DNA from: Desulfomicrobium sp.
GTDB taxonomy: Bacteria; Desulfobacterota; Desulfovibrionia; Desulfovibrionales; Desulfomicrobiaceae
Length of the DNA: 64,000 nt
NCBI GenBank assembly: GCA_040768745.1
Contig: JAXGMI010000001.1
Coordinates: 1,056,001 to 1,120,000, forward strand
Direction: 5' to 3'
Shown: positions 1 to 64,000 of the stretch, in pieces
How positions within the stretch are numbered: the stretch's first letter is position 1
Layout of the letters: the number at the start of each line of letters is the position of its first letter
The notes under the pieces: generated by a model
Database searches by the model: none
What the model was told of the DNA's origin: nothing
What the model saw: the letters and a program-made list of their open reading frames with translations, nothing else
Translations under genes and position numbers: made by a program

Positions 1-2129
1 ATGGCCAATTTGAGCCGCGCGACAGGGGCCAGGGGGCTGTCAGGATGTTCCAGGATGCGGGTGTAGATTTTTTCGGGGTCGCTCATGATGCGGCCGAAAA
101 CGGGACCCATGGCCTCCACCGAAGGCTGGTCCAGGATGCCTTCCTCGGCCAGACGCATTTGGGCGATGAGTCCCCCTTCAGAATCCGGAAACGCATTGGC
201 TGCCCTGTTGTATATTTCCCGGGCCGCGTCGAGTTTTCCGGTTCTGACCAGGATGTCGCCGATGCGGGCCAGGGCCAGGTCCACATCTCCCGCCTTGGGC
301 ACGATGTTGATGTAGGCCCAGAAATAATCCCTGGCCTGATCCAGCTGGCCGCCCATCATGGCCGCGTGACCGGCGGTCATGAGAAAGGTCGGGTCCGCGA
401 GATAGTACCGGGGCCAGCGCTTTTCGATCTTGCCGACAATCTCCAGGGCCTTGTCAAAGAATCCGAGTTCCGAAAAAGCCTTCAGCAAACCGAGGGTGCT
501 GGGCTGCACGGCCTTGCTGCCTGGGAAGTTCTGCAGCACATACTGAAAATGTTCCACTGCCTTGATGAAGTTGCCGCGCCGCAGGGCGTGCTCCCCCCAG
601 TAGTAGTCGATGAGGGGGACCCGCGGATGATCGGGGAATTTGCGGCGCAGGAGGTCGAAATATCCCTTGGCCTCGGGCAGGTTGCCCACGGAAAGATGCA
701 GATAGCCGATACTGGCCAGGGCCTCGGGCACGTTGCGCGAATGGAGGTTCGCGTTTTTCGCGGTTTCGTACGCGCTGAGGATGGTTGTGAAATTTCCCTC
801 CAGATCCCCCTGCCCCTGCTGCATGGTGATGTCGGCCAGGGTGTAGAGCAGGGTTTCGCGCAGGGAATCCGGTAAATTGGGGCGGCCGAGCATGGCTGTG
901 ACGATCTGGCGTCCCCTTGTCATGTTGCCGTCGGACAGGGCGGTCTGTGCTTCCTTGAACAGGGCTTCGAGCTCGGCAGTTGCGTTGACGGCTGTGGGGG
1001 GCGCCGGGTTGTCCAGCGTACTTGCATGGTCCGATGCTGTCTCGTTGCCTGGAGCCGGCATGGAGGAGTGGTTGTCCGGGAGAGGGAACGGGGTTGGCGT
1101 GTCAGGCGGCCCTGGGGCCGGCGACTGTTCCGGAGCAGGCTCAGGCGTGCCATTGCTGACATTGATGGACCATTGAGCCTGGGACGGGGGGGGATTGTCG
1201 GCCTCGGAGCTCTCCTGTCCAGGTCCCCTTGGCAATTCCAATGCGGGAGGAATCCCCCCCAGGTGGGAAACGGACTGGCGGATGGTAGAGCCCCCGGCTC
1301 TCCCGGGTTGGGCGTTGGTCTGGATTTCCTTCGGTGTCGGGGCCGTCAGGCGATCGCCAGCCTCCTGAACAGGAGGGGAGATTTTGCCGCGCAGCGCCCC
1401 CAGCCCAGAGATGAAGTCCGGCTCCCTGACTGACGGCAAGGCTGCATCTGGGGCCGGTGGGGCTTGCGCCGCCGCAGCCGGAGACTCCGGAGCGCCGTGT
1501 TCGGCAGGAGGCTCCAGGGCGAGGCCGGGAGTCCCGGGAAGAGAGGCTGCCGTGTTGTCGGGGGGCGGTATGTGGAGGGTGGCGTTGAGGGCGTCAGGGG
1601 CGGACAGGGCCCTGGAATCCACTGTGGGCTCGACGGGTTGCGAAGTCGTGTCCGTGGCCAAAGAACCCTCGGCTGTGCCGTTTTTGACCAGGGGGTCTGT
1701 CTGATTGTGCCTGGGAATGGCGTCTGCCTCGCGGTGGGTCTTTGCGGACGGACCGATTTCCAGGACCAGTTTTTTCTCCTTCTTGATGATCGAAGAGCGA
1801 TGGGCAAAGTCAGGTGTGCGGATTTTGACGACAATGCCTTCCTGCGTGACGGTCACGTTGTCCACGAATACCGATGCGGAGAAATCCGGAGGGCGCGGCT
1901 TGCGCTCCTTTTGCCAGAAACTCCATGGAATGGGAACAAGGATCCGGGTCTGCCCATGCCGTTTGGGGGCATTGGACGGCAGACGGCTGTCAAAGGTGAA
2001 GACCAGTTGTTCCTCTTCGGGATGCTGTTGCCATGTCAGGGCAGCGCCGAAAGCGGCAGGAGCTGGGAAGAGGCCCAGGATGGCCAGGACAAGAAGCCAG
2101 GTCAGACTGGCGGGGGGATGGGCGTGCAC
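1..2129 (-). CDS. Exported tetratricopeptide-repeat protein (runs off the window start, partial)
   Basis: Manual reading of the minus strand from GTG at 2129 gives a signal-peptide-like N-terminus (HAHPPASLTWLLVLAILGLFPAPAAFGA), a Pro-rich linker, then helical TPR-like repeats. It is absent from the ORF track, consistent with no stop before the window edge. Confidence 0.7.
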   Translation of the reverse strand, partial: MHAHPPASLTWLLVLAILGLFPAPAAFGAALTWQQHPEEEQLVFTFDSRLPSNAPKRHGQTRILVPIPWSFWQKERKPRPPDFSASVFVDNVTVTQEGIVVKIRTPDFAHRSSIIKKEKKLVLEIGPSAKTHREADAIPRHNQTDPLVKNGTAEGSLATDTTSQPVEPTVDSRALSAPDALNATLHIPPPDNTAASLPGTPGLALEPPAEHGAPESPAAAAQAPPAPDAALPSVREPDFISGLGALRGKISPPVQEAGDRLTAPTPKEIQTNAQPGRAGGSTIRQSVSHLGGIPPALELPRGPGQESSEADNPPPSQAQWSINVSNGTPEPAPEQSPAPGPPDTPTPFPLPDNHSSMPAPGNETASDHASTLDNPAPPTAVNATAELEALFKEAQTALSDGNMTRGRQIVTAMLGRPNLPDSLRETLLYTLADITMQQGQGDLEGNFTTILSAYETAKNANLHSRNVPEALASIGYLHLSVGNLPEAKGYFDLLRRKFPDHPRVPLIDYYWGEHALRRGNFIKAVEHFQYVLQNFPGSKAVQPSTLGLLKAFSELGFFDKALEIVGKIEKRWPRYYLADPTFLMTAGHAAMMGGQLDQARDYFWAYINIVPKAGDVDLALARIGDILVRTGKLDAAREIYNRAANAFPDSEGGLIAQMRLAEEGILDQPSVEAMGPVFGRIMSDPEKIYTRILEHPDSPLAPVARLKLA

Positions 2130-2159
2130 GCGATGTTGCTAGCAAGATCCGGGCAAAAA

Positions 2160-3167
2160 TCACAACATATTTTTTTTCTTTAATTTTTCGATCAATGTAG
2201 TGCGTTTGATGCCCAAAATTTCGGCGGCTTTGTTTTTTACCCCGTCGGCGTTCCCCAGGGCCTCGGTCAGGAGCCGCTCCTCCACTTGGTCCAGGAATTC
2301 CTTCAGGCCCAGTTCCTGTTCGCGCAGGTCCTTGAGTTCGGGCCAGTGGAAGCCCGCTTCATGAAGAACAACCACCCGCTTGGGCACCTCCACTCCGGTT
2401 TCGCGCAGGATCTTGTCCGGAAGGTCGGCCAGGCAGACGCTGTCCCCTTCGCAGAGGATGGACAGGCGTTCCATGAAATTCTCCAATTCACGGACATTGC
2501 CGGGCCAGGAATAGTGGGAAAGAATATCGAGGACGTGATCCCCTATGGCCAGCCCTCCCGGACGGTGCTGCTCACAGAACCGCTGCAGAAAGTGCTGGGC
2601 CAGGATCAGGACGTCTCCTCCGCGTTCCCGCAGCGGCGGAAGGACGATGGGAATGACATTGAGGCGATAGAACAGGTCCTCCCGGAATGTTCCCCTGCGC
2701 ACCTCCTCCTCCAGGTCCCGGTTGGTGGCCGCCACCACCCGCACGTCGGCCTTGATGGTCTTGGTTCCCCCGACGCGATCGAACTCCCGCTCCTGCAGAA
2801 CGCGCAGGATCTTGACTTGCAGGGACAGGTCCATCTCCCCAATCTCATCCAGAAAGACCGTTCCGCCCTGGGCCATCTCAAACCGGCCGATCTTGGTCCG
2901 TATGGCATGGGTGAAGGCCCCTTTTTCGTGGCCGAAAAGTTCAGATTCGAGGAGCTCCCGCGGGATGGCCCCGCAGTTGATGGGGACAAAGGGTTTGTCA
3001 GCCCGCTTGCTGTTGCGGTGCAGGGCCCGGACCAGCAGTTCCTTGCCTGTCCCTGATTCGCCTGTAACCAGGACGGTGCTGTCCGACGGCGCGACCCGGG
3101 TCAGGATGCGAAATACATCTTGCAAGGCCGAACTCTTGCCAATAATTCCCGAAGGATCAAACGACAT
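2160..3167 (-). CDS. Sigma54-dependent transcriptional activator (AAA+ plus Fis HTH, no N-terminal sensor; FleQ/FlrA-like)
   Basis: Walker A GESGTGKE, ESELFGHEKGAFTHA, Walker B FLDEIGE, WPGNVREL, C-terminal AAEILGIKRTTLIEKLKK. Confidence 0.92.
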   Translation of the reverse strand: MSFDPSGIIGKSSALQDVFRILTRVAPSDSTVLVTGESGTGKELLVRALHRNSKRADKPFVPINCGAIPRELLESELFGHEKGAFTHAIRTKIGRFEMAQGGTVFLDEIGEMDLSLQVKILRVLQEREFDRVGGTKTIKADVRVVAATNRDLEEEVRRGTFREDLFYRLNVIPIVLPPLRERGGDVLILAQHFLQRFCEQHRPGGLAIGDHVLDILSHYSWPGNVRELENFMERLSILCEGDSVCLADLPDKILRETGVEVPKRVVVLHEAGFHWPELKDLREQELGLKEFLDQVEERLLTEALGNADGVKNKAAEILGIKRTTLIEKLKKKNML

Positions 3168-3252
3168 AGGCCCTCCTGAACAGGGAATGCACTGAACGCT
3201 GTCGTGATGTTTGTCCAACTGTCAAGAATATGACAGAAAAGCAACTCCAAAT

Positions 3253-3963
3253 ATGCGGATGCTGAATTTTTCTCCACAGAGCTGCACAGCCACCTTCCTG
3301 GGCCGGGAAAAACGGTTCCTGATCCATGCGGAACTCCGTGGCCATCCCGTCACTGTGCACACCAACAATTCGGGGTCCATGCTCGGCCTGCTCAGGCCAG
3401 GCATGGATATCTTCATTTCCCCGGCCCCGTCTCCCGCAAGGAAGCTGCCCTATACATTGGAACTGGTCCGGCCGGGGAAGGACTGGATCGGCGTGAACAC
3501 CCTGACTCCCAACAGGCTGCTGCAGAAGGCATGGACTGCGGGAATGCTGCCGGAGCTGGTCGGATACGGGCATTTCCAGGCCGAGGCAGTGCGCGGGGCG
3601 TCCCGGCTGGATGCCTGTCTCGCGGGGCCACAGGGCGAGTTCTGGATCGAGGCCAAGAACGTGACCATGGTCGAGGATCAGGTGGCTGCCTTCCCGGACG
3701 CCGTCACAAAGCGGGGGCAAAAGCATCTGCGGGAGCTGATGGAGTTGGCCCGCCAGGGGGCGCGGGTGGGCGTGTTTCTGGCGGTGCAGCGTCCGGACGG
3801 CCTGTGTTTTGGTCCGGCTGACTACATCGATCCGACCTTTGCGGAACTTTTTTGGCTGGCCGTCGATCATGGCGTGGAGTTCATGCCCTACGTGGTGCAC
3901 GCCAGTCCCGGGGGCATCGCCTTGGGTCACAAGCTGCCGTTGATTTCAAGGCCGCAAGAATGA
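3253..3963 (+). CDS. sfsA: DNA/RNA nuclease SfsA (sugar fermentation stimulation protein)
   Basis: REKRF, HTNNSGSMLGL, IEAKNVT, FPDAVTKRGQKHLREL motifs. Confidence 0.9.
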   Translation: MRMLNFSPQSCTATFLGREKRFLIHAELRGHPVTVHTNNSGSMLGLLRPGMDIFISPAPSPARKLPYTLELVRPGKDWIGVNTLTPNRLLQKAWTAGMLPELVGYGHFQAEAVRGASRLDACLAGPQGEFWIEAKNVTMVEDQVAAFPDAVTKRGQKHLRELMELARQGARVGVFLAVQRPDGLCFGPADYIDPTFAELFWLAVDHGVEFMPYVVHASPGGIALGHKLPLISRPQE

Positions 3964-4025
3964 ACTCCAGACCTGCCCCCCGGGAGGGCAGGTGATATCC
4001 GTCCAAGCACATGCAGGAAATAACA

Positions 4026-4901
4026 ATGAAGGATCAACTCATCCGGGTCATTTCCGGTGAAATCAATGTCCGGGCCATGGCCTGTCTGACAACGGAGACG
4101 GTGCGCGCAGTCTGCGCCCGGCACCGGACCAGGCCTACGGCTTCCGTGGCCCTGGGCCGCGCCCTGACCGGTGGCGTGCTGCTGGGTGCCTTGCTCAAGG
4201 GGCGCCAGCGGGTGGCTCTCAAATTCGAGGGCAACGGCCCCCTGGGCAAGATCGTCGTTGAGGCAGACCCCATGTGTCTGGTCCACGGCTACGTGGGCAA
4301 TCCGAACGTGGACCTGCCCCTCAAGGGAGGTCGATTCGACATCCCGAGGGCCCTGGGCCATGCCGGATTGCTGACCGTGACCAAGGATCTGCTGCTCAAA
4401 AATCCCTATCAAGGGGTGGTCAACCTCGTGTCGGGTGAGATCGCCGAGGATATCGCCTACTACCTGACCGATTCGGAGCAAACGCCATCTGCCATGGGCC
4501 TGACCACCATCCCCGACGATTCCGGGGGAATCGTTGTGGCCGGCGGGTTTCTGATTCAGTCCCTGCCTCCGGCCAACGAGGGTGCGCTCGACCTGTTGAG
4601 CCGGCGCATTGCGGACTTGCCCCCGTTGGGCAAGGTTTTCCATGCCGGGGAAACGCCCAGGGACCTCCTGGACCGGATTTTTGGGGATATCCCCTACGAG
4701 ATCCTCGGCCACCAGGACGTGGCCTTCCACTGCCCCTGCTCCCGGGACCGTGTGGAGCAGGCCCTCGTCACCCTGGGCCCTGCCGAAATCCGGTCTCTGG
4801 CCGAGCGAGCCGAGGACACGACCGTGACCTGCGAATTCTGCCGCGAGCCCTACACCTTCACCCCCGATGACCTGCGTCGGCTGGCGGACGAGCGGCACTA
4901 G
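4026..4901 (+). CDS. hslO: Hsp33 redox-regulated chaperone
   Basis: ALGRALTG, GNGPLG, GEIAEDIAYYLTDSEQTPS, zinc motif CPCS...CEFC. Confidence 0.93.
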   Translation: MKDQLIRVISGEINVRAMACLTTETVRAVCARHRTRPTASVALGRALTGGVLLGALLKGRQRVALKFEGNGPLGKIVVEADPMCLVHGYVGNPNVDLPLKGGRFDIPRALGHAGLLTVTKDLLLKNPYQGVVNLVSGEIAEDIAYYLTDSEQTPSAMGLTTIPDDSGGIVVAGGFLIQSLPPANEGALDLLSRRIADLPPLGKVFHAGETPRDLLDRIFGDIPYEILGHQDVAFHCPCSRDRVEQALVTLGPAEIRSLAERAEDTTVTCEFCREPYTFTPDDLRRLADERH

Positions 4902-5035
4902 TGGGAGTGAAGAAGCCTCCGGCGGGCTGACGAGATCCACGGAGGCTCGCCCCTGCACTCCGTTCAAAAGGTCGGTTTCTCTTGTTCCCAAAGGCATGGA
5001 TCCCCGCCTTTCGGGAATTCCGATCAATGGGCGTG

Positions 5036-5076
5036 AAAAAGGCCGCCCTCCTTCCGAAAAACGGCCTTGTTGCTTT
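5036..5076. terminator. Probable bidirectional intrinsic terminator between convergent hslO and folE2
   Basis: AAAAAGGCCG...CGGCCTTGTTGCTTTT stem with A-run and T-rich flanks; the loop is long. Confidence 0.4.
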
Positions 5077-5186
5077 TCGTCTTCAAAAAATCAGACCATC
5101 ATGTCGAAATGCGTGTGCAGGGCTGCACGTTCTCCATCATGGGGGCGTCTCCTCAGGGGTTCACAATATCCCGGCCGGACGTTTCG

Positions 5187-5960
5187 TCATTCCCCCATCT
5201 GTTCGATGCAGGCGTAGGCGCTGTGGTTGTGGATGGACTCGAAGGACTCCACCTCCACCCGGAATCCGCGCACCCGGGGATGTGCGGACAGGCGGGCCGC
5301 GGCGTTGCGGACCACGTCTTCCACAAAGGCGGGGGAGGCAAAGGCCGTTTCGGTCACGAATTTTTCGTCCTCGCGCTTGAGGAGCGCATAGACCGGTGAC
5401 GAGCCCGACTGCTGGCCGATGGCGATGAGGTCTTCCAGCCAGAGCATGCCCGAAAATTCAGCCTCAATGCGGACCAGAGCTCGTTGGCTGTGCGCCCCCT
5501 CGTCGGAAATGGCCTTGGAGCAGGGGCAGACGGTCATGACCGGCACCTCCACGCCCAGGACCAGCCTGACCTTGTCGTCCAGCAGGTTTCCCCGCAGGAA
5601 GCAGGGGTAATCCATGAGCGCGGGGCTGCCCGTGACCGGCGCCTCGTGCTCCAGGAAATAGGTGAACTGGAAACACAGGTGGGAGCTGCGGGCCTGCAGC
5701 CGGTCCCGCAGATCCAGAAGCAGATTGCCGCAGCTGGCCGCATCCAGGACCGTGTTCATGTTCCGCAGCGCCTCCAGGAAACGGCTCATGTGCGTGCCCT
5801 TGAACTCTGCCGGAAGGTCCACGCTCAAGTCCACCCTGGCCACTGTGTGCTGCCGCCCCCTGGCCCTGTCCCTGACTGTCAGCGGGATGGAAAGCTCCTT
5901 GACTCCAACCCGGTCGATGCGCAGGGCCACCTCCGCCGGCCCGCTTTGTACGTCGCGCAT
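5187..5960 (-). CDS. folE2: GTP cyclohydrolase FolE2
   Basis: [53 protein letters not shown]. Confidence 0.95.
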
Positions 5961-6379
5961 CAGACCAGGTCCTGTCCGGTGGTGGCCAGACTGAGTTTGC
6001 CGTGCTTGACGCCCTTGGTGGAGATCAGCCGCTCGGCCGTGGCCTTGATGTCCTGGCCAGGACCGCGCAGGACGAGCACCTCCATGCAGTTGTGATGGTC
6101 CAGGTGGATATGCAGGGAGGTGATGATGACATCCAGGCTCGAGTGCTGGATCTCGATCATTTTCTGGGCCAGGTCCGAATGGTGATGGTCATACACCAGG
6201 GTCAGGGTACCCACCATTTCCCGGTTCAGGTCCTCCCATTCCTTCTGCACCAGGGTGTTGCGGATGAGGTCCCGGATGGCCTCTGAGCGGGTCTGGTAGC
6301 AGCGTTCTTCGCACAGGGCGTCGAATTTTTCCAGCAGGTCGGAGTCCAGAGAAACCCCGAAACGTATGGTTTGACCCAT
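5960..6379 (-). CDS. nikR: Nickel-responsive regulator NikR
   Basis: [11 protein letters not shown] ribbon-helix-helix, [25 protein letters not shown]. Confidence 0.95.
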
Positions 6380-6396
6380 TCATTCCTCCTTGTTCA

Positions 6397-7059
6397 TTAC
6401 AGACGGCTAAGTTCCCAGACATTGACGGTCATGCGGGAGTGTTCAAAGGGAACCACCACCTGGCCTTGGTTTCTGACCCTCCAGCCCCGCCGGGCGAATC
6501 TGGACCACACATTGCGGGACACGGTCCGCTCCGGATCCCCGAACCAGACCTGGCCCCCGGGGGCCAGACAGCGCAGCAGAAGCGCTTCCAGGGGCTCGAA
6601 AAAACGCTGTTCGTAGAGGACATCCCCGCCCCAGATACAGTCAAACGTTCCAGCCGAAAATCCCGGATGGTTCCAGTCCATGCGCACCCACAGCGGCTGG
6701 GGCACCCCGTTCAGGCGGGCATTGCCTGACGCGTAGCGCAGGGCGTCCTCCTCGCAGTCCATGCCGACCACTTCAGCTCCGAGATCCGACGCCACCAGGG
6801 CGGACAGGCCCAGACCGCAGCCGAGGTCCAGACAGCGGCTTCTGGCCAGGGACTGTGCGTTGCGGGCCAGCCAGTCGCACAGGGCCAGGGTCGCCGGCCA
6901 CAGCTCCACCCAGTAGGGAATGTGCTCCTCGGCCTCGGGGTCGGTCTCATCCAGGCCCTGCCACAGTGATTCCAGATCCGCCGGGCGTTCCAGGACCCAT
7001 GACCTGCCGGCAGCGAACACATGGAGCCTCTGGCGCCGGGGCCGATCACTGTCCGGCAT
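6397..7059 (-). CDS. Class I SAM-dependent methyltransferase (protein-lysine methyltransferase-like)
   Basis: PYWVELWP, LDLGCGLGL, GGDVLYE. Confidence 0.8.
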   Translation of the reverse strand: MPDSDRPRRQRLHVFAAGRSWVLERPADLESLWQGLDETDPEAEEHIPYWVELWPATLALCDWLARNAQSLARSRCLDLGCGLGLSALVASDLGAEVVGMDCEEDALRYASGNARLNGVPQPLWVRMDWNHPGFSAGTFDCIWGGDVLYEQRFFEPLEALLLRCLAPGGQVWFGDPERTVSRNVWSRFARRGWRVRNQGQVVVPFEHSRMTVNVWELSRL

Positions 7060-8545
7060 CAGGATGCATGCCTGCCATCATCAGGCCGATGTTGTCGACG
7101 CGCTGACGGTCCTGGGCTGAAAAGGTGTCCACGATGCGGCCGCCGAACATGACCGCGATGCGGTCGGCCAGGGCCAGGGCCTCGGCCAGGTCCCCGGTGA
7201 CCAGGAGAATTCCGGCCTCTTGGCGGGCATCCAGGAGTGTGGCCCAGACCTCCTCGATGGCCGAGACATCCAGCCCCTGGGTGGGCTGCTCGGCCACGAT
7301 CAGGCGCGGGCGGCGATGGAATTCGCGGGCCAGGACAAGCTTCTGCAGGTTTCCGCCGGACAGCTGGCGGGCCAGGCAATGCACGTCCGGCGGTGAAACC
7401 TTGAACTGGTCCACCAGTTCCTGGGTCACAGCAGTGGCCTTGCTGCGCTGGAGCCAGACAGGGGTGGAGTATCCCTGGCGGGTGGTGAGCAGAAAATTGT
7501 CCACCAGGTCCATGCCCCGGCAGACCGCCAGGCCCATGCGGTCCTCGGGTATGTAGCTCAGGCCTCCCTGCCAGGGTGCGTTGTCAAAAAAAATTTTCCA
7601 GGGTTTGCCGAGAAGGCTGATTTCCCCCCGGGCAGGGGCTTGCAGGCCGCAGATCGTCTCGACCAGATCCTTCTGGCCGTTTCCGGCCACGCCGACGACG
7701 GCCAGGATTTCACCCTGCCGGAGGCTGACCGAAATGTCCTGAAGGCTCCCGGCCCACACGCCCTGCATGCGCAGGACGTTCTGGCGGAGTTCTCCGGGTT
7801 CGCGGGACACGTCCAGGAGCACTTCGCGGCCGACCATGCGACTGGCCAGGTCGGCCTGGGAGTGGACCGCTTGGGCTGGAACTTCGTCCACGATCTGCCC
7901 CCTGCGCAGGATGGCGATCTCGTCGGCCAGGGCCATGACCTCCCCCAGTTTGTGGGAGATGTACACAATGGCCTTACCCTGGGCCGCCATGCTCCTCAGG
8001 GCCACGAAAAGCTGTTCCCCTTCCTGGGGGGTGAGCACGGCCGTGGGTTCGTCAAAGATGAGGATGCGGCTTTTGCGGTGCAGGAGTTTGAGGATCTCCA
8101 CGCGCTGCTTCTCGCCCATGGACAGGTCGGCCACCCGGGCGTCGGGGTCGATGTCCAGGCCGTAGGTCTTGGCCAGACCGCGAACCTGGTGGCCCATGGC
8201 CTGGGGCGAAAGGAAAAAGCCCGGTTCCTGCCCGAGGAACACGTTTTCGGTCACGCTCATGTCCTCCACCAGCATGAAGTGCTGGTAGACCATGCCGATC
8301 CCGGCCCGGAGGGCGTCCCTGGTGGAGCGGAAAAGACACGCTTGCCCGTCAACGAGAATCTCGCCGGAATCGGGGTGGTAGTGACCGGCCAGGATGGACA
8401 TCAGCGTGCTCTTGCCCGCCCCGTTTTCGCCCAGCAGGGCCTTGATCCGGCCCGGCCTGATGTCCAGGCTGATGTCGCTGTTGGCCCGCACCTGGCCGAA
8501 AGCCTTGGTGATGCCACGCAGGCTGACCACGGGCGGGGTGGACAT
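7046..8545 (-). CDS. Nucleoside/sugar ABC transporter ATP-binding protein (two ATPase domains)
   Basis: GENGAGKST, LSMGEKQRVEI, FDEPT, LSGGNLQK; alternative GTG start at 8563. Confidence 0.92.
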   Translation of the reverse strand: MSTPPVVSLRGITKAFGQVRANSDISLDIRPGRIKALLGENGAGKSTLMSILAGHYHPDSGEILVDGQACLFRSTRDALRAGIGMVYQHFMLVEDMSVTENVFLGQEPGFFLSPQAMGHQVRGLAKTYGLDIDPDARVADLSMGEKQRVEILKLLHRKSRILIFDEPTAVLTPQEGEQLFVALRSMAAQGKAIVYISHKLGEVMALADEIAILRRGQIVDEVPAQAVHSQADLASRMVGREVLLDVSREPGELRQNVLRMQGVWAGSLQDISVSLRQGEILAVVGVAGNGQKDLVETICGLQAPARGEISLLGKPWKIFFDNAPWQGGLSYIPEDRMGLAVCRGMDLVDNFLLTTRQGYSTPVWLQRSKATAVTQELVDQFKVSPPDVHCLARQLSGGNLQKLVLAREFHRRPRLIVAEQPTQGLDVSAIEEVWATLLDARQEAGILLVTGDLAEALALADRIAVMFGGRIVDTFSAQDRQRVDNIGLMMAGMHPDAGQ

Positions 8546-8566
8546 GCCGATGACCGAGGCCACGGG

Positions 8567-9055
8567 TCAGCCCTGCCGCATCCCGGCGGCGATGGGCTGC
8601 ACGAACTGGGATTCGGCATCCCAGGGGAAGAGGATCCAGGTGTCCTGGCTGACCTCGGTGATGAAGGTGTCCACCAAGGGCCGCCCGGCCGGTTTGGCGT
8701 AGACGGTGGCGAAATGGGCCTTGGGCAGGAGATCGCGGATGAGTTTTGCGGTGCGGCCGGTGTCGACCAGGTCGTCGATGATGAGCCAGCCTTCGCCATT
8801 GCCCGGAATGCCCTTCAGGAGTTTCACCTCGCCCTTCTGATTTTTCCAATCGTAGCTGGACACGCAGATCGTGTCGACCAGCCGGATATCTAGTTCGCGG
8901 GCAATGATGGCCGCGGGGACAAGGCCGCCGCGGGTCACGGCGATGATGCCGTTGAAGAAGTCCTTGTCCAGGAGACGCCAGGACAGGGCCTTGGCGTCGC
9001 GGTGCAACTGGTCCCAGGAAATGGGGTAGGTGCGTTGATACCTGTTTTCGGTCAT
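8567..9055 (-). CDS. gpt: Xanthine-guanine phosphoribosyltransferase
   Basis: [39 protein letters not shown]. Confidence 0.93.
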
Positions 9056-9064
9056 GTGGGTGCC

Positions 9065-9985
9065 CTATTCCGAAGGTTCGACGTTGACGCCGAGCGCGGC
9101 TGGCGCTTCGGTGCGATGACCGCGCCAGGACGAAAAGGCCAGGGCGGCGATGGTCAAGACATAGGGGAGCATGAGCAGGATGGACGAGGGCAAGGCTGTG
9201 CCCATGGCCTGCAGGCGGAGCTGAAAGGCCATGACCCCCCCGAAAAGGTAGGCCCCGAGCATGGCCCTGCCCGGCTTCCAGAAAGCGAAGATGACCAGGG
9301 CCACGGCGATCCAGCCGCGGCCGGAGGTCAAGCCGTTGGTCCACAGGTGGGTGTAGGCCAGGCTCAGGTAGCTGCCGCCGCACCCCACCAGGATTCCGCC
9401 ACCCAGGAGGGCTGCCCACCGGAAGCCGAGGACGTTCAGTCCTGCGGCACGGGTCGCGGCCGGGCTTTCCCCGGCGGCGCGGATGCCCAGACCCCAGCGG
9501 GTATAGCGGAGAAAGGCCCACATGAGGGGGGGAATCAGATAGGATGTGTACACCAGGGCGTCCTGCTGGAAGAGTATCGGACCCAGGACAGGCAGTTCGC
9601 CCAGGATGGGGAGGGAGAATTTGTCAAACCCGGGGGCGGTCTGCCCGATGTACCGGGTGCCGAAATATCCGGCCAGGCCCGTGCCGAAGATGGTCAGGGC
9701 CAGGCCGGAGACGACCTGGTTGCCCAGAAAGGCGATGCACACAATGCCGTGTACAGCGGCCATGCCCATGCCGGCCAGCCCTCCGGCCACAAAGGCCAGA
9801 ACCGGCGAGCCCGTGTGCAGGGCGACCAGGAAGCCCGCCAGCGCCCCGACCAGCATCATCCCCTCCACGCCCATGTTCAGGGTGCCGCCCTTTTCGGTCA
9901 GGATCTCGCCCAGGGTGGCAAAAAGGATGGGCGTGCCGGCCTGAATCGTGGCCGCCAGCAGGGAGAGCAGGATTTCCGGGCTCAT
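9065..9985 (-). CDS. Nucleoside ABC transporter permease
   Basis: ATLGEILTEKGGTLNMGVEG, GRGWIAVALVIFAFW; true start MSPEIL at 9985. Confidence 0.9.
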   Translation of the reverse strand: MSPEILLSLLAATIQAGTPILFATLGEILTEKGGTLNMGVEGMMLVGALAGFLVALHTGSPVLAFVAGGLAGMGMAAVHGIVCIAFLGNQVVSGLALTIFGTGLAGYFGTRYIGQTAPGFDKFSLPILGELPVLGPILFQQDALVYTSYLIPPLMWAFLRYTRWGLGIRAAGESPAATRAAGLNVLGFRWAALLGGGILVGCGGSYLSLAYTHLWTNGLTSGRGWIAVALVIFAFWKPGRAMLGAYLFGGVMAFQLRLQAMGTALPSSILLMLPYVLTIAALAFSSWRGHRTEAPAALGVNVEPSE

Positions 9986-11046
9986 CCCCTGGTTCTCCAT
10001 TGCAGGCGATAGCGGGAAAAGAATCCTCCGGACAGGATGGCCAGGAGAACAAAACCCTCCATGATGCTGCCGAAGGACGCAGGGACCTGCAGGTCGAGCT
10101 GCAGGGTTTCCATCCCCACGCGGAGCCCTGCCAGAAGGAACGACGCCACGGCAATGACCAGGGGGCGCAGGTTGGCCAGCCAGGCCACGACAATGGCCGT
10201 GTAGCCGTAGCCGGACATGATGCTTGGCTGCAAGCGGCCCAGAATGGCCGAGGATTCCAGAAATCCGGCCCACCCGGACAGGGCCCCGCTGACAACCATG
10301 ACCGTGACCACCAGCCCGGCATAAGGCATGCGGGCGGAGCGGGCCGCGCGGACGTTTTCTCCGCAGGCCCGCAGTTCGTATCCCAGGCGGGTGAAACGCA
10401 AGAAGACGCTCATGCACCCGCCGGCCACAAGACAGAGGGCCAAGCCCCAGTTCAGGCGCGTGTCGCCGATGCGGCCGACCACGGCGGCGGGCACGAACTC
10501 CGAAGTCATGGGGAAGCCGAAGCTGCCCGGGTCCTTCCAGACCCCGTAGACCAGATATTCCAAAACCAGGATGCCCACGTAGTTGAGCATGAGGGTGACA
10601 ATGATCTCGTTGGCCCCGAGCTTGAGCCGGAGCAGGGCCGGGATGGCCCCCCACAGAGCCCCGGCCAGGGATGCGCAGGCAAGCATGGCTGGCAGCAGTG
10701 CGTACCAAGGCCAGGCCGGGAAGGTCAGGGCCATCCACGTGGCGCCCACGGCGCCGAGGGCGAACTGGCCCTCGGCCCCGATGTTCCAGATCTGCAGGCG
10801 GAAGGTCAGCCCCACGCCCGTGGCGCAGAGGAAGATGGGCACAGCCTTGACCAGGCAGTCCTCCAGAGCAAAGCCCGAGCCGAAGGCGCTGTGCACCAGC
10901 AGCCACAGCCCACCCAGGGCGGGTTTGCCTCCCATGGCCAGAAGCATCCCGCTGAACGAGAAGGCCAGGGTCAGGGCTGCCAGAAAAATAAGACAGGAGC
11001 CCCATCCCAGAGGCTCCTGTCGTTTGACGGCACAGAGTTCACGCAT
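9982..11046 (-). CDS. Nucleoside ABC transporter permease
   Basis: WNIGAEGQ, NEIIVTLMLNY, GYGYTAIVVAWL; start MRELCAV at 11046. Confidence 0.9.
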   Translation of the reverse strand: MRELCAVKRQEPLGWGSCLIFLAALTLAFSFSGMLLAMGGKPALGGLWLLVHSAFGSGFALEDCLVKAVPIFLCATGVGLTFRLQIWNIGAEGQFALGAVGATWMALTFPAWPWYALLPAMLACASLAGALWGAIPALLRLKLGANEIIVTLMLNYVGILVLEYLVYGVWKDPGSFGFPMTSEFVPAAVVGRIGDTRLNWGLALCLVAGGCMSVFLRFTRLGYELRACGENVRAARSARMPYAGLVVTVMVVSGALSGWAGFLESSAILGRLQPSIMSGYGYTAIVVAWLANLRPLVIAVASFLLAGLRVGMETLQLDLQVPASFGSIMEGFVLLAILSGGFFSRYRLQWRTRG

Positions 11047-11069
11047 CGCAGGTCCCCAGAAGGCGGCCC

Positions 11070-12128
11070 TTACTCCAGGGTGCCGACGACACCCTGCACG
11101 AACCAGTTGAACCCGAGCAGGTCCGCATCGGACATGACCGCACCTGCAGCCACCTTTTCCTTTCCGGCCTGGTCCCTGATGGGGCCGCTGAACACCTTGT
11201 ACGCGCCCGAGGCGATCTCCAGCTTTTTGGCCAGGACTTTCTTCTGCACGTCCCCGGGCACCATGGGGCCGAAGGGGGCGATATCCACGATGCCCTTGTC
11301 CAACCCGTACCAGTAGAACTGACTCTTCCAGGTCCCGTCTTTGATCTGCTGGACCATTTCCTTGTAAAAGGGACCCCAGTTCCACACGGCCGAGGTCAGG
11401 TGGGACTTGGGCGCGAAGGACGACATGTCCGTGTTGTAGCCGATGGAGTACGCTCCCCGTTCCTGGGCAGCTTCCTGCGGACCGGGCGAATCCTGGTGCT
11501 GGGCGATGACGTCGCAGCCCACATCCAGCAGGGATTTGGCAGCCTCCTTCTCCGTGGCCGGATCGTACCAGGTCTTGGTCCAGACCACGCGGACCTGGAC
11601 ATCGGGATTGACGGCCTGTGCCCCCAGGGCAAAGGCGTTGATGCCGCGGATGACCTCAGGGATGGGCAAGGCGGCCACATAGCCGAGGGTCTTGGACTTG
11701 GTCATGGCTCCGGCGACCATGCCGGTCAGGTAGCGGGCCTGGTAGATGCGCCCGAAATAATTGGCCATGTTCGGAGCGTTCTTGTAGCCGGAGCAGTGCA
11801 TGAACGTGACCTTGGGAAAATCCTTGGCGACTTTCAGCATGGGATCCATGTATCCGTAGCTCGTGGCGAAGATGACGTCATAGCCTTTGCGGGCCATGTT
11901 CAAGATGACACGCTCGGAGTCCTGCCCCTCGGCCACGGATTCGACAAAGGACGTGGTCACTCCGTCCATGGCCTCCACGGCCAGGCGGCCCTGGTCGTGG
12001 GCGTAGGAGTATCCGGCGTCACCAACAGGGGATACATACACAAATCCGACTTTCAGGTCTTCGGCGAAGCAGGTCGATCCCAGAGCCAGAAGCGCTATGA
12101 AAACCAAAAGTATACTTTTTCGCATCAT
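11070..12128 (-). CDS. BMP-family ABC transporter substrate-binding protein (purine nucleoside)
   Basis: Signal peptide, KVGFVYVSPVGDAGYSYAHDQGR, IPEVIRGINAFALGA, WYDP. Confidence 0.92.
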   Translation of the reverse strand: MMRKSILLVFIALLALGSTCFAEDLKVGFVYVSPVGDAGYSYAHDQGRLAVEAMDGVTTSFVESVAEGQDSERVILNMARKGYDVIFATSYGYMDPMLKVAKDFPKVTFMHCSGYKNAPNMANYFGRIYQARYLTGMVAGAMTKSKTLGYVAALPIPEVIRGINAFALGAQAVNPDVQVRVVWTKTWYDPATEKEAAKSLLDVGCDVIAQHQDSPGPQEAAQERGAYSIGYNTDMSSFAPKSHLTSAVWNWGPFYKEMVQQIKDGTWKSQFYWYGLDKGIVDIAPFGPMVPGDVQKKVLAKKLEIASGAYKVFSGPIRDQAGKEKVAAGAVMSDADLLGFNWFVQGVVGTLE

Positions 12129-12341
12129 CCTTCCTCCGTGGGTGGTTCTGAAAGGGGGCAGTTTCTCTGGTGGGCGGCGCGCCCGGTCAGAGGAAAGTTC
12201 CGAGAGACAAGACATAGTCAATCGACCCTGGGCTGGCAACAGATCAGATCCATCCCCTGCTCGGTATCCGGAAAAAGAGCACGAAAGTCAGTCCGCCCAG
12301 TGCGATTTCCGGGAAAACGGGACAAAAGCACAGGGCATTCG

Positions 12342-12359
12342 TCGGCACAGAACATGCAA
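12342..12359 (+). promoter_or_regulatory. Candidate sigma54 (-24/-12) promoter for the RHH-PilZ gene
   Basis: TCGGCACAGAACATGCAA has GG-N10-GC spacing, about 105 bp upstream of ATG 12463. Confidence 0.3.
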
Positions 12360-12462
12360 TTATTCTGAATTTCAGACGGTTGTCGAAAGTGTGCTTTTGG
12401 CATGGGTTTTCCATAGCCTGGCGCTGCACGGATACTGCCGGCAGAACGACCGCGGAGGACCC

Positions 12463-12957
12463 ATGCCCAAGGCGACCATGATCAGTTTCCGGACCACCGA
12501 GGTGCTCGGCGCCTCCCTGCAACGAATTGCCAGGGAGAGAAAGACCACCCTCTCCGGGTTTATCGATGGGATTTTGCAGGAATATCTGGCCTCCCAGGCA
12601 TGCCAGGATATCCTGCTGCGGGACAGACGCCAGTGCCAACGCCAGCAGGAATCCATCCCGGCCATCATCAGGGGCCGGAACGGGGCAGGGGAATTTGTGG
12701 CGGCCAGCAGGATCAACGACCTCTCCCTGGGGGGCATCGGCCTTGCTGTTTCCAGGCGTACCGCGGGGGTAGGGGCAGCCGGTGGCATGCCGGTCCATTT
12801 CGATGTGATTTTTCCCCTGCCCAGGGCGGAAAGACCCGTCTCCATCCAATGCCAGGCCATGCACGTGCACCATGCGGGGGACATGATCCAGATCGGGGCG
12901 TCTTTTGACGATGCCGATCCGGACAGCTACCAAGCCCTGCGCGGCTATCTCACCTAG
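12463..12957 (+). CDS. PilZ-domain protein with an N-terminal ribbon-helix-helix-like segment
   Basis: RBS GGAGG; N-terminus MISFRTTEVLGASLQRIARERKTTLSGFIDGILQEYL; PilZ motifs RRQCQR and DLSLGG. Confidence 0.75.
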   Translation: MPKATMISFRTTEVLGASLQRIARERKTTLSGFIDGILQEYLASQACQDILLRDRRQCQRQQESIPAIIRGRNGAGEFVAASRINDLSLGGIGLAVSRRTAGVGAAGGMPVHFDVIFPLPRAERPVSIQCQAMHVHHAGDMIQIGASFDDADPDSYQALRGYLT

Positions 12958-12981
12958 GTTCTGGCACGGGCCTGGCCGAGG

Positions 12982-13503
12982 TCACCTGCGGAGCCATTGG
13001 CGCAGCCGCTGGGTCTCTTCCGGCCAGTCGGCCCCGAAGCGGATCTCCAGAAACCGGGCGAACACGCTGTCCACATATCCCGTGCATTTCTCCATGAGAT
13101 AGATCTTCTCCAAAATGCGGGCATCCGGGTCCTCGCCCTCTTCCAGGGTCATGCTCACTTTCGGGGTTTTCAGGCCCTGCAGGGTGAAGGAGGCCGCGTC
13201 CACCAGGACCTGCCAGCTGACCTCGTCCTTTTCCACCCGCAGCTTGGCCTTGTTGACCTTCTTGCCCGTGACCAGGCCCATCCTGGCCTCCCGCAGCTCG
13301 GCCATGGGGCCGCTGCACACGGCCGTCTCCCTGGCCTCGCCCTCGCCTCCCTGCACGGACACCTTCTGTTCCACGGTCACGGAAAAGACCTCGCCGTCCC
13401 TGGCCGTGAAGAGGCCATGGCTGGTTTCGCTGGCAAACCACAGCCAGGTCAGGAATTCCTGGCCCAGAGCCAAGCTCACTGTCTGTGCGCGTTCCAGATC
13501 CAT
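12982..13503 (-). CDS. Conserved hypothetical protein (RdgC-like C-terminal portion)
   Basis: LGQEFLTWLWF, EARMGLVTGKKVNKA; coupled to the upstream gene by a TGATG overlap. Confidence 0.65.
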   Translation of the reverse strand: MDLERAQTVSLALGQEFLTWLWFASETSHGLFTARDGEVFSVTVEQKVSVQGGEGEARETAVCSGPMAELREARMGLVTGKKVNKAKLRVEKDEVSWQVLVDAASFTLQGLKTPKVSMTLEEGEDPDARILEKIYLMEKCTGYVDSVFARFLEIRFGADWPEETQRLRQWLRR

Positions 13504-14132
13504 CACTGTCCTCCCATGGCGAAAATTGTCGGTTCGAAGTTGTCCACCTCGGACTGACGCCCAGGTCCAAGATGCTGCAGGGCCAGAAAATAGGGGGTCA
13601 GGGGTTCCAGGTGCAGCCCGAAGGTGTGGGTGAAGAGCTCCTCGAAGAGCTCGGTCAGTTTGGGCTGGACCGAGGCGATGCAGACGGTCTGCCGATGGGT
13701 GTCCCAGACCACGTCGAAGCAGGCCGGGACGGGCAAGGTCCTGGCCCGCAGGCGCAGTTCCACCTGCTCCCGGATTTCGGCCTTTTGCTCCTTGGTCAGG
13801 AATTTCCTGCCCTGTTCACGCATGGTCCGCATGGCCTCGTTCATGGCGATGGCCACGTGTTTTTTCATCACCGCCGGAGACACGCGGCGGGTGTCCAGGC
13901 GCAGGGTGAAGGCCAGATAGCCGCCTTTTTCGGGCGGGCAGAGGGCGAAGTCCGGATCCAGCATGTTGGCGAAGGACACCCACCCGAAGCTGCGTTCCTC
14001 CACACTGGCGTCGATGTCCCTGAACGCGTTCCGTTTGAGGCGTTCCCCGACCTCGGCCCACAGGGAGGACGGGATGTCCTCCTCGACGATACGGTAGCGG
14101 GTCAGAGCCACGCTTGCAGACATGAATCCCAA
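13503..14132 (-). CDS. Recombination-associated protein RdgC-like
   Basis: TTG start after GGAGG; EERSFGWV, LRLDTRRVSPAV, EIREQVELRL, FEELFTHTFGLHL. Confidence 0.7.
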   Translation of the reverse strand: MGFMSASVALTRYRIVEEDIPSSLWAEVGERLKRNAFRDIDASVEERSFGWVSFANMLDPDFALCPPEKGGYLAFTLRLDTRRVSPAVMKKHVAIAMNEAMRTMREQGRKFLTKEQKAEIREQVELRLRARTLPVPACFDVVWDTHRQTVCIASVQPKLTELFEELFTHTFGLHLEPLTPYFLALQHLGPGRQSEVDNFEPTIFAMGGQ

Positions 14133-14233
14133 TGTAGCCTCCTTCGCCGTGCGCGGAATCCCGCTTTGACGGCGTCATGCGTTCACTGATATGTGGTCAA
14201 GTTCCCTATTCCGTGCACTCTCTGGAGAATCCG

Positions 14234-16345
14234 ATGACCAAAGCCCTGTGTATCCATGGCCATTTTTACCAGCCCCCCCGCTTCGACCCGTGGCTGGAGG
14301 AGGTTCTGCCCGAGGGCAGCGCCGCTCCCGCGCACGACTGGAACGCCCGCATCACCCGGGAGTGCTACGCGCCCCTGGCCTATGCCCGGCGCCTCGACGG
14401 CGCGGGCATGATCAGCGAGCTGGTCAACTGCTACGCATGGATGAGCTTCAATTTCGGCCCCACTCTGCTGCGCTGGATGGAGCTGCACGCCCCCGGCGCC
14501 TATGCGCGCATCCTGGAGGCGGACAGGCAGAGCCTCAGGCGCCTGGGACACGGCAATGCCCTGGCCCAGGTCTACCACCACCCCATCATGCCCCTGGCCA
14601 CGGACTTGGACAAGGATCTGGAAATCGGCTGGGCGGTCCAGGATTTCGAATCCCGGTTCGGACGCAAACCCGAAGGGATGTGGCTGGCGGAAACCGCGGT
14701 GGATGGAGCGACCCTGGCCGCCCTGGCCCGGGCCGGCATCCGGTTCACGGTCCTGGCCCCTCGGCAGGCCAAGGCTGTGCGCCCGGTGGGGAGCGGCGAA
14801 TTCAGTCCCGTGACCGAAGACACCCTCGACACCACGCGGCCCTATCTGGTTCCCCTGCCTCAAGGCAAGTCCATGACCGTGTTTTTCTACCATGGGTCCA
14901 TCTCCCGGGCTGTGGCCTTCGAGCGCCTGCTGGAGAACGGGGAGCAGTTCTGGGCCAGGCTGAGCGGTCCCTTTCCTGGCGGGCTGCGGCACATCGCCAC
15001 GGACGGGGAGTCCTACGGCCACCATTTCCTGTTCGGAGAGATGGCCCTGGCCTATGTCATCGAGCAGGCCCGGGAAGGCCGTGACGGGATGATCCTGACC
15101 AACTACGGCGCATACCTGCAGGCCAATCCCGCCAGGGACGAGGCGCAGATCCATGAGAATTCTTCCTGGAGCTGCGCCCACGGCCTGGAACGCTGGAAAA
15201 CCCACTGCGGCTGCTCCAACGGCAGTCATCCGGACTGGATGCAGGACTGGCGGAGACCTCTGCGCCGCAGCCTGAACTACCTGAAGTACTACGTGGACGA
15301 GCATTTCTTCAAACGCGGATCCACCCTCTTTCACACGCCCGGCCTGGCCCTGGCAGAGTACGGCCTGACCCTGGCGGGAGCCGAGACCCTGGATGGGTTC
15401 CTAGACAGACATGCCCTCCCTGGGTTGATCCCGAACCAACGCCAGGATGCCTGCCGCCTCCTGCTCATGCAACAGCTGGCCCTGGCCAGCTTTGCCAGCT
15501 GTGCGTGGTTCTTCGACGACATCGCGCGCATCGAGCCCCTGAACGGGTTGATCTTCGCCCGCCGGGCCCTGGATCTGCTCGTGGCCACGGGCGGCGCGGA
15601 CGTGGAGGCCGGATTCGTGCGCATCCTCTCGGAAGCCCAGTCCAACATGCGGGAGGAATGGGACGGGGCCGCCCTGTGGCGGGATGTGGTCACGCCCAGG
15701 CGGCCCAGACTCGCGGACCTCGCCGCCTATGTGCTGGGTCCGGACGCAGCGCCGCGCGGCGAGCGCCACTGGCCCGGCCTTTTCCTGGCCACGGACGGCC
15801 GCGAACTGGTGGGTCGCTGGCACCGGACCATGGACGAGGAGCGCTGCCCGGTCCCGGCGCAGACCTCTCCCTGTGCAGGCCATCTGGCCGAGATGGCCCT
15901 GGCCCGTTCCCGCAGGCAGGAGGACGCCCTGCTGGCCGCGTCCTGCGAGGCGGCAGAGGACCTGCTCCCCCTTCTGGGCGACTTCACGGAAGGGCAAACC
16001 CAGCCCCAGGCGTTTCTGGGCCTGCACATGCCAGGGCTGGTCTGGAACTGGCTGACGGTCAAAAGGACCCTGCCCCGGGACATGCTGGGGTTCATTCCGG
16101 TCTGGCTCGGCCGCAACCCGGACATCCGCGCCCTGCTGGAACGGCGCCTGGAGGACCACGGGCTCGAGCTGGCCAGGAGACTGCCCGCCACGGAAAAAGA
16201 CCTCATCGACCTGATCGGCAATGCCCGAAAGCTGGGGCTGGGGATTCCCTGGTGGGAAATCCAGAACATGGTCATGGAAATGCCGGGCCGATCCAGGCAC
16301 GAGGAACTCTGCCAGCTGCTGGGCTTGGCAACGAACGGCTGCTAG
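14234..16345 (+). CDS. Glycoside hydrolase family 57 protein with DUF3536
   Basis: HGHFYQPPR, SFNFGPTLL, GMWLAETAVD, ATDGESYGHH, SWSCAHGLERW, SCAWFFDD. Confidence 0.88.
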   Translation: MTKALCIHGHFYQPPRFDPWLEEVLPEGSAAPAHDWNARITRECYAPLAYARRLDGAGMISELVNCYAWMSFNFGPTLLRWMELHAPGAYARILEADRQSLRRLGHGNALAQVYHHPIMPLATDLDKDLEIGWAVQDFESRFGRKPEGMWLAETAVDGATLAALARAGIRFTVLAPRQAKAVRPVGSGEFSPVTEDTLDTTRPYLVPLPQGKSMTVFFYHGSISRAVAFERLLENGEQFWARLSGPFPGGLRHIATDGESYGHHFLFGEMALAYVIEQAREGRDGMILTNYGAYLQANPARDEAQIHENSSWSCAHGLERWKTHCGCSNGSHPDWMQDWRRPLRRSLNYLKYYVDEHFFKRGSTLFHTPGLALAEYGLTLAGAETLDGFLDRHALPGLIPNQRQDACRLLLMQQLALASFASCAWFFDDIARIEPLNGLIFARRALDLLVATGGADVEAGFVRILSEAQSNMREEWDGAALWRDVVTPRRPRLADLAAYVLGPDAAPRGERHWPGLFLATDGRELVGRWHRTMDEERCPVPAQTSPCAGHLAEMALARSRRQEDALLAASCEAAEDLLPLLGDFTEGQTQPQAFLGLHMPGLVWNWLTVKRTLPRDMLGFIPVWLGRNPDIRALLERRLEDHGLELARRLPATEKDLIDLIGNARKLGLGIPWWEIQNMVMEMPGRSRHEELCQLLGLATNGC

Positions 16346-17655
16346 GGCCGGAGGAACGGCTGTTCGCGCAGCCAGCGCGCCCATGCCTGGCGGGCCCGCT
16401 GGGCATGGAGTTCCTTGCGCTTCTTTTTGGGCGCTTTTTGGCCCAGGGCGGGCATGAGCCCGAAGTGGACGTTGGAGGGCTGGAAGTGTCTGGCCGGGGT
16501 GCGCAGGTGCCCCAGCAGGGCGCCCAGGGCCGTCTCCAGGGGCGGCAGTCCCAGCTTCCCGGCCAGGTGCAGGCCCAGCCACAGTCCGGTGGCCGCGGAT
16601 TCCAGATAGCCCTCCACCCCGCTGATCTGGCCGGCCAGGAAAGTCCCGGGCCGGTTTCTCAGCTCCAGTTCCGGGGTCAGGGCTTCCGGAGCCAGGACAT
16701 AGGTGTTGCGGTGGATGCTGCCCAGGCGCAGGAACTCGGCCTGGCCCAGGCCGGGGATGGTGGCGAAGATGCGCTTCTGCTCCCCGTACTTGAGCTTGGT
16801 CTGGAACCCGACCATGTTCATGGCTGTCTTTTCCCTGTTTTCGGCCCGCAGCTGGACCACGGCAAAGGGTTGCCTGCCGGTGCGCGGGTCGGTCAGGCCC
16901 ACGGGCTTCAGGGGGCCGAAGGCCAGGGTCATCTCGCCACGCTCGGCCATGACCTCGATGGGCAGGCAGCCCTCGAAGTGGATCTCCTGTTCGAACTCCC
17001 GGGGCGCGACCTTCTCCCCGGCCACCAGCGCCCGCACGAAGGAGAGATACTCCTCCTCGGTCATGGGGCAGTTCAGGTAGTCCCTGTCCTCGGGTGCGTA
17101 GCGGGAGGCCCAGAAGGCCACGTTCATGTCCACGGACTCGGTCAGCACGATGGGCGCGATGGCGTCGTAGAAGGCCAGGGAATCGCGGCCGACGATGCGG
17201 GCCAGGTCGGCGGACAGCTCGTCGCTGGCCAGGGGCCCGGCCGCAACGATCAGTGCGGTATGCCCTTCCCCGTCCAGTTCGGCCAGGGAGCGGACCTCCC
17301 GGCGGACCAGGGTGATGTGCGGATGGCCGAGGATGCGCCGGGTCACCTCCCGCGAAAAGAGCTCCCGGTCCACGGCCAGGGCCTTGCCGGCCGGGACTGC
17401 CGTGGCCTGGGCCACGTCCATGACCAGGCTGCCCAGCTCGGCCATTTCCAGTTTGAGCAGGCCGATGCCGGTCTCGGTCTCGGCCGAGCGGAAGGAGTTG
17501 GAGCAGACCAGTTCGGCCAAACCTTCGCTGCCGTGGGCGGGGGAGAAGCGATGGGGTTTCATCTCGTAGAGCAGCACCTGGCGCCCGGCCTGGGCCAGCT
17601 GCCAGGCCGCCTCGCATCCGGCCAGTCCGGCTCCGACAATCCCGTAGGTGTTCAC
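16342..17655 (-). CDS. trmFO: Methylenetetrahydrofolate-tRNA (uracil-5)-methyltransferase
   Basis: GAGLAGCEAA, AELVCSNSFRS, FEGCLPIEVMA, VGFQTKL, AGQISGVEGYLES. Confidence 0.95.
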   Translation of the reverse strand: MNTYGIVGAGLAGCEAAWQLAQAGRQVLLYEMKPHRFSPAHGSEGLAELVCSNSFRSAETETGIGLLKLEMAELGSLVMDVAQATAVPAGKALAVDRELFSREVTRRILGHPHITLVRREVRSLAELDGEGHTALIVAAGPLASDELSADLARIVGRDSLAFYDAIAPIVLTESVDMNVAFWASRYAPEDRDYLNCPMTEEEYLSFVRALVAGEKVAPREFEQEIHFEGCLPIEVMAERGEMTLAFGPLKPVGLTDPRTGRQPFAVVQLRAENREKTAMNMVGFQTKLKYGEQKRIFATIPGLGQAEFLRLGSIHRNTYVLAPEALTPELELRNRPGTFLAGQISGVEGYLESAATGLWLGLHLAGKLGLPPLETALGALLGHLRTPARHFQPSNVHFGLMPALGQKAPKKKRKELHAQRARQAWARWLREQPFLRP

Positions 17656-17758
17656 GCTGTTCCCCCTTGGCGTTGGTGAAAGCCGGACTTGTGACCCAAG
17701 GCCGCGCCGGGGTCAACCGTTGTCCGCGCTGATGCGGAGGCTATCGAGGATGGCCGGA

Positions 17759-17781
17759 CGGACAGGCGTGATGCCTGTCCG
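17759..17781 (-). terminator. Hairpin immediately downstream of the P-type ATPase gene
   Basis: CGGACAGGC-GTGAT-GCCTGTCCG perfect 9-bp stem; no clear U-tract. Confidence 0.35.
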
Positions 17782-17790
17782 CCTGGCTGT

Positions 17791-20490
17791 TCATGCCTTG
17801 ACCGGTCGGTTGCGGACCCACTTCTCGGCCTCGATGATGGCGAAGGCGACGACGGAGGCGCCGACGATCTTGAGCCAGGGCAGGAGGTCGATGGGCGCGC
17901 TGCCGAAGAGGGTGTTCATGAACGGCACGTAGGTGAAGGCGAGCTGCAGGGCAATCATGAGGAAGAAGCCGCCGACCACCCAGGGATTGGTCCAGAACCC
18001 CAGGGCAAAGGGAGAGCGGACGAAGGACCGGCTGTTGAAGAGGTAGAACGCCTCGACCATGACGAAGACGTTGACGGCCACGGTGCGGGCCTGTTCCTGG
18101 TGCCCGGTGGTCTGCAGCTCCCATTCGTAGAGCCCGAAGGCCGCCAGGAGCAGGATCCCGCCGACCAGGAGGATGCGGATGATGAGCTCCGTGTCCAGGA
18201 TGGGCATGGCCGGGTCGCGCGGTGGGCGGTCCATGAGTCCGGGCTCCTTGGGCTCGAAGGCGAGCATGAGGCCCAGGCAGCCGGCCGTGGTCATGTTGAT
18301 CCACAGGATCTGTACCGGCAGGATGGGCAGGGCCACGCCCAGCAGGACGGCCACGAGGATGACCAGGCCCTCGCCCACGTTGGTCGGCAGGGTCCAGACG
18401 ATGAACTTGAGCAGGTTGTCGTACACGCCGCGTCCTTCCTCCACGGCGGCCTCGATGGTGGCGAAGTTGTCGTCGGTCAGGATCATGTCCGCGGCCTCCT
18501 TGGCCGCCTCGGTCCCGCCCTTGCCCATGGCCACGCCGATGTCGGCCTGCTTCAGGGCCGGGGCGTCGTTGACCCCGTCGCCGGTCATGGCCACGATCTC
18601 CCCGCGGCTCTGCAGGGCCATGACCAGCCTGAGCTTCTGGTCCGGGGCGACCCGGGCGAAGACCGTCGTGTCCGCGGCCCTGCCCACCAGTTCCTCGTCG
18701 GACATGCGGGCCATGTCCGCGCCGGTCAGGACCTGGCAGGTCGGTCGGCCGGGGCAGGTCTCGATGCCCAGGCCGAGCTGCACGCCGATGGCCGCCGCGG
18801 TGACGGCATGGTCGCCGGTGATCATCTTGACCTCGACCCCGGCCCGGTGGAAGGCGTTCACGGCCTGGACGGCCTCGGGGCGCGGCGGGTCAATCATGCC
18901 GGCCAGGCCGATGAAGACCAGCCCCGACACGAGGTCCCCGTGGGTCAGGTGGGCCGTGCCGGCAGGCAACTCCTTGAAGGCCATGGCCAGGACGCGCATG
19001 CCGTCCAGACCCAGGCGCTCCACCTCGGAGCGGATGCCTTCGGGGTCGAGGGCCGCCACGTTGCCGTCGGGCATCAGTTCCAGGGATGACCGTTCCAGGA
19101 CCGCCTCGACGGATCCTTTGAAGAAGGCCAGGCGCGGGGCATTCTCGCCCTGATTGTGCAGGGTGACCATGTACTGGTGTTCGGATTCAAAGGGCAGGGT
19201 GTCGACTCTGGGCAGTCGCCGGGCCTCATCCTCCTGCACCAGCCCGCCCTTGGCCGCGGCCACCAGGAGCGCCGCCTCTGTCGGGTCGCCGACGACCTTT
19301 TCGCCGCCTTCGGCATATTCGATGCGGGTGTCGTTGCACAGCAGGCCCGCGAGCAGGGTGTTGCGCAGGGCCAGGTTCCCGTCCCCGCCCTCGATGCCGC
19401 CCTCGGGCCTGTACCCCGTGCCGCTGACCGCATGGGCCTTGCGGCCCGCGAAGATGCTCGTGACGGTCATCTGGTTCTCGGTCAGGGTCCCGGTCTTGTC
19501 CGAACAGATGACCGAGGCGCCGCCCAGGGTCTCCACGGCCGGAAGCTTGCGGATGATGGCCCCGCGCGCGGCCATGCGCGAGACGCCCATGGCCAGGATG
19601 ACGGTCACCGCGGCAGGCAGGCCCTCGGGGATGGCGCCCACGGCCAGGGCTACGGCGGCCATGAACATCTCGGCCGCCTTTTCCCCGCGCATGATTCCGG
19701 CCACGAAGGTCAGGGCGGCCAGGCCGAGGATGGCCCACAGCAGCAGATGGCTGAAACTGGCGATCTTGCGGGTCAGGGGAGTGGCCAGTTCGTCGGCTTC
19801 GGAAACCATGGCCGAGATGCGGCCGATCTCGGTGTCGTCGCCTGTGGCCACGACCACGCCTGTGGCCTGGCCGTAGGTGACCAGGGTGGAGGCGTAGGCC
19901 ATGTTGCGGCGGTCGGCCAGGACGGTGTCGTGAGCCAGGGGTTCCACGGCCTTGCCCACGGGCACGGACTCGCCGGTCAGGGCGGACTCGTCCACGCGCA
20001 GGTCCTTGATGGCGATCAGCCGCAGGTCGGCCGGGATCTTGTCCCCGGAACGCAGGACCACGATGTCCCCGGGCACGAGCTCCACCGCGGCGACCCGGCG
20101 GAGGGCCCCGCTGCGGATGACCACGGCCTCGGTGACCATGGCCTTGGCCAGGGCCTCCAGGGCGCCGGCGGCCTTGGCCTCCTGGATGTATCCGACGACC
20201 GCGTTGACCAGGACCACGCCGACGATGACTGCGGCGTCCACGACCTCGCCCAGCGTGGCGGTGATGATGCCGGCGGCGATGAGGATGTAGACCAGGGGTT
20301 GGTGGAACTGCAGGAGGAACCGCTCCAGTTTGGTCCTGCCCTTGGTGGCCGTCAGGGCGTTGGGGCCGAAATGTTCGGTCCGGCGCTTGATTTCGAAGGT
20401 GTCCAGGCCGTTGTCGGGGTGGACCTGCAGCAGTTCCACCGTTTCGGCGGTCGAGATGTGGTGCCACAGCTTTTCGGTGAAGAAATCCAT
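17791..20490 (-). CDS. Cation-transporting P-type ATPase (P2A, Ca2+-type)
   Basis: TGES, IPEGL, DKTGTLT, MITGDH, TGDGVNDAPALK. Confidence 0.95.
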   Translation of the reverse strand: MDFFTEKLWHHISTAETVELLQVHPDNGLDTFEIKRRTEHFGPNALTATKGRTKLERFLLQFHQPLVYILIAAGIITATLGEVVDAAVIVGVVLVNAVVGYIQEAKAAGALEALAKAMVTEAVVIRSGALRRVAAVELVPGDIVVLRSGDKIPADLRLIAIKDLRVDESALTGESVPVGKAVEPLAHDTVLADRRNMAYASTLVTYGQATGVVVATGDDTEIGRISAMVSEADELATPLTRKIASFSHLLLWAILGLAALTFVAGIMRGEKAAEMFMAAVALAVGAIPEGLPAAVTVILAMGVSRMAARGAIIRKLPAVETLGGASVICSDKTGTLTENQMTVTSIFAGRKAHAVSGTGYRPEGGIEGGDGNLALRNTLLAGLLCNDTRIEYAEGGEKVVGDPTEAALLVAAAKGGLVQEDEARRLPRVDTLPFESEHQYMVTLHNQGENAPRLAFFKGSVEAVLERSSLELMPDGNVAALDPEGIRSEVERLGLDGMRVLAMAFKELPAGTAHLTHGDLVSGLVFIGLAGMIDPPRPEAVQAVNAFHRAGVEVKMITGDHAVTAAAIGVQLGLGIETCPGRPTCQVLTGADMARMSDEELVGRAADTTVFARVAPDQKLRLVMALQSRGEIVAMTGDGVNDAPALKQADIGVAMGKGGTEAAKEAADMILTDDNFATIEAAVEEGRGVYDNLLKFIVWTLPTNVGEGLVILVAVLLGVALPILPVQILWINMTTAGCLGLMLAFEPKEPGLMDRPPRDPAMPILDTELIIRILLVGGILLLAAFGLYEWELQTTGHQEQARTVAVNVFVMVEAFYLFNSRSFVRSPFALGFWTNPWVVGGFFLMIALQLAFTYVPFMNTLFGSAPIDLLPWLKIVGASVVAFAIIEAEKWVRNRPVKA

Positions 20491-20686
20491 ATCGTCAGCT
20501 CCTTGGTTCCCGTTGAGTGCCCGTCCGATGAGGCAGTCCGGGATTTTGCTTTATACCGCAGGAATGGGAAAATCTCAAGGCGGAGGCGCTTTCCACTCCG
20601 GTCTGCGCCGAATCTTTCGTTGAAGGCCGTCCGGTTGGGCCGTATGATCCCATGGACCCCAGCACCCTGAGACGAGGACAGGATAT

Positions 20687-21856
20687 ATGCATTCCAAGGC
20701 ATTCAAAGATGTTGTGCATGTGCAGGCCCTATCAGGCACAGGGATCGCCATGGCCCTGGTGCTGGCCCAGATTGTGGCCAACACGGAGCTCCACAATCTG
20801 TTCGCCCCCCTCCGGGGCGGCCTGACCCTGACCATGGGGGACGCGGCCCTGACCATGCCTGCCGGGCAGTGGATCAGCTCTGCCCTGCTGACCCTGGTCT
20901 TTCTCCTGGCGGGCTTGGAGTGCAAACGCGGTTTTCTGGACGGTGAGCTGGCAGGGCCCGACCGGCTCAGGCTCCCGGCCCTGGGTGCCCTTGGCGGGGT
21001 TACGGTCCCGGCCGTGATCCATGCCGGATTGAACTGGGCGGATCCGGCCTTGGCCGGGGCCTGGGCCATTCCGGCCGGCACGGACATGGCCCTGGGTCTG
21101 GGCTTCCTGGCCCTGTTCGGGGACAGGGCCCCCGGATCGATGAAGCTGCTGTATCTGACCACCGCCCTGTTCATGAACATTGCCACCCTGGTGTGCACGG
21201 CCGGTGTGCAGTTCTTGCACCTTCCCACGTCCACCCTGGTCGTGGCCGGAGGATGCCTGGCCCTGCTGGCAGGCATGAACTGGGCCAGGGTGGGTGCGTT
21301 TTCGCTGTACGCGGTGGTCGGCGGCGTGCTCTGGGGGGCGTTGGTCCCCCTGGGTGTCCCGGCCGCGCTGGCCGCGCTGGCCGTGGCCGCGTTCGTCCCC
21401 ATGTACGACGGGGAACGAACCTTGCTAGCGGAAATCGAACAGGATGTGCACCGGGCCGTGGGTTTTGTGGTCCTGCCGGTCCTGGCCTTCGTCAATGCCG
21501 GGGTCGCCCTGCACGAATTGCCGCCCCTGGTTTCGCACTGGTCCCTGGGTCTCGGGTTGGGGCTGTTTGTGGGCAAGCAGGCGGGTATTTTCGGCCTGTG
21601 CTGGCTGGGGACGCGGATGGGGTTCTGCGCCCTGCCTCCCGGGGTGAGCTGGCTGGAGATGTACGGAGTGGCCCTTCTGGGGGGCATCGGCGGGACCATG
21701 AGCCTTTCCTTCGGGGGGATGCTCGGTGCCGGTGCTGCGCCCCTGGCGTTGACCCGCGCAGCCGTTCTGCTGGGATCGATGGCCTCGGCCGTGGTGGGGT
21801 ATCTCGTGCTCCGCAGAGCCCTGTCCCAGCGCCGCAACAAGGCCCTGCGCCGATAG
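20687..21856 (+). CDS. nhaA: NhaA-family Na+/H+ antiporter homologue (atypical: lacks the catalytic Asp-Asp pair)
   Basis: GLECKR, LPALGALGG, WAIPAGTDMA, PVLAFVNAGV, VGKQAGI, GIGGTMSL, GSMAS. Confidence 0.8.
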   Translation: MHSKAFKDVVHVQALSGTGIAMALVLAQIVANTELHNLFAPLRGGLTLTMGDAALTMPAGQWISSALLTLVFLLAGLECKRGFLDGELAGPDRLRLPALGALGGVTVPAVIHAGLNWADPALAGAWAIPAGTDMALGLGFLALFGDRAPGSMKLLYLTTALFMNIATLVCTAGVQFLHLPTSTLVVAGGCLALLAGMNWARVGAFSLYAVVGGVLWGALVPLGVPAALAALAVAAFVPMYDGERTLLAEIEQDVHRAVGFVVLPVLAFVNAGVALHELPPLVSHWSLGLGLGLFVGKQAGIFGLCWLGTRMGFCALPPGVSWLEMYGVALLGGIGGTMSLSFGGMLGAGAAPLALTRAAVLLGSMASAVVGYLVLRRALSQRRNKALRR

Positions 21857-21871
21857 GAAAAGGAGGTATGC

Positions 21872-22234
21872 ATGTTCATGGTTCGTTGGATCGTTGCGAT
21901 CCTGGTTCTCGCCTTTGTGCAGGGATGCGTCATCGCGCCGGCCGCCCCGGATCGGCAGGGCCCACCGGCCCAAGCCCCGGCCCAGGGGTACAGGAGCCAG
22001 CACCGCTATTTCTATTACCCGGAAGCGAGCGTGTATTTCGATCTGGACCGCAGGGTATACTTTTATCTGGACAGCGGGTGGCGCAGTGCCATGGTTCTGC
22101 CGCAGCACCTGCAGATCCGCCTCGGGGCCCCGGTGACGTTGCAGATCGGCGACGCCATGCCCTACCGCTATTATGACGAACACAGGCACACGTACCCCCC
22201 GGGCCAGCCCAGGAAGAACACCAAGTGGCAATGA
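21872..22234 (+). CDS. Putative lipoprotein
   Basis: RBS AGGAGG; lipobox-like VQGC; YFYYPEASVYFD. Confidence 0.7.
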   Translation: MFMVRWIVAILVLAFVQGCVIAPAAPDRQGPPAQAPAQGYRSQHRYFYYPEASVYFDLDRRVYFYLDSGWRSAMVLPQHLQIRLGAPVTLQIGDAMPYRYYDEHRHTYPPGQPRKNTKWQ

Positions 22235-22926
22235 GTCAGGCGGGGTGGAGACTGGTCGAGAGCGGGCCCGGATTCCTTGTGGTGCACAAGGCTCCGGGCC
22301 TTGATGTGCACGACCGCGGCCCGGAGCCGGGCCTGTGCACCCTGGTTCGGGAGGCCCTGGGCCGGCCCGTCTGGCCGGTGCATCGCCTGGACAAGGACAC
22401 CTCGGGCCTTCTGCTCCTGGCCGTGGAGCGGGAGGCGGCCGCGGACCTGGCCGCGCTGTTCCGGAATCGGATGGTGGAGAAATACTATGTGGCCCTGGCG
22501 GACCAGGCCCCGACCAGGAAACAGGGTCTGGTCCAGGGCGACATGGTCCGTTCCCGCCGCGGATCCTGGAAACTCACGCGCACCCTGTACAACCCGGCCC
22601 GGACCAGATTCATGAGCTGGTCCGTGAGGCCAGGGCTCCGCCTTTTCGTCCTCAAGCCCCTGACCGGCCGCACCCACCAGCTCCGCGTGGCCCTCAAGTC
22701 CCTGGGCGCGCCCATCCTGGGCGACGGGATCTACCACCCCCGGGTTCCGGACTGGCCGGACCGCATGTACCTGCACGCCCACACCCTGCGTTTCGACCTG
22801 AACGGCTGCATGTTCCGCTACAGCTGCCCTCCGGCCCAGGGCGTGCATTTTCTGGAACCGCGCGTGGCCGCCGCCCTGCATGCCCTGGGACCTCCGGAAG
22901 ACCTGCCCTGGCCCGGCAGAGGCTGA
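22231..22926 (+). CDS. RluA-family pseudouridine synthase
   Basis: VHRLDKDTSGLLL, TGRTHQLRV, PILGD, MYLHA. Confidence 0.9.
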   Translation: MSQAGWRLVESGPGFLVVHKAPGLDVHDRGPEPGLCTLVREALGRPVWPVHRLDKDTSGLLLLAVEREAAADLAALFRNRMVEKYYVALADQAPTRKQGLVQGDMVRSRRGSWKLTRTLYNPARTRFMSWSVRPGLRLFVLKPLTGRTHQLRVALKSLGAPILGDGIYHPRVPDWPDRMYLHAHTLRFDLNGCMFRYSCPPAQGVHFLEPRVAAALHALGPPEDLPWPGRG

Positions 22927-22957
22927 AGCCCCGGACACACCGCGCGGGGCGTCTTTT
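22927..22957 (+). terminator. Probable intrinsic terminator
   Basis: GCCCCG...CGGGGC stem followed by GTCTTTT, directly after the stop codon. Confidence 0.4.
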
Positions 22958-23055
22958 GGACCTTGACAAGTCCCCGATCGCGTGCGCTACCCCACGATGA
23001 CCGCCGCGCCCCCTTTCCCCGGTTCCGGGCCAACCTTTCACCCATCGATGCACGC

Positions 23056-25017
23056 ATGAACACAGCACACCCTCCCGAGATCCTCGCCCCGGCCGGGAAC
23101 GCAGACAGCTTCCTGGCCGCCGTGGCGGCAGGAGCCGACGCAGTCTATTGCGGGTTGAAGAATTTTTCGGCCCGCATGGAGGCCGAGAATTTCTCCCTGA
23201 CCGAACTGGCATCCCTGACCGAACTGGCCCACGCCAAGGGCACGCGGGTGCATGTGGCCGTCAACAACCTGCTCAAGACCCCGGAACTGGATCAGGCCGG
23301 CCGCCTCATCCAGCGCCTGGCCCGGCAGGTGCGCCCCGACGCCCTCATCGTCCAGGACCTCGGCCTGCCGGCCCTGGCCCGGCAGGCCGGGTTCACGGGG
23401 GAACTGCACCTCTCCACCCTGGCCAACGCCGGGACGGTCTCCGGATTGGAGCAGATCGCAGGTCTTGGCGTGAGCAGGGTGGTCCTCCCGCGCGAGCTGT
23501 CCATCGACGAGATCAAGGCCGTCGCGGCGCGGTGTCCCCAGGGTCTGACCCTGGAGGTCTTCGTGCACGGCGCCCTCTGCTACGCCGTGTCCGGACGATG
23601 CTACTGGTCCAGCTACCTGGGGGGCAAGAGCAGCCTGCGCGGGCGCTGCGTGCAGCCCTGCCGCCGCCAGTACCAGCAGAAGAACCAGAAGCTGCCCTTT
23701 TTCTCCTGCGACGACCTGTCCGTGGACGTGCTGGTCCGGCCCTTGGCCGGCATTGAACAGGTCACCTCCTGGAAGATCGAGGGCCGCAAGAAAGGTCCCC
23801 ACTACGTGTACCACACGGTCACGGCCTACCGCATGCTGCGCGACAGCGGCAACGACCCTGCCCAGCGCAAGACGGCCCTGGCCCTGCTGGACATGGCCCT
23901 GGGTCGGCCGTCCTCGCACTACAATTTCCTCGGGCACAGACCCTCCAACCCCATCGCGGACCGGGAGCAGACCGGCTCGGGCCGCCTGGTGGCCAAGGTC
24001 CAGGGCGGGGCCAAGGCCTATCTTTCCCCCCGCGAACCCCTCAAGGGTGGGGACCTCCTGCGCGTCGGCTACGAGGACCAGGCCGGGCACCAGATCGTGA
24101 AGATCCGGCGGGACGTGCCCAAGGGTGGCCGCCTGGATCTGCCCAAAGACCAGGGTCGGCCGCCGGCCACCGGGACCCCTGTCTTCCTGGTGGACCGCAG
24201 GGAGCGGGAGCTGCAGCAGATCCTGTCCGGACTGCGCCAGGAGTTGACCCCCGGGCCGCCGACCCGGGAGTCCACCTTCACCGCGGCCTTGCCCAGGGGA
24301 AAAAAGCACAAGGGCGCGCCCCGCGAAATGGATGTCTGGCGCGTGCTGCCCGGCAGGCTGGGGAACCAGAGCGAGCAGGCCGTGTGGCTTACACCCGGGG
24401 TGGAACGGAACATCTCCCGCACTGTTTTCGGACGCATCTGGTGGTGGCTGCCACCCGTGGTCTGGCCCGGGGAAGAGAAGGCCTGGGGGGAATGCCTGGA
24501 CACCATGACCCGTCTGGGCGCCCGACAGTTTGTCCTGAATGCCCCCTGGCAGATGGGGCTGTTCGCCCGGCCCGGGCGGAGCGTCTTTTGGGCCGGGCCC
24601 ATGTGTAACGCGTCCAACCCCTTGGCCCTGGCCGAACTGGCCGGCATGGGATTCGCCGGGGCTTTTGCCAGTCCGGAACTGGACGCCGGGGGCTTCCTGG
24701 AGCTTCCGGCCTCCTCGCCCCTGCCCCTCGGCGTCCTGGTCCGGGGCATCCACCCCCTGTGCGTGTCCCGCATTCGTTCCGAGAACCTGCGCGAGCGGGA
24801 GCCGTTCCAGAGCCCCAGGGGAGAGCAATTCTGGTCCAGGACCTATGGCCGCCTGGTGTGGACCTTTCCCAACTGGGAACTGGACCTGAGCGCCAAGTGG
24901 GCGGAACTGGAGAAGGCCGGGTATGCGCTGTTCGCCCGCCTGCACGAACCCGTGCCGGACAAGGTCGCACTCAAGGACCGCCCGGGGCTGTGGAACTGGG
25001 ATCTGAAAATGCTCTAG
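23056..25017 (+). CDS. Peptidase U32-family protein (RlhA-like Fe-S RNA hydroxylation protein)
   Basis: PEILAPAG, GADAVYCG, VLPRELS, HGALCYAVSGRCYWS, RGRCVQPCR, KIEGR. Confidence 0.88.
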   Translation: MNTAHPPEILAPAGNADSFLAAVAAGADAVYCGLKNFSARMEAENFSLTELASLTELAHAKGTRVHVAVNNLLKTPELDQAGRLIQRLARQVRPDALIVQDLGLPALARQAGFTGELHLSTLANAGTVSGLEQIAGLGVSRVVLPRELSIDEIKAVAARCPQGLTLEVFVHGALCYAVSGRCYWSSYLGGKSSLRGRCVQPCRRQYQQKNQKLPFFSCDDLSVDVLVRPLAGIEQVTSWKIEGRKKGPHYVYHTVTAYRMLRDSGNDPAQRKTALALLDMALGRPSSHYNFLGHRPSNPIADREQTGSGRLVAKVQGGAKAYLSPREPLKGGDLLRVGYEDQAGHQIVKIRRDVPKGGRLDLPKDQGRPPATGTPVFLVDRRERELQQILSGLRQELTPGPPTRESTFTAALPRGKKHKGAPREMDVWRVLPGRLGNQSEQAVWLTPGVERNISRTVFGRIWWWLPPVVWPGEEKAWGECLDTMTRLGARQFVLNAPWQMGLFARPGRSVFWAGPMCNASNPLALAELAGMGFAGAFASPELDAGGFLELPASSPLPLGVLVRGIHPLCVSRIRSENLREREPFQSPRGEQFWSRTYGRLVWTFPNWELDLSAKWAELEKAGYALFARLHEPVPDKVALKDRPGLWNWDLKML

Positions 25018-25337
25018 TCCCGGCTGCCCGTATCCATCCTGCAGGGCAATGGTCACGTCCTGGCCCCACGGGGCCGGCGTCCCCACATATCGGCTTGCCG
25101 CAGGGGCGAGGGGACGGCCCTGGCTGCTGAATGGACAACGCGGCCGGCGGCCTCCGACGAGCCTTGGGCGGGCCCGTCTCAGCCGCCAGCTGTTCGTGTC
25201 CATCATGCCGTGGAAATTCTGCCGAACCCGACGCACACGACTCTGCAGGCCGGAAATGAACAGGCGAGGATGCAGTCTGTCTGTGCGGTGTGCATCGATG
25301 AATTGAATCTACAAAGCATCAAGAATCCATGAAGTTC

Positions 25338-25367
25338 ATGTAAGACAAAAAAAATTATGTCTTACAT
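25338..25367. promoter_or_regulatory. Perfect 10-bp inverted repeat in the AT-rich comEA promoter region (candidate operator)
   Basis: ATGTAAGACA-N10-TGTCTTACAT. Confidence 0.5.
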
Positions 25368-25437
25368 TATAAATTTCTTTGCATTTTAAAAAATATGTAT
25401 GCTATGCGGGCCATAAAATTCCTATAAGGAGGATTTC

Positions 25438-25728
25438 ATGATGGCTCGACTGATGAAACTGGTTGTTGTTCTGCTTGTGTGTGGTATTTTTTTCTGCGCT
25501 CCGGCATTCGCCCAGGACAAGGTCAACATCAACACCGCCTCGGTGGAGCAGTTGACGACCCTCCCGGGGATCGGACCGGCCATCGCGGCCAAGATCGTGG
25601 AGCATCGCGAGGGCCATGCCTTTGCCAACGTGGAACAGGTCCTGGATGTGAAGGGCATCGGGCAGGCCAAGTACAATGCCATCAAGGACCTGATCACGGT
25701 CGGGGAGCCGGCGGCCAAGAAGCAGTGA
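25438..25728 (+). CDS. comEA: ComEA-family helix-hairpin-helix DNA-binding protein
   Basis: Signal peptide; KVNINTAS, LPGIGP, VKGIG. Confidence 0.88.
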   Translation: MMARLMKLVVVLLVCGIFFCAPAFAQDKVNINTASVEQLTTLPGIGPAIAAKIVEHREGHAFANVEQVLDVKGIGQAKYNAIKDLITVGEPAAKKQ

Positions 25729-25845
25729 CCGTCCCGCTGGTTCATCCAGGCCCGGGTCTCCCGGGCCTGAGCCCGGGCAGAGGATGGGTGCGATGTGGCG
25801 CGAACTGACGACCGGCGGCCACCCCCCTTCCCGGATACATGCAGC

Positions 25846-25884
25846 ATCGGCCCTTCCCACGGCGGGAGGGGCCGATTTATTTTT
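25846..25884 (+). terminator. Intrinsic terminator downstream of comEA
   Basis: ATCGGCCCTTCCC-ACGGC-GGGAGGGGCCGAT followed by TTATTTTT. Confidence 0.65.
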
Positions 25885-25928
25885 CCGTTCCCCTTGCATA
25901 TCGTTCAAAATATCTGTACGAAATCCCC

Positions 25929-26453
25929 ATGCTCTCGCAACTCTTCACCTCCAAGACGCGCATCCAATTGCTGCTCAAGCTGTTCCTCAACCCGGACGTG
26001 TCCTGCTACCTGCGCGAGCTGGCCACGGAATTCGGGGTTTCGCCCAACGCGGTGAAGGAAGAACTCGATAGCCTGACCCAGGCCGGGTACCTCGAAAAAA
26101 AGAAAAAGGGCCGCTCCCTGTTCTTCCGGGCCAACACCGGACATCCCATTTTTCCGGAACTGCACTCCATCGTCAAAAAGAGTCTGGGCATCGACCGGGT
26201 CATCGAACAGGTCCGCGAGGATCTGGGCGATGTGAATGCCGTCTATATTCTCGACGATTACGCCCTGGGCAAGGACTCGGGCCTCATCGACCTGCTCATC
26301 GTTGGCGAGGTCAAGGCCGATCGGCTGCGGGAGTATGTGCGCCTGACCGAAGGCAAGATCAGGCGCAAGCTGCGGGTCATGGTCGTCGGGGTGGAGGAGT
26401 TCGCGGGTTCGAAGCGGACTTTTCTGCAACGACCGCACTGGAAGGTGGTGTGA
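25929..26453 (+). CDS. Winged-HTH (ArsR-like) protein with a degenerate nucleotidyltransferase-like C-terminal domain
   Basis: LFTSKTRIQLL..YLRELATEFGVSPNAVKEEL; C-terminal DDYALGKDSGLIDLLIVG. Confidence 0.75.
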   Translation: MLSQLFTSKTRIQLLLKLFLNPDVSCYLRELATEFGVSPNAVKEELDSLTQAGYLEKKKKGRSLFFRANTGHPIFPELHSIVKKSLGIDRVIEQVREDLGDVNAVYILDDYALGKDSGLIDLLIVGEVKADRLREYVRLTEGKIRRKLRVMVVGVEEFAGSKRTFLQRPHWKVV

Positions 26454-26480
26454 TTGGTGATGCATCGGGGAGATGAAGGC

Positions 26481-26798
26481 ATGGATTGCGCAAAAGCTTC
26501 CGTGATTCAGGATGTCAGGAAGTATATCGCCGTTCTTCGAGAAAACGGAATTTCTGTGGATAAGGCTCTGCTATTTGGATCTTGGGCCAAAGGAACGGCA
26601 CGGGAAGAAAGCGATGTGGATGTAGCTTTGGTTTCCTCTTTTTTTACAGGTGACCGTTTCATGGACAGGCGCAAAATTGTTCCGCTTCGCAGAAAGATAA
26701 ACAATAATATCGAGCCAATTCCTTTCCGTCCGGAAGATTTCGCCGCAGGAGGGGTTCTTGTGGAAGAAATCAGAAAGTATGGAGAGGAAATTGTGTAA
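26481..26798 (+). CDS. Minimal nucleotidyltransferase (MNT), orphan
   Basis: LFGSWAKGTAREESDVD (GS-X10-DXD); lower GC than neighbours; no adjacent HEPN gene. Confidence 0.85.
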   Translation: MDCAKASVIQDVRKYIAVLRENGISVDKALLFGSWAKGTAREESDVDVALVSSFFTGDRFMDRRKIVPLRRKINNNIEPIPFRPEDFAAGGVLVEEIRKYGEEIV

Positions 26799-26861
26799 GA
26801 GTGATGCGTATTTTGAGATCAAGACAAGGAAGAAGAGATGCAGCCAATTGACGTTACGTGG

Positions 26862-27956
26862 ATGAATACGCCCAAGATAGCCCTCATCACCGGCATCACC
26901 GGCCAGGACGGCGCCTATCTGGCCGAGTTCCTGCTGGCCAAGGGCTACGAGGTGCACGGCATCAAGCGCCGGGCCTCGCTCTTCAACACGGACCGCATCG
27001 ATCACCTCTACCAGGACCCCCACGAGAAGGGCCGCCGCTTCGTCCTGCATTACGGGGACCTGACCGACGCGTCCAACCTGATCCGCATCATCCAGCAGGT
27101 CCAGCCCGATGAGATCTACAACCTGGCGGCCCAGTCCCACGTGCAGGTGTCCTTCGAGACGCCGGAGTACACGGCCAACGTCGACGCCCTGGGCGCCCTG
27201 CGCATGCTGGAGGCCATCCGCATCCTGGGCCTGGAAAAAAGGACGCGCTTCTACCAGGCCTCCACGTCGGAGCTGTACGGCCTGGTGCAGGAGGTCCCCC
27301 AGACCGAGAAAACGCCCTTCTACCCTCGCTCTCCCTACGCCTGCGCCAAGCTCTACGCCTACTGGATCACGGTGAACTATCGCGAGGCCTACGGCATGTT
27401 CGCCTGCAACGGCATCCTCTTCAACCACGAGTCGCCGGTCCGCGGCGAGACCTTCGTCACCCGCAAGATCACCCGCGGCCTGGCCCGGATTCACCTCGGC
27501 CTGCAGGACTGCCTGTACCTGGGCAACCTGAACGCCCTGCGCGACTGGGGCCACGCCAGGGACTACGTGGAGATGCAGTGGCTCATGCTTCAGCAGGAGG
27601 AGCCCGATGACTACGTCATCGCCACGGGCGAGCAGCACTCGGTGCGCGAGTTCGTGCAGGCCGCGGCCGGCGAGCTGGGCATGACCGTCGAATTTTCAGG
27701 CCAGGGCGTGGATGAGAGGGGCGTCAATCCGGCCAACGGCAGGACCGTGGTGGCCGTGGACCCGCGCTATTTCCGCCCCACGGAGGTGGAGACCCTGCTG
27801 GGCGACCCGTCCAAGGGCAAGGAGAAGCTAGGGTGGAAGCCGAGGGTCACGTTTCGTGAACTGGTCGGTGAGATGGTTCGGGCTGATCTGGAAGAAGCGA
27901 AAAAGGAAGAGCTGTGCGTGCGGGCGGGGTTTTGCGTCAATACGCCGCAGGAATGA
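26862..27956 (+). CDS. gmd: GDP-mannose 4,6-dehydratase
   Basis: [45 protein letters not shown]. Confidence 0.97.
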
Positions 27957-28094
27957 GGCGGTTGTTCAGTTCCCGTCTGCGTGGGATGCCGGCAACCACC
28001 GAGCGGATCGGGCAGCAAAATATGCGGCCAGTAAGGACGACTTAGTCTGTAGTTATCCTTGTCAGAAGGACAATTTTTGTAATAATTGTTTCTC

Positions 28095-29408
28095 ATGGAA
28101 AGTCAATTTCGACAAATCATACGCCAGAAAATAGCCGACTCCCTGGCGCTGCCTGTTCCCGCGTTGACGCGCAGGGATGTCTGGGTTCCTGGCGTTGCGG
28201 GCAAGGCGATTGCGGTCATCGGCATGAGGCGCGCCGGCAAGACGTGCATGCTGTGGCAGGAATTGGCTGACCGCCTGGCTGCGGGCGTCGCACGGTCCGC
28301 ATTGCTCTATTTCAGTTTCGAGGATGAACGTCTGGCCGGTATGCAGGCCAAGGATCTGGATCTCGTTGTCGAGGAATACTATCGCCAGCATCCGGAACAT
28401 CGTGGGCCCGCCAAGGCTGTTTTTTTTCTGGACGAAATTCAGCTTGTCCCTGGCTGGGAGACTTTTGTCCGCAGGATTCTGGACACGGAAAATGTCGATG
28501 TGTTTCTTTCCGGATCTTCCGCGCGCATGCTCTCGCGTGAAATTGCCAGCAGCATGCGCGGGCGGGCCATGGAAGCCCTTGTGCGCCCGTTTTCCTTTGT
28601 CGAAGCATTGCGTCACGCCGGCCAGGAGCCACCAGCGGCGGTCTGGCCCGACAAACGGTTGCGTTCGACTTTGGACAAGGCCCTTCTGACCTATCTTGAA
28701 AGCGGGGGATTTCCGGAAGCACAGGGACTGGACCAGCGCAGCCGGACGGAACTTATGCGCACGTATGTGGATGTGGTCCTTTTGCGTGATATCATCGAGC
28801 GCCATGATGTCTCTCACCCGCAGTGCCTGCGCTGGATGGTCAGGCATCTTCTCGGGAATCCGACGGGCGGTTTCAGCGTAAGCAAATTTCACAACGACCT
28901 GCGCTCCCAGGGCATGGCCATCGGCAAGGATAGACTGTACGCCTATCTGGAACATCTGGAAGATAGCTTCCTCCTGCGTTGCGTGCACCTGGCCACGGAC
29001 TCCATCCGACGCAGGCAGGTCAATCCCCGCAAGGTCTATCCTGTGGACACCGGACTGATCGCTCTTTTCAACCGCTCCGGCAAAGCCCAAATCGGTCACG
29101 CTTTGGAAACTGCGGCTCTTCACGAACTGGAGCGCAGGGGATGCGAGGTGGCGTATGTGAAAACGCAGAGCGGGTGGGAAGTGGATTTTCACGCGCGCAT
29201 GTCCGATGGGAAGGAGTATCTGGTTCAGGTCAGCGCCGATGTTGACGCTCCGGCGACCCTGGAGCGCGAGGTGCGCGCCTTGGTCGAAGCGGCGCAGGAC
29301 TTTCCGAACGCATCGTTGCAACTGGTGACATTGGCCCGGCCAGTGGGGCGCGCAAGTTTGCCGGACAACGTCGAAATGGTTGAAGCAAGTCAGTGGCTTC
29401 GGCCATGA
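28095..29408 (+). CDS. AAA_14 ATPase with DUF4143/PD-(D/E)xK-like C-terminus
   Basis: GMRRAGKT, FLDEIQ, SGSS, GGFPE, KVYPVDTG, EVDF...VQV. Confidence 0.87.
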   Translation: MESQFRQIIRQKIADSLALPVPALTRRDVWVPGVAGKAIAVIGMRRAGKTCMLWQELADRLAAGVARSALLYFSFEDERLAGMQAKDLDLVVEEYYRQHPEHRGPAKAVFFLDEIQLVPGWETFVRRILDTENVDVFLSGSSARMLSREIASSMRGRAMEALVRPFSFVEALRHAGQEPPAAVWPDKRLRSTLDKALLTYLESGGFPEAQGLDQRSRTELMRTYVDVVLLRDIIERHDVSHPQCLRWMVRHLLGNPTGGFSVSKFHNDLRSQGMAIGKDRLYAYLEHLEDSFLLRCVHLATDSIRRRQVNPRKVYPVDTGLIALFNRSGKAQIGHALETAALHELERRGCEVAYVKTQSGWEVDFHARMSDGKEYLVQVSADVDAPATLEREVRALVEAAQDFPNASLQLVTLARPVGRASLPDNVEMVEASQWLRP

Positions 29409-29432
29409 GTTGTTGAGAAAAAAGAAGCGCAG

Positions 29433-30449
29433 ATGAACAACACAGACAAGATCCTCGTGGCCGGAGCGGCCGGCATGGTCGGCAGCGCCCTGGTCCGCGC
29501 CCTGTTGGCCCAGGGCTTCGAAAACATCGTCGGCACCACCCACCGCAAGGTGCCGGATTTCGGCCCCAAGGCCAGGGGCCGGGTGCGGCTGGAACGCCTG
29601 GACCTCATGGACCAGTCCGCAGTGCGCGCCTTCCTGGAGCAGGAGCGGCCCGACCCGGTTTTCCTGGCCGCGGCCAAGGTCGGCGGCATCCACGCCAACA
29701 ACACCTGTCCGGCGGACTTCATCCACGCCAACCTGGCCATGCAGACGAACGTCATCCACAGCGCCTATAAGTCCGGCGTGCAGCGTCTCCTGTTCCTGGG
29801 CTCCAGCTGCATCTATCCCCGTGATTGCCCGCAGCCCATGAAGGAGGAATACCTGCTGACCGGACCCCTGGAGGCCACGAACCGCCCCTACGCCGTGGCC
29901 AAGATCGCGGGCATCGAGATGTGCTGGGCCTACAACCGCCAGTACGGCACACGATATCTGGCGGTCATGCCCACGAATCTCTACGGCCCGGGCGACAACT
30001 ACGACCTGCACACCAGCCACGTCCTGCCCGCCCTGATCCGCAAGGCGCACGAGGCCAGGGTGCGGGGGGACTCGCATTTTGTGGTCTGGGGGACGGGCAC
30101 GCCGCGCCGCGAATTCCTGTTCAGCGACGACCTGGCCGGGGCCTGCGCATTCCTGATGACCGGGGCCGGGAAGACCGAGGCGCTGTTCAACGACCACGAA
30201 CCGCCCCTGGTCAACATCGGCTGCGGCGAGGACGTGACCATCGCCGAACTGGGGCGGATGGTGGCGGAGGTTGTGGGTTTTGAGGGCGGGATCGTGTTCG
30301 ATCCCGGCAAGCCCGATGGGACGCCGCAGAAGCTTCTCGATGTTTCGAGGATGAGGGGCATGGGCTGGCGGCCGAGCGTTGCGTTGCCGGAGGGGATCGG
30401 GTTGGCGTATGGGGATTATGTTGGGAAGTGGCTGCCGGAGTGTTCCTGA
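29433..30449 (+). CDS. fcl: GDP-L-fucose synthase
   Basis: GAAGMVGSA, AAKVGGIHAN, LGSSCIYP, YAVAK, PTNLYGPGDNY, KPDGTPQK. Confidence 0.95.
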   Translation: MNNTDKILVAGAAGMVGSALVRALLAQGFENIVGTTHRKVPDFGPKARGRVRLERLDLMDQSAVRAFLEQERPDPVFLAAAKVGGIHANNTCPADFIHANLAMQTNVIHSAYKSGVQRLLFLGSSCIYPRDCPQPMKEEYLLTGPLEATNRPYAVAKIAGIEMCWAYNRQYGTRYLAVMPTNLYGPGDNYDLHTSHVLPALIRKAHEARVRGDSHFVVWGTGTPRREFLFSDDLAGACAFLMTGAGKTEALFNDHEPPLVNIGCGEDVTIAELGRMVAEVVGFEGGIVFDPGKPDGTPQKLLDVSRMRGMGWRPSVALPEGIGLAYGDYVGKWLPECS

Positions 30450-30847
30450 TGGAAACAGAGAGCATGGTGCACGCTATCAGGCAAACCCTGACCGATCCGG
30501 ATATCAGGTTGGCCATTCTGTTCGGCTCGCAGGCGTCCGGAAAAACCCATGCCGGTTCGGATGCCGACGTGGCCGTGGTGCTGGACGGCGAGATGTCTCC
30601 AACTCGCCGGGGAGAACTGAGCGCACGGTTGTCTGAGGCGCTGGGATGCGAGGTCGATGTCGCCGATCTGCGCGAAGCCCAGGGCGAGTTTCTGGCGCAG
30701 ATCGTCCTTGGCGGGGTGGTGGCGGTAAAGCGGGACACTTCCCTTCTGGCCGAACTCGCCATTCGGGCGCTGGGATACCGGGCAGACTTGCGGCCGATGG
30801 TGCTCCGGGCGCTCAAGGACAAGGTGGGGAGAAGCCTGCATGGATGA
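30449..30847 (+). CDS. MNT antitoxin (MntA-like)
   Basis: LFGSQASGKTHAGSDAD (GS-X10-DXD); start overlaps the fcl stop. Confidence 0.85.
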   Translation: METESMVHAIRQTLTDPDIRLAILFGSQASGKTHAGSDADVAVVLDGEMSPTRRGELSARLSEALGCEVDVADLREAQGEFLAQIVLGGVVAVKRDTSLLAELAIRALGYRADLRPMVLRALKDKVGRSLHG

Positions 30848-31271
30848 AATGCTCATTTTGCGGAAAATGGAATCCCTTGGCAGATGCGTGGACAGAATCC
30901 GCTCCAAGCGCGGCTTCACGCACGAAGAACTGCTTCGAAACCATGATCTGCAGGATATCTTGAGCGTCAATCTCCAACGCGCGGTGCAACTGAGTGTGGA
31001 CATCGCCTTACACATGCTCTCCGATCTCTCCGGAACGCTTCCGGACACGATGGGGGCGGCCTTCATCGCGCTACGAGAACACGGAGTCATTCCAGAGCGC
31101 ACGGCCAACGCCCTTCGCAGCAGCGTCGGGCTTCGCAATGTGGCCGTGCACGATTATGTCGCCGTGAATTGGCAGATCGTTCAGGATGTTGTTGACGGAC
31201 ATGTGGAAGTGTTCGCGGATTTCATGCGTGAAGTTGAGGGCTGGCTCGGTAGGCGCGGTGTGAGGAAGTGA
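30840..31271 (+). CDS. HEPN toxin (DUF86/HepT-like RNase)
   Basis: GLRNVAVHDY (R-X4-H-X-Y); overlaps the upstream MNT. Confidence 0.88.
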   Translation: MDEMLILRKMESLGRCVDRIRSKRGFTHEELLRNHDLQDILSVNLQRAVQLSVDIALHMLSDLSGTLPDTMGAAFIALREHGVIPERTANALRSSVGLRNVAVHDYVAVNWQIVQDVVDGHVEVFADFMREVEGWLGRRGVRK

Positions 31272-31291
31272 GCCCGGCGCGAGGAGGGGAC

Positions 31292-31597
31292 ATGCGTATC
31301 ACGGAAACAGAGCGTCGAGTGTTGCGCGACGAGGCACAAAAAGCTTTCGGGGCAGACTCCAAGGTTTTTCTTTTCGGTTCACGTGCGGATGACGCCCGGC
31401 GTGGCGGGGACATCGACCTGCTGGTGGAGACCGGCAAGACAGGGCACGACGCCATTTTCGAAGCCCAGCTCCGTTTTTTGGCCAGGGTCAAGTTGGCTCT
31501 TGGAGAACGAAAAATCGACGTGCTCGTGGACTACCCGGATCGCACGTGCCGTCCTGAAATTTTGCGTATCGCACGGGATCAGGGGATACAGCTGTGA
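31292..31597 (+). CDS. MNT (copy 1 of 'MNT-A'); cognate HEPN deleted
   Basis: LFGSRADDARRGGDID; near-identical to 34549-34854. Confidence 0.85.
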   Translation: MRITETERRVLRDEAQKAFGADSKVFLFGSRADDARRGGDIDLLVETGKTGHDAIFEAQLRFLARVKLALGERKIDVLVDYPDRTCRPEILRIARDQGIQL

Positions 31598-31626
31598 TTT
31601 CGATGAACAGTGAAGTCAATCAATGA
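31594..31626 (+). pseudogene. 5' stub of the HEPN-A gene
   Basis: GTGATTTCGATGAACAGTGAAGTCAAT matches the first 27 nt of 34851 (GTGATTTCGGAAAACAGTGATGTCAAT), then a stop follows. Confidence 0.7.
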
Positions 31627-31630
31627 AAAA

Positions 31631-31687
31631 ATGGACGGGATTGGTTTTTAAAATGAAAGAATCCTCAAAGGGAGACGTGGTCCCATG
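31631..31687 (+). repeat. Cassette-junction repeat, copy 1
   Basis: ATGGACGGGATTGGTTTTTAAAATGAAAGAATCCTCAAAGGGAGACGTGGTCCCATG; 50/57 identical to 36730-36786 by manual alignment. Confidence 0.85.
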
Positions 31688-31689
31688 CT

Positions 31690-31748
31690 TGGGTTGGCGC
31701 CCAACCGTTGCGTTATCGGAGGGGATCGGGTTGGCGTATGGGGATTAT
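31690..31748 (+). repeat. Duplicated 3'-terminal fragment of fcl
   Basis: 53/59 identical to 30361-30419; the last 32 nt are identical. Confidence 0.9.
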
Positions 31749-31794
31749 CCGGAAAATTTCAGGTAAGGCGCGCACCAGGTCTGCGGGAGGGGTA

Positions 31795-32094
31795 ATGCGA
31801 CTGAGTCCTGGACAGAAGTCATTGCTGGTAAGGATGGTCAGGAGACATCTTGGTCCAAAGTCGGAAGTGTACCTTTTTGGGTCGCGTCTTGATGATACGC
31901 TCAAAGGCGGGGATGTTGACATCCTGGTCGATGTCGAAAAGCCAGTGCCGCGGATTACGCATGCACGCCTTGTGCTGGATCTTGAGGAGGCACTCGGACT
32001 GCCTGTGGATGTGTCGTTTCGAGTCAAGGGGGAGAATCTCTCGGCGTTTCAAAAAATGATTGGTGCCAATGCGAAACGGTTGGAGGTGGCATGA
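31795..32094 (+). CDS. MNT antitoxin
   Basis: YLFGSRLDDTLKGGDVD; RBS GGAGG. Confidence 0.85.
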   Translation: MRLSPGQKSLLVRMVRRHLGPKSEVYLFGSRLDDTLKGGDVDILVDVEKPVPRITHARLVLDLEEALGLPVDVSFRVKGENLSAFQKMIGANAKRLEVA

Positions 32095-32645
32095 GCGGTT
32101 CCTTGCGGGCAGGAGAAGAATATCTGGCCGAACTCCTGGAGGCGATCCAGCGGTGCACGTACTTTCTTGACGGATCAATTGGTCGGCTGACGTGGCCGCT
32201 CGACCCGGAGTTCCTGGAAAGTCGAAAGATGGATGTCGAGGTGTTTGAGACGGTGTCCGCCATAAACGAGCGTTTCGCGAAGCTTCAAGACACGCTCGGC
32301 GCGGCAATGCGGTGCGCGGCGGTCTTGTCGGGCGAGCAGGTTTCTATATTTTTGCGTGTTTTGACGTTCTATGAAAAAATCGGAGTGCTTGAATCAGTGC
32401 GGCAATGGCAGGAATGTCGAACTGCACGCAATCTCGCCGCACACGATTACGATACCAACTACGAGGCCATTGCCGATCATTTCAACACGCTGCATGCCAT
32501 GACCCCTTTTTTGTATGGCACGGCATGGCGCTTTGCGGAGTACTGTCAGAATACGCTAGGTGTTTTCCCGAAGTCCAGGGACTTTGAACCCGGATTTACC
32601 CAAGTGGCGAGACCGTTCGGAGAACAACGCAGTCGAGATGCGTAA
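32091..32645 (+). CDS. HEPN-domain protein (putative toxin)
   Basis: ERFAKLQDTLG, RNLAAHDY; ATGA overlap with the MNT gene. Confidence 0.8.
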   Translation: MSGSLRAGEEYLAELLEAIQRCTYFLDGSIGRLTWPLDPEFLESRKMDVEVFETVSAINERFAKLQDTLGAAMRCAAVLSGEQVSIFLRVLTFYEKIGVLESVRQWQECRTARNLAAHDYDTNYEAIADHFNTLHAMTPFLYGTAWRFAEYCQNTLGVFPKSRDFEPGFTQVARPFGEQRSRDA

Positions 32646-32718
32646 AGAAAAGGTATCGTGTATTGGTGTCAAATGGGGATGGCAATTGGGTAGTTTTTAG
32701 AGCTTAACTGTTTGGAAT

Positions 32719-32765
32719 TGTATATAAAAATATAGTATTGTTAAAAGAAGACCTGATCCCGTTCC
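32719..32765 (+). repeat. Cassette-junction repeat, copy 2 (AT-rich variant)
   Basis: TGTATATAAAAATATAGTATTGTTAAAAGAAGACCTGATCCCGTTCC; resembles 36222-36267. Confidence 0.65.
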
Positions 32766-32770
32766 CTGAT

Positions 32771-32851
32771 TCCATCAGATCGATAATGAGGAGCTACTCG
32801 CTCACATTGGCCGGGTTGGCGAAAGTATTTTTCGTAGGCAAGGGTCGCGGG
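32771..32851 (+). pseudogene. Orphan 3' fragment of the MNT domain encoded at 36084-36164
   Basis: Encodes HQIDNEELLAHIGRVGESIFRR versus HHIDNEELLAHIGRVGKSIFRR; about 67/81 nt identical. Confidence 0.85.
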
Positions 32852-32880
32852 TGGGAAGACTGTGACAACGATGAACTCGT

Positions 32881-34275
32881 ATGAACGAAACTGAACTCTT
32901 TGCCATCATTGCCAGAGGCGAGGACAGCCGCCATCAATTCAAGCGAGATTTCAGCAATATCGACTCGCTGGCTGCGGAACTGATCGCTTTTTCGAATACA
33001 AGCGGGGGGTTGCTGTTGGTTGGCATCGACGATGACGGACATGTCTGCGGCTTGGACGCTACGGATGTGTCCAGGCTTAATCAACTGCTGTCGAATGCTT
33101 CCTCGCAGAACGTTCGTCCTCCCATTAATCCGACAACCAGCAATGTCATGACCGGAAGTGGCCTTGTCGTGGTGATTGATGTAGCCGAGGGCTTGAACAA
33201 ACCCTACATGGATGCCCTGGGCCGGATTTGGGTCAAAAGTGGTGCGGACAAGCGCCATTTGACCGCACGAGAAGAGATGCAGCGACTGTTTCAATCCTCC
33301 GGGCTCGTGTATGCGGACGAGGTCCCGGTTCGGCCGGCCACATTCACCGATCTCGATCAGGACGCCTTTGGCAAATATTTTGGCAAGCGCTATCAGCGAT
33401 CTGTCGAAAGTACCGGCCTGGCCCTGCCGCAACTGCTTGCCAACCTTAATTTGGCAGGCGACGGCGCACCCAACCTGGCGGCCCTGATGCTGTTCGGCAA
33501 GTCGCCGCATGTGTTTAAGCCATCCTTCATTGTCAAATCAGTCGCTTTTCCTGGCACGGTGTTACATGACAATCGCTACTTGGACAGCGAGGACATAGAC
33601 GGCAATCTGTTCGAGCAGTATCGTCGCTCCATGGCCTTTATCAAACGCAATCTGCGTCACGTGCAGGGCGATCAGGGCTTCAACAGCCCTGGATTATTGG
33701 AGATACCTGAGGCGGTTTTCGAAGAGTTGCTCGTCAACGCCTTGGTGCATCGTGATTATTTTCTGAGCGCCCCTATTCGGCTGCTGATTTTTTCCGATCG
33801 GGTGGAGATCATCAGTCCTGGGCATCTGCCCAACCATCTGGATTCCAACAAAATCCGCTACGGCATTTCAAACCTTCGAAATCCCGTCCTGGCCTCCCAT
33901 GCTTTCCACATGTTGCCCTATCGTGGACTTGGAAGCGGCATTCCGCGAGCCTTGGCGAGTTGGCCTGATATCGAGTTGATCGAAGATCGCGCAGGCAATC
34001 AATTCAAAGCTGTCGTCCACCGGCCGGACAGAGACAACGCACAGCCAGAGTCGCAGCCAGAGTCGCAGCCAGAGTCGCTGGAGAACTCCGTGTTGCGTAT
34101 TCTGGCAGAAAGGCCGGCCGGCAAGGCCGAGATTTCAGTTCGGCTTGGGCAGAAGCGCGTTTCGGGGCAGCTCAACAAAGTCATGCGCGCGTTGCTTGAC
34201 GCTGGTGTGATTGAACACACCATTCCGGAGAAGCCGACAAGTCGCCTGCAAAAGTATCGGATTAGTTCAAACTGA
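32881..34275 (+). CDS. AlbA_2 (Schlafen-like) + HATPase_c_4 (RecG-C-like) + HTH protein
   Basis: GEDSRHQFK, IAFSNTSGGLLLVGIDDDG, ELLVNALVHRDY, RNPVLA, GSGIPR, TIPEKPTSRLQKY. Confidence 0.82.
   Translation: MNETELFAIIARGEDSRHQFKRDFSNIDSLAAELIAFSNTSGGLLLVGIDDDGHVCGLDATDVSRLNQLLSNASSQNVRPPINPTTSNVMTGSGLVVVIDVAEGLNKPYMDALGRIWVKSGADKRHLTAREEMQRLFQSSGLVYADEVPVRPATFTDLDQDAFGKYFGKRYQRSVESTGLALPQLLANLNLAGDGAPNLAALMLFGKSPHVFKPSFIVKSVAFPGTVLHDNRYLDSEDIDGNLFEQYRRSMAFIKRNLRHVQGDQGFNSPGLLEIPEAVFEELLVNALVHRDYFLSAPIRLLIFSDRVEIISPGHLPNHLDSNKIRYGISNLRNPVLASHAFHMLPYRGLGSGIPRALASWPDIELIEDRAGNQFKAVVHRPDRDNAQPESQPESQPESLENSVLRILAERPAGKAEISVRLGQKRVSGQLNKVMRALLDAGVIEHTIPEKPTSRLQKYRISSN
34042..34077 (+). repeat. In-frame 12-bp tandem repeat (CAGCCAGAGTCG)x3
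   Basis: Encodes QPES x3 in the linker before the HTH. Confidence 0.9.
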
Positions 34276-34362
34276 AGAGGATATCAGAAGAGAAGAAATT
34301 TACGCTTCATTATCTTGGGCGGGTTGGGAAGACTGTTTTCCGCCGACAAGGGTAGCGAGAGA

Positions 34363-34415
34363 GGATTGGTTTTGGAAATGGAAGAATCGTCAAAGGAAGA
34401 CGTGCCCCCCATGTC
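34363..34415 (+). repeat. Cassette-junction repeat, copy 3
   Basis: GGATTGGTTTTGGAAATGGAAGAATCGTCAAAGGAAGACGTGCCCCCCATGTC. Confidence 0.85.
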
Positions 34416-34548
34416 TGGCGGCGGGCCGGAGGCGGATGGAAATCCTGGAAGCCTTCGTGAAAGGCAAGCAGAGTGTCTGGCATGACGGATGACAGGATAT
34501 CCAAAGCAGGCGCGGTATGAGGAAGTGAGCCCGGCACGAGGAGAGGAC

Positions 34549-34854
34549 ATGCGTATCACGGAAACAGAGCGTCGAGTGTTGCGCGACGAGGCACAAAAAG
34601 CTTTCGGGGCAGACTCCAAGGTTTTTCTTTTCGGTTCACGAGTGGAGGATGCTCTGCGGGGTGGAGACATCGATCTGTTGGTGGAGACTGGAAAGATGGG
34701 GCATGCCGCCATTTTCGAAGCTCAACTCCATTTTTTGGCCCGGGTCAAGTTGGCCCTTGGGGAACAAAAAATCGACGTGCTTGTGGATTACCCGGATCGC
34801 ACGAGCCGTCCTGAAATTTTGCGCATCGCACGGGCTCAGGGGGTGCAGTTGTGA
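34549..34854 (+). CDS. MNT (copy 2 of 'MNT-A')
   Basis: LFGSRVEDALRGGDID; block 34508-34877 duplicates 31251-31620. Confidence 0.87.
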   Translation: MRITETERRVLRDEAQKAFGADSKVFLFGSRVEDALRGGDIDLLVETGKMGHAAIFEAQLHFLARVKLALGEQKIDVLVDYPDRTSRPEILRIARAQGVQL

Positions 34855-35327
34855 TTTCGGAAAACAGTGATGTCAATGCATTGCGTTTCCATGACGCATG
34901 GAAGGAATGTTGTACGCATCTGACCCACGCCCGGCATGCCCTCAAATCAATGGAGGCGCATTTGCCGCTTGATGGGCAAAAATTATCGAGCCTTGATTTA
35001 GAGTCCATTCAAGACATCGATCAGCTTGTGTATCGATATTCCAAGCTGCAAGACAGCATGGGTAGCAAGCTTTTTCCAGCGCTTCTTAAAATTCTTATGG
35101 AGCCGTTGGAAGACAGCCCCATGTTGGACAAGCTCAATAAGCTGGAGAAACTAGGGGTTCTCCCCAGCGTTCAGCGTTGGCAGGAACTCCGGGAAATTCG
35201 CAACAAATTTGCACATGACTATCCCGAAGGAGACGAGATGAAGGCCGCGGTATTGAATGCTGCATGCTCCAGCATCGAGGAACTGGCCGAAGTCTTGGAT
35301 CGTGTGGGCAAGGCAGGTGGAGTGTGA
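34851..35327 (+). CDS. HEPN-domain protein ('HEPN-A', putative toxin)
   Basis: DQLVYRYSKLQDSMG, RNKFAHDY; GTGA overlap with MNT-A. Confidence 0.82.
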   Translation: MISENSDVNALRFHDAWKECCTHLTHARHALKSMEAHLPLDGQKLSSLDLESIQDIDQLVYRYSKLQDSMGSKLFPALLKILMEPLEDSPMLDKLNKLEKLGVLPSVQRWQELREIRNKFAHDYPEGDEMKAAVLNAACSSIEELAEVLDRVGKAGGV

Positions 35328-35419
35328 GGTGTTCTAAGCGGTTCAAACTTTATTCAGAATGATAGGTGCCAAAAAAAGAGGTTTTTTTTGAAGGTATCTG
35401 GTCGGCAAGGGAGCACGTC

Positions 35420-36154
35420 ATGACGGGAAACGGTGCGGATGTCCGGTGGAAGCAACGGTTTGCGAATTTCAAGAAGGCCTTGTCCCAGTTGAAAAAATTT
35501 GTGGAAAAGGGCCAGCTGAACGAACTGGAAGAACAGGGGGCGATTCAAGCCTTTGAATATACGTACGAACTGGCCTGGAATGTCATGAAAGACTTTTTGG
35601 AACACCAGGGTCAGACAGATATCTACGGATCTAGGGACGCGATCCGTAAAGCCTTCCAACTTGGCCTGATCACTGACGGCGACAAGTGGATGGACGCCTA
35701 TAAGAGCAGGACCAAAACCTCGCATACCTACAATGAGGAAACAGCCAGGGAGATGGTCGATGCCATCCTGGGCGTATATCATGGGCTTTTTGAGGCCCTG
35801 CAGGAGAAGATGGAACCTTTGCTTGACCGTGACCGGGAAGCGGCATCCGGCAATCGTTTTGGCATCGAGAGCGAGATGTTTGAACGGATCGTTGACGTGT
35901 TGCGCGACAATCCATTGGTCGAGGAAGTGATTCTCTACGGATCGCGAGCCAAGGGTGTGCAGAAATCCGGTTCTGATATCGACTTGGTGCTCAAAGGGAA
36001 AGATCTCGCTCTGCAGGACTTGAATCGGATCAGTCTGGCTCTGGATGATCTGCTCCTGCCGTATACCTTTGATCTTTCGCTTTTCCATCACATCGACAAT
36101 GAGGAACTGCTTGCTCACATTGGACGGGTCGGGAAAAGCATTTTTCGCAGGTAG
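35420..36154 (+). CDS. HEPN (HI0074-like substrate-binding subunit) fused to MNT
   Basis: RWKQRFANF, IQAFEYTYELAW, RTKTSHTY, then LYGSRAKGVQKSGSDID and LLLPYTFDL, all in one frame. Confidence 0.85.
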   Translation: MTGNGADVRWKQRFANFKKALSQLKKFVEKGQLNELEEQGAIQAFEYTYELAWNVMKDFLEHQGQTDIYGSRDAIRKAFQLGLITDGDKWMDAYKSRTKTSHTYNEETAREMVDAILGVYHGLFEALQEKMEPLLDRDREAASGNRFGIESEMFERIVDVLRDNPLVEEVILYGSRAKGVQKSGSDIDLVLKGKDLALQDLNRISLALDDLLLPYTFDLSLFHHIDNEELLAHIGRVGKSIFRR

Positions 36155-36221
36155 GGGTAGCGGGTAACGAGTGGAAAGGTCGATGGATTGCAGGATCATG
36201 AGATCTAATTGAGATGTATTA

Positions 36222-36267
36222 TGTATAAAATGGAAGTGTCGTCAAAAGAAGACTTGATAACCTTGTC
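36222..36267 (+). repeat. Cassette-junction repeat, copy 4
   Basis: TGTATAAAATGGAAGTGTCGTCAAAAGAAGACTTGATAACCTTGTC. Confidence 0.75.
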
Positions 36268-36272
36268 TTCTC

Positions 36273-36630
36273 TGGGCAAAAATTATCGAGCCTTGATTTA
36301 GAGTCCATTCAAGACATCGATCAGCTTGTGTATCGATATTCCGAGCTGCAAGACAGCATGGGTAGCAAGCTTTTTCCAGCGCTTCTCAAAGTTCTTATGG
36401 AGCCGTTGGAAGAGAGCCCCATGTTGGACAAGCTCAATAAGCTGGAGAAACTCGGGGTTCTCCCCAGCGTTCAGCGTTGGCAGAAAATCCGGGAAATTCG
36501 CAACAAATTTGCATATGACTATCCCGAAGGAGACGAGATGAAGGCCGCGGTATTGAATGCTGCATGTTCCAGCGTCGAAGAACTGGTCGAAGTCTTGGAT
36601 CATGTAGGCAAGGAAGGTGGAGTGTTATAG
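36273..36630 (+). pseudogene. 5'-truncated duplicate of HEPN-A
   Basis: 36273-36625 aligns without gaps to 34973-35325 (offset 1300) with few substitutions; lacks the first ~40 codons; RNKFAH changed to RNKFAY. Confidence 0.88.
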
Positions 36631-36729
36631 GCGAAAAACTTTAGTCGGATGATGCGAGCAAGGAATGCGTCCGGAAGAGGCTACGGTTGGTGAGTTTTGC
36701 CAAGGTCAAAATGTTTTTCAGTGAAAGAA

Positions 36730-36788
36730 ATGAACGGGATTGGTTTTTAAAATGGAAAAATCGTCAAAGGAAGACTTGGCCCCATGTC
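36730..36788 (+). repeat. Cassette-junction repeat, copy 5
   Basis: ATGAACGGGATTGGTTTTTAAAATGGAAAAATCGTCAAAGGAAGACTTGGCCCCATGTC. Confidence 0.85.
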
Positions 36789-36829
36789 CCTGGACATCGG
36801 TATAGGCTGTTTTCGTTTCGGAGTAATGC

Positions 36830-37594
36830 ATGTTGTGCAGGATATGTCATTCTAGGCTAAAATTCAAATATGCTGCTAATAACTCGCGTGGCGAAAATGG
36901 AAATGTTTTTTATTGTAAAAAATGCGATGCTTTTTTTGTTGAAGAAAGTGAGTTTGATTATAGATGTCATGATGTGGTAAAGTACTATGAAGATCACGAA
37001 ATTTATATAAAAAATAGGTATGAAAAGTTTTTTTCTTTTGTTGAGCGATTTGTTTCGCCGTCAAGTTTTCTGGATATTGGATCGGGGATGGGATATTCGC
37101 TGGAAGTAGCGCAACGTCGCGGTTGGAGTGCGCATGGTATAGAGCCAAATGCTATCCTGGCACAAAATTGTATTGATCGAGGACTTTCAGTTCAAAATAG
37201 CAAATTTTGTTTTGGGGAAAACTCGTGTTTTCGATTGATTTCAATGGATAATGTTCTAGAGCACGTCCGTAATCCAGTTGAGTTTGTTTATGACGCTTCA
37301 AGGTGTCTCGAAAAGGGCGGTATGCTTGTGATCGCAGTGCCTCCGGTTGATTGGCTAAGAAAAGTTGTTTCTTCTTTTGCTTTGGTGCGTGAGAATGTGA
37401 CTATTCCTCAATTAAATATTTTTTACGATATGACTCAGCATATTAATTTCTTTAGCAGAAAGTCTATTTATCAGATTGCAAATGAATTAAATTTGACTAT
37501 TTTCTCACATCGATATCATCATAGTTTGTTATATAATAATGTGATTTCGCGGTTTGTTAAGATAAACGATGGGATATTTTTCTTGGCTAAATGA
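36830..37594 (+). CDS. Class I SAM-dependent methyltransferase with N-terminal Cys motifs
   Basis: CRIC...CKKC, LDIGSGMG, NVLEHV. Confidence 0.85.
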   Translation: MLCRICHSRLKFKYAANNSRGENGNVFYCKKCDAFFVEESEFDYRCHDVVKYYEDHEIYIKNRYEKFFSFVERFVSPSSFLDIGSGMGYSLEVAQRRGWSAHGIEPNAILAQNCIDRGLSVQNSKFCFGENSCFRLISMDNVLEHVRNPVEFVYDASRCLEKGGMLVIAVPPVDWLRKVVSSFALVRENVTIPQLNIFYDMTQHINFFSRKSIYQIANELNLTIFSHRYHHSLLYNNVISRFVKINDGIFFLAK

Positions 37595-37660
37595 ATGAAG
37601 TGTGGTGCTTATGTCGAGACATGTGATCGATAAACGGTTGTTTTGTGTTGGATTCTTGCT

Positions 37661-39094
37661 GTGACATTAATTAATGCGCTGAAGTGGTCATTCTTGGGTG
37701 AGTTGGCGTCAAAAGCAATTCAACCGCTTGTGTTTATCGTTTTGGCCCGACTGCTGACACCTGAAGATTTTGGTGTGATGACAGCCGCGCTCATGGTTAT
37801 CGGTTTTTCGCAGATTTTTTGGGAAGCTGGAATGGGCAAGGCTTTGATTCAGCGCCAGACAAATATTGAGGAAGCCGCTAATGCAGCTTTTTGGATCAAT
37901 GTCATACTTGGTGTTGTTATTTCTAATGCTTTGTATTTTTCTGCTAATTTTGTTGCGCAAACTTTTTTTCAAGATGGAAGAGTCGAGACGGTGTTGCAAG
38001 TAATGACTTTGCAGATTTTTTTTGGATCCGTTTCTTCGGTGCATACAGCTCTTTTGCAAAGAAATATGGATTTTAAAAAATTATTTTGGGTTAGGTTTGT
38101 AACGGTATGTCTGCCAGGTATCGCTTCGATCCCGCTGGCCTGGTACGGATGGGGGCATTGGGCGTTGGTTGCTGGTACTTTGGCTGGTCAGCTAGCGCAG
38201 ATGATCATGTTGTGGAGGATGAGCTATTGGCGGCCAAGCATGGCAGTCAATATCGGGGTAACAAGTGAAATGGCCAAGTTTGGTGGCTGGGTAGGCGCAA
38301 CTGGACTGCTGACATGGTTTTATGCTTGGGCAGATTCCTTGGTGGTCGGCCATTACCTCGGTAGTCATGACCTCGGACTTTTTCGTACAGGCTGTCAATT
38401 TCCAGCTATCATTTTTGCCCTATTCTTTGGGCCTATTGTACCCGTGCTTTACAGTCAGATCTCTCGTATTGGCCATGCAAAAGATAGAATGAAGGAGATA
38501 GCTGAATTTGCAATCGGAATGCTAACAATTGTCTCCATTCCCGTTGCAGCATTCCTTTTTATATATTCAGAGCATATCGAAGCTCTAATATTTGGAGATA
38601 AATGGAATGGAGTTGGCGTAGTGCTCGGAGTGATGGCATTGATGCATGGGTTTTCATGGATTGTAGGCATGAATGGAGAGTTTTACCGTGCGACAGGGAA
38701 CCCCTCTTGCGAAACAATCGTTACGGCCGGTGCGATGGGTGTGTACTTGCTAGTATATTTAATGATCATTCATCAAGGATTAAGAGTTTTTGTATGGGCC
38801 AGGATGGCCTTGGCAATAGGAGCGCTAGTTCTCCATTTAATTGTACTAAATAAAATTTTCAACGTGAATCTGCTTTTAGTAGTGCGTCGCATTGTGTTCA
38901 TCTCAATGATAAGTGCTTTTGCAATATTTTATGTTAAAGAATTTTCAATATGTATTTTTGTAGACAGATGGGCTCAATTTATAATTGGATGTTTGATGTC
39001 AGCTACTGCGGTATTGTTTTCGATTTATATATTAGAGAGGAAAAAAATATGTTTGCAAATTACTACGATGGTCAGAAAAAATGAAACTAAATAG
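37661..39094 (+). CDS. Wzx-type oligosaccharide flippase
   Basis: LARLLTPEDFG, GMGKALIQ, many transmembrane segments (MOP/PST family). Confidence 0.88.
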   Translation: MTLINALKWSFLGELASKAIQPLVFIVLARLLTPEDFGVMTAALMVIGFSQIFWEAGMGKALIQRQTNIEEAANAAFWINVILGVVISNALYFSANFVAQTFFQDGRVETVLQVMTLQIFFGSVSSVHTALLQRNMDFKKLFWVRFVTVCLPGIASIPLAWYGWGHWALVAGTLAGQLAQMIMLWRMSYWRPSMAVNIGVTSEMAKFGGWVGATGLLTWFYAWADSLVVGHYLGSHDLGLFRTGCQFPAIIFALFFGPIVPVLYSQISRIGHAKDRMKEIAEFAIGMLTIVSIPVAAFLFIYSEHIEALIFGDKWNGVGVVLGVMALMHGFSWIVGMNGEFYRATGNPSCETIVTAGAMGVYLLVYLMIIHQGLRVFVWARMALAIGALVLHLIVLNKIFNVNLLLVVRRIVFISMISAFAIFYVKEFSICIFVDRWAQFIIGCLMSATAVLFSIYILERKKICLQITTMVRKNETK

Positions 39095-40289
39095 TATGAA
39101 TAAGTTCTTGAAAAATATATTGTTTCCGATTCGAAATATTGTCAGTCGTAGATTTGTCGAATATCAACTAGAAAAGAGAATAGTTCAAAACAGGATTAAA
39201 GATGTTGTAAATTTTAATTTTGATGATTTAAAAAGACAAACACTAGAGTATCTAAAGTCCGTTCAAATATCAGAAAAGCCTTATTTGTATAAATATTCAG
39301 CAAGTTGCTCAAGGCCTACGTTGTACGCATCAGTCTATGCATGTATGACACTAAGCCTCTATGGCGAGCTTAATAATTTTAATGAGCAACAAAAGTTGGA
39401 CTGGTGTTCGTATTTTGACTCATTCCAAGAAGAAAACGGATTATTCTATGACACCACAGTCAGAAATGAGATATATGATGAATCCGACTGGTGGGGTGCA
39501 CGGCATATAACTACTCACATGATTAGTGCCTACACAGACTTGGGCGCAAAACCCAAGCGCCCAATTAGGGCCATCGAGGGGTTCTGTGGCGACGGTGATA
39601 TTACCCGATGGCTGAGCGCAATAGATTGGATGTCACCCAGCCTAGGCCGAGGCGATATTGATAACAAAATCATGAATATTGGTTGTCTGCTCCAATATCA
39701 GCGCGATGCCTGGGCTGATACGAAGGCAGCTACAGCGATTTTCGAAATGAAAAAATTCCTTAAAACTAAAATCAACCCAAGTACCGGTATGTGGGGCGAT
39801 TTTAATTCCGCTGATCCTGGTCAACGCTCCAGGATGGTTCAATTTGCCTATCACCTACTCTTAATTTATTTTTACGATGGCGATTATGATTTTGATGTCA
39901 ATTTAATTGTCTTGCATGTGTTAAAAACACAAAATAAATTCGGTGGATACGGAGTGAAGCTTAACTCGAGTGCTTGTGAAGATATAGACTCTGTTGACAT
40001 TCTCATTAAGTTATATAAATTCTGTGATCAAAAAATACAAGATAAAATTAACCGATCAATTATTTTGTCACTAAAGTGGATATTAATAAATCAGGTTTCT
40101 GACGGCGGTTTCGTTTTTAGGCTTAACGAGCCATTTGTATATGGATCAAATGAAACATCAAGTTTCGCGAACCAAGGATCTATGATGCCAACATGGTTTC
40201 GATCACTCTCTATTGCTTACATTGCGAAGCATTTAAAATTGAGTAACAGCTATATCATCACCAGCGCGCCTGGATATGAGTTTCTTTAA
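39081..40289 (+). CDS. Hypothetical protein with prenyltransferase/terpene-cyclase-like (alpha/alpha barrel) repeat motifs
   Basis: FQEENGLF, INPSTGMWG, TQNKFGGYG, NQVSDGGF. Confidence 0.55.
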   Translation: MKLNSMNKFLKNILFPIRNIVSRRFVEYQLEKRIVQNRIKDVVNFNFDDLKRQTLEYLKSVQISEKPYLYKYSASCSRPTLYASVYACMTLSLYGELNNFNEQQKLDWCSYFDSFQEENGLFYDTTVRNEIYDESDWWGARHITTHMISAYTDLGAKPKRPIRAIEGFCGDGDITRWLSAIDWMSPSLGRGDIDNKIMNIGCLLQYQRDAWADTKAATAIFEMKKFLKTKINPSTGMWGDFNSADPGQRSRMVQFAYHLLLIYFYDGDYDFDVNLIVLHVLKTQNKFGGYGVKLNSSACEDIDSVDILIKLYKFCDQKIQDKINRSIILSLKWILINQVSDGGFVFRLNEPFVYGSNETSSFANQGSMMPTWFRSLSIAYIAKHLKLSNSYIITSAPGYEFL

Positions 40290-40515
40290 AATCGCGTATG
40301 TTGCAATTGTTGATTAAATGATCAGAAAATTATTCACTCTAATTTTTGCATGAAATTATCTCGGTATATATATTTTTTTACGTAAATAAAATTTAAATGT
40401 ATAAATATAATTTGTGTCTAAAGCAGCCATTTTTTCTGATATGATAAATATAGTCAATCAAAAATTGTTGTTGATTTATCTAAGATTTTTTTATGCATAA
40501 ACATTAAAAAATCAA

Positions 40516-41136
40516 ATGAAAGTGCGCCAAATTATTTATCTATCTTATTGCTTTGTGCGTGATTCACTGCTTCGTTTTTCGAATAAGCAACTGAGTTATG
40601 CATTCTCTATTAGCTCTCATCTTACAATTCCGGAAAGAGTAAAAATTTATCAACTTTCTGTTAATACGAGATATGTTGTTGAAATTGGTTCATATATTGG
40701 TGCGTCTGCCTGCTGTTTTGGCGCATCTGCGATTATGAACGCTAAGATGCGGATACTATGTATAGATACTTGGAATAATGACTCCATGAGCGAGGGGTGT
40801 CGAGATACTTGGTCTGAATTCCTTGATAACACATCTCGATATTCGCAATTTATCACACCCATAAGGGGGTTTAGTGCTCATGTCTTGGAGAAAATTTATT
40901 CCATTACTCCTGTCATCGATCTGCTTTTTATTGATGGTGATCACTCCTATGACGGAGTAAAATCTGATTGGGAAACTTATAAATATTTTCTCAAGCCTGG
41001 TTCTATAATTATTTTTCATGATTATGGATGGGCGAATGGGGTTAAGCGTGTGGTTCATGAAGATGTTATGCCATTTGTGGGTTCGCATAATTGTTTACCG
41101 AATATGTGGTGGGGCACATTATCCAAGCAGCCATGA
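40516..41136 (+). CDS. Class I SAM-dependent methyltransferase (Methyltransf_24-like)
   Basis: VEIGSYIGAS, IDTW, LFIDGDHSYDGVKSD, IFHDY. Confidence 0.88.
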   Translation: MKVRQIIYLSYCFVRDSLLRFSNKQLSYAFSISSHLTIPERVKIYQLSVNTRYVVEIGSYIGASACCFGASAIMNAKMRILCIDTWNNDSMSEGCRDTWSEFLDNTSRYSQFITPIRGFSAHVLEKIYSITPVIDLLFIDGDHSYDGVKSDWETYKYFLKPGSIIIFHDYGWANGVKRVVHEDVMPFVGSHNCLPNMWWGTLSKQP

Positions 41137-42119
41137 TTTCTGTGGTAATTCCAACGCGTAATCGCGCTGATTTTTTGAATCTCGCGTTGAAGTCCATTGT
41201 TCAGCAGACTTTGCCAGGTTGTGATTTTGAGGTGTTGGTTGTTGATAATGGTTCTATAGATAGGACTTCGCAAGTTATTTCCGCTTATAAGTCCGCGCTC
41301 TTCAATCTCACAGCTATGTATGCACCAGAGCCTGGCTTGCATACGGGTCGACATGCAGGGATGGAAGCTGCCAAAGGCGAGATTCTTGTTTTTGCAGATG
41401 ATGACATCGAAGCTCTGCCGACGTGGTTGAAAAGCATAAAAAAATGTTTTTCTGATCCGCTTGTCGCGATGGTGGGGGGTAATAACTATCCGATGTTTCT
41501 TCAAAATCCGCCGAAGTGGATTCTCAACTTGTGGAAGCGCCACAACTTTTCAGGGTATAGGGCTATTCCTGCTTTAAGTGTTGTAGAATTTTGTAAGGCG
41601 TCGATAGAGATTTCCCCCTATTGGGTTTGGGGTTGTAACTTTGCGATTCGAAAAGACGTCCTGCTGGCTGCTGGTGGATTTCATCCAGACGGAATGCCGG
41701 AAGACCTGATCCGGTTTCGTGGTGACGGCGAAACTCACGTTTCACGATTTGTTGCGGAATCAAATATGAAATGCGTCTTTCATCCTGGGGCTTCTGTTTA
41801 TCACAAAATTCCTGCTTCACGCATGACTTACCAATATTTTTTTCAACGCGGGTTTAATCAGGGCGTTTCAGATTCATATACTGACCTTAGAACTGGAAAG
41901 CATCAGTTTAAGCATGACTCGTCCGTTGTCCGTAGAGTATATCAAAAATCCCGAAAATTTTTCAGATTAGCCACAGAAAGGCTTCTTCTTTGTAAAGATT
42001 CTTTTTACGCATTAAAAATGTTCAATTATGGTCATCGAAAAGGCTATAATTTTCATCAAGATGTATATAAAATGGATGCAGATGTTCGAGAATGGGTTCA
42101 CAGAGAAAGGTATTATTGA
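41133..42119 (+). CDS. Glycosyltransferase family 2
   Basis: SVVIPTRNR, VVDNGS, FADDD, GCNFAIRK. Confidence 0.9.
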   Translation: MISVVIPTRNRADFLNLALKSIVQQTLPGCDFEVLVVDNGSIDRTSQVISAYKSALFNLTAMYAPEPGLHTGRHAGMEAAKGEILVFADDDIEALPTWLKSIKKCFSDPLVAMVGGNNYPMFLQNPPKWILNLWKRHNFSGYRAIPALSVVEFCKASIEISPYWVWGCNFAIRKDVLLAAGGFHPDGMPEDLIRFRGDGETHVSRFVAESNMKCVFHPGASVYHKIPASRMTYQYFFQRGFNQGVSDSYTDLRTGKHQFKHDSSVVRRVYQKSRKFFRLATERLLLCKDSFYALKMFNYGHRKGYNFHQDVYKMDADVREWVHRERYY

Positions 42120-42122
42120 GTT

Positions 42123-42673
42123 GTGAAATTAATAGATAAGCTTAAGCGACGCGAATTTATTTTTTTTAAAATTATGCTAATTGTTTGCGCATAAATTTAT
42201 GTCGCGCAAATACAATCTTTTTATTTATAGAAATGCTTCTCCTTATCAGAATGCTAGTGTCAAAGAGTTAAGATTTATTGAAAATGATTTGGAGGTTCTT
42301 GGGGTTAACGTAGAGAATTACGCGCCCCCCCCCCAGACCAATTTAAAGTTTTATTGCAAAAGCAATGGTTTCCGGCATAATATCATGGAGGGTACGGAGT
42401 TGGCGTTTGGGACGAGAAATTGCTTGAGCACTGGATCTCTAGTGAACTGCCGTGTCTCTATGAGTTCGAGTCTGCCGATATTTATGTCGATGTCGCAGGT
42501 GCAAGTTCGCCTTAGGCAATAATTTTTCGTGATAAACTAGGGATTAACGCATTTGTTATTGATCTCGGAGATATTCCTGATGAATACCGTGGCATCGAAT
42601 ATTATCGACAAGAAAATGCAACAGATACATCATTCCAAAACGACTCTGCTCGAGGCATTTCACTGCATTGATA
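42123..42673 (+). pseudogene. Degraded gene (methyltransferase-like) with frameshifts and in-frame stops
   Basis: The frame shifts around the C10 tract at 42325-42334; the downstream frame reads WFPA*YHGGYGVGVWDEKLLEHW...YVDVAGASSP*AIIF...ENATDTSF and then stops. Confidence 0.6.
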
Positions 42674-42765
42674 AACACGGAATGAAATATCTGTTACGAG
42701 TTCTTAGGAATAAAAATTGATTTTTGAAAAAACGTTTACTGTCACTTTATATTGGAAATTTAAAA

Positions 42766-43203
42766 ATGATAGAGAATGTATTGCACTCAGAAAAAACGCT
42801 TGCTGTTATATTATATGCTAATTTTAAAAAAGAAGGAATTCATTTTTTTACCTCGGGCGAGTTCTCGCAACAGCTTGGTTACATGAATCGCCCCCAAGGT
42901 TATGTCATCCCGCCGCATGTTCATAATTCTGTTCCAAGAGAAGTGCAGTTTACCAAAGAAGTCTTGTTCATCAAGAGCGGGAAGGTTCGAGTCGATTTTT
43001 ATGATGAAGATCAGAACTATCTACTTAGCCGCATACTGAATCAGGGTGACGTCATCCTACTGGCATTCGGCGGACATGGCTTCGAAATGCTTGAACCCAG
43101 CGAAATCATAGAAGTCAAACAGGGGCCTTACGCAGGTGAAGCTGATAAAACACGCTTTGCGCCATGTGATCCGAGCCAAATTTGTTTTGGAGACAATGAG
43201 TGA
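42766..43203 (+). CDS. Cupin-fold protein
   Basis: IPPHVHN, EVLFIKSGKVRVDFY, GGHGFEML, EVKQGPY. Confidence 0.75.
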   Translation: MIENVLHSEKTLAVILYANFKKEGIHFFTSGEFSQQLGYMNRPQGYVIPPHVHNSVPREVQFTKEVLFIKSGKVRVDFYDEDQNYLLSRILNQGDVILLAFGGHGFEMLEPSEIIEVKQGPYAGEADKTRFAPCDPSQICFGDNE

Positions 43204-43952
43204 TGAGTTCAGGAATTTTCAACGCGTACAGTAGATATTATGATCTCCTGTATCGGGATAAAGATTACAAAACTGAAGCCGAGTACGTCGGTAGAATTTT
43301 ACGGAAACATGGCGTTGGCGGCAGGGACATTCTGGAGTTTGGAAGCGGAACGGGAAAGCACGGCAGATTATTGGCCAGCCAAGGTTTTGCAGTGTTGGGT
43401 ATTGAGCAAAGCGCGGACATGGTAGCTCAAGCCAGCCAAGGAGGGAACTTTTCCTGCGTTCAGGGCGATATCCGAAAGATTGACCTTCTGCGTCAATTCG
43501 ACGCCATCGTGTCCCTTTTTCATGTGATGAGCTATCAGACGCGAAACGAGGATATTCAGGCCGTGTTTTCCCGGGCGGCGCAGCATCTTTGTCCTGGGGG
43601 CCTGTTCGTCTTCGATGTCTGGTATACGCCAGCCGTGATGGTTCAAAGGCCATCTGTTCGCATCAAGCGCATGACAAATGACTCATTGGAAGTTGTGCGC
43701 ATCGCTGAGCCGGTCATTTACCCCAATGAAAATCGAGTGGACGTGAGCTATTCAATCATCGTTCGGGATATAAATTCCCGAGTGACTGAGCAGTTTTCGG
43801 AAATCCACGCGATGCGGCATTTTTCCTTGCCAGAGATAGACATGTTGGCTGAATGGAGCGGTTTTGAGCGCATTGGCGCTGAGGAGTTTTTGACCGGGAA
43901 AACTCCCGGAGAAGAAACCTGGGGCGTGTGCCTGATTCTAAGGAGATTGTGA
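43203..43952 (+). CDS. Class I SAM-dependent methyltransferase (sugar N-methyltransferase-like)
   Basis: YYDLLYRDKDYKTEA, LEFGSGTGKH, GDIR, FDAIVSLFHV. Confidence 0.83.
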   Translation: MSSGIFNAYSRYYDLLYRDKDYKTEAEYVGRILRKHGVGGRDILEFGSGTGKHGRLLASQGFAVLGIEQSADMVAQASQGGNFSCVQGDIRKIDLLRQFDAIVSLFHVMSYQTRNEDIQAVFSRAAQHLCPGGLFVFDVWYTPAVMVQRPSVRIKRMTNDSLEVVRIAEPVIYPNENRVDVSYSIIVRDINSRVTEQFSEIHAMRHFSLPEIDMLAEWSGFERIGAEEFLTGKTPGEETWGVCLILRRL

Positions 43953-43953
43953 C

Positions 43954-45078
43954 ATGGCGAATTTCATACCTGTCAATGAGCCGCTATTGGATGGGAATGA
44001 AAAGAAATATCTCATCGAATGTATCGAGACGGGATGGATTTCGTCTGAAGGGCCGTTTGTTAAAATGTTTGAGGAGCGCTTCGCGGAACGTGTAATGCGT
44101 AACTACGGCATTGCTGTAGCAAATGGCTCGGTCGCGCTAGAAGCGGCTGTGGTAGCGCTTGGCCTTGGGCCAGGGGACGAAGTCATCATGCCAGCTTTTA
44201 CGATCATTTCCTGCGCTGCCGCAATCGTGCGCGCAGGAGCGAAGCCGGTGCTGGTTGATTGTGATCCCTTTACTTGGAACATGGTGCCCGAACAGGTTGC
44301 GGAGAAGATCACCTCGAGAACAAGAGCGATCATGGTGGTGCATATTTTTGGTTTACCCGTGGATATGGACCCTGTTCTGGATCTTGCCGACAAGCATGGT
44401 TTGTTCATCATTGAAGACGCGGCGCAAATGCATGGACAGACATACAAGGGGCGCCCGTGTGGGAGCTTTGGGCATATCAGCACGTTCAGTTTTTATCCCA
44501 ATAAGCATGTGACCACCGGCGAAGGCGGAATGATTGTCACCGATGACCCAGCTTTGGCTGAAAGGTGCAGATCATTGCGCAATCTCTGCTTCAAAGCCGA
44601 GCAGCGTTTTGTCCATGATGAATTGGGGTGGAACTTTCGCATGACGAACATGCAAGCCGCTCTCGGTGTCGCCCAATTGGAGCGTTTGGATGAATTTGTT
44701 CAGATCAAAAGAAATATGGGGGCGACATATTCGTCGTTGCTATGCGATGTACCAGTTGTGCAAATTCCTGTAGCTAGGACAAGCTATGCGGATAACATCT
44801 ATTGGGTTTTTGGGCTGGTCTTAAAAGATGAGGTGCCTTTTGACGCCAAGGGGATCATGGCCAGGCTGGGCAAGGTTGGAGTCGGTACACGTCCATTTTT
44901 TTGGTCTATGCATGAACAGCCTGTGTTCAAGAAGATGGGATTGTTTATAAATGAAAGCTACCCAGAATCGTCTCGTATTGCGCGGCGTGGGTTTTATCTT
45001 CCTAGTGGATTAAAATTACATTCCGCTGAAATTTGCGCCATTGTTCAAAAAGTGTTGTTAATCTTGCAAGAAGCATGA
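43954..45078 (+). CDS. DegT/DnrJ aminotransferase, GDP-perosamine synthase-like
   Basis: IPVNEP, GWISSEG, IEDAA, SFYPNKHVTTGEGG, GWNFRMTNMQAA. Confidence 0.9.
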   Translation: MANFIPVNEPLLDGNEKKYLIECIETGWISSEGPFVKMFEERFAERVMRNYGIAVANGSVALEAAVVALGLGPGDEVIMPAFTIISCAAAIVRAGAKPVLVDCDPFTWNMVPEQVAEKITSRTRAIMVVHIFGLPVDMDPVLDLADKHGLFIIEDAAQMHGQTYKGRPCGSFGHISTFSFYPNKHVTTGEGGMIVTDDPALAERCRSLRNLCFKAEQRFVHDELGWNFRMTNMQAALGVAQLERLDEFVQIKRNMGATYSSLLCDVPVVQIPVARTSYADNIYWVFGLVLKDEVPFDAKGIMARLGKVGVGTRPFFWSMHEQPVFKKMGLFINESYPESSRIARRGFYLPSGLKLHSAEICAIVQKVLLILQEA

Positions 45079-46151
45079 AAAATTTTCTGATTGTGTTTCC
45101 GTGTGACACATTGGCATATTCGCCAACTGTCATAAATATGATAACCTTGCTGTCCAAAAAAGGAAGTGTACGCCTAGTATCATTTTCAGATAAGCGGTGG
45201 GTCAATAGTGTCAATGATCTCAAGTGTAGTTATAAATTTATAAATTTTCCATTGTTAGTGCGAAGGTTTCTTCAAAGATTTCCGAAATTTTATTCTATAA
45301 TACGTTTCATTTTTTTGCATTTTTGTTTGCGAAATGATAAAAATTATTATGATTTGATATTTGGCGTTGATTCTCTTGGTTATTTTGTTACTAAGATTAA
45401 CTTTAAAAATAAAAACATAATTTATCTCTCTTTAGAAATTTACGACGATATTTGGCTGAAGCTGACTAAATTCGTTGGTGTTGGCACTCTTGTGATTCAA
45501 TCAGAGGAGAGGAAAAAATTTCTTTTTGGTGATGTGAATATCGATACATTCATTTTGCCCAATTCTCCAATTTATGATTTTGAATTACAGAAAAAAAAAA
45601 TTGGGCACAGTCTTATATATATAGGAGGCGTATATCCGGCTCACGGAGTTGAATTTTGTATTGAGTCATTGTATGAGCTTGATCAGAAATTTAGTTTGAC
45701 TGTGAAGGGGATGGTCAGTGCGCTTTATAGATTTAAACTTGAAAAAAAATATGCGGACTTATTGTCGTCAGGTAGGTTAATTTTGGATGATAAATACGTC
45801 AGTCAGTCTGAGTTAGTTCGTTTTTTGCAGAATTTTGACGCAGGTCTCTGTTTTTACGATACGGATGGGATATTAAAAAATGATTTCAATTACATTAGTT
45901 GCCCGTCTGGCAAAATGTATTCATATTTTGCGTCTGGCTTACCCGTGATTGGCCAAGACATACTTGGAATGCGCGATGTATTAAAAAATAATGCTGGCAT
46001 ACTTGTTGAGAGTCCATGTCCGAAAGCGATATCGATTGCTGTGCAACGTGTATTTGAAAATTACAGCTTTTATGCGAAAAACTCAATTGAAGCTGGCAAG
46101 TATATGAATTTTAAGCATTATTTTGACGATTTTTATTATAAAGTTAATTAA
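45075..46151 (+). CDS. Glycosyltransferase (GT-B/GT4-like)
   Basis: LIYIGG, PSGKMYSYFASGLPVI. Confidence 0.75.
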   Translation: MKNFLIVFPCDTLAYSPTVINMITLLSKKGSVRLVSFSDKRWVNSVNDLKCSYKFINFPLLVRRFLQRFPKFYSIIRFIFLHFCLRNDKNYYDLIFGVDSLGYFVTKINFKNKNIIYLSLEIYDDIWLKLTKFVGVGTLVIQSEERKKFLFGDVNIDTFILPNSPIYDFELQKKKIGHSLIYIGGVYPAHGVEFCIESLYELDQKFSLTVKGMVSALYRFKLEKKYADLLSSGRLILDDKYVSQSELVRFLQNFDAGLCFYDTDGILKNDFNYISCPSGKMYSYFASGLPVIGQDILGMRDVLKNNAGILVESPCPKAISIAVQRVFENYSFYAKNSIEAGKYMNFKHYFDDFYYKVN

Positions 46152-46154
46152 TTA

Positions 46155-46889
46155 GGGTCATGACTAGAACAGCGGGTTTGTCCTGATGATTTTGAGCAGG
46201 ACTTTATAGATGTTCTGGCCCCTATTGTTAAATCGAAATTCGCATTCTTTCAAATGCAAGAAAAAGGTTACCTTGCTGACACCTCTGAACTTGGCAAGGC
46301 GAGTTTTCGAATAGCCCCAAAAGCTTTCTATGCCATTGATATGGCTACGTTCATTGGCAAATTCATTGTCTCCGTGGTTGACCCTGAAATGCTTCTGGTA
46401 CCCTATATCCACCAGGCCGTTATAGCCGCGCCATCCATCGGAATGGATGACGCTTTCGACGCTGACTCGACCTCGGATAACCGCCTGAAGCGTGGCGCGG
46501 CTACAATCAGGCACGATCTCGGTATAGACTTGGCCTTGGCGCTTGAAGATGCCAAACACAATGGTTTTACTGCTTGCGCCACGACCTCGGAGTCCTTTGA
46601 CTCGGCGAGGCCCGAAGTAGCTTTCATCAACTTCGATTTCCCCGAGAACTGGGGCTTGTCGCTCGCAGTACTCAGCGATTCGTTGGCGCAAGGCCATGAG
46701 ATACCTGTTCACGGTATTTCTGTTTAGGCCAGTCACCAGGGCGATCTGGGATGCATCCAGATCAAAGGAAAAGAGCTTCAAGAATTGCCTGAATTTGGCC
46801 TCTGAAATTTTTGAACGATTTGCGTACTTATAACCCTTGCCATGACTCGATCCTAGCAGATTTGTTATCCGCTGTTCTAGTCATGACCC
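46155..46889 (-). mobile_element. IS1595-family insertion sequence (IS1016-like, 735 bp)
   Basis: Perfect 21-bp terminal inverted repeats GGGTCATGACTAGAACAGCGG (46155-46175 and 46869-46889); 8-bp target duplication ATTAATTA (46147-46154 and 46890-46897). Confidence 0.95.
46164..46843 (-). pseudogene. IS1595-family transposase with an apparent 1-nt frameshift near the 5' end
   Basis: EVDESYFG, IHSDGWRGY, HINGIESFW, LKECEFRFN; ATG at 46843 is out of frame with KYANRSKISEAKFRQFLKLF; the open frame in the track starts at TTG 46781. Confidence 0.75.
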
Positions 46890-46906
46890 ATTAATTAAAT
46901 TCTAAT

Positions 46907-47776
46907 ATGGTGATAAGTTACATTTCTGGCGGCCTTGGAAATCAAATGTTCCAGTATGCGGCTGGCCTTTCTCTCGCTCGGTTGAGGAAAACTTCGTTAT
47001 TCGTAGATGTGCGCTTTTACAGTGAGAACAAAGTGCATCAAGGCTACGAACTTGATCGTATCTTTGAGTGTGATCCTTTGGTGGTGAATGACGAGGATTT
47101 GGGCCGGATGATAGGCGAAAGGCGGCATTCTCTTTGCCAGCGTATTTTGAAGTTGAAGTTGGCTAAGGCTTTGAGGGGAAGACATTTTGTTGTTGAGCCT
47201 GATATCAGATTCTGGCCTGATTTTTTCTCCCTGTCTGGTAATTGCTATTTATCTGGGTATTGGCAATCTGAAAAGTATTTCAGTGTAATTGAAGATGTTG
47301 TGCGAAATCATTTTACATTCAAAAATATAGATTGCGTTAAGCTAGATTATTATAAAAAATTAATGTTAAATGAAAACTCAGTGAGTGTTCATATTCGGCG
47401 AGGTGATTACATTAATTCGAATTTTCACGGTTTGTGTTCTGTAGATTACTATAAGCGGGCAATTGATTTTATTGGAAATTCAATATCAAATCCTGTCTTA
47501 TATTTCTTTTCTGATGATATTGGATGGGTGAAGAAAAATTTCACTTTTGATTTTAATGTCAAATATATTGATTTTAATAATGGTTTGGATAGCTGGAAAG
47601 ATATGTATTTAATGACTTTATGCAGACATCATATTATTGCAAATAGTTCGTTTAGTTGGTGGGGGGCATGGTTAGGAAATAATAAAAATAAGATAGTCAT
47701 TGCTCCAGCGCGTTGGTTTTTAAAATCTAATGTCAATGCTCAGGGTATTTGCCCATCGTCATGGTTGCGCCTGTAA
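46907..47776 (+). CDS. Alpha-1,2-fucosyltransferase (GT11)
   Basis: GGLGNQMFQYA, GYWQSEKYF, VHIRRGDY, IANSSFSWWGAWL. Confidence 0.93.
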   Translation: MVISYISGGLGNQMFQYAAGLSLARLRKTSLFVDVRFYSENKVHQGYELDRIFECDPLVVNDEDLGRMIGERRHSLCQRILKLKLAKALRGRHFVVEPDIRFWPDFFSLSGNCYLSGYWQSEKYFSVIEDVVRNHFTFKNIDCVKLDYYKKLMLNENSVSVHIRRGDYINSNFHGLCSVDYYKRAIDFIGNSISNPVLYFFSDDIGWVKKNFTFDFNVKYIDFNNGLDSWKDMYLMTLCRHHIIANSSFSWWGAWLGNNKNKIVIAPARWFLKSNVNAQGICPSSWLRL

Positions 47777-48639
47777 TGCCTTGTCTTCCCACAGTTACAG
47801 TGCTTCTCCCTGTTTTAAACGGAAAAGTAACCGTTCGCGCCGCCGTGAATTCTATATGCCAACAGACTTTCGAGAGTTGGGAACTCTTGGTCCTTGATGA
47901 CGGCTCAACAGATGATTCTTTACTGGTTGTGAGTTCACTACGAGATGAGAGGATAATCCCAGTTCTTCCGACCAATGCTCGGGGCCTTGCCGCTCGTCTC
48001 AATCAGGGAATTGACTTGGCCAAGGGGAAGTATATCGCCCGCATGGATGCCGATGACCTCGCGTTTCCCGAGCGGTTGGCCCTGCAGGTAGAATTTTTGG
48101 AATGCCATACCGATGTGGATCTGGTTGGGGCGCGGGCGATTGCCTTCCGTGACGATGGGAGCGTGATAGGCTTGCTTCCCTTTGCTCAGAATCATGCCGA
48201 AATCTGTGCCCGCCCTTGGAACAACATCCCCCTTGCCCACCCGACCTGGATGGGCCGAGCCGAGTGGTTTCGACGGCATCGGTACGCCATTCCAGAATAC
48301 CACCGAGCCGAGGACCAGGAACTGCTGATCAGGGCATCGCAGACCAGCACCTTCGCATGCCTGCCAGATGTTTTGCTAGCCTACAGGCAATGGCCATTTT
48401 CAGCACGGCGGACGCTGACCGGTCGGACCAGCCTCTTGCGGGCTCAGGCCCGGCATTTTCTGCGGAGGGGAGAAGTCGGTTTTTTGTGCAGGTCCCTTGC
48501 CCTGTATGGGATCAAGTCCATAGTGGACCTGATCGCAAACCTGCCGGGGATGGACAGGCTCTACTTCACGCGGATGAGTGAAATGCCAGATCAGGCAACG
48601 ATGAAGCAGTATGCACGCCTCCAGGACGTGTTCCGATGA
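47776..48639 (+). CDS. Glycosyltransferase family 2
   Basis: VLLPVLNG, LDDGSTD, ARMDADD, AED. Confidence 0.9.
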   Translation: MPCLPTVTVLLPVLNGKVTVRAAVNSICQQTFESWELLVLDDGSTDDSLLVVSSLRDERIIPVLPTNARGLAARLNQGIDLAKGKYIARMDADDLAFPERLALQVEFLECHTDVDLVGARAIAFRDDGSVIGLLPFAQNHAEICARPWNNIPLAHPTWMGRAEWFRRHRYAIPEYHRAEDQELLIRASQTSTFACLPDVLLAYRQWPFSARRTLTGRTSLLRAQARHFLRRGEVGFLCRSLALYGIKSIVDLIANLPGMDRLYFTRMSEMPDQATMKQYARLQDVFR

Positions 48640-48705
48640 CTGGCTGCTGTTGCCGCATCCGGGGCAATCACAAGCCCGCCGGCCATCTCCCCGGGGAAGT
48701 TTGAC

Positions 48706-49839
48706 GTGAAATTCGTTTTCCTCTCCCACCTGGACTTGAATCTCTACCTCTTCCGCCTGCCCATCATGCAGGCCCTGGTCGCACGCGGGCACGAGGTCAT
48801 TACCTTGTGCCCCAGAGGGGATGTATTTGATCGCTTTACCGCTCACGGTGTCACGGCGGTCCACTACGACGTCGACCGATCCAGTCTCAACCCCTTGCGC
48901 GAATATCCCGTCATTCTTCATTTAGCTTCATTGCTTCGGCGGCACAGGCCCGATGTGCTGCATACGTTTACGGCTAAGCCCAACATCTACGGAACTCTGG
49001 CGGGACGGATGGCACGGGTGCCGGTAATCCATAATCTTGTCGAGGGTCTCGGCTCCTTCTATGTTGAGGACTCCCTGCGCAACCGCTGCGTGCGAGCCTG
49101 CATGGAAGGGCTTTACGCCATTTCCTGCCGCCTGTCCGACAGCACGGTCTTCGTCAACCGGGACGACGCCGACCATTTTCGCGCCCACAGGCTAATCCCG
49201 CTGGATAAGGTTCGCATTATTCGTAGTGTGGGGATCGACACGCAGACATTCAGGCCAGGAATTCATGATCTGTCGCCGGTTCGGCGTGAGCTCGGGCTCG
49301 ATTCCGCGTCCCGAGTCGTGCTCATGGTCGCCCGAGCCATCTGGCACAAAGGGCTGGCCGAATACATCGAGGCGGCGGGACTGGTGCGGTCCAGACATCC
49401 CGAGGCCGTCTTCCTGCTGGCCGGGGACGTGGACCCCGGGAATCCCTCGTCGGCGACCCGCCAGTATCTGAGGGAAAATCCGCACATCCGCTGGCTCGGA
49501 CAGAGGGGGGATATTGCGGAACTGACCGCCCTGTGCGACGTGTACGTCCTGCCCAGCTACCGCGAAGGGGTGCCGCGCACCCTGCTGGAGGCCGCGTCCA
49601 TGGCCAAGCCCATCGTCACCACGGACACGGTCGGCTGCCGGGAGGTGGTGGAGGACGGGGTCAACGGCTTCCTGGTCCCGGTCCGGGACAGCGCGACCCT
49701 GGCGGCCCGCATCGGGGAGTTGCTGGACGAGGAGGCCTTGCGCCAGCGCATGGGCGCGGCCGGACGGGCAAAAGCGGTCCGGGAATTCGACGTGCGGCAC
49801 GTGGTGCGTCAATATCTTGAACTCTACGGGGTGGAGTGA
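48706..49839 (+). CDS. pglA: GT4 glycosyltransferase, PglA-like
   Basis: NLYLFRLPIM, HTFTAKPNIYG, VEGLGSFY, ARAIWHKG, PSYREGVPRTLLEA; lies directly upstream of pglB. Confidence 0.8.
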   Translation: MKFVFLSHLDLNLYLFRLPIMQALVARGHEVITLCPRGDVFDRFTAHGVTAVHYDVDRSSLNPLREYPVILHLASLLRRHRPDVLHTFTAKPNIYGTLAGRMARVPVIHNLVEGLGSFYVEDSLRNRCVRACMEGLYAISCRLSDSTVFVNRDDADHFRAHRLIPLDKVRIIRSVGIDTQTFRPGIHDLSPVRRELGLDSASRVVLMVARAIWHKGLAEYIEAAGLVRSRHPEAVFLLAGDVDPGNPSSATRQYLRENPHIRWLGQRGDIAELTALCDVYVLPSYREGVPRTLLEAASMAKPIVTTDTVGCREVVEDGVNGFLVPVRDSATLAARIGELLDEEALRQRMGAAGRAKAVREFDVRHVVRQYLELYGVE

Positions 49840-51992
49840 TGGGAAAGACCCAAACAGAGGACGGTCGATCCGCAGGGGTGGCCAGAACCTGGACCATGCC
49901 TGAAAACGGCGAGCTGATCTTTGCCTTTGCGCTGGCCTTTTTCCTGAACGCGAGCATCCGGCTCATCGAGTACGGGGCCTGGCAGGCGGAGCCCTTTTTC
50001 GTCGGCAACGAGCCCCTCATGGCCACCCACGACGCCTACGCGTGGCTGGCCGGGGCCAAGGGGGTGGGATACTACGCGGTATCCCGTTTCTCGGCCGTCA
50101 TCAAGTGGCTGCACGAGTTGACTGGCCTGCCGCTGGGCACCATCGGCTTCTGGCTGCCCGTGATCAGCGTGCCCTGGCTGGCCCTGCCGGCCTGCCTGCT
50201 GGCCCGCGCGCTGCATCTGACAGAGGCCGGGGCGATCTTCGCGCTGACGGCCGGATCGAGTCTGGGCTATCTGGTGCGGACCCGGCTGGGGTTCTGCGAT
50301 ACGGACCTGGTCACGCTTTTTTTCCCTCTGGCCTTTACCTGCGCACTGGTCGCGTGGCTGACGACGCAGACCCGTCCGACATGGCGGGCCCGGTCCGTGG
50401 AGCACGCCCAGGAGAACCGCCTGGCCCCGGCCCTGGCCCTCCTGGCCGGGGGAATGGGCGCACTCAACGTGTCCTTCTATCCCCAGGGCGGAAGCCTCAT
50501 CCTGGCCGTGCTGGGTGTGGCCGTGGCCCTTTCCCTGATCCTGGCCCCGGCATCCCGGCGTGGGCAGGTCTGGTGCGGGCTGCTGCTGGTCTATGCCCTG
50601 ACCTTCGGAGGATGGCCCGGGGCCGTTGCGGCACTGGGGCTTTCGGCCCTGCTTGCCTTCCGCCCCGCCTTGCTGCAGCGCAGGGAGGCCCCCGGCCTCC
50701 TGGCCCTGGCCACCGTCCTGGTGCTGTACCTGGGCGGGCTGCACGTCATGGTCATGGACTACGCGCGCATGGTCATGAACTACGCCAAGATCCACCCCGC
50801 AGACATCGCCTACAACGCCAGTTCCCTGCAACTCCCGGCCATCGCCCAGAGCGTGCGCGAGGCCCAGAACCTGCCCTGGGAGCAGGTGGCGGAACGGATT
50901 GCCGGCAGCACGGCACTCTTTCTTATTGGTCTGGCCGGCTACGGGTTTGCCGTGGTGCGCAGGCCGCAGCTGTTGCTCTTTCTGCCCTTTCTGGCCCTTG
51001 GTCTGGCCAGCGTGAAGCTCGGCAACCGTTTTTCCATGTTCGGAGGGGTGGCCCTGGGGGCTGGCTTTGGCTTCGGCTTGGCCGAACTGATGCGTCTGCT
51101 GGGGCAGGGCCAAGGCCGGCGCTGGATCGCCCAACTTCTGCTGGCCTGCTTTGCCTTCTGGCCGGCTGGGGTCATGATGCGGGACATGGGGCCCGTGCCT
51201 GTGCTGCCCAAGGTCTATGCCCAGACCTTCCTGGACCTGCGCCAGAAAACGGAACCCGACGCCAGGCTGTGGCAGTGGTGGGATTATGGCTACGCCGGGC
51301 AGTACTATGCCGAACGCGCGACCTTCGGGGACGGAGGAAACCACGACGGGGCGTGGCTGTACCCTCTGGCCCGGGTGCACAGCACCGACTCCCCGCGTCT
51401 GGCCAGCCAGATGATGCGGTTCGTGACCATGTCCCAGCGCTCGCACTCGGCGGACAAGGCGCCAGCGGCGTTCTACGGGGTGGGTCCAGTGGAGGCCTTC
51501 CAGAGCATGGGCGCGAAGAACGCCACAGCCTTTGTGGCCGGTTTGGCCCGGACAGAGATGGACTTCCCTGCCGATCTGCCGGCCCAATACCTGGTCGTGT
51601 CCTGGGAGAACCTGCGTCTGGGCGGGTGGATCGGCTATTACGGCAACTGGGACCTGGTTGCGGGCACGTCGTCTCCCGGCAAGATCCAGCAGGTGCAGGG
51701 GGAGGTCCGCATCGATTCCGGATCCGGGGCCATGATCGTGAACGGCAAGAACGTTCCGGTGGACTCCCTGGATGTGGTGGAGGAGGCCGGGACCAAACAT
51801 TTTGCATGGCCCACGGGCTCGGGCATGCACGTGCTCATCAACCAGCTCTCCAGGCAGGTCTTTCTGATGGACGAGGGGATGTACCGTTCCATGATGGTGC
51901 AGATGCTCATCGCCCCACCCGAGAAATTCGCCGAGGATTTCACCCTGGTCGTGGACAGATTCCCGTGGGTACGGGCGTACAAGGTGAGGTAG
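49839..51992 (+). CDS. pglB: STT3/PglB oligosaccharyltransferase
   Basis: THDAYAW, GFCDTD, SVRE, WWDYGY, DGG, multi-TM N-terminal domain. Confidence 0.93.
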   Translation: MGKTQTEDGRSAGVARTWTMPENGELIFAFALAFFLNASIRLIEYGAWQAEPFFVGNEPLMATHDAYAWLAGAKGVGYYAVSRFSAVIKWLHELTGLPLGTIGFWLPVISVPWLALPACLLARALHLTEAGAIFALTAGSSLGYLVRTRLGFCDTDLVTLFFPLAFTCALVAWLTTQTRPTWRARSVEHAQENRLAPALALLAGGMGALNVSFYPQGGSLILAVLGVAVALSLILAPASRRGQVWCGLLLVYALTFGGWPGAVAALGLSALLAFRPALLQRREAPGLLALATVLVLYLGGLHVMVMDYARMVMNYAKIHPADIAYNASSLQLPAIAQSVREAQNLPWEQVAERIAGSTALFLIGLAGYGFAVVRRPQLLLFLPFLALGLASVKLGNRFSMFGGVALGAGFGFGLAELMRLLGQGQGRRWIAQLLLACFAFWPAGVMMRDMGPVPVLPKVYAQTFLDLRQKTEPDARLWQWWDYGYAGQYYAERATFGDGGNHDGAWLYPLARVHSTDSPRLASQMMRFVTMSQRSHSADKAPAAFYGVGPVEAFQSMGAKNATAFVAGLARTEMDFPADLPAQYLVVSWENLRLGGWIGYYGNWDLVAGTSSPGKIQQVQGEVRIDSGSGAMIVNGKNVPVDSLDVVEEAGTKHFAWPTGSGMHVLINQLSRQVFLMDEGMYRSMMVQMLIAPPEKFAEDFTLVVDRFPWVRAYKVR

Positions 51993-52008
51993 GTTGAATT
52001 GCGAAAAG
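51987..52008 (+). repeat. 22-bp direct repeat, left copy (overlaps the pglB stop)
   Basis: AGGTAGGTTGAATTGCGAAAAG, identical to 52834-52855. Confidence 0.92.
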
Positions 52009-52025
52009 GCAGTGAGGTGCGATTG

Positions 52026-52054
52026 TTGACAAAGTAAGGAATAATCCTTACATT
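52026..52054 (+). promoter_or_regulatory. Sigma70 promoter with overlapping operator palindrome for prlF-yhaV
   Basis: TTGACA (52026) -17 bp- TACATT (52049); inverted repeat GTAAGGA-ATAA-TCCTTAC at 52034-52051. Confidence 0.75.
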
Positions 52055-52080
52055 GTGCCGAAACAAGCGGGAGAACATCC

Positions 52081-52395
52081 ATGCATACCATTCACGAAGT
52101 GGCGACGGTGACCTCGAAAGGTCAGATCACGCTGCCCAAGTCCATCCGCCAGGCCCTGGGTGTTGGTTTCGGGGGGAAGGTGTCTTTCAGCCTGCGCGGC
52201 GACGAGGTCGTCGTCACCCGCAGCGAGGAAGCCGAACACGAGGATCCGGCTATTACCCGCTTCCTGGCGCTTCTGGAAAAGGACATCGAATCCGGGCGCA
52301 ATATCCGGCCCCTTCCCGAAAGGCTTGCGCAGCGCATGGCCGCGACCCTGGACCTTCCTGCCGATGACGACATCCAGGGCGATGTGGAGTTATGA
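52081..52395 (+). CDS. prlF: PrlF-family (AbrB-like) antitoxin
   Basis: ATVTSKGQITLPKSIRQALG, EDPAITRFLALLEKDI. Confidence 0.9.
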   Translation: MHTIHEVATVTSKGQITLPKSIRQALGVGFGGKVSFSLRGDEVVVTRSEEAEHEDPAITRFLALLEKDIESGRNIRPLPERLAQRMAATLDLPADDDIQGDVEL

Positions 52396-52844
52396 TCGAA
52401 CGTCACGGCTGGAAACTGTTTTTCCATGCATGCATGTTGGAGCAGCTGGAAAGGCTGGATTCAGCGGCGGAGCGGGCCAGGCGAAGCGACCCTGATGGCC
52501 ATGCGTCCAACGCCAACGTGAAACTTCTGGCTGCGGTTTCCCGCCTTGTCTTAGAGACGATTCCTTCGGACCCGTCGCGTCCCGAGTATCGCCTCGGGAC
52601 GACCATGGGGACCGCCTTCCGGCATTGGCGCAGGGCCAAGATCGGAAGGCGGTTTCGCGTTTTTTTCCGGTATGACTCCGCGTCCCGGGTAATCGTCTTC
52701 GTCTGGATCAACGACGAGCAGACTCTGCGCTGCGCCGGCGGCCGGTCCGACCCGTATGTGGTGTTCAGGAAAATGCTGTCGCGTGGACATCCGCCGGATG
52801 ACTGGGATAGTCTTCTGGCCTCCTCGAGGTCAAAGGTAGGTTGA
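52392..52844 (+). CDS. yhaV: YhaV-family toxin
   Basis: HGWKLF, IPSDP, WRRAK, RFRVFFRY, WINDEQTLR, DPYVVFRKML, PPDDW. Confidence 0.9.
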   Translation: MIERHGWKLFFHACMLEQLERLDSAAERARRSDPDGHASNANVKLLAAVSRLVLETIPSDPSRPEYRLGTTMGTAFRHWRRAKIGRRFRVFFRYDSASRVIVFVWINDEQTLRCAGGRSDPYVVFRKMLSRGHPPDDWDSLLASSRSKVG

Positions 52845-52855
52845 ATTGCGAAAAG
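52834..52855 (+). repeat. 22-bp direct repeat, right copy (overlaps the yhaV stop)
   Basis: AGGTAGGTTGAATTGCGAAAAG. Confidence 0.92.
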
Positions 52856-52958
52856 TCGCGGCGAGAGAGCATCGGTCATATATGTTTGAGCATGGCTGCG
52901 GGACCTGCTAGCATTGTCGCATCTGGACATCGGTGCATCATCGCATCAAGGAGGCCTC

Positions 52959-53180
52959 CTGCGGACAACACTGGATCTTGACGAGGACATCCTGGAGCGG
53001 GCGCGGCTGCTCGCCCGGCAGCACGGCGCGTCGCTCGGTAAGGAGGTGTCGCGCCTGGTGCGCAAGGCTCTGGAGGAGCCGCCTGCGTGTCATGACGGGG
53101 TCGGTGTGGCCGGATTCGAGCCCTTCCCGGCCGAGGGGCGGGTGGTGACGGATGCTCATCGCAAAACCGCGCCCTTTTGA
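52959..53180 (+). pseudogene. Orphan VapB-like RHH antitoxin remnant
   Basis: AGGAGG RBS followed by CTG in place of ATG; RTTLDLDEDILERARLLARQHGASLGKEVSRLVRKAL; no toxin gene follows. Confidence 0.65.
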
Positions 53181-53237
53181 ACCGCACTTCGAACTCGTGG
53201 ACGACAGGAACCCGTGGACACGGGTGTACAGGGCCAG

Positions 53238-53846
53238 ATGATGAAACGAGCGCTGGACCTTCTGGTTTCCTCCGTGACGCTGTGCGTGCTGTCTCCGCTG
53301 CTGGCCGCGATCGGAGCGGCAGTTTGGTGGCAGATGGGCTGGCCGGTCCTGTTCACGCAGATCCGTCCCGGCCTGCATGGCCGTCCGTTCCGGATGATCA
53401 AATTCCGGACCATGACCGCGCAGGCTGACGCCCAGGGCGCTCCCCTGCCCGACGCCCAGCGGCTGACTAGGCTGGGACGGTTTTTGCGGGGCACGTCCCT
53501 GGACGAACTCCCGGAACTGTGGAACGTGCTCAAGGGGGACATGAGCCTGGTCGGGCCGCGGCCATTGCTGATGGAATACCTGCCCCTCTATTCCCCCGGA
53601 CAGGCCCGGCGACACGAGGTCCGGCCCGGCATCACCGGCTGGGCCCAGGTCAACGGGCGCAATGCCTTGAGCTGGGAGGAGAAGTTCGCCCTGGATGTCT
53701 GGTACGTGGACAACCAGAGTCTGACCTTGGACCTGAAAATTCTGTGGCTGACCGTGAAATCGGTCCTGCGGCGGGAAGGAATCAGCGCGGAGGGGCACGA
53801 GACCATGCCGAAATTCGAGGGCTCATCTCACAGGAACGCACAATGA
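53238..53846 (+). CDS. pglC: Undecaprenyl-phosphate sugar phosphotransferase, PglC-like
   Basis: KRALD, KFRTM, SLDELPELWNVLKGDMSLVGPRP, PGITGWAQVNGRN. Confidence 0.9.
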   Translation: MMKRALDLLVSSVTLCVLSPLLAAIGAAVWWQMGWPVLFTQIRPGLHGRPFRMIKFRTMTAQADAQGAPLPDAQRLTRLGRFLRGTSLDELPELWNVLKGDMSLVGPRPLLMEYLPLYSPGQARRHEVRPGITGWAQVNGRNALSWEEKFALDVWYVDNQSLTLDLKILWLTVKSVLRREGISAEGHETMPKFEGSSHRNAQ

Positions 53847-54466
53847 CTGACGTGTATATCATCGGGGCGAGCGGCCACGGCAAGGTCGTGCAGGCGGCCC
53901 TCCGCACCATGGGGATGCCCGTGGGGGGGTTTTTCGACGACGATCCGGGGTTGCTGGGAGGATCTGTCTGCGGCATCCCCGTGCTCGGACCGGTCAGGGA
54001 TTTTGGCCTTCTTGAACGCCCGAGAGGCGTGATCGCCATCGGAAAGGCCACAATCCGGCAAAGGACTGCACAGTCCTTCCCACAGGCCGAGTGGTTGCGT
54101 GTCGTGCACGCCTCGTCCTGGGTCGATATTTCAGTCGATGTGGGGGATGGTTCCATCGTCTGTGCCGGCGGGGTGGTGCAGCCAGACAGCGTGCTGGGCA
54201 GGCATTGCATCATCAACACAGGAGCGACGATTGATCATGACTGTCGCGTCGGCGATTACGCGCATGTTTGTCCCGGGGCGCACCTCGGAGGAAACGTGCA
54301 TGTGGGGACTGGATCCTGGATCGGCATCGGCAGTCAGGTCATCCAGGGCGTGGCGATCGGGGCAAACGTGACTGTGGGGGCAGGATCTACAGTGTTGCGC
54401 GACGTACCGGACAACGCGGTTGTCGTCGGCTCGCCGGCAAGGATTGTGAGGTACGACCGATGCTGA
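53843..54466 (+). CDS. pglD: Sugar N-acetyltransferase, PglD/NeuD-like
   Basis: IGASGHGKVV, IDHDC, hexapeptide repeats, VVGSPA. Confidence 0.85.
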   Translation: MTDVYIIGASGHGKVVQAALRTMGMPVGGFFDDDPGLLGGSVCGIPVLGPVRDFGLLERPRGVIAIGKATIRQRTAQSFPQAEWLRVVHASSWVDISVDVGDGSIVCAGGVVQPDSVLGRHCIINTGATIDHDCRVGDYAHVCPGAHLGGNVHVGTGSWIGIGSQVIQGVAIGANVTVGAGSTVLRDVPDNAVVVGSPARIVRYDRC

Positions 54467-55656
54467 AAAGCGGGTTTTCTCCCTGGCCGCATTTTGCCGC
54501 GGACGAGCGCGAGGCCGTGCAGCGCGTGCTGGAGTCCGGCCGGGTCAACTACTGGACCGGCGAGGAATGCCGCCTGTTCGAGGCCGAATACGCGGCCTAC
54601 GTCGGGCGGCGGCACGCCATCGCCCTGGCCAACGGGACCGTGGCCCTGGAACTGGCCCTGCAGGCCTTTGGGGTCGGCCCCGGCGACGAGGTGGTGACCA
54701 CGTGCTGGTCCTTCATCGCCTCTGCCAGTTGCGCCGTGGCCAGGGGGGCCGTGCCCGTTCTGGCGGACGTGGACCCCGAGTCCCGCAACATCACCGCCGA
54801 CAGCATCGGCCGGGTCCTCACCCCCCGGACCAGAGCCATTGTCTGCGTGCATCTGGTGGGTTGGCCCTGCGACATGGACCCGATCATGGATCTGGCGCGG
54901 GAGCGCGGGCTCCTCGTCATCGAGGACTGCGCCCAGGCCCACGGCGCCCGGTACAAGGGCCGCCCCGTGGGTTCTTTCGGTCATGCCGCGGCGTTTTCCT
55001 TTTGCCAGGACAAGATCGTGACCACCGGCGGCGAGGGGGGCATGCTGCTCCTGGATGACGAAGAGGCCTGGAAGCGGGCCTGGGCCTACAAGGACCATGG
55101 CAAGAGCTGGGACGCGGTGCACCGGAGGGACCATCCGGCCGGGTTCCGCTGGGTGCACGAGTCCTTCGGGACCAACTGGCGCATGACCGAGATGCAGGCC
55201 GCCATCGGCCGGGTCCAGCTCGGCAAGCTGGATGGCTGGGTCGCCCGGCGCAGGCGCAATGCCGGCCTGCTGGCCGGACGGTTGGGAACTGTGCCCGGGG
55301 TGGGCATCGAGTCTCCAGGTCCTGATTTTTTCCATGCCTATTACAAGCTCTACGTCACGCTGGAACCCGGGGCCCTGGCCAGGGGATGGAGCCGGGACCG
55401 GGTGGTGGCCGAAATCAATGCCGCCGGCCTGCCCTGTCTTGCAGGAGTCTGCCCGGAAATGTACAGGGAGCAGGCCTTTGTGCGGGCCGGTTACGTCCCT
55501 GAAAAACCGTTTCCCGTGGCCCGGGACCTTGGTTCCCGGAGCCTGCTGCTCCTGGTCCACCCGACGCTGACAGACGAGGACCTGCACCGCTACGCCGGCG
55601 CGGTGGAGCGGGTCCTGCACTCCGCGCTGCGCAATCCGGGGGCCATTGACCCATGA
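54460..55656 (+). CDS. pglE: DegT-family aminotransferase (PglE role, bacillosamine pathway)
   Basis: VNYWTG, IEDCAQAHGA, SFCQDKIVTTGGEGG, GTNWRMTEMQAA. Confidence 0.82.
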   Translation: MLKSGFSPWPHFAADEREAVQRVLESGRVNYWTGEECRLFEAEYAAYVGRRHAIALANGTVALELALQAFGVGPGDEVVTTCWSFIASASCAVARGAVPVLADVDPESRNITADSIGRVLTPRTRAIVCVHLVGWPCDMDPIMDLARERGLLVIEDCAQAHGARYKGRPVGSFGHAAAFSFCQDKIVTTGGEGGMLLLDDEEAWKRAWAYKDHGKSWDAVHRRDHPAGFRWVHESFGTNWRMTEMQAAIGRVQLGKLDGWVARRRRNAGLLAGRLGTVPGVGIESPGPDFFHAYYKLYVTLEPGALARGWSRDRVVAEINAAGLPCLAGVCPEMYREQAFVRAGYVPEKPFPVARDLGSRSLLLLVHPTLTDEDLHRYAGAVERVLHSALRNPGAIDP

Positions 55657-57554
55657 GCCTGCTGCGCAACAGAAACTTCTACATCATGCTCCTCGGAGAG
55701 GCCGGGCTGTTTGCCCTGGCCCTGTTCGTGGCCTACGGCCTGCGCTTCGAGTTCGAGATCCCGGGGCAGTATCTCCGGCAGATGCTCCTCCTGCTCCCGG
55801 CCAGCGTGCTCAGCAAGCTGGTTTTCTTCGGGGCCATGGGCCTGTACCGGGGCATGTGGCGGTACACCGGGCTGGCGGACCTGTGGCGCATCGCCCGGGC
55901 GATCATCCTGGCCGAGATCTGCCTGGTCCTGTACACGGTCTTTGTCCGCCATTTCCAGGGCTACCCCCGTTCGGTCTTCATCCTGGACCCCCTCCTGTCC
56001 TTTGTTTTTGCCTGCGGCGCGCGGGTCTTCATCCGCTCCATGTACGAAATCTCGTCCAGCCCCCTGGACTGGATCCTGTCCTTTGTCCCCTTCAGGCTGC
56101 GGTCCCCCCGGCCCGGGGCCAGGGCCCTCATCGTCGGGGCCGACGACGAGGCGGCGCGCATGGCCAAGGAAATCCTGGGCCTGCGGGACTCCGGGCTGCA
56201 CCTGCTCGGGTTCGTGGACGACGACGCTTCCCGCATCGGCCGGCGCATCCACGACCTGCCCGTGTTCGGGCCCCTGGACCGGCTGACGGACGTGGCCAGC
56301 TCCGTGGGGGCCGAGGAGGTGCTGGTCAGCGCCTCCAGGAGCATCGCCGGCGGGCCGCGGCATATCATGGAGGCCTGCGAGGCGGCCCGGGTCCGCGTCA
56401 AGAAGCTGCCGGCCCTGGCCGACATCGCCAACGGCAGGGTGTCCATCAAGGCCCTGCGGGACGTGCGCTTCGAGGACCTGCTGGGCCGGGCCGAGGTGCA
56501 CCTGGACGTGGCCGGCATCCAGGGCTACCTGCGGGACAAGGTCGTGCTGGTGACCGGGGCCGGGGGGTCCATCGGCGCGGAGCTGTGCCGCCAGATCCTG
56601 CGTTTCGGGCCGCGGTCCATCGTCCTCTACGACGCCGGGGAGGCCAACCTGTACGGCATCGAGATGGAGCTCAAGCACGAGCGCGGGTTCGACCGCTATG
56701 TCCCGGTCCTGGGCCAGGTCCAGGACGAGGTCCTGCTGGACCAGGTCTTTGCCCGGCACAGGCCGCAGGTCGTGTTCCACGCCGCGGCCTACAAGCACGT
56801 GCCCATGCTGGAGCTCAATCCCTGGCAGGCCGTGACCAACAACATCGTGGGCTCGCAAACCGTCATGGAGGCCGCGGTCCGGTTCGGGGCGGAGCGCTTC
56901 GTGCTCGTGTCCACGGACAAGGCCGTGCGGCCGACCAACGTCATGGGCGCGTCCAAGCGCGTGGCGGAGCTGATCATGCGCGGCATGCAGGGGGGCAGCA
57001 CCGCCTTCATGGCCGTGCGCTTCGGCAACGTGCTGGGCTCGTCGGGATCGGTCATCCCCCTGTTCCGGCGCCAGATCGGGCACGGCGGGCCGGTCACGGT
57101 CACCCATCCGGAGGTGACCCGCTATTTCATGACCATCCCCGAGGCGGCCCAGCTCATCGTCCAGGCCGGGGCCCTGGGCCGGGGCGGAGAGATTTTCCTG
57201 CTCAAGATGGGCCAGCCCGTGCGCATCGCGGACCTGGCCCGGGACCTCATCGTGCTGTCAGGCAAGGATCCCGCTGAAATCGAGATCAGGTTCACGGGGC
57301 TGCGGCCGGGTGAAAAGCTCTACGAAGAGCTCATCACGGCCGGGGAGGGGGTCGTGCAGACCGGGCACGACAAGATCATGGTCCTGGAACAGCTGGGGCT
57401 GACCCCGGCCCGGCCGGGCATCGAAACCCTGGTGCAGGCGGCCCAGGCCTTTGACGGCGACGCCGTGCGGGGTGAGCTGGCGCGGCTGGTGCCGGAGTAC
57501 TGTCCCGCCCGCACGCCTGTGAAGCACGCCCTGGACCCTGCCGCCGGCAGGTGA
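55653..57554 (+). CDS. pglF: UDP-GlcNAc 4,6-dehydratase, PglF/CapD-like
   Basis: N-terminal TM segments, TGAGGSIG, HAAAYKHVP, STDKAVRPTNVMGASK, GLRPGEKLYEEL. Confidence 0.9.
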   Translation: MSLLRNRNFYIMLLGEAGLFALALFVAYGLRFEFEIPGQYLRQMLLLLPASVLSKLVFFGAMGLYRGMWRYTGLADLWRIARAIILAEICLVLYTVFVRHFQGYPRSVFILDPLLSFVFACGARVFIRSMYEISSSPLDWILSFVPFRLRSPRPGARALIVGADDEAARMAKEILGLRDSGLHLLGFVDDDASRIGRRIHDLPVFGPLDRLTDVASSVGAEEVLVSASRSIAGGPRHIMEACEAARVRVKKLPALADIANGRVSIKALRDVRFEDLLGRAEVHLDVAGIQGYLRDKVVLVTGAGGSIGAELCRQILRFGPRSIVLYDAGEANLYGIEMELKHERGFDRYVPVLGQVQDEVLLDQVFARHRPQVVFHAAAYKHVPMLELNPWQAVTNNIVGSQTVMEAAVRFGAERFVLVSTDKAVRPTNVMGASKRVAELIMRGMQGGSTAFMAVRFGNVLGSSGSVIPLFRRQIGHGGPVTVTHPEVTRYFMTIPEAAQLIVQAGALGRGGEIFLLKMGQPVRIADLARDLIVLSGKDPAEIEIRFTGLRPGEKLYEELITAGEGVVQTGHDKIMVLEQLGLTPARPGIETLVQAAQAFDGDAVRGELARLVPEYCPARTPVKHALDPAAGR

Positions 57555-57766
57555 CGCTTTGCCTCGGCAATCAGGCCCCGGGCTGCCTTCGTCTTGACAG
57601 GCCGGGGTGATGCGCGCAATGGAGTCAGGCCACCTGTCCCCCGTGCGTCATGGGCCAGGTCGGGCCGGATCCGTGTTCTGAGGCTGGCTCCAGCCAAACC
57701 GCAGGGGCTGTCAGCACATTGTGATGATCCAATCGTATCCGCCGCAAGGAAGTGGGGTTGACGGCA

Positions 57767-58021
57767 ATGGACACTGGCGTGTTGATCGCGGTCCAGATCA
57801 TCGGACTCTACGTCTGTCTGGGGCCCTTTGTCTGTCTGGGGCTCTACGTCCTCTTTGACCGGCTGGCGGAGCGCAGGTTCGAACCCCCGAAGGCCGGGGA
57901 CGTGGAGGATGAAGATCCGGCCCTGTGGACCCCGGCGCAGGTGGATGAGTTTCTGGCCCGCAAGAACATGTTTGATTCCTTGACAATGTCTGCCCCGAAC
58001 TCGCATATCCGACGAGGGTGA
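57767..58021 (+). CDS. Possible small membrane protein
   Basis: Hydrophobic N-terminus and acidic C-terminus; weak RBS; short internal duplication GTCTGTCTGGGG x2. Confidence 0.35.
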   Translation: MDTGVLIAVQIIGLYVCLGPFVCLGLYVLFDRLAERRFEPPKAGDVEDEDPALWTPAQVDEFLARKNMFDSLTMSAPNSHIRRG

Positions 58022-58117
58022 GCGGTCGGCCCGGCGGTGTGCAATCCCTGATCCGGGACCCCCCAATGCGTGTCGGCACCTGCGGTGCCGCAACGAGGTG
58101 TGCGTACAGCGGAACAT

Positions 58118-59836
58118 ATGAATGTATTCTTGCGGAAATGGAAAAAGTATTTCGTCCTTGCCGGGATGTTGAGCTGCCTCATCAATCTGCTGCAATTGAC
58201 ATTCTCCTTTTACATGTTCGCCATATACGGATCAGTCGTAAACAGTTTCAGCTACAGCACCCTCTCCTCCATCACGATCATCGCCGTCTTCTGCCTCGCG
58301 TTCCTGGCGGTCTTTTCCATGCTGCGCGGCAAGCTGCTGCATGCCTCCGGCGTCGCACTGGAGCGGTCCCTCAGCCGGGATGTCATGGAAACGATGATCA
58401 CCTCCATGGCCGGGCCCGAGAAGAAGTCCTACCAGCAGGGCCTGGCGGACATCTCCACGCTGCGGAACTTCCTGGGCAGCCCGGCGCTGCACGCTGTCTT
58501 CGACATCCCCTGGGCCCCCATCTACCTCGTGCTGATATTCTTTTTCCATCCCGGCCTGGGCCTGCTGGCCCTGGGAGGGGCGGTGGTCACCCTGGGCCTG
58601 ACCCTGCTCCAGGATCGCTGGACCAGGGACCGGCTGGCGGGGGCCAATGTCCTTGCCCTTGAGGGACGCAGGTTCATGGACACCATGCTCAAGAACGCCG
58701 AGGTGGTGAACGCCATGGGCATGGGCGGGGCCGTGTACTCCCGCTTCGAGGAGAAGAACGCCGAGATCGTCTACAATCAGACCGTGGCCAGCAGATATGC
58801 GGGCCTGGCCCAGAGCGCCATCAAGTCCATCCAGGTGCTGATGAATGTGCTGATCTACGGGGCCGGAGCCTGGTACGTCATCGCGGAGGGCTTTGACGCC
58901 GGGTTGATGATCGCCGCCTCCATCATCATGGGGCAGGCCATTTCCCCGTTCATGCGCGCCCTGTTCGGGGCCAAGAACATTGCCCAGGCCAGGGAGGCGT
59001 ACACCCGCCTGCATACGTTTTCCCAGATCATGGACAGCAGGACCGAGAGGATGCCGTTGCCCGCCCCGCGGGGAGCCCTGACGGCCGAAGGTGTTTTTTT
59101 CGTCCTCAACAAGCGGGTGCTGCTGGGCGACGTGTCCCTGCGCCTCGATCCGGGCCAGTTTCTGGGGCTGGTGGGCCCCAATGGGGCGGGCAAAACCACC
59201 CTCGGCCGGGTCCTGCTGGGGATCTGGCCCCCTGTGCGCGGCACGGTCCGCCTGGACGGGGTGGATGTCTCCCGGTGGGACAAGGCGGAGTTCGGGAGGC
59301 ACGTGGGCTACCTGCCCCAGGAGGTGGACCTTTTTCCGGCCACCGTGGCCGAGAATATCGCCCGCCTGGACACGCCGGACATGTTCGAGGTGCAGCGGGT
59401 CTGCGAAGAGGTGGGCATTGCCGAACTCGTCACGGCCCTTCCCCAGGGTTACGAGACGGTGGTGGGCAGATCGGGCGGGGTCATGTTCTCCGGGGGCCAG
59501 AAGCAGCGGATCGGCCTGGCGCGCGCCCTGTACGGGGCCCCCAGACTGCTGATCCTGGACGAGCCCAACTCCAACCTGGACGAGGCCGGGGAAGCGCATC
59601 TGGTCCAGACCCTGGAGCGGATCCGGCAGGCCCGCAGCGCCACCTGCATCATGATAACGCATAAAATGGAGCTGTTGCGCATGGTGGACAAGATACTCGT
59701 CTTGCAGAATGGTCAGGTGGCCCATTTCGGGGAGCGGACCGAGGTCCTCGGGGCCATTGCCCGGACATCCCAGCCTGCGCGGCCGCAGCAGGCCGGACCT
59801 GCAAGGAGCCTGGGCAGCGGGGAAGGAGCCGAATGA
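58118..59836 (+). CDS. Type I secretion ABC transporter (PrtD/AprD family), paralogue 1
   Basis: FDIPWAPIY, GPNGAGKT, YLPQEVDLF, FSGGQKQRIGLARA, LDEPNSNLD. Confidence 0.92.
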   Translation: MNVFLRKWKKYFVLAGMLSCLINLLQLTFSFYMFAIYGSVVNSFSYSTLSSITIIAVFCLAFLAVFSMLRGKLLHASGVALERSLSRDVMETMITSMAGPEKKSYQQGLADISTLRNFLGSPALHAVFDIPWAPIYLVLIFFFHPGLGLLALGGAVVTLGLTLLQDRWTRDRLAGANVLALEGRRFMDTMLKNAEVVNAMGMGGAVYSRFEEKNAEIVYNQTVASRYAGLAQSAIKSIQVLMNVLIYGAGAWYVIAEGFDAGLMIAASIIMGQAISPFMRALFGAKNIAQAREAYTRLHTFSQIMDSRTERMPLPAPRGALTAEGVFFVLNKRVLLGDVSLRLDPGQFLGLVGPNGAGKTTLGRVLLGIWPPVRGTVRLDGVDVSRWDKAEFGRHVGYLPQEVDLFPATVAENIARLDTPDMFEVQRVCEEVGIAELVTALPQGYETVVGRSGGVMFSGGQKQRIGLARALYGAPRLLILDEPNSNLDEAGEAHLVQTLERIRQARSATCIMITHKMELLRMVDKILVLQNGQVAHFGERTEVLGAIARTSQPARPQQAGPARSLGSGEGAE

Positions 59837-61209
59837 AACGAAACAACGTGTTGCGCTACTTTGTGCCGGGCCTGCTGGCGGTCCTGCTGACCGTCCAGGG
59901 CGCCTGGGGAACGGAACATGCGCCGGGCGGAGGGCCGCCGGCGTACACGCTGCGGGACTGCGTGGAGATGGCCCTGGAACGCAGCCCGCGGATCCAGGCC
60001 GCCGAGGACGCCATCCGCAAGGCGGACGCCGATGTGGGGATGGCCAGGTCCGGATTTTTCCCCAAGGTGAAGGCCTATGCGACCAGCAGGACCCTGCAGG
60101 GCCTGAGTTCCACGGGGTACTACAGTGACAGCGACTACGACGACCAGTCCGCGACGAGCCAGGGCCTGCAGTTGACCCAGGCCCTTTTCGCCGGGCTGAC
60201 CATATTCAACGGCTACCAGCGGGCCGTCCTGGCCCGCGAGTACGTGGCGGCCGAAAGGGAGGAGGCCGTGGCCGGCCTGACCCTGGAGGTGCAGTCCGTG
60301 TTCCTGGAACGGCTGCGGGCCGTGGAGCAGGCCAAGGTCTACAAGGCCCACCTGGACAGCCTGGAAGTCAACGGACGGGCCCTGGAGGCCATGTTCGCCC
60401 AGCGCCTCGTCCCCTACAGCGACGTGCTGGACGTGCAGGCCGAGATCTCCAACGCCCGGCAGAAGCTGAGCGAAGCCGAAAACTCCGTGGCCGTGAAGAC
60501 CATCGAACTCAAGGGGCTGATGCAGGTCCCCTTCGAGCAGGAGGCGGTGTTCGTGGCGGACGCCTGGGACGCGGCCTACATGCCGGAGCTGACCCTGGAG
60601 CAGATCAGGTCCCACGCCTTTGAAAACAAGCCCGGGATTCTGCTGGCCAGGCTCGCGGTGCAGGTGGTCCAGAAGGACAGGGACGTGGCCATGGGCACCT
60701 TTGCCCCGCGCGTCAACCTCACCCTGTCCTACAACAAGCTGGATATGAACTACGATGACCCGGGACGGAGTCTGGCCGGGGATTACGACCGCGACTACAC
60801 CAAGGAATACGGGGTGGGCATGCTCTCGGTGGAATGGGACCTGTTCACGGGAGGCCGGGACTACCACCAGCTGCAGCGGGTCAAGCACGAGATCAGCCGG
60901 CTGCAGAACAACCTGAAGGACCAGGAGTCCATGGCCTACACGGAAATCGAGAAGTCCTACGCCTCGTTTCAGGAGGCGCGGAGCCGGGCCCGGCACGCCC
61001 TGGCCTTTCTGAAAAGTTCCAGGGAGAACCTGGCCGTGGCCCAGGCGCGCCTGGACAAAAGCATGGGCACCCTGCCGGAGCTGGTGCTGGCCCGCAGCAA
61101 AGTCCAGGATGCGGAGTCGAGCCTCGTGGCATCGCACATCGACTGCCAGAAGGCCCTGGCCAACCTGAATTACGCCATGGGCCGCCGCACCTCGTCCCTG
61201 TTGCAGTAA
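59833..61209 (+). CDS. TolC-family outer membrane protein
   Basis: Signal peptide, TLRDCVEMAL, FFPKV, LTQALFAG, WDLFTGG. Confidence 0.88.
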   Translation: MKRNNVLRYFVPGLLAVLLTVQGAWGTEHAPGGGPPAYTLRDCVEMALERSPRIQAAEDAIRKADADVGMARSGFFPKVKAYATSRTLQGLSSTGYYSDSDYDDQSATSQGLQLTQALFAGLTIFNGYQRAVLAREYVAAEREEAVAGLTLEVQSVFLERLRAVEQAKVYKAHLDSLEVNGRALEAMFAQRLVPYSDVLDVQAEISNARQKLSEAENSVAVKTIELKGLMQVPFEQEAVFVADAWDAAYMPELTLEQIRSHAFENKPGILLARLAVQVVQKDRDVAMGTFAPRVNLTLSYNKLDMNYDDPGRSLAGDYDRDYTKEYGVGMLSVEWDLFTGGRDYHQLQRVKHEISRLQNNLKDQESMAYTEIEKSYASFQEARSRARHALAFLKSSRENLAVAQARLDKSMGTLPELVLARSKVQDAESSLVASHIDCQKALANLNYAMGRRTSSLLQ

Positions 61210-61218
61210 GGAGCACCG

Positions 61219-62877
61219 ATGAAAGCCTTCATGAAGAAATGGATGCAGTACTTCTGGTTCGCGTTTTTTTTCAGCCTGTTCATCAACACGCTGCAGCTCG
61301 TGTTCCCTGTCTATATGCTCCTCATCTACGACAAGGTCCTGGCCAGCAGGAGCGTGCCGACCCTGCTGACCGTCACGGTCGGCGCTGTCCTGTCCCTCTC
61401 GGTCATGGCCTGCCTCGACTTTTTGCGTTCCCGCCTGCTGGTGCGGGCCGGCGTTGCCGTGGACCGCACCCTGACCCGCCCCGTCATCACGGAAATGGTC
61501 CGTGACGCCGTGCGCATCGACTCCAAATCGTACCGCGAGGGGATCCTGGACATCAACACCGTGCGCAATTTCCTTTCGGGCAGCGCTGCGTTCTCCTTTT
61601 TCGATCTGCCCTGGGTGCCCATCTACATCTTGGCCATCTACTCCATGAACGCCTGGCTGGGCTGGCTGGCCCTGGGCGGGGCCTGCGTGCTCCTGCTCCT
61701 GGGCCTGGCCCAGGAGCTGCTGACCGGCGAGCGGTTCGCCCTGGCCAAGACCATGGAGCGGCGCTCGAACCAGCTCGTGGGGCTGGGGTTGCGCAACGCG
61801 GAGGTCATCACCGGGATGAACATGCTGCCCGGCCTGGTCAACCACTGGCTGCGCGGCCAGGAGCAGGCCCTGTGGCTGCAGACCAACGCCTTCCGCTTCA
61901 GCTCCCTGCTGGGGTCCCTGTCCAAAACCTTCCGCTCGGGCATGCAGGTTTTCGTGTACGGGGTCGGCGCGTACCTGGTCCTGGAGAACGAGACCACGGC
62001 CGGAGTCATGATCGCGGCCTCGGTCATCGTGCGGCAGGCGCTGGGTCCTGTGGACCAGGTCATGGGGACCTGGAAGCAGACCGTGGAGGCCCGGGCCGCG
62101 TACAAGCGGCTGCGGGCCCTGCTGGAGGCGGCCCAGACCCGTACGGCCATGGAGCTGCCCGAGCCCAAGGGCAGGCTGGAGGTCGAGGGCCTGGGCCTGG
62201 CCCTGGCCGGCCGCCCCATCGTGAACAACGTGTCCTTTGCCCTGGCCCCGGGCGAGTCCATGGGGCTCATCGGCCCCAGCGGAGCGGGCAAGAGCTCCCT
62301 GTGCCGTCTGCTGCTGGGGATCTGGCCGGGGACGGCGGGCAAGGTCCGCCTGGACGGGGCGGACATCTTTTCCTGGGACAGCGACGCGCTGGGCCGCTAT
62401 GTGGGCTACCTGCCCCAGGACGTGGAGCTTTTCGCCGGCACCGTGGCCGAGAACATCGCGCGCATGGGCGAGGTCGAGGCCGACAAGGTTGTGGAGGCCG
62501 CCACCCTGGCCGGGGTGCACGAGATGATCCTGCGCATGCCCCAGGGGTATGACACCCAGATCGGGGACCTGGGGGCCCAGCTTTCCGGGGGGCAGCGGCA
62601 GCTCGTGGGCCTGGCCCGCGTCTTTTACGGAACACCCAGGCTGGTGATCCTGGACGAGCCCAACTCCAACCTCGACGACCGCGGCGAGCGGGCCCTGGCC
62701 CTGGCCCTGGGCGAGCTGAAGCAGCGGGGCGCGACCACCATCATGGTCACCCACAAGCCGTCGCTGCTGGCCTCGGTGGACAGGATCCTGGTGCTCAAGG
62801 ACGGGCAGGCCGCCATGTTCGGCCCGCGGGAGGAGGTCTTCAAAGCCCTGATGTCCGCCCCGGGGGGCAACGCGTGA
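61219..62877 (+). CDS. Type I secretion ABC transporter (PrtD/AprD family), paralogue 2
   Basis: YMLLIYDKVLASRSVPTL, FDLPWVPIY, GPSGAGKS, LSGGQRQ, LDEPNSNLD. Confidence 0.93.
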   Translation: MKAFMKKWMQYFWFAFFFSLFINTLQLVFPVYMLLIYDKVLASRSVPTLLTVTVGAVLSLSVMACLDFLRSRLLVRAGVAVDRTLTRPVITEMVRDAVRIDSKSYREGILDINTVRNFLSGSAAFSFFDLPWVPIYILAIYSMNAWLGWLALGGACVLLLLGLAQELLTGERFALAKTMERRSNQLVGLGLRNAEVITGMNMLPGLVNHWLRGQEQALWLQTNAFRFSSLLGSLSKTFRSGMQVFVYGVGAYLVLENETTAGVMIAASVIVRQALGPVDQVMGTWKQTVEARAAYKRLRALLEAAQTRTAMELPEPKGRLEVEGLGLALAGRPIVNNVSFALAPGESMGLIGPSGAGKSSLCRLLLGIWPGTAGKVRLDGADIFSWDSDALGRYVGYLPQDVELFAGTVAENIARMGEVEADKVVEAATLAGVHEMILRMPQGYDTQIGDLGAQLSGGQRQLVGLARVFYGTPRLVILDEPNSNLDDRGERALALALGELKQRGATTIMVTHKPSLLASVDRILVLKDGQAAMFGPREEVFKALMSAPGGNA

Positions 62878-62935
62878 TGTGCCGGGCCGATTCGCGATGG
62901 TTTCCGGCCGCTGACAACGAATGAGGAGAAGTGGG

Positions 62936-64000
62936 ATGTCGCAACTGACACCGGAAGAAAGCAAGATTCTCGACACCAATCCCCGCCCAATCATCTGGGC
63001 GGGGCTGGCACTCATCGTCCTTTTCTTTGGCGGACTGCTGGCCTGGTCCGCCTTTCTGCCGTTTTACGGCGCCGTGGTGACCCATGGGACGGTCAAGGTT
63101 TCCCAGAACAAGAAGGTCGTCCAGCACCTGGAAGGGGGCATCATCGACAAAATTTTCGTGCGCGAGGGGGACGAGGTGCGGGCCGGGCAGGTGCTCATCC
63201 GCCTGCGCGACGAGCGCATCGAGGCCTCCGTGTCCCTGGGCCAGGGACACCTGTGGGCCAAGATCGCCCTGGCCGCGCGGCTCAGGGCCGAAAGCCAGCT
63301 GGCGGAAAAGGTGGAATGGCCCCCGGAAATGCTCAGCGCGGCAGGGGAACCCGAGGTGGCCGAGGCCCGGGACAAGGAGAACGCCGTGTTCGTATCCCGC
63401 CTGCGGGACATGCAGGGCAAGATCTCCCTCTACAACTCCCAGATCGAGCAGCTGCAGCGCCAGGCCGAAGGCGCCCAGGCCGAACTTGCGGCCCAGCAGA
63501 ACATCATCGCCAGCCTCAGGGGCGAGATTGTGGCCAAGGAGGCCCTGCTGCGGGAAAAGTACATCGACCAGGCCCAGATCTTCGAACTCAAACGCCGCCT
63601 GTCCTCCTCCGAGGGGCAGGCCGGCAGCCTGCAGCAGGGCATCGCCGAGAACAGGAAGCGGATCGAGGAGCTGCGCCTGCGCATCGTGGACCTGCGCAAC
63701 TCCTACCGCGAGTCCGCCATTTCGGAATTGAGCAAGGTCACGGACGAGATATTCCAGCTCCGCGAGCAGCTGCGGCCCATGCGCGATTCCCAGAAGCGCC
63801 TGGACATCGCGGCCCCGGTGGACGGGATCGTCCTCAACCTGCTGGTCCATTCCGAGAATTCGGCGGTGATCAGGCCGGGGGAGGCACTCCTGGACATCGT
63901 GCCCAAGGACGCGCGGCTCATCGTGGAGGCCCGCATCCCGCCCAACGAGATCACCAAGGTGCACAAGGGCCAGCATGCCGAGGTCATCCTCTCGGCCTTT
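62936..64000 (+). CDS. HlyD-family type I secretion periplasmic adaptor (partial, runs off the window end)
   Basis: GAGGAG RBS; MSQLTPEES..., TM segment, KKVVQHLEGGIIDKIFVREGD, IAAPVDGIV. Confidence 0.92.
   Translation, partial: MSQLTPEESKILDTNPRPIIWAGLALIVLFFGGLLAWSAFLPFYGAVVTHGTVKVSQNKKVVQHLEGGIIDKIFVREGDEVRAGQVLIRLRDERIEASVSLGQGHLWAKIALAARLRAESQLAEKVEWPPEMLSAAGEPEVAEARDKENAVFVSRLRDMQGKISLYNSQIEQLQRQAEGAQAELAAQQNIIASLRGEIVAKEALLREKYIDQAQIFELKRRLSSSEGQAGSLQQGIAENRKRIEELRLRIVDLRNSYRESAISELSKVTDEIFQLREQLRPMRDSQKRLDIAAPVDGIVLNLLVHSENSAVIRPGEALLDIVPKDARLIVEARIPPNEITKVHKGQHAEVILSAF

Follow-up and report, generated by a model that had tools for sequence, protein, structure and literature searches.

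Organization of the locus

The window (the whole 64-kb stretch of Desulfomicrobium sp. DNA analysed here, from genome G000) contains a sugar-coat gene cluster in which units of toxin-antitoxin (TA) genes, each headed by a leftover gene fragment, are stacked behind a repeated non-coding site, S (Table 1). The five window copies are designated S1-S5, and their core is about TCGTCAAAGGAAGACnTGACCCC. With at most one mismatch allowed, the core TCAAARGRAGAC is matched five times across the 64 kb, always on the + strand, at 31665, 32741, 34390, 36242 and 36764, against a chance expectation of 0.82; none of 100 shuffles gave five. The window repeat search sorts the copies into group D3 (31626-31687, 34351-34412 and 36725-36786; 69-87% identity) and group D4 (32717-32757 and 36218-36258). 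Thus, repeat search and core scan both return the five co-oriented sites at the positions of the original prediction.

The C-terminus of fcl is species-variable past about residue 330. The cargo of unit 1 is collinear with that of the relative G019 (83%). Unit 2 opens with a copy of the fcl end (31687-31748 versus 30358-30419, 89% in the window repeat search); its translation LGWRPTVALSEGIGLAYGDY shares 18 of 20 residues with the fcl C-terminus and closes with a different C-terminus, PENFR*. The 184-aa partner in this unit is without a Pfam or NCBIfam match. The fragment heading unit 3 duplicates an MNT end (32770-32852 versus 36083-36165, 83%, same search). At the head of unit 4 the part at 34508-34550 matches the HepT end from 31251 on (repeat group D2), the remainder of the tail being judged by eye from the translation, and the cargo behind it is collinear with G024 (87%) and G008 (85%). 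Unit 5 begins with a copy of the HEPN-like gene (36273-36572 versus 34973-35272, 97%, same search), which by translation continues to a stop at 36628-36630 and has the histidine of its Rx4H motif replaced by Y; the stretch 36273-36787 is collinear with the HEPN-like gene and S of G024. Hence, duplicates and translations show that the orphan tails of fcl, MNT and HEPN-like gene proposed after S1, S2 and S4 are real, and the order gene X - cargo - site - tail of X is found for fcl and for the HEPN-like gene. In line with the original observation on integrases, none of the 16 Phage_integrase matches of the genome falls within the window (C1:1056001-1120000).

Table 1. Features of the variable interval and its flanks (window coordinates)
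Feature	Position	Strand	Basis
fcl, GDP-fucose synthase-like SDR; left conserved edge of variable interval	29433..30449	+	Pfam Epimerase 4.6e-69
Unit 1 cargo: MNT + HepT toxin + second MNT	30428..31597	+	Pfam Polbeta/NTP_transf_2, HepT-like
Unit 1 genes	MNT ORF 30428-30847 (ATG 30449); HepT 30840-31271; second MNT 31268-31597	+	
S1, solo transposon-end repeat	31626..31692	+	core 31660-31676; profile 32.4 bits
Orphan fcl tail, begins unit 2	31687..31766	+	89% match to fcl end
Unit 2 cargo: MNT (31708-32094) + 184-aa partner (32091-32645)	31708..32645	+	MNT: Pfam NTP_transf_2 3.2e-9
S2, AT-rich variant	32717..32769	+	core 32736-32752; profile 30.7 bits
Orphan MNT tail (FHQIDNEELLAHIGRVGESIFRR...), begins unit 3	32770..32865	+	83% duplicate + translation
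Unit 3 cargo: Schlafen/AlbA_2 + HATPase_c_4 + Fic-like_C protein	32881..34275	+	Pfam
S3	34351..34416	+	core 34385-34401; profile 33.6 bits
Probable decayed HepT-like tail (..EILEAFVKGKQSVWHDG*, then ..RRGMRK*), begins unit 4	34417..34550	+	weak assignment
Unit 4 cargo: MNT + HEPN-like gene + fused NTase_sub_bind/MNT gene	34489..36154	+	Pfam, NCBIfam
Unit 4 genes	MNT 34489-34854; HEPN-like with RNKFAH 34851-35327; NTase_sub_bind + MNT fusion 35366-36154	+	
S4, AT-rich variant	36218..36272	+	core 36237-36253; profile 31.0 bits
Orphan 3' three-quarters of HEPN-like gene, begins unit 5	36273..36630	+	97% to 34973 on; translation
S5, final site ahead of glycan genes	36725..36793	+	core 36759-36775; profile 39.6 bits
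Downstream glycan genes (methyltransferase, flippase), right flank	36830..39094	+	Pfam Methyltransf_23, Polysacc_synt_3

Assembly support and occurrence in relatives

According to the run listing the genome is metagenome-assembled, and the S4 joint, or the entire stretch, is spanned by none of the listed contigs; both points would suit an array made of collapsed or mis-chained repeats. Two contigs of run X2 from the same study (31354-31746 and 31719-34574) and one of run X4 from another, unrelated study (31550-32979) nevertheless match with zero differences across S1, the fcl tail, S2, the MNT tail and S3. Therefore the joints at S1, S2 and S3 are not the misassembly that the original prediction had allowed for. 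As joints of the same kind are present in other genomes of the genus, an assembly artefact is barely conceivable. The joining of the modules differs between strains: in contigs of run X3, from another study, HEPN-like-S5 is present with no fusion-S4 unit, the MNT1 region comes after S3, and behind an S4 variant lies a Schlafen-gene tail; these joints rest on 92% likeness and could stem from other organisms or repeats.

The profile scan shows that S recurs in this genome and across the genus. Besides G000, it lies downstream of fcl in G019 (fcl-MNT-HepT-MNT-S), G024 (fcl-MNT-HEPN-like-S), G008 (fcl-fusion-S) and G007. Relatives have single units between fcl and S; the window stacks several. In G024, which has three S copies, an fcl-like old tail comes after S and runs into the start of the next gene (judged by eye), and in G001 and G018 an S match lies past the fcl match, at distances of about 1.8 and 2.7 kb. 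Other copies lie by the transposase gene described below and by TA genes; the anticipated clustering in glycan loci thus applies to the fcl locus only. Cassettes between direct S copies are Phd-PIN in G007 and Fic in G014. Between genomes, homology is kept upstream of S and lost just past it, and S marks the 3' end of the units.

Relation of S to a Y1 transposase gene

A Y1 HUH transposase gene is located about 157 kb upstream on the same contig (C1 898122-899102), as a single copy. It matches Pfam Y1_Tnp (2.3e-9) and Bac_DnaA_C (3e-14), and reaches 72.7 bits with NCBIfam REP_Tyr_transpos, under the cut-off of 80. Inverted S cores are found on both sides of the gene: the five-site window profile has 8 extra matches in the genome, which include the two flanks in inverted orientation, separated by about 1 kb (E 0.077 and 0.099). 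In each of the 8 genomes examined, the inverted core ..GTCAAARGAAGAYTTGACCCC is present in the DNA flanking the orthologue on its 5' side, and a clear forward core copy overlaps the stop codon in three (G000, G003 and G023). Among distant homologues, 14 of 19 loci have flanking inverted repeats with the same terminal motif, ..AGAC/GGTCTGACC, in line with the published GGGGWSAS. The guessed link to an HUH/Y1 enzyme is thus borne out by inverted cores flanking a Y1_Tnp + Bac_DnaA_C gene outside the window.

Judged by their sequence, the S sites are solo terminal inverted repeats (TIRs) of a TIRYT-type element. The original prediction had taken the site to be undescribed and had named a match to a known IS end as the finding that would speak against this; since S matches the repeat of the described TIRYT/TIRtron class (motif GGGGWSAS; PMC3733652, PMC6006769), such a match is what was found for the site itself. 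Within the genus, S is present in 13 of 14 genomes with a TIRYT-like match and in 5 of 11 without one, these genomes being kin and not independent. Three observations count against the mechanism that we prefer below: all five window copies differ from the TIR terminus TTGACCCC by 1-3 bases, the TIRYT copy of G018 has an internal stop, and G007 has a composite fcl-S array, yet no TIRYT was found there with the same query (E<=1e-20). The window copies may be decayed and the array a fossil.

Position of the joints

In the window the joints are located 10, 17 and 19 nt past the GAC of the core, which matches the predicted spacing of 2-5 nt if the site end is set near ...CTGG. In the loci examined, 17 of 52 S anchors have a nearby same-strand duplicate behind S, and the best duplicate starts 11-20 nt past the core GAC in 10 of the 17. 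Among shifted controls (308 anchors, six sets) 54 have a duplicate, 2 of them starting in this zone. The S-derived lengths in 10 joints (G000, G001, G015, G018 and G023) are 10, 12, 14, 15, 17, 17, 17, 18, 18 and 19 nt. Thus, the breakpoint falls just 3' of the core as proposed, in a narrow zone of about 10 nt and not at one fixed bond.

S might instead be chiefly a regulatory element (promoter, terminator or RNA element) selected in glycan/TA operons, with the adjacent tails being incidental. Several genome copies do sit 30-40 nt 5' of start codons, and S2 and S4 have minus-strand sigma-70-like matches with the reverse complement of the core as the -35 element. However, on the + strand no promoter- or terminator-like match was found at S, except for one weak match starting just past the S4 core, and neither the window nor any of 10 related loci has an Rfam match. 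Homology kept upstream of S and ending just after it is the opposite of that expected for a gene-tied promoter, and the excess of duplicates in the 10-nt zone over the controls also makes a chiefly regulatory role very improbable.

In repeated instances the DNA behind S is a copy of nearby DNA, mostly from upstream, with an arbitrary start point. In relatives, besides gene tails, it includes transposase gene fragments, a 5' piece of a pilin gene and a ParE/RHH module in antisense orientation; the specificity for gene 3' ends is therefore not retained, and the tails follow from an arbitrary upstream break among co-oriented genes. At the joints beside the transposase gene the parent lies directly upstream in 6 of 7 cases (offsets -126 to -2547 nt), which is a signature of duplication and not of deletion. 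This bears on a scheme in which whole alleles (full gene + cargo + S) would first be juxtaposed by transfer or recombination, and deletions from the 3' edge of S would then leave tails. Adjacent deletions anchored by a transposase are known for other insertion sequences, each unit starts with a 5'-truncated piece directly behind S, and the orphan copies decay, as in the His-to-Tyr change noted above. Nevertheless, two steps are needed where one is enough, and the loci examined contain no intermediate in which a complete second gene copy lies behind S, so that we consider the deletion scheme improbable.

Proposed mechanism

We lean towards the reading that S is cut just on its 3' side by the transposase and that the cut end is joined to an arbitrary upstream point, with accumulation of [fragment + cargo + S] units. 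The enzyme would act in trans on single-stranded DNA, cutting the top strand, and the partner of the cut end would be a 5' end generated upstream with little site specificity. The product would be a single-stranded circle of fragment, cargo and S or, where primer extension takes place, a unit added directly in tandem. Entry of these units might then occur where another S is cut, or via homologous crossover in the duplicated fragment. Such formation and re-entry would lead to accumulation of TA/defence modules, each unit being headed by the upstream remnant of its donor. Units 2-4 of the window are not copies of unit 1, thus entry from other strains must be assumed. Crossover in the 3' end of a resident gene, as originally proposed, is possible but not needed, since exchange at S gives the same orders. 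E. coli TnpAREP performs low-specificity cutting and strand transfer on ssDNA, and a comparable route was proposed for the addition of tandem BIME units by this enzyme (PMC3333891, Discussion). Most clean tandem joints are located beside the transposase gene, which counts against this mechanism for the window.

Host processes alone could also be considered. S would then be a fragile or fork-stalling spot, perhaps protein-bound or pause-prone, joined to upstream DNA by template switching or microhomology-mediated joining with the transposase as a bystander, and homologous recombination among fcl, S and the duplicated genes would further shuffle alleles between strains. This is in agreement with the spread of the joints over ~10 nt, the 2-4 nt ambiguous overlap at several of them, the imperfect window copies and the G007 array. 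In run X3, a 1300-nt skip (35314 to 36615) is that expected from recombination between the two 97% copies of the HEPN-like gene. No common motif was seen on the upstream (p) side of the 10 joints; like the width of the joint zone, this counts against the transposase reading and is also compatible with microhomology or template switching. However, host processes leave unexplained why the hot spot coincides exactly with the end-repeat of an HUH nuclease gene, and why the S-duplicate signature clusters by the transposase gene in G001, G015, G018 and G023. The break also lies beyond the repeat and not at its foot, and there is no strong hairpin for fork stalling: the proposed GTCAA/TTGAC hairpin is 86.8% paired but has no covariation (91 of 500 shuffles equal it), and ssDNA folds of S are not unusual (z -1.9 to +1.5), which counts against the transposase reading as well. 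We therefore regard host processes alone as an unlikely explanation.

From the original interpretation, the recurrence, the narrow break zone, the Y1 link and the pile of units, that is, integron-like accretion as an outcome, are retained with the transposase-driven reading; the undescribed nature of the site, tail specificity and the fixed bond are not.

Comparison with known systems

Among the closest known systems is TIRYT/TIRtron (Di Nocera et al. 2013; subclass 2.1.2 of Quentin et al. 2018; PMC3733652, PMC6006769), which shares the RAYT-related Y1 HUH gene with a Bac_DnaA_C-like C-terminal domain, its position between terminal inverted repeats with GGGGWSAS (here GGGGTCAA in S and GGGGTCAG in a second repeat family), and solo repeats that are dispersed, alone or in groups, with a moderate number of copies. 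Unlike in the published repeat and gene descriptions, gene-unit arrays, a break zone 3' of the repeat, orphan fragments and TA cargo are present here. For subclass 2.1 genes Quentin et al. report no REP-like sequences nearby, which differs from S.

REP/BIME-RAYT systems (TnpAREP; Ton-Hoang et al. 2012) likewise have a single-copy domesticated Y1 enzyme between inverted repeats, acting in trans, and its low-specificity cleavage, strand transfer and proposed tandem addition could yield S-upstream joints. However, REPs are GTAG-tagged hairpins in hundreds of copies, with amplified BIMEs of about 100 nt, whereas here about 10 copies per genome, no GTAG, no supported hairpin and whole-gene units of 0.4-1.9 kb are found. 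The Y1 gene is, moreover, below the cut-off of the NCBIfam RAYT model.

IS200/IS605 "peel and paste" elements have an enzyme of the same fold family, and our model takes from them the cut made shortly 3' of a recognised end as well as the end-joined single-stranded circle; the top strands of the window S copies are predicted to lie on the lagging-strand template, as in these elements. IS200/IS605 elements differ in that their subterminal hairpins are not inverted, both of their ends are defined and their target is a specific tetranucleotide; the units described here have one defined and one arbitrary end.

Integrons (attC x attC, IntI) resemble the array in their co-oriented, promoterless-looking units, each ending in a recombination site, their frequent TA cargo and, presumably, recombination in single-stranded form. 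In contrast, no tyrosine recombinase is nearby here, S is not an attC-like imperfect palindrome, and the units start with arbitrary donor-gene fragments, which integron cassettes do not. IS91/ISCR elements and Helitrons also mobilise neighbouring genes with one fixed and one variable end, but their enzymes are of the Y2/Rep HUH type, and the DNA that they capture lies past a terminator that was missed. Y2_Tnp has no match in the genome, but as the control search for this family likewise matches nowhere, this result carries no weight.

Last, the orphan toxin tails of rhs/cdiA/mafB arrays show the same order of gene, immunity/cargo, 3' fragment and further cargo, arising by successive acquisitions. 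Displacement in these arrays is driven by homology in the conserved gene core, and to our knowledge their units are bounded by no dedicated site; here, in contrast, each unit has a transposon end as its boundary, and the fragments are remnants of genes unrelated to one another.

Recurring sites and duplicated fragments

The recurring site S has five copies in the window (S1–S5). Its 12-nt core TCAAARGRAGAC (≤1 mismatch) is found five times on the plus strand, with a chance expectation of 0.82, and this number is reached in 0 of 100 shuffles. The repeat search groups the copies into three longer ones and two AT-rich variants. The cores are spaced by 1076, 1649, 1852 and 522 nt, with 61–87% likeness among the copies and genes in between, which excludes a CRISPR array; the original prediction had already pointed to the lack of regular spacing. 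On the minus strand S2 and S4 contain sigma-70-like promoter matches (10/12 positions), whose −35 box is the reverse complement of the S core and which point back into the cargo.

The predicted co-oriented sites and duplicated tails are real, as the core count, the repeat search and the translations agree. The translated fcl orphan tail LGWRPTVALSEGIGLAYGDY is identical to the fcl C-terminus at 18 of 20 residues, for the MNT orphan tail FHQIDNEELLAHIGRVGESIFRR the counterpart is the end of the fused HEPN-MNT gene, and the third orphan copy is the last three-quarters of the HEPN-like gene. In this leftover fragment RNKFAY replaces the intact RNKFAH, and the presumed catalytic histidine of the Rx4H motif is changed to tyrosine. 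A decayed HepT-like tail probably lies behind S3, on a weak reading by eye. Two other readings of the tails were dropped: variable repeats of a DGR, because the copy differences are by eye not restricted to adenines, and a small ORF MKESSKGDVVPC... that reads through from S1 into the fcl tail without a frame change, because S4 does not keep the frame and a start codon is missing in S2.

Positions of the sites, duplicated fragments, genes and repeats (window positions unless a contig, C1–C3, is given; G000 is the source genome)
Feature	Position	Second copy	Likeness	Basis or remark
S1–S5 core	31665, 32741, 34390, 36242, 36764			plus strand
Longer S copies	31626-31687, 34351-34412, 36725-36786			repeat search
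AT-rich S variants	32717-32757, 36218-36258			repeat search
Promoter-like matches in S2, S4	32717-32744, 36218-36245			minus strand
fcl tail	30358-30419	31687-31748	89%	repeat search
MNT tail	32770-32852	36083-36165	83%	repeat search
HEPN-like gene duplicate	34973-35272	36273-36572	97%	repeat search
Fourth duplicate	31251-31550	34508-34807	90%	repeat search
HEPN-like gene, intact and orphan	34851-35327	36273-36630
Cargo behind fcl	30428-31271			Pfam
Start of HEPN-like gene, unit 1	31594-31625			about 30 nt kept
Divergent fcl C-terminus	30400-30449			also loci L149-L170
TIRYT gene	G000 C1 898122-899102			327 aa
Inverted S copies around TIRYT	G000 C1 898111-898140 (-), 899128-899163 (+)			
Five-copy profile matches around TIRYT	G000 C1 898111-898141, 899131-899152			inverted, ~1 kb apart
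289-aa Y1 paralogue copies	G000 C1 429631-430501, C1 119036-119887, C2 641019-641889, C3 260918-262926			each between inverted ..TTCAAGATTCAAGATCTGACCCC
TIRYT locus L069	G023 C3 ~238-240 kb			relative
fcl paralogue locus L168	G015 C1 ~2.875 Mb			relative

According to Pfam and NCBIfam, the genes between the sites are MNT/HepT-type toxin-antitoxin (TA) genes and a Schlafen/AlbA_2 protein, with fcl on the left of the array and a methyltransferase and a flippase on the right. The cargo directly behind fcl has Polbeta/NTP_transf_2 and HepT-like matches and qualifies as a type VII HEPN-MNT toxin-antitoxin module, in which an MNT nucleotidyltransferase is paired with a HEPN RNase carrying Rx4H. The fusion gene of NTase_sub_bind and MNT matches NCBIfam HI0074 with 102.7 bits. 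The gene with RNKFAH has no Pfam or NCBIfam family match and is therefore called HEPN-like only. The start of a HEPN-like gene is also kept after the second MNT gene of unit 1, where a unit is a leading gene fragment with cargo and S, and likewise in the relative G019; a deletion between short CAGTGAA repeats seems to have removed the rest of this gene.

Misassembly, which the original prediction had named as grounds for its own rejection, does not explain the joints at S1–S3. Contigs from X2, a second sample of the same study, and from X4, of an unrelated one, cover S1, S2 and S3 with their tails without one difference from the window, so these joints are no local misassembly; no listed contig runs across the S4 joint. 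Overall, an assembly artefact is extremely improbable. It is also very improbable that S is a regulatory element to which the tails are incidental: plus-strand matches to promoters or terminators are absent from S, apart from a single weak one starting just after the S4 core, and Rfam gives no match in the window at gathering thresholds and none in 10 related loci at E≤1.

The TIRYT gene and its repeats

With a profile that uses just the five window copies, eight more weak matches appear in the 3.09-Mb genome. Two of these are inverted, lie about 1 kb apart and bracket a gene with Pfam Y1_Tnp (2.3e-9) and Bac_DnaA_C (3e-14) domains, here called TIRYT. Such a scan had been proposed with the original prediction, and it leads both to these inverted copies and to S across the genus; the trans-acting HUH/Y1 enzyme guessed there has its candidate in the bracketed gene. 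TIRYT carries HYH at residues 60-62 and RYIHRNP at 118-124, which we take to be the HUH and tyrosine motifs. In the PDB sequence search its DnaA-like domain is the only part matched. The curated RAYT model, NCBIfam REP_Tyr_transpos, scores 72.7 bits, just below its cut-off of 80, and the assignment to a REPtron enzyme was rejected.

Orthologues of TIRYT in the genus are 60-73% identical and adjoin the S repeat. The inverted core ..GTCAAARGAAGAYTTGACCCC is present in the 5′ flank in 8/8 genomes examined. The forward copy is clear and overlaps the TIRYT stop codon in G000, G003 and G023, is degenerate in G001 and G015 and different in G009 and G019, and in G014 the contig ends. The G023 locus (L069) also has two extra transposase 3′ fragments with 87-89% amino acid identity to the full copy, and opposed S copies there enclose the truncated 5′ fragment of a type IV pilin-like gene.

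At the TIRYT-flanking copies the reverse complement of the core end, GGGGTCAA, agrees with GGGGWSAS at 7 of 8 positions. The repeat of a second TIRtron family, TIR-B (..TTCAAGATTCAAGATCTGACCCC, reverse complement GGGGTCAG), agrees at all 8. The window copies are further off, with GGGGCCAA in S5 and the others 1-3 bases from the TIR terminus TTGACCCC. Flanking inverted repeats ending ..AGAC/GGTCTGACC are found at 14 of 19 distant homologue loci (Bipolaricaulota, Thermotogae, Pseudoalteromonas and others). TIR-B flanks 4-5 copies in G000 of a 289-aa Y1 paralogue, ~42% identical to TIRYT. Solo TIR-B copies adjoin S in the arrays of relatives, as in G018 (L029), where the solo copy follows a RelE-like orphan tail.

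The name TIRYT/TIRtron was given by Di Nocera et al. 2013 to a RAYT-like gene between GGGGWSAS terminal inverted repeats, whose solo repeat families are moderately abundant and single or grouped (PMC3733652, in its accessible text). A Bac_DnaA_C-like domain characterizes subclass 2.1.2 of Quentin et al. 2018 (PMC6006769, likewise). Judged by sequence, S and its putative enzyme belong to the described TIRYT/TIRtron class, that is, subclass 2.1.2. Hence, the claim of an undescribed system is wrong for the site and the enzyme, as far as the accessible text of both papers goes (PMC3733652, PMC6006769).

The sequence-only model R1 (alignment A1) finds S in 18/25 genus genomes at E≤0.05; as R1 was trained partly on the relatives' copies, its scores there are non-independent. 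G000 has 10 such copies, five of them in the window array. S is present in 13 of the 14 genomes with a TIRYT-like match vs 5 of the 11 without one, counted among kin genomes that are not independent. The TIRYT gene and the cumulative GC-skew minimum of C1, the presumed replication origin, are ~20 kb apart (~898-920 kb; 20-kb bins). The window copies are on the inferred lagging-strand template; this strand bias was set aside as support, since the five are non-independent and the remaining C1 copies occur on either strand.

The joint behind S

At each of the 52 S copies in the loci examined, a same-strand duplicate of the 170 nt behind the core was sought nearby. It is present at 17 copies, and in 10 of the 17 it starts 11-20 nt past the core GAC. 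With control anchors shifted by 300-700 nt a duplicate is found at 54 of 308, and 2 of these 54 start in the same zone. Read base by base, the S-derived stretch at the 10 joints measures 10, 12, 14, 15, 17, 17, 17, 18, 18 and 19 nt, and the upstream break sides share no common motif. The copied DNA comprises three gene tails in the window, transposase 3′ fragments (G001, G018, G023), part of an antisense ParE/RHH module (G001 and G015) and a pilin 5′ fragment (G023). In 8/10 joints the parent is upstream, which results in the structure [p..S][p..S]; two G023 joints have one duplicated piece in common and may be a single event. Behind Fic-S in G013, G014, G018 and G024 the inter-genome homology ends ~13-16 nt past the core.

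The 3′ edge of S is a defined, recurrent joint, and its partner DNA is arbitrary. A fixed breakpoint followed by gene tails had been expected: the narrow position 3′ of the core holds, with a zone of ~10 nt instead of a fixed point and arbitrary fragments that are not specifically tails. The pieces behind S look like gene tails owing to the shared orientation of S and the genes.

The fcl locus in relatives

The gene order at the locus is fcl-MNT-HepT-MNT-S-wecB-like in G019, fcl-MNT-HEPN-like-S in G024 and fcl-fused HEPN-MNT-S in G008; in G007 it is composite, and tails of a Schlafen gene and of an MNT gene precede S. The window holds the modules of all four in series. Such an order might also be left by alleles placed side by side and then cut down by S-anchored deletions, which we consider improbable.

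Behind S in G024 ~19 codons (..VLKDTCDWYLREQRSADGA*) resemble canonical fcl ends (cf. ..AYRWFLENE.. of a paralogue) and overlap the start of the next gene; by eye, this looks like the old fcl tail displaced by the unit. Past ~residue 330 the fcl C-terminus is species-specific, ..GIGLAYGDF/Y being followed by unrelated residues. The left boundary of the variable interval is marked by this divergence, and the last few fcl codons appear to have been replaced repeatedly. At L168 an fcl paralogue with the canonical ..AYRWFLD.. end has an S-like copy right after its stop codon. A Phd-PIN cassette behind different repeats in G007 vs G024 was dropped, since both left joints may be homologous.

In contigs of X3, an unrelated sludge metagenome, the modules are joined in another way: S5 comes directly after the HEPN-like gene, with the fusion-S4 unit absent, the MNT1 region stands behind S3, and an S4 variant precedes the final 270 nt of the Schlafen gene; at the 92% likeness of this comparison the joints may stem from other organisms or repeats.

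Proposed mechanism

Directly observed are what S is, where its joints fall, that units are stacked and that strains differ. As the likeliest mechanism, we suggest that TIRYT would cut single-stranded DNA just beyond S, and that the 3′ end at S would be transferred to a 5′ end generated upstream at a position of low specificity. The same reasoning underlies the BIME-amplification and circle models proposed by Ton-Hoang et al. for E. coli TnpAREP, an enzyme shown there to need only CT for cutting and to carry out strand transfer (PMC3333891). A circle of fragment, cargo and S could then re-enter at another S or, as first proposed, through a homologous crossover within the duplicated fragment, and the observed orders agree with either route. 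IS608 is cut ~10 nt 3′ of its right-end hairpin, which for S is an analogy only.

Several points count against the enzyme link. The joint is a zone and not a single bond, a hairpin in S lacks support, and the window copies are imperfect. The array is present in G007, where TIRYT was not found with this query, and the TIRYT copy of G018 has an internal stop. Host recombination or template switching at S could leave the joints instead, and this we regard as rather unlikely.

Wider reading

Domesticated Y1 transposases of the TIRYT kind are widespread. Window-type arrays look like in vivo footprints of a TIRYT-like enzyme, because the cut zone by the repeat is defined while the second break is arbitrary, and because TA/defence-type units are stacked in a strain-variable surface-glycan locus. 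Tentatively, and with more doubt than confidence, we propose that TIRYT enzymes and solo end-repeats form an integron-independent gene-capture platform, which makes and collects TA/defence cassettes. On such a platform the HUH nuclease would cut single-stranded DNA just past S and ligate it to almost any upstream point; neighbouring genes would become circular cassettes of fragment, cargo and S, able to re-enter at any other S.

Co-oriented TIRYT end-repeat arrays with 90-420 nt spacing occur at L093, L086, L136 (Pseudoalteromonas) and L114 (Neptuniibacter). In a quick scan of distant TIRYT loci, duplicates in the Pseudoalteromonas and Neptuniibacter arrays begin 13-24 nt past the repeat GAC. 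This same signature in another phylum-level lineage hints that the platform works across phyla.

At the level of titles, abstracts and open papers (PMC3733652 in its accessible text), we found no description of gene-bearing units bounded by TIRYT/RAYT repeats, of orphan fragments as unit starts or of a zone of breaks on the 3′ side of the repeat. In the literature using the TIRYT name no experimental test of function was seen within the accessible text (PMC3733652, PMC6006769). RAYT work so far, in the accessible part of its literature, consists of in vitro REP cutting and models of repeat spread (PMC3333891).

If the enzyme link is true, TIRYT would open a second route to cassette arrays that differs in its mechanism and could also account for the first making of cassettes. 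To our knowledge, how integron cassettes are first made is unsettled. For bench tests the TIRYT route offers a definite substrate and predicts where the cut would fall. If the link is false, the arrays remain a clear example of TA islands structured by a short repeat that serves as a recombination joint.

Comparison with known systems

The genome search for Y2_Tnp (IS91/ISCR) gave no match, and is uninformative as the control genomes gave none either. An integron has an adjacent IntI with attI, whereas none of the genome's 16 Phage_integrase matches is inside the window, which bears out the reported absence of an integrase there. A hairpin in S has neither covariation support (pair counts, 57 aligned copies) nor fold-energy support: the DNA folds of the five sites are at -1.1 to -5.8 kcal/mol, and shuffles fold as well. 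These weak folds rule out attC, an imperfect palindrome (R''-L''...L'-R'), just as the original prediction had set S apart from it. REP sequences are GTAG-tagged imperfect palindromes of high copy number; S has no GTAG tag and 10 genome matches at E≤0.05. IS200/IS605 elements have two different subterminal hairpin ends around tnpA and insert 3′ of a fixed tetranucleotide, whereas the ends here are inverted repeats and the upstream breaks of the 10 S joints have no common motif. Like the TIRYT/TIRtron solo repeat, S flanks a Y1 (RAYT-like) gene as inverted repeats, and like the TIRYT/TIRtron enzyme, the G000 gene combines a Y1 HUH domain with a C-terminal HTH (Bac_DnaA_C).
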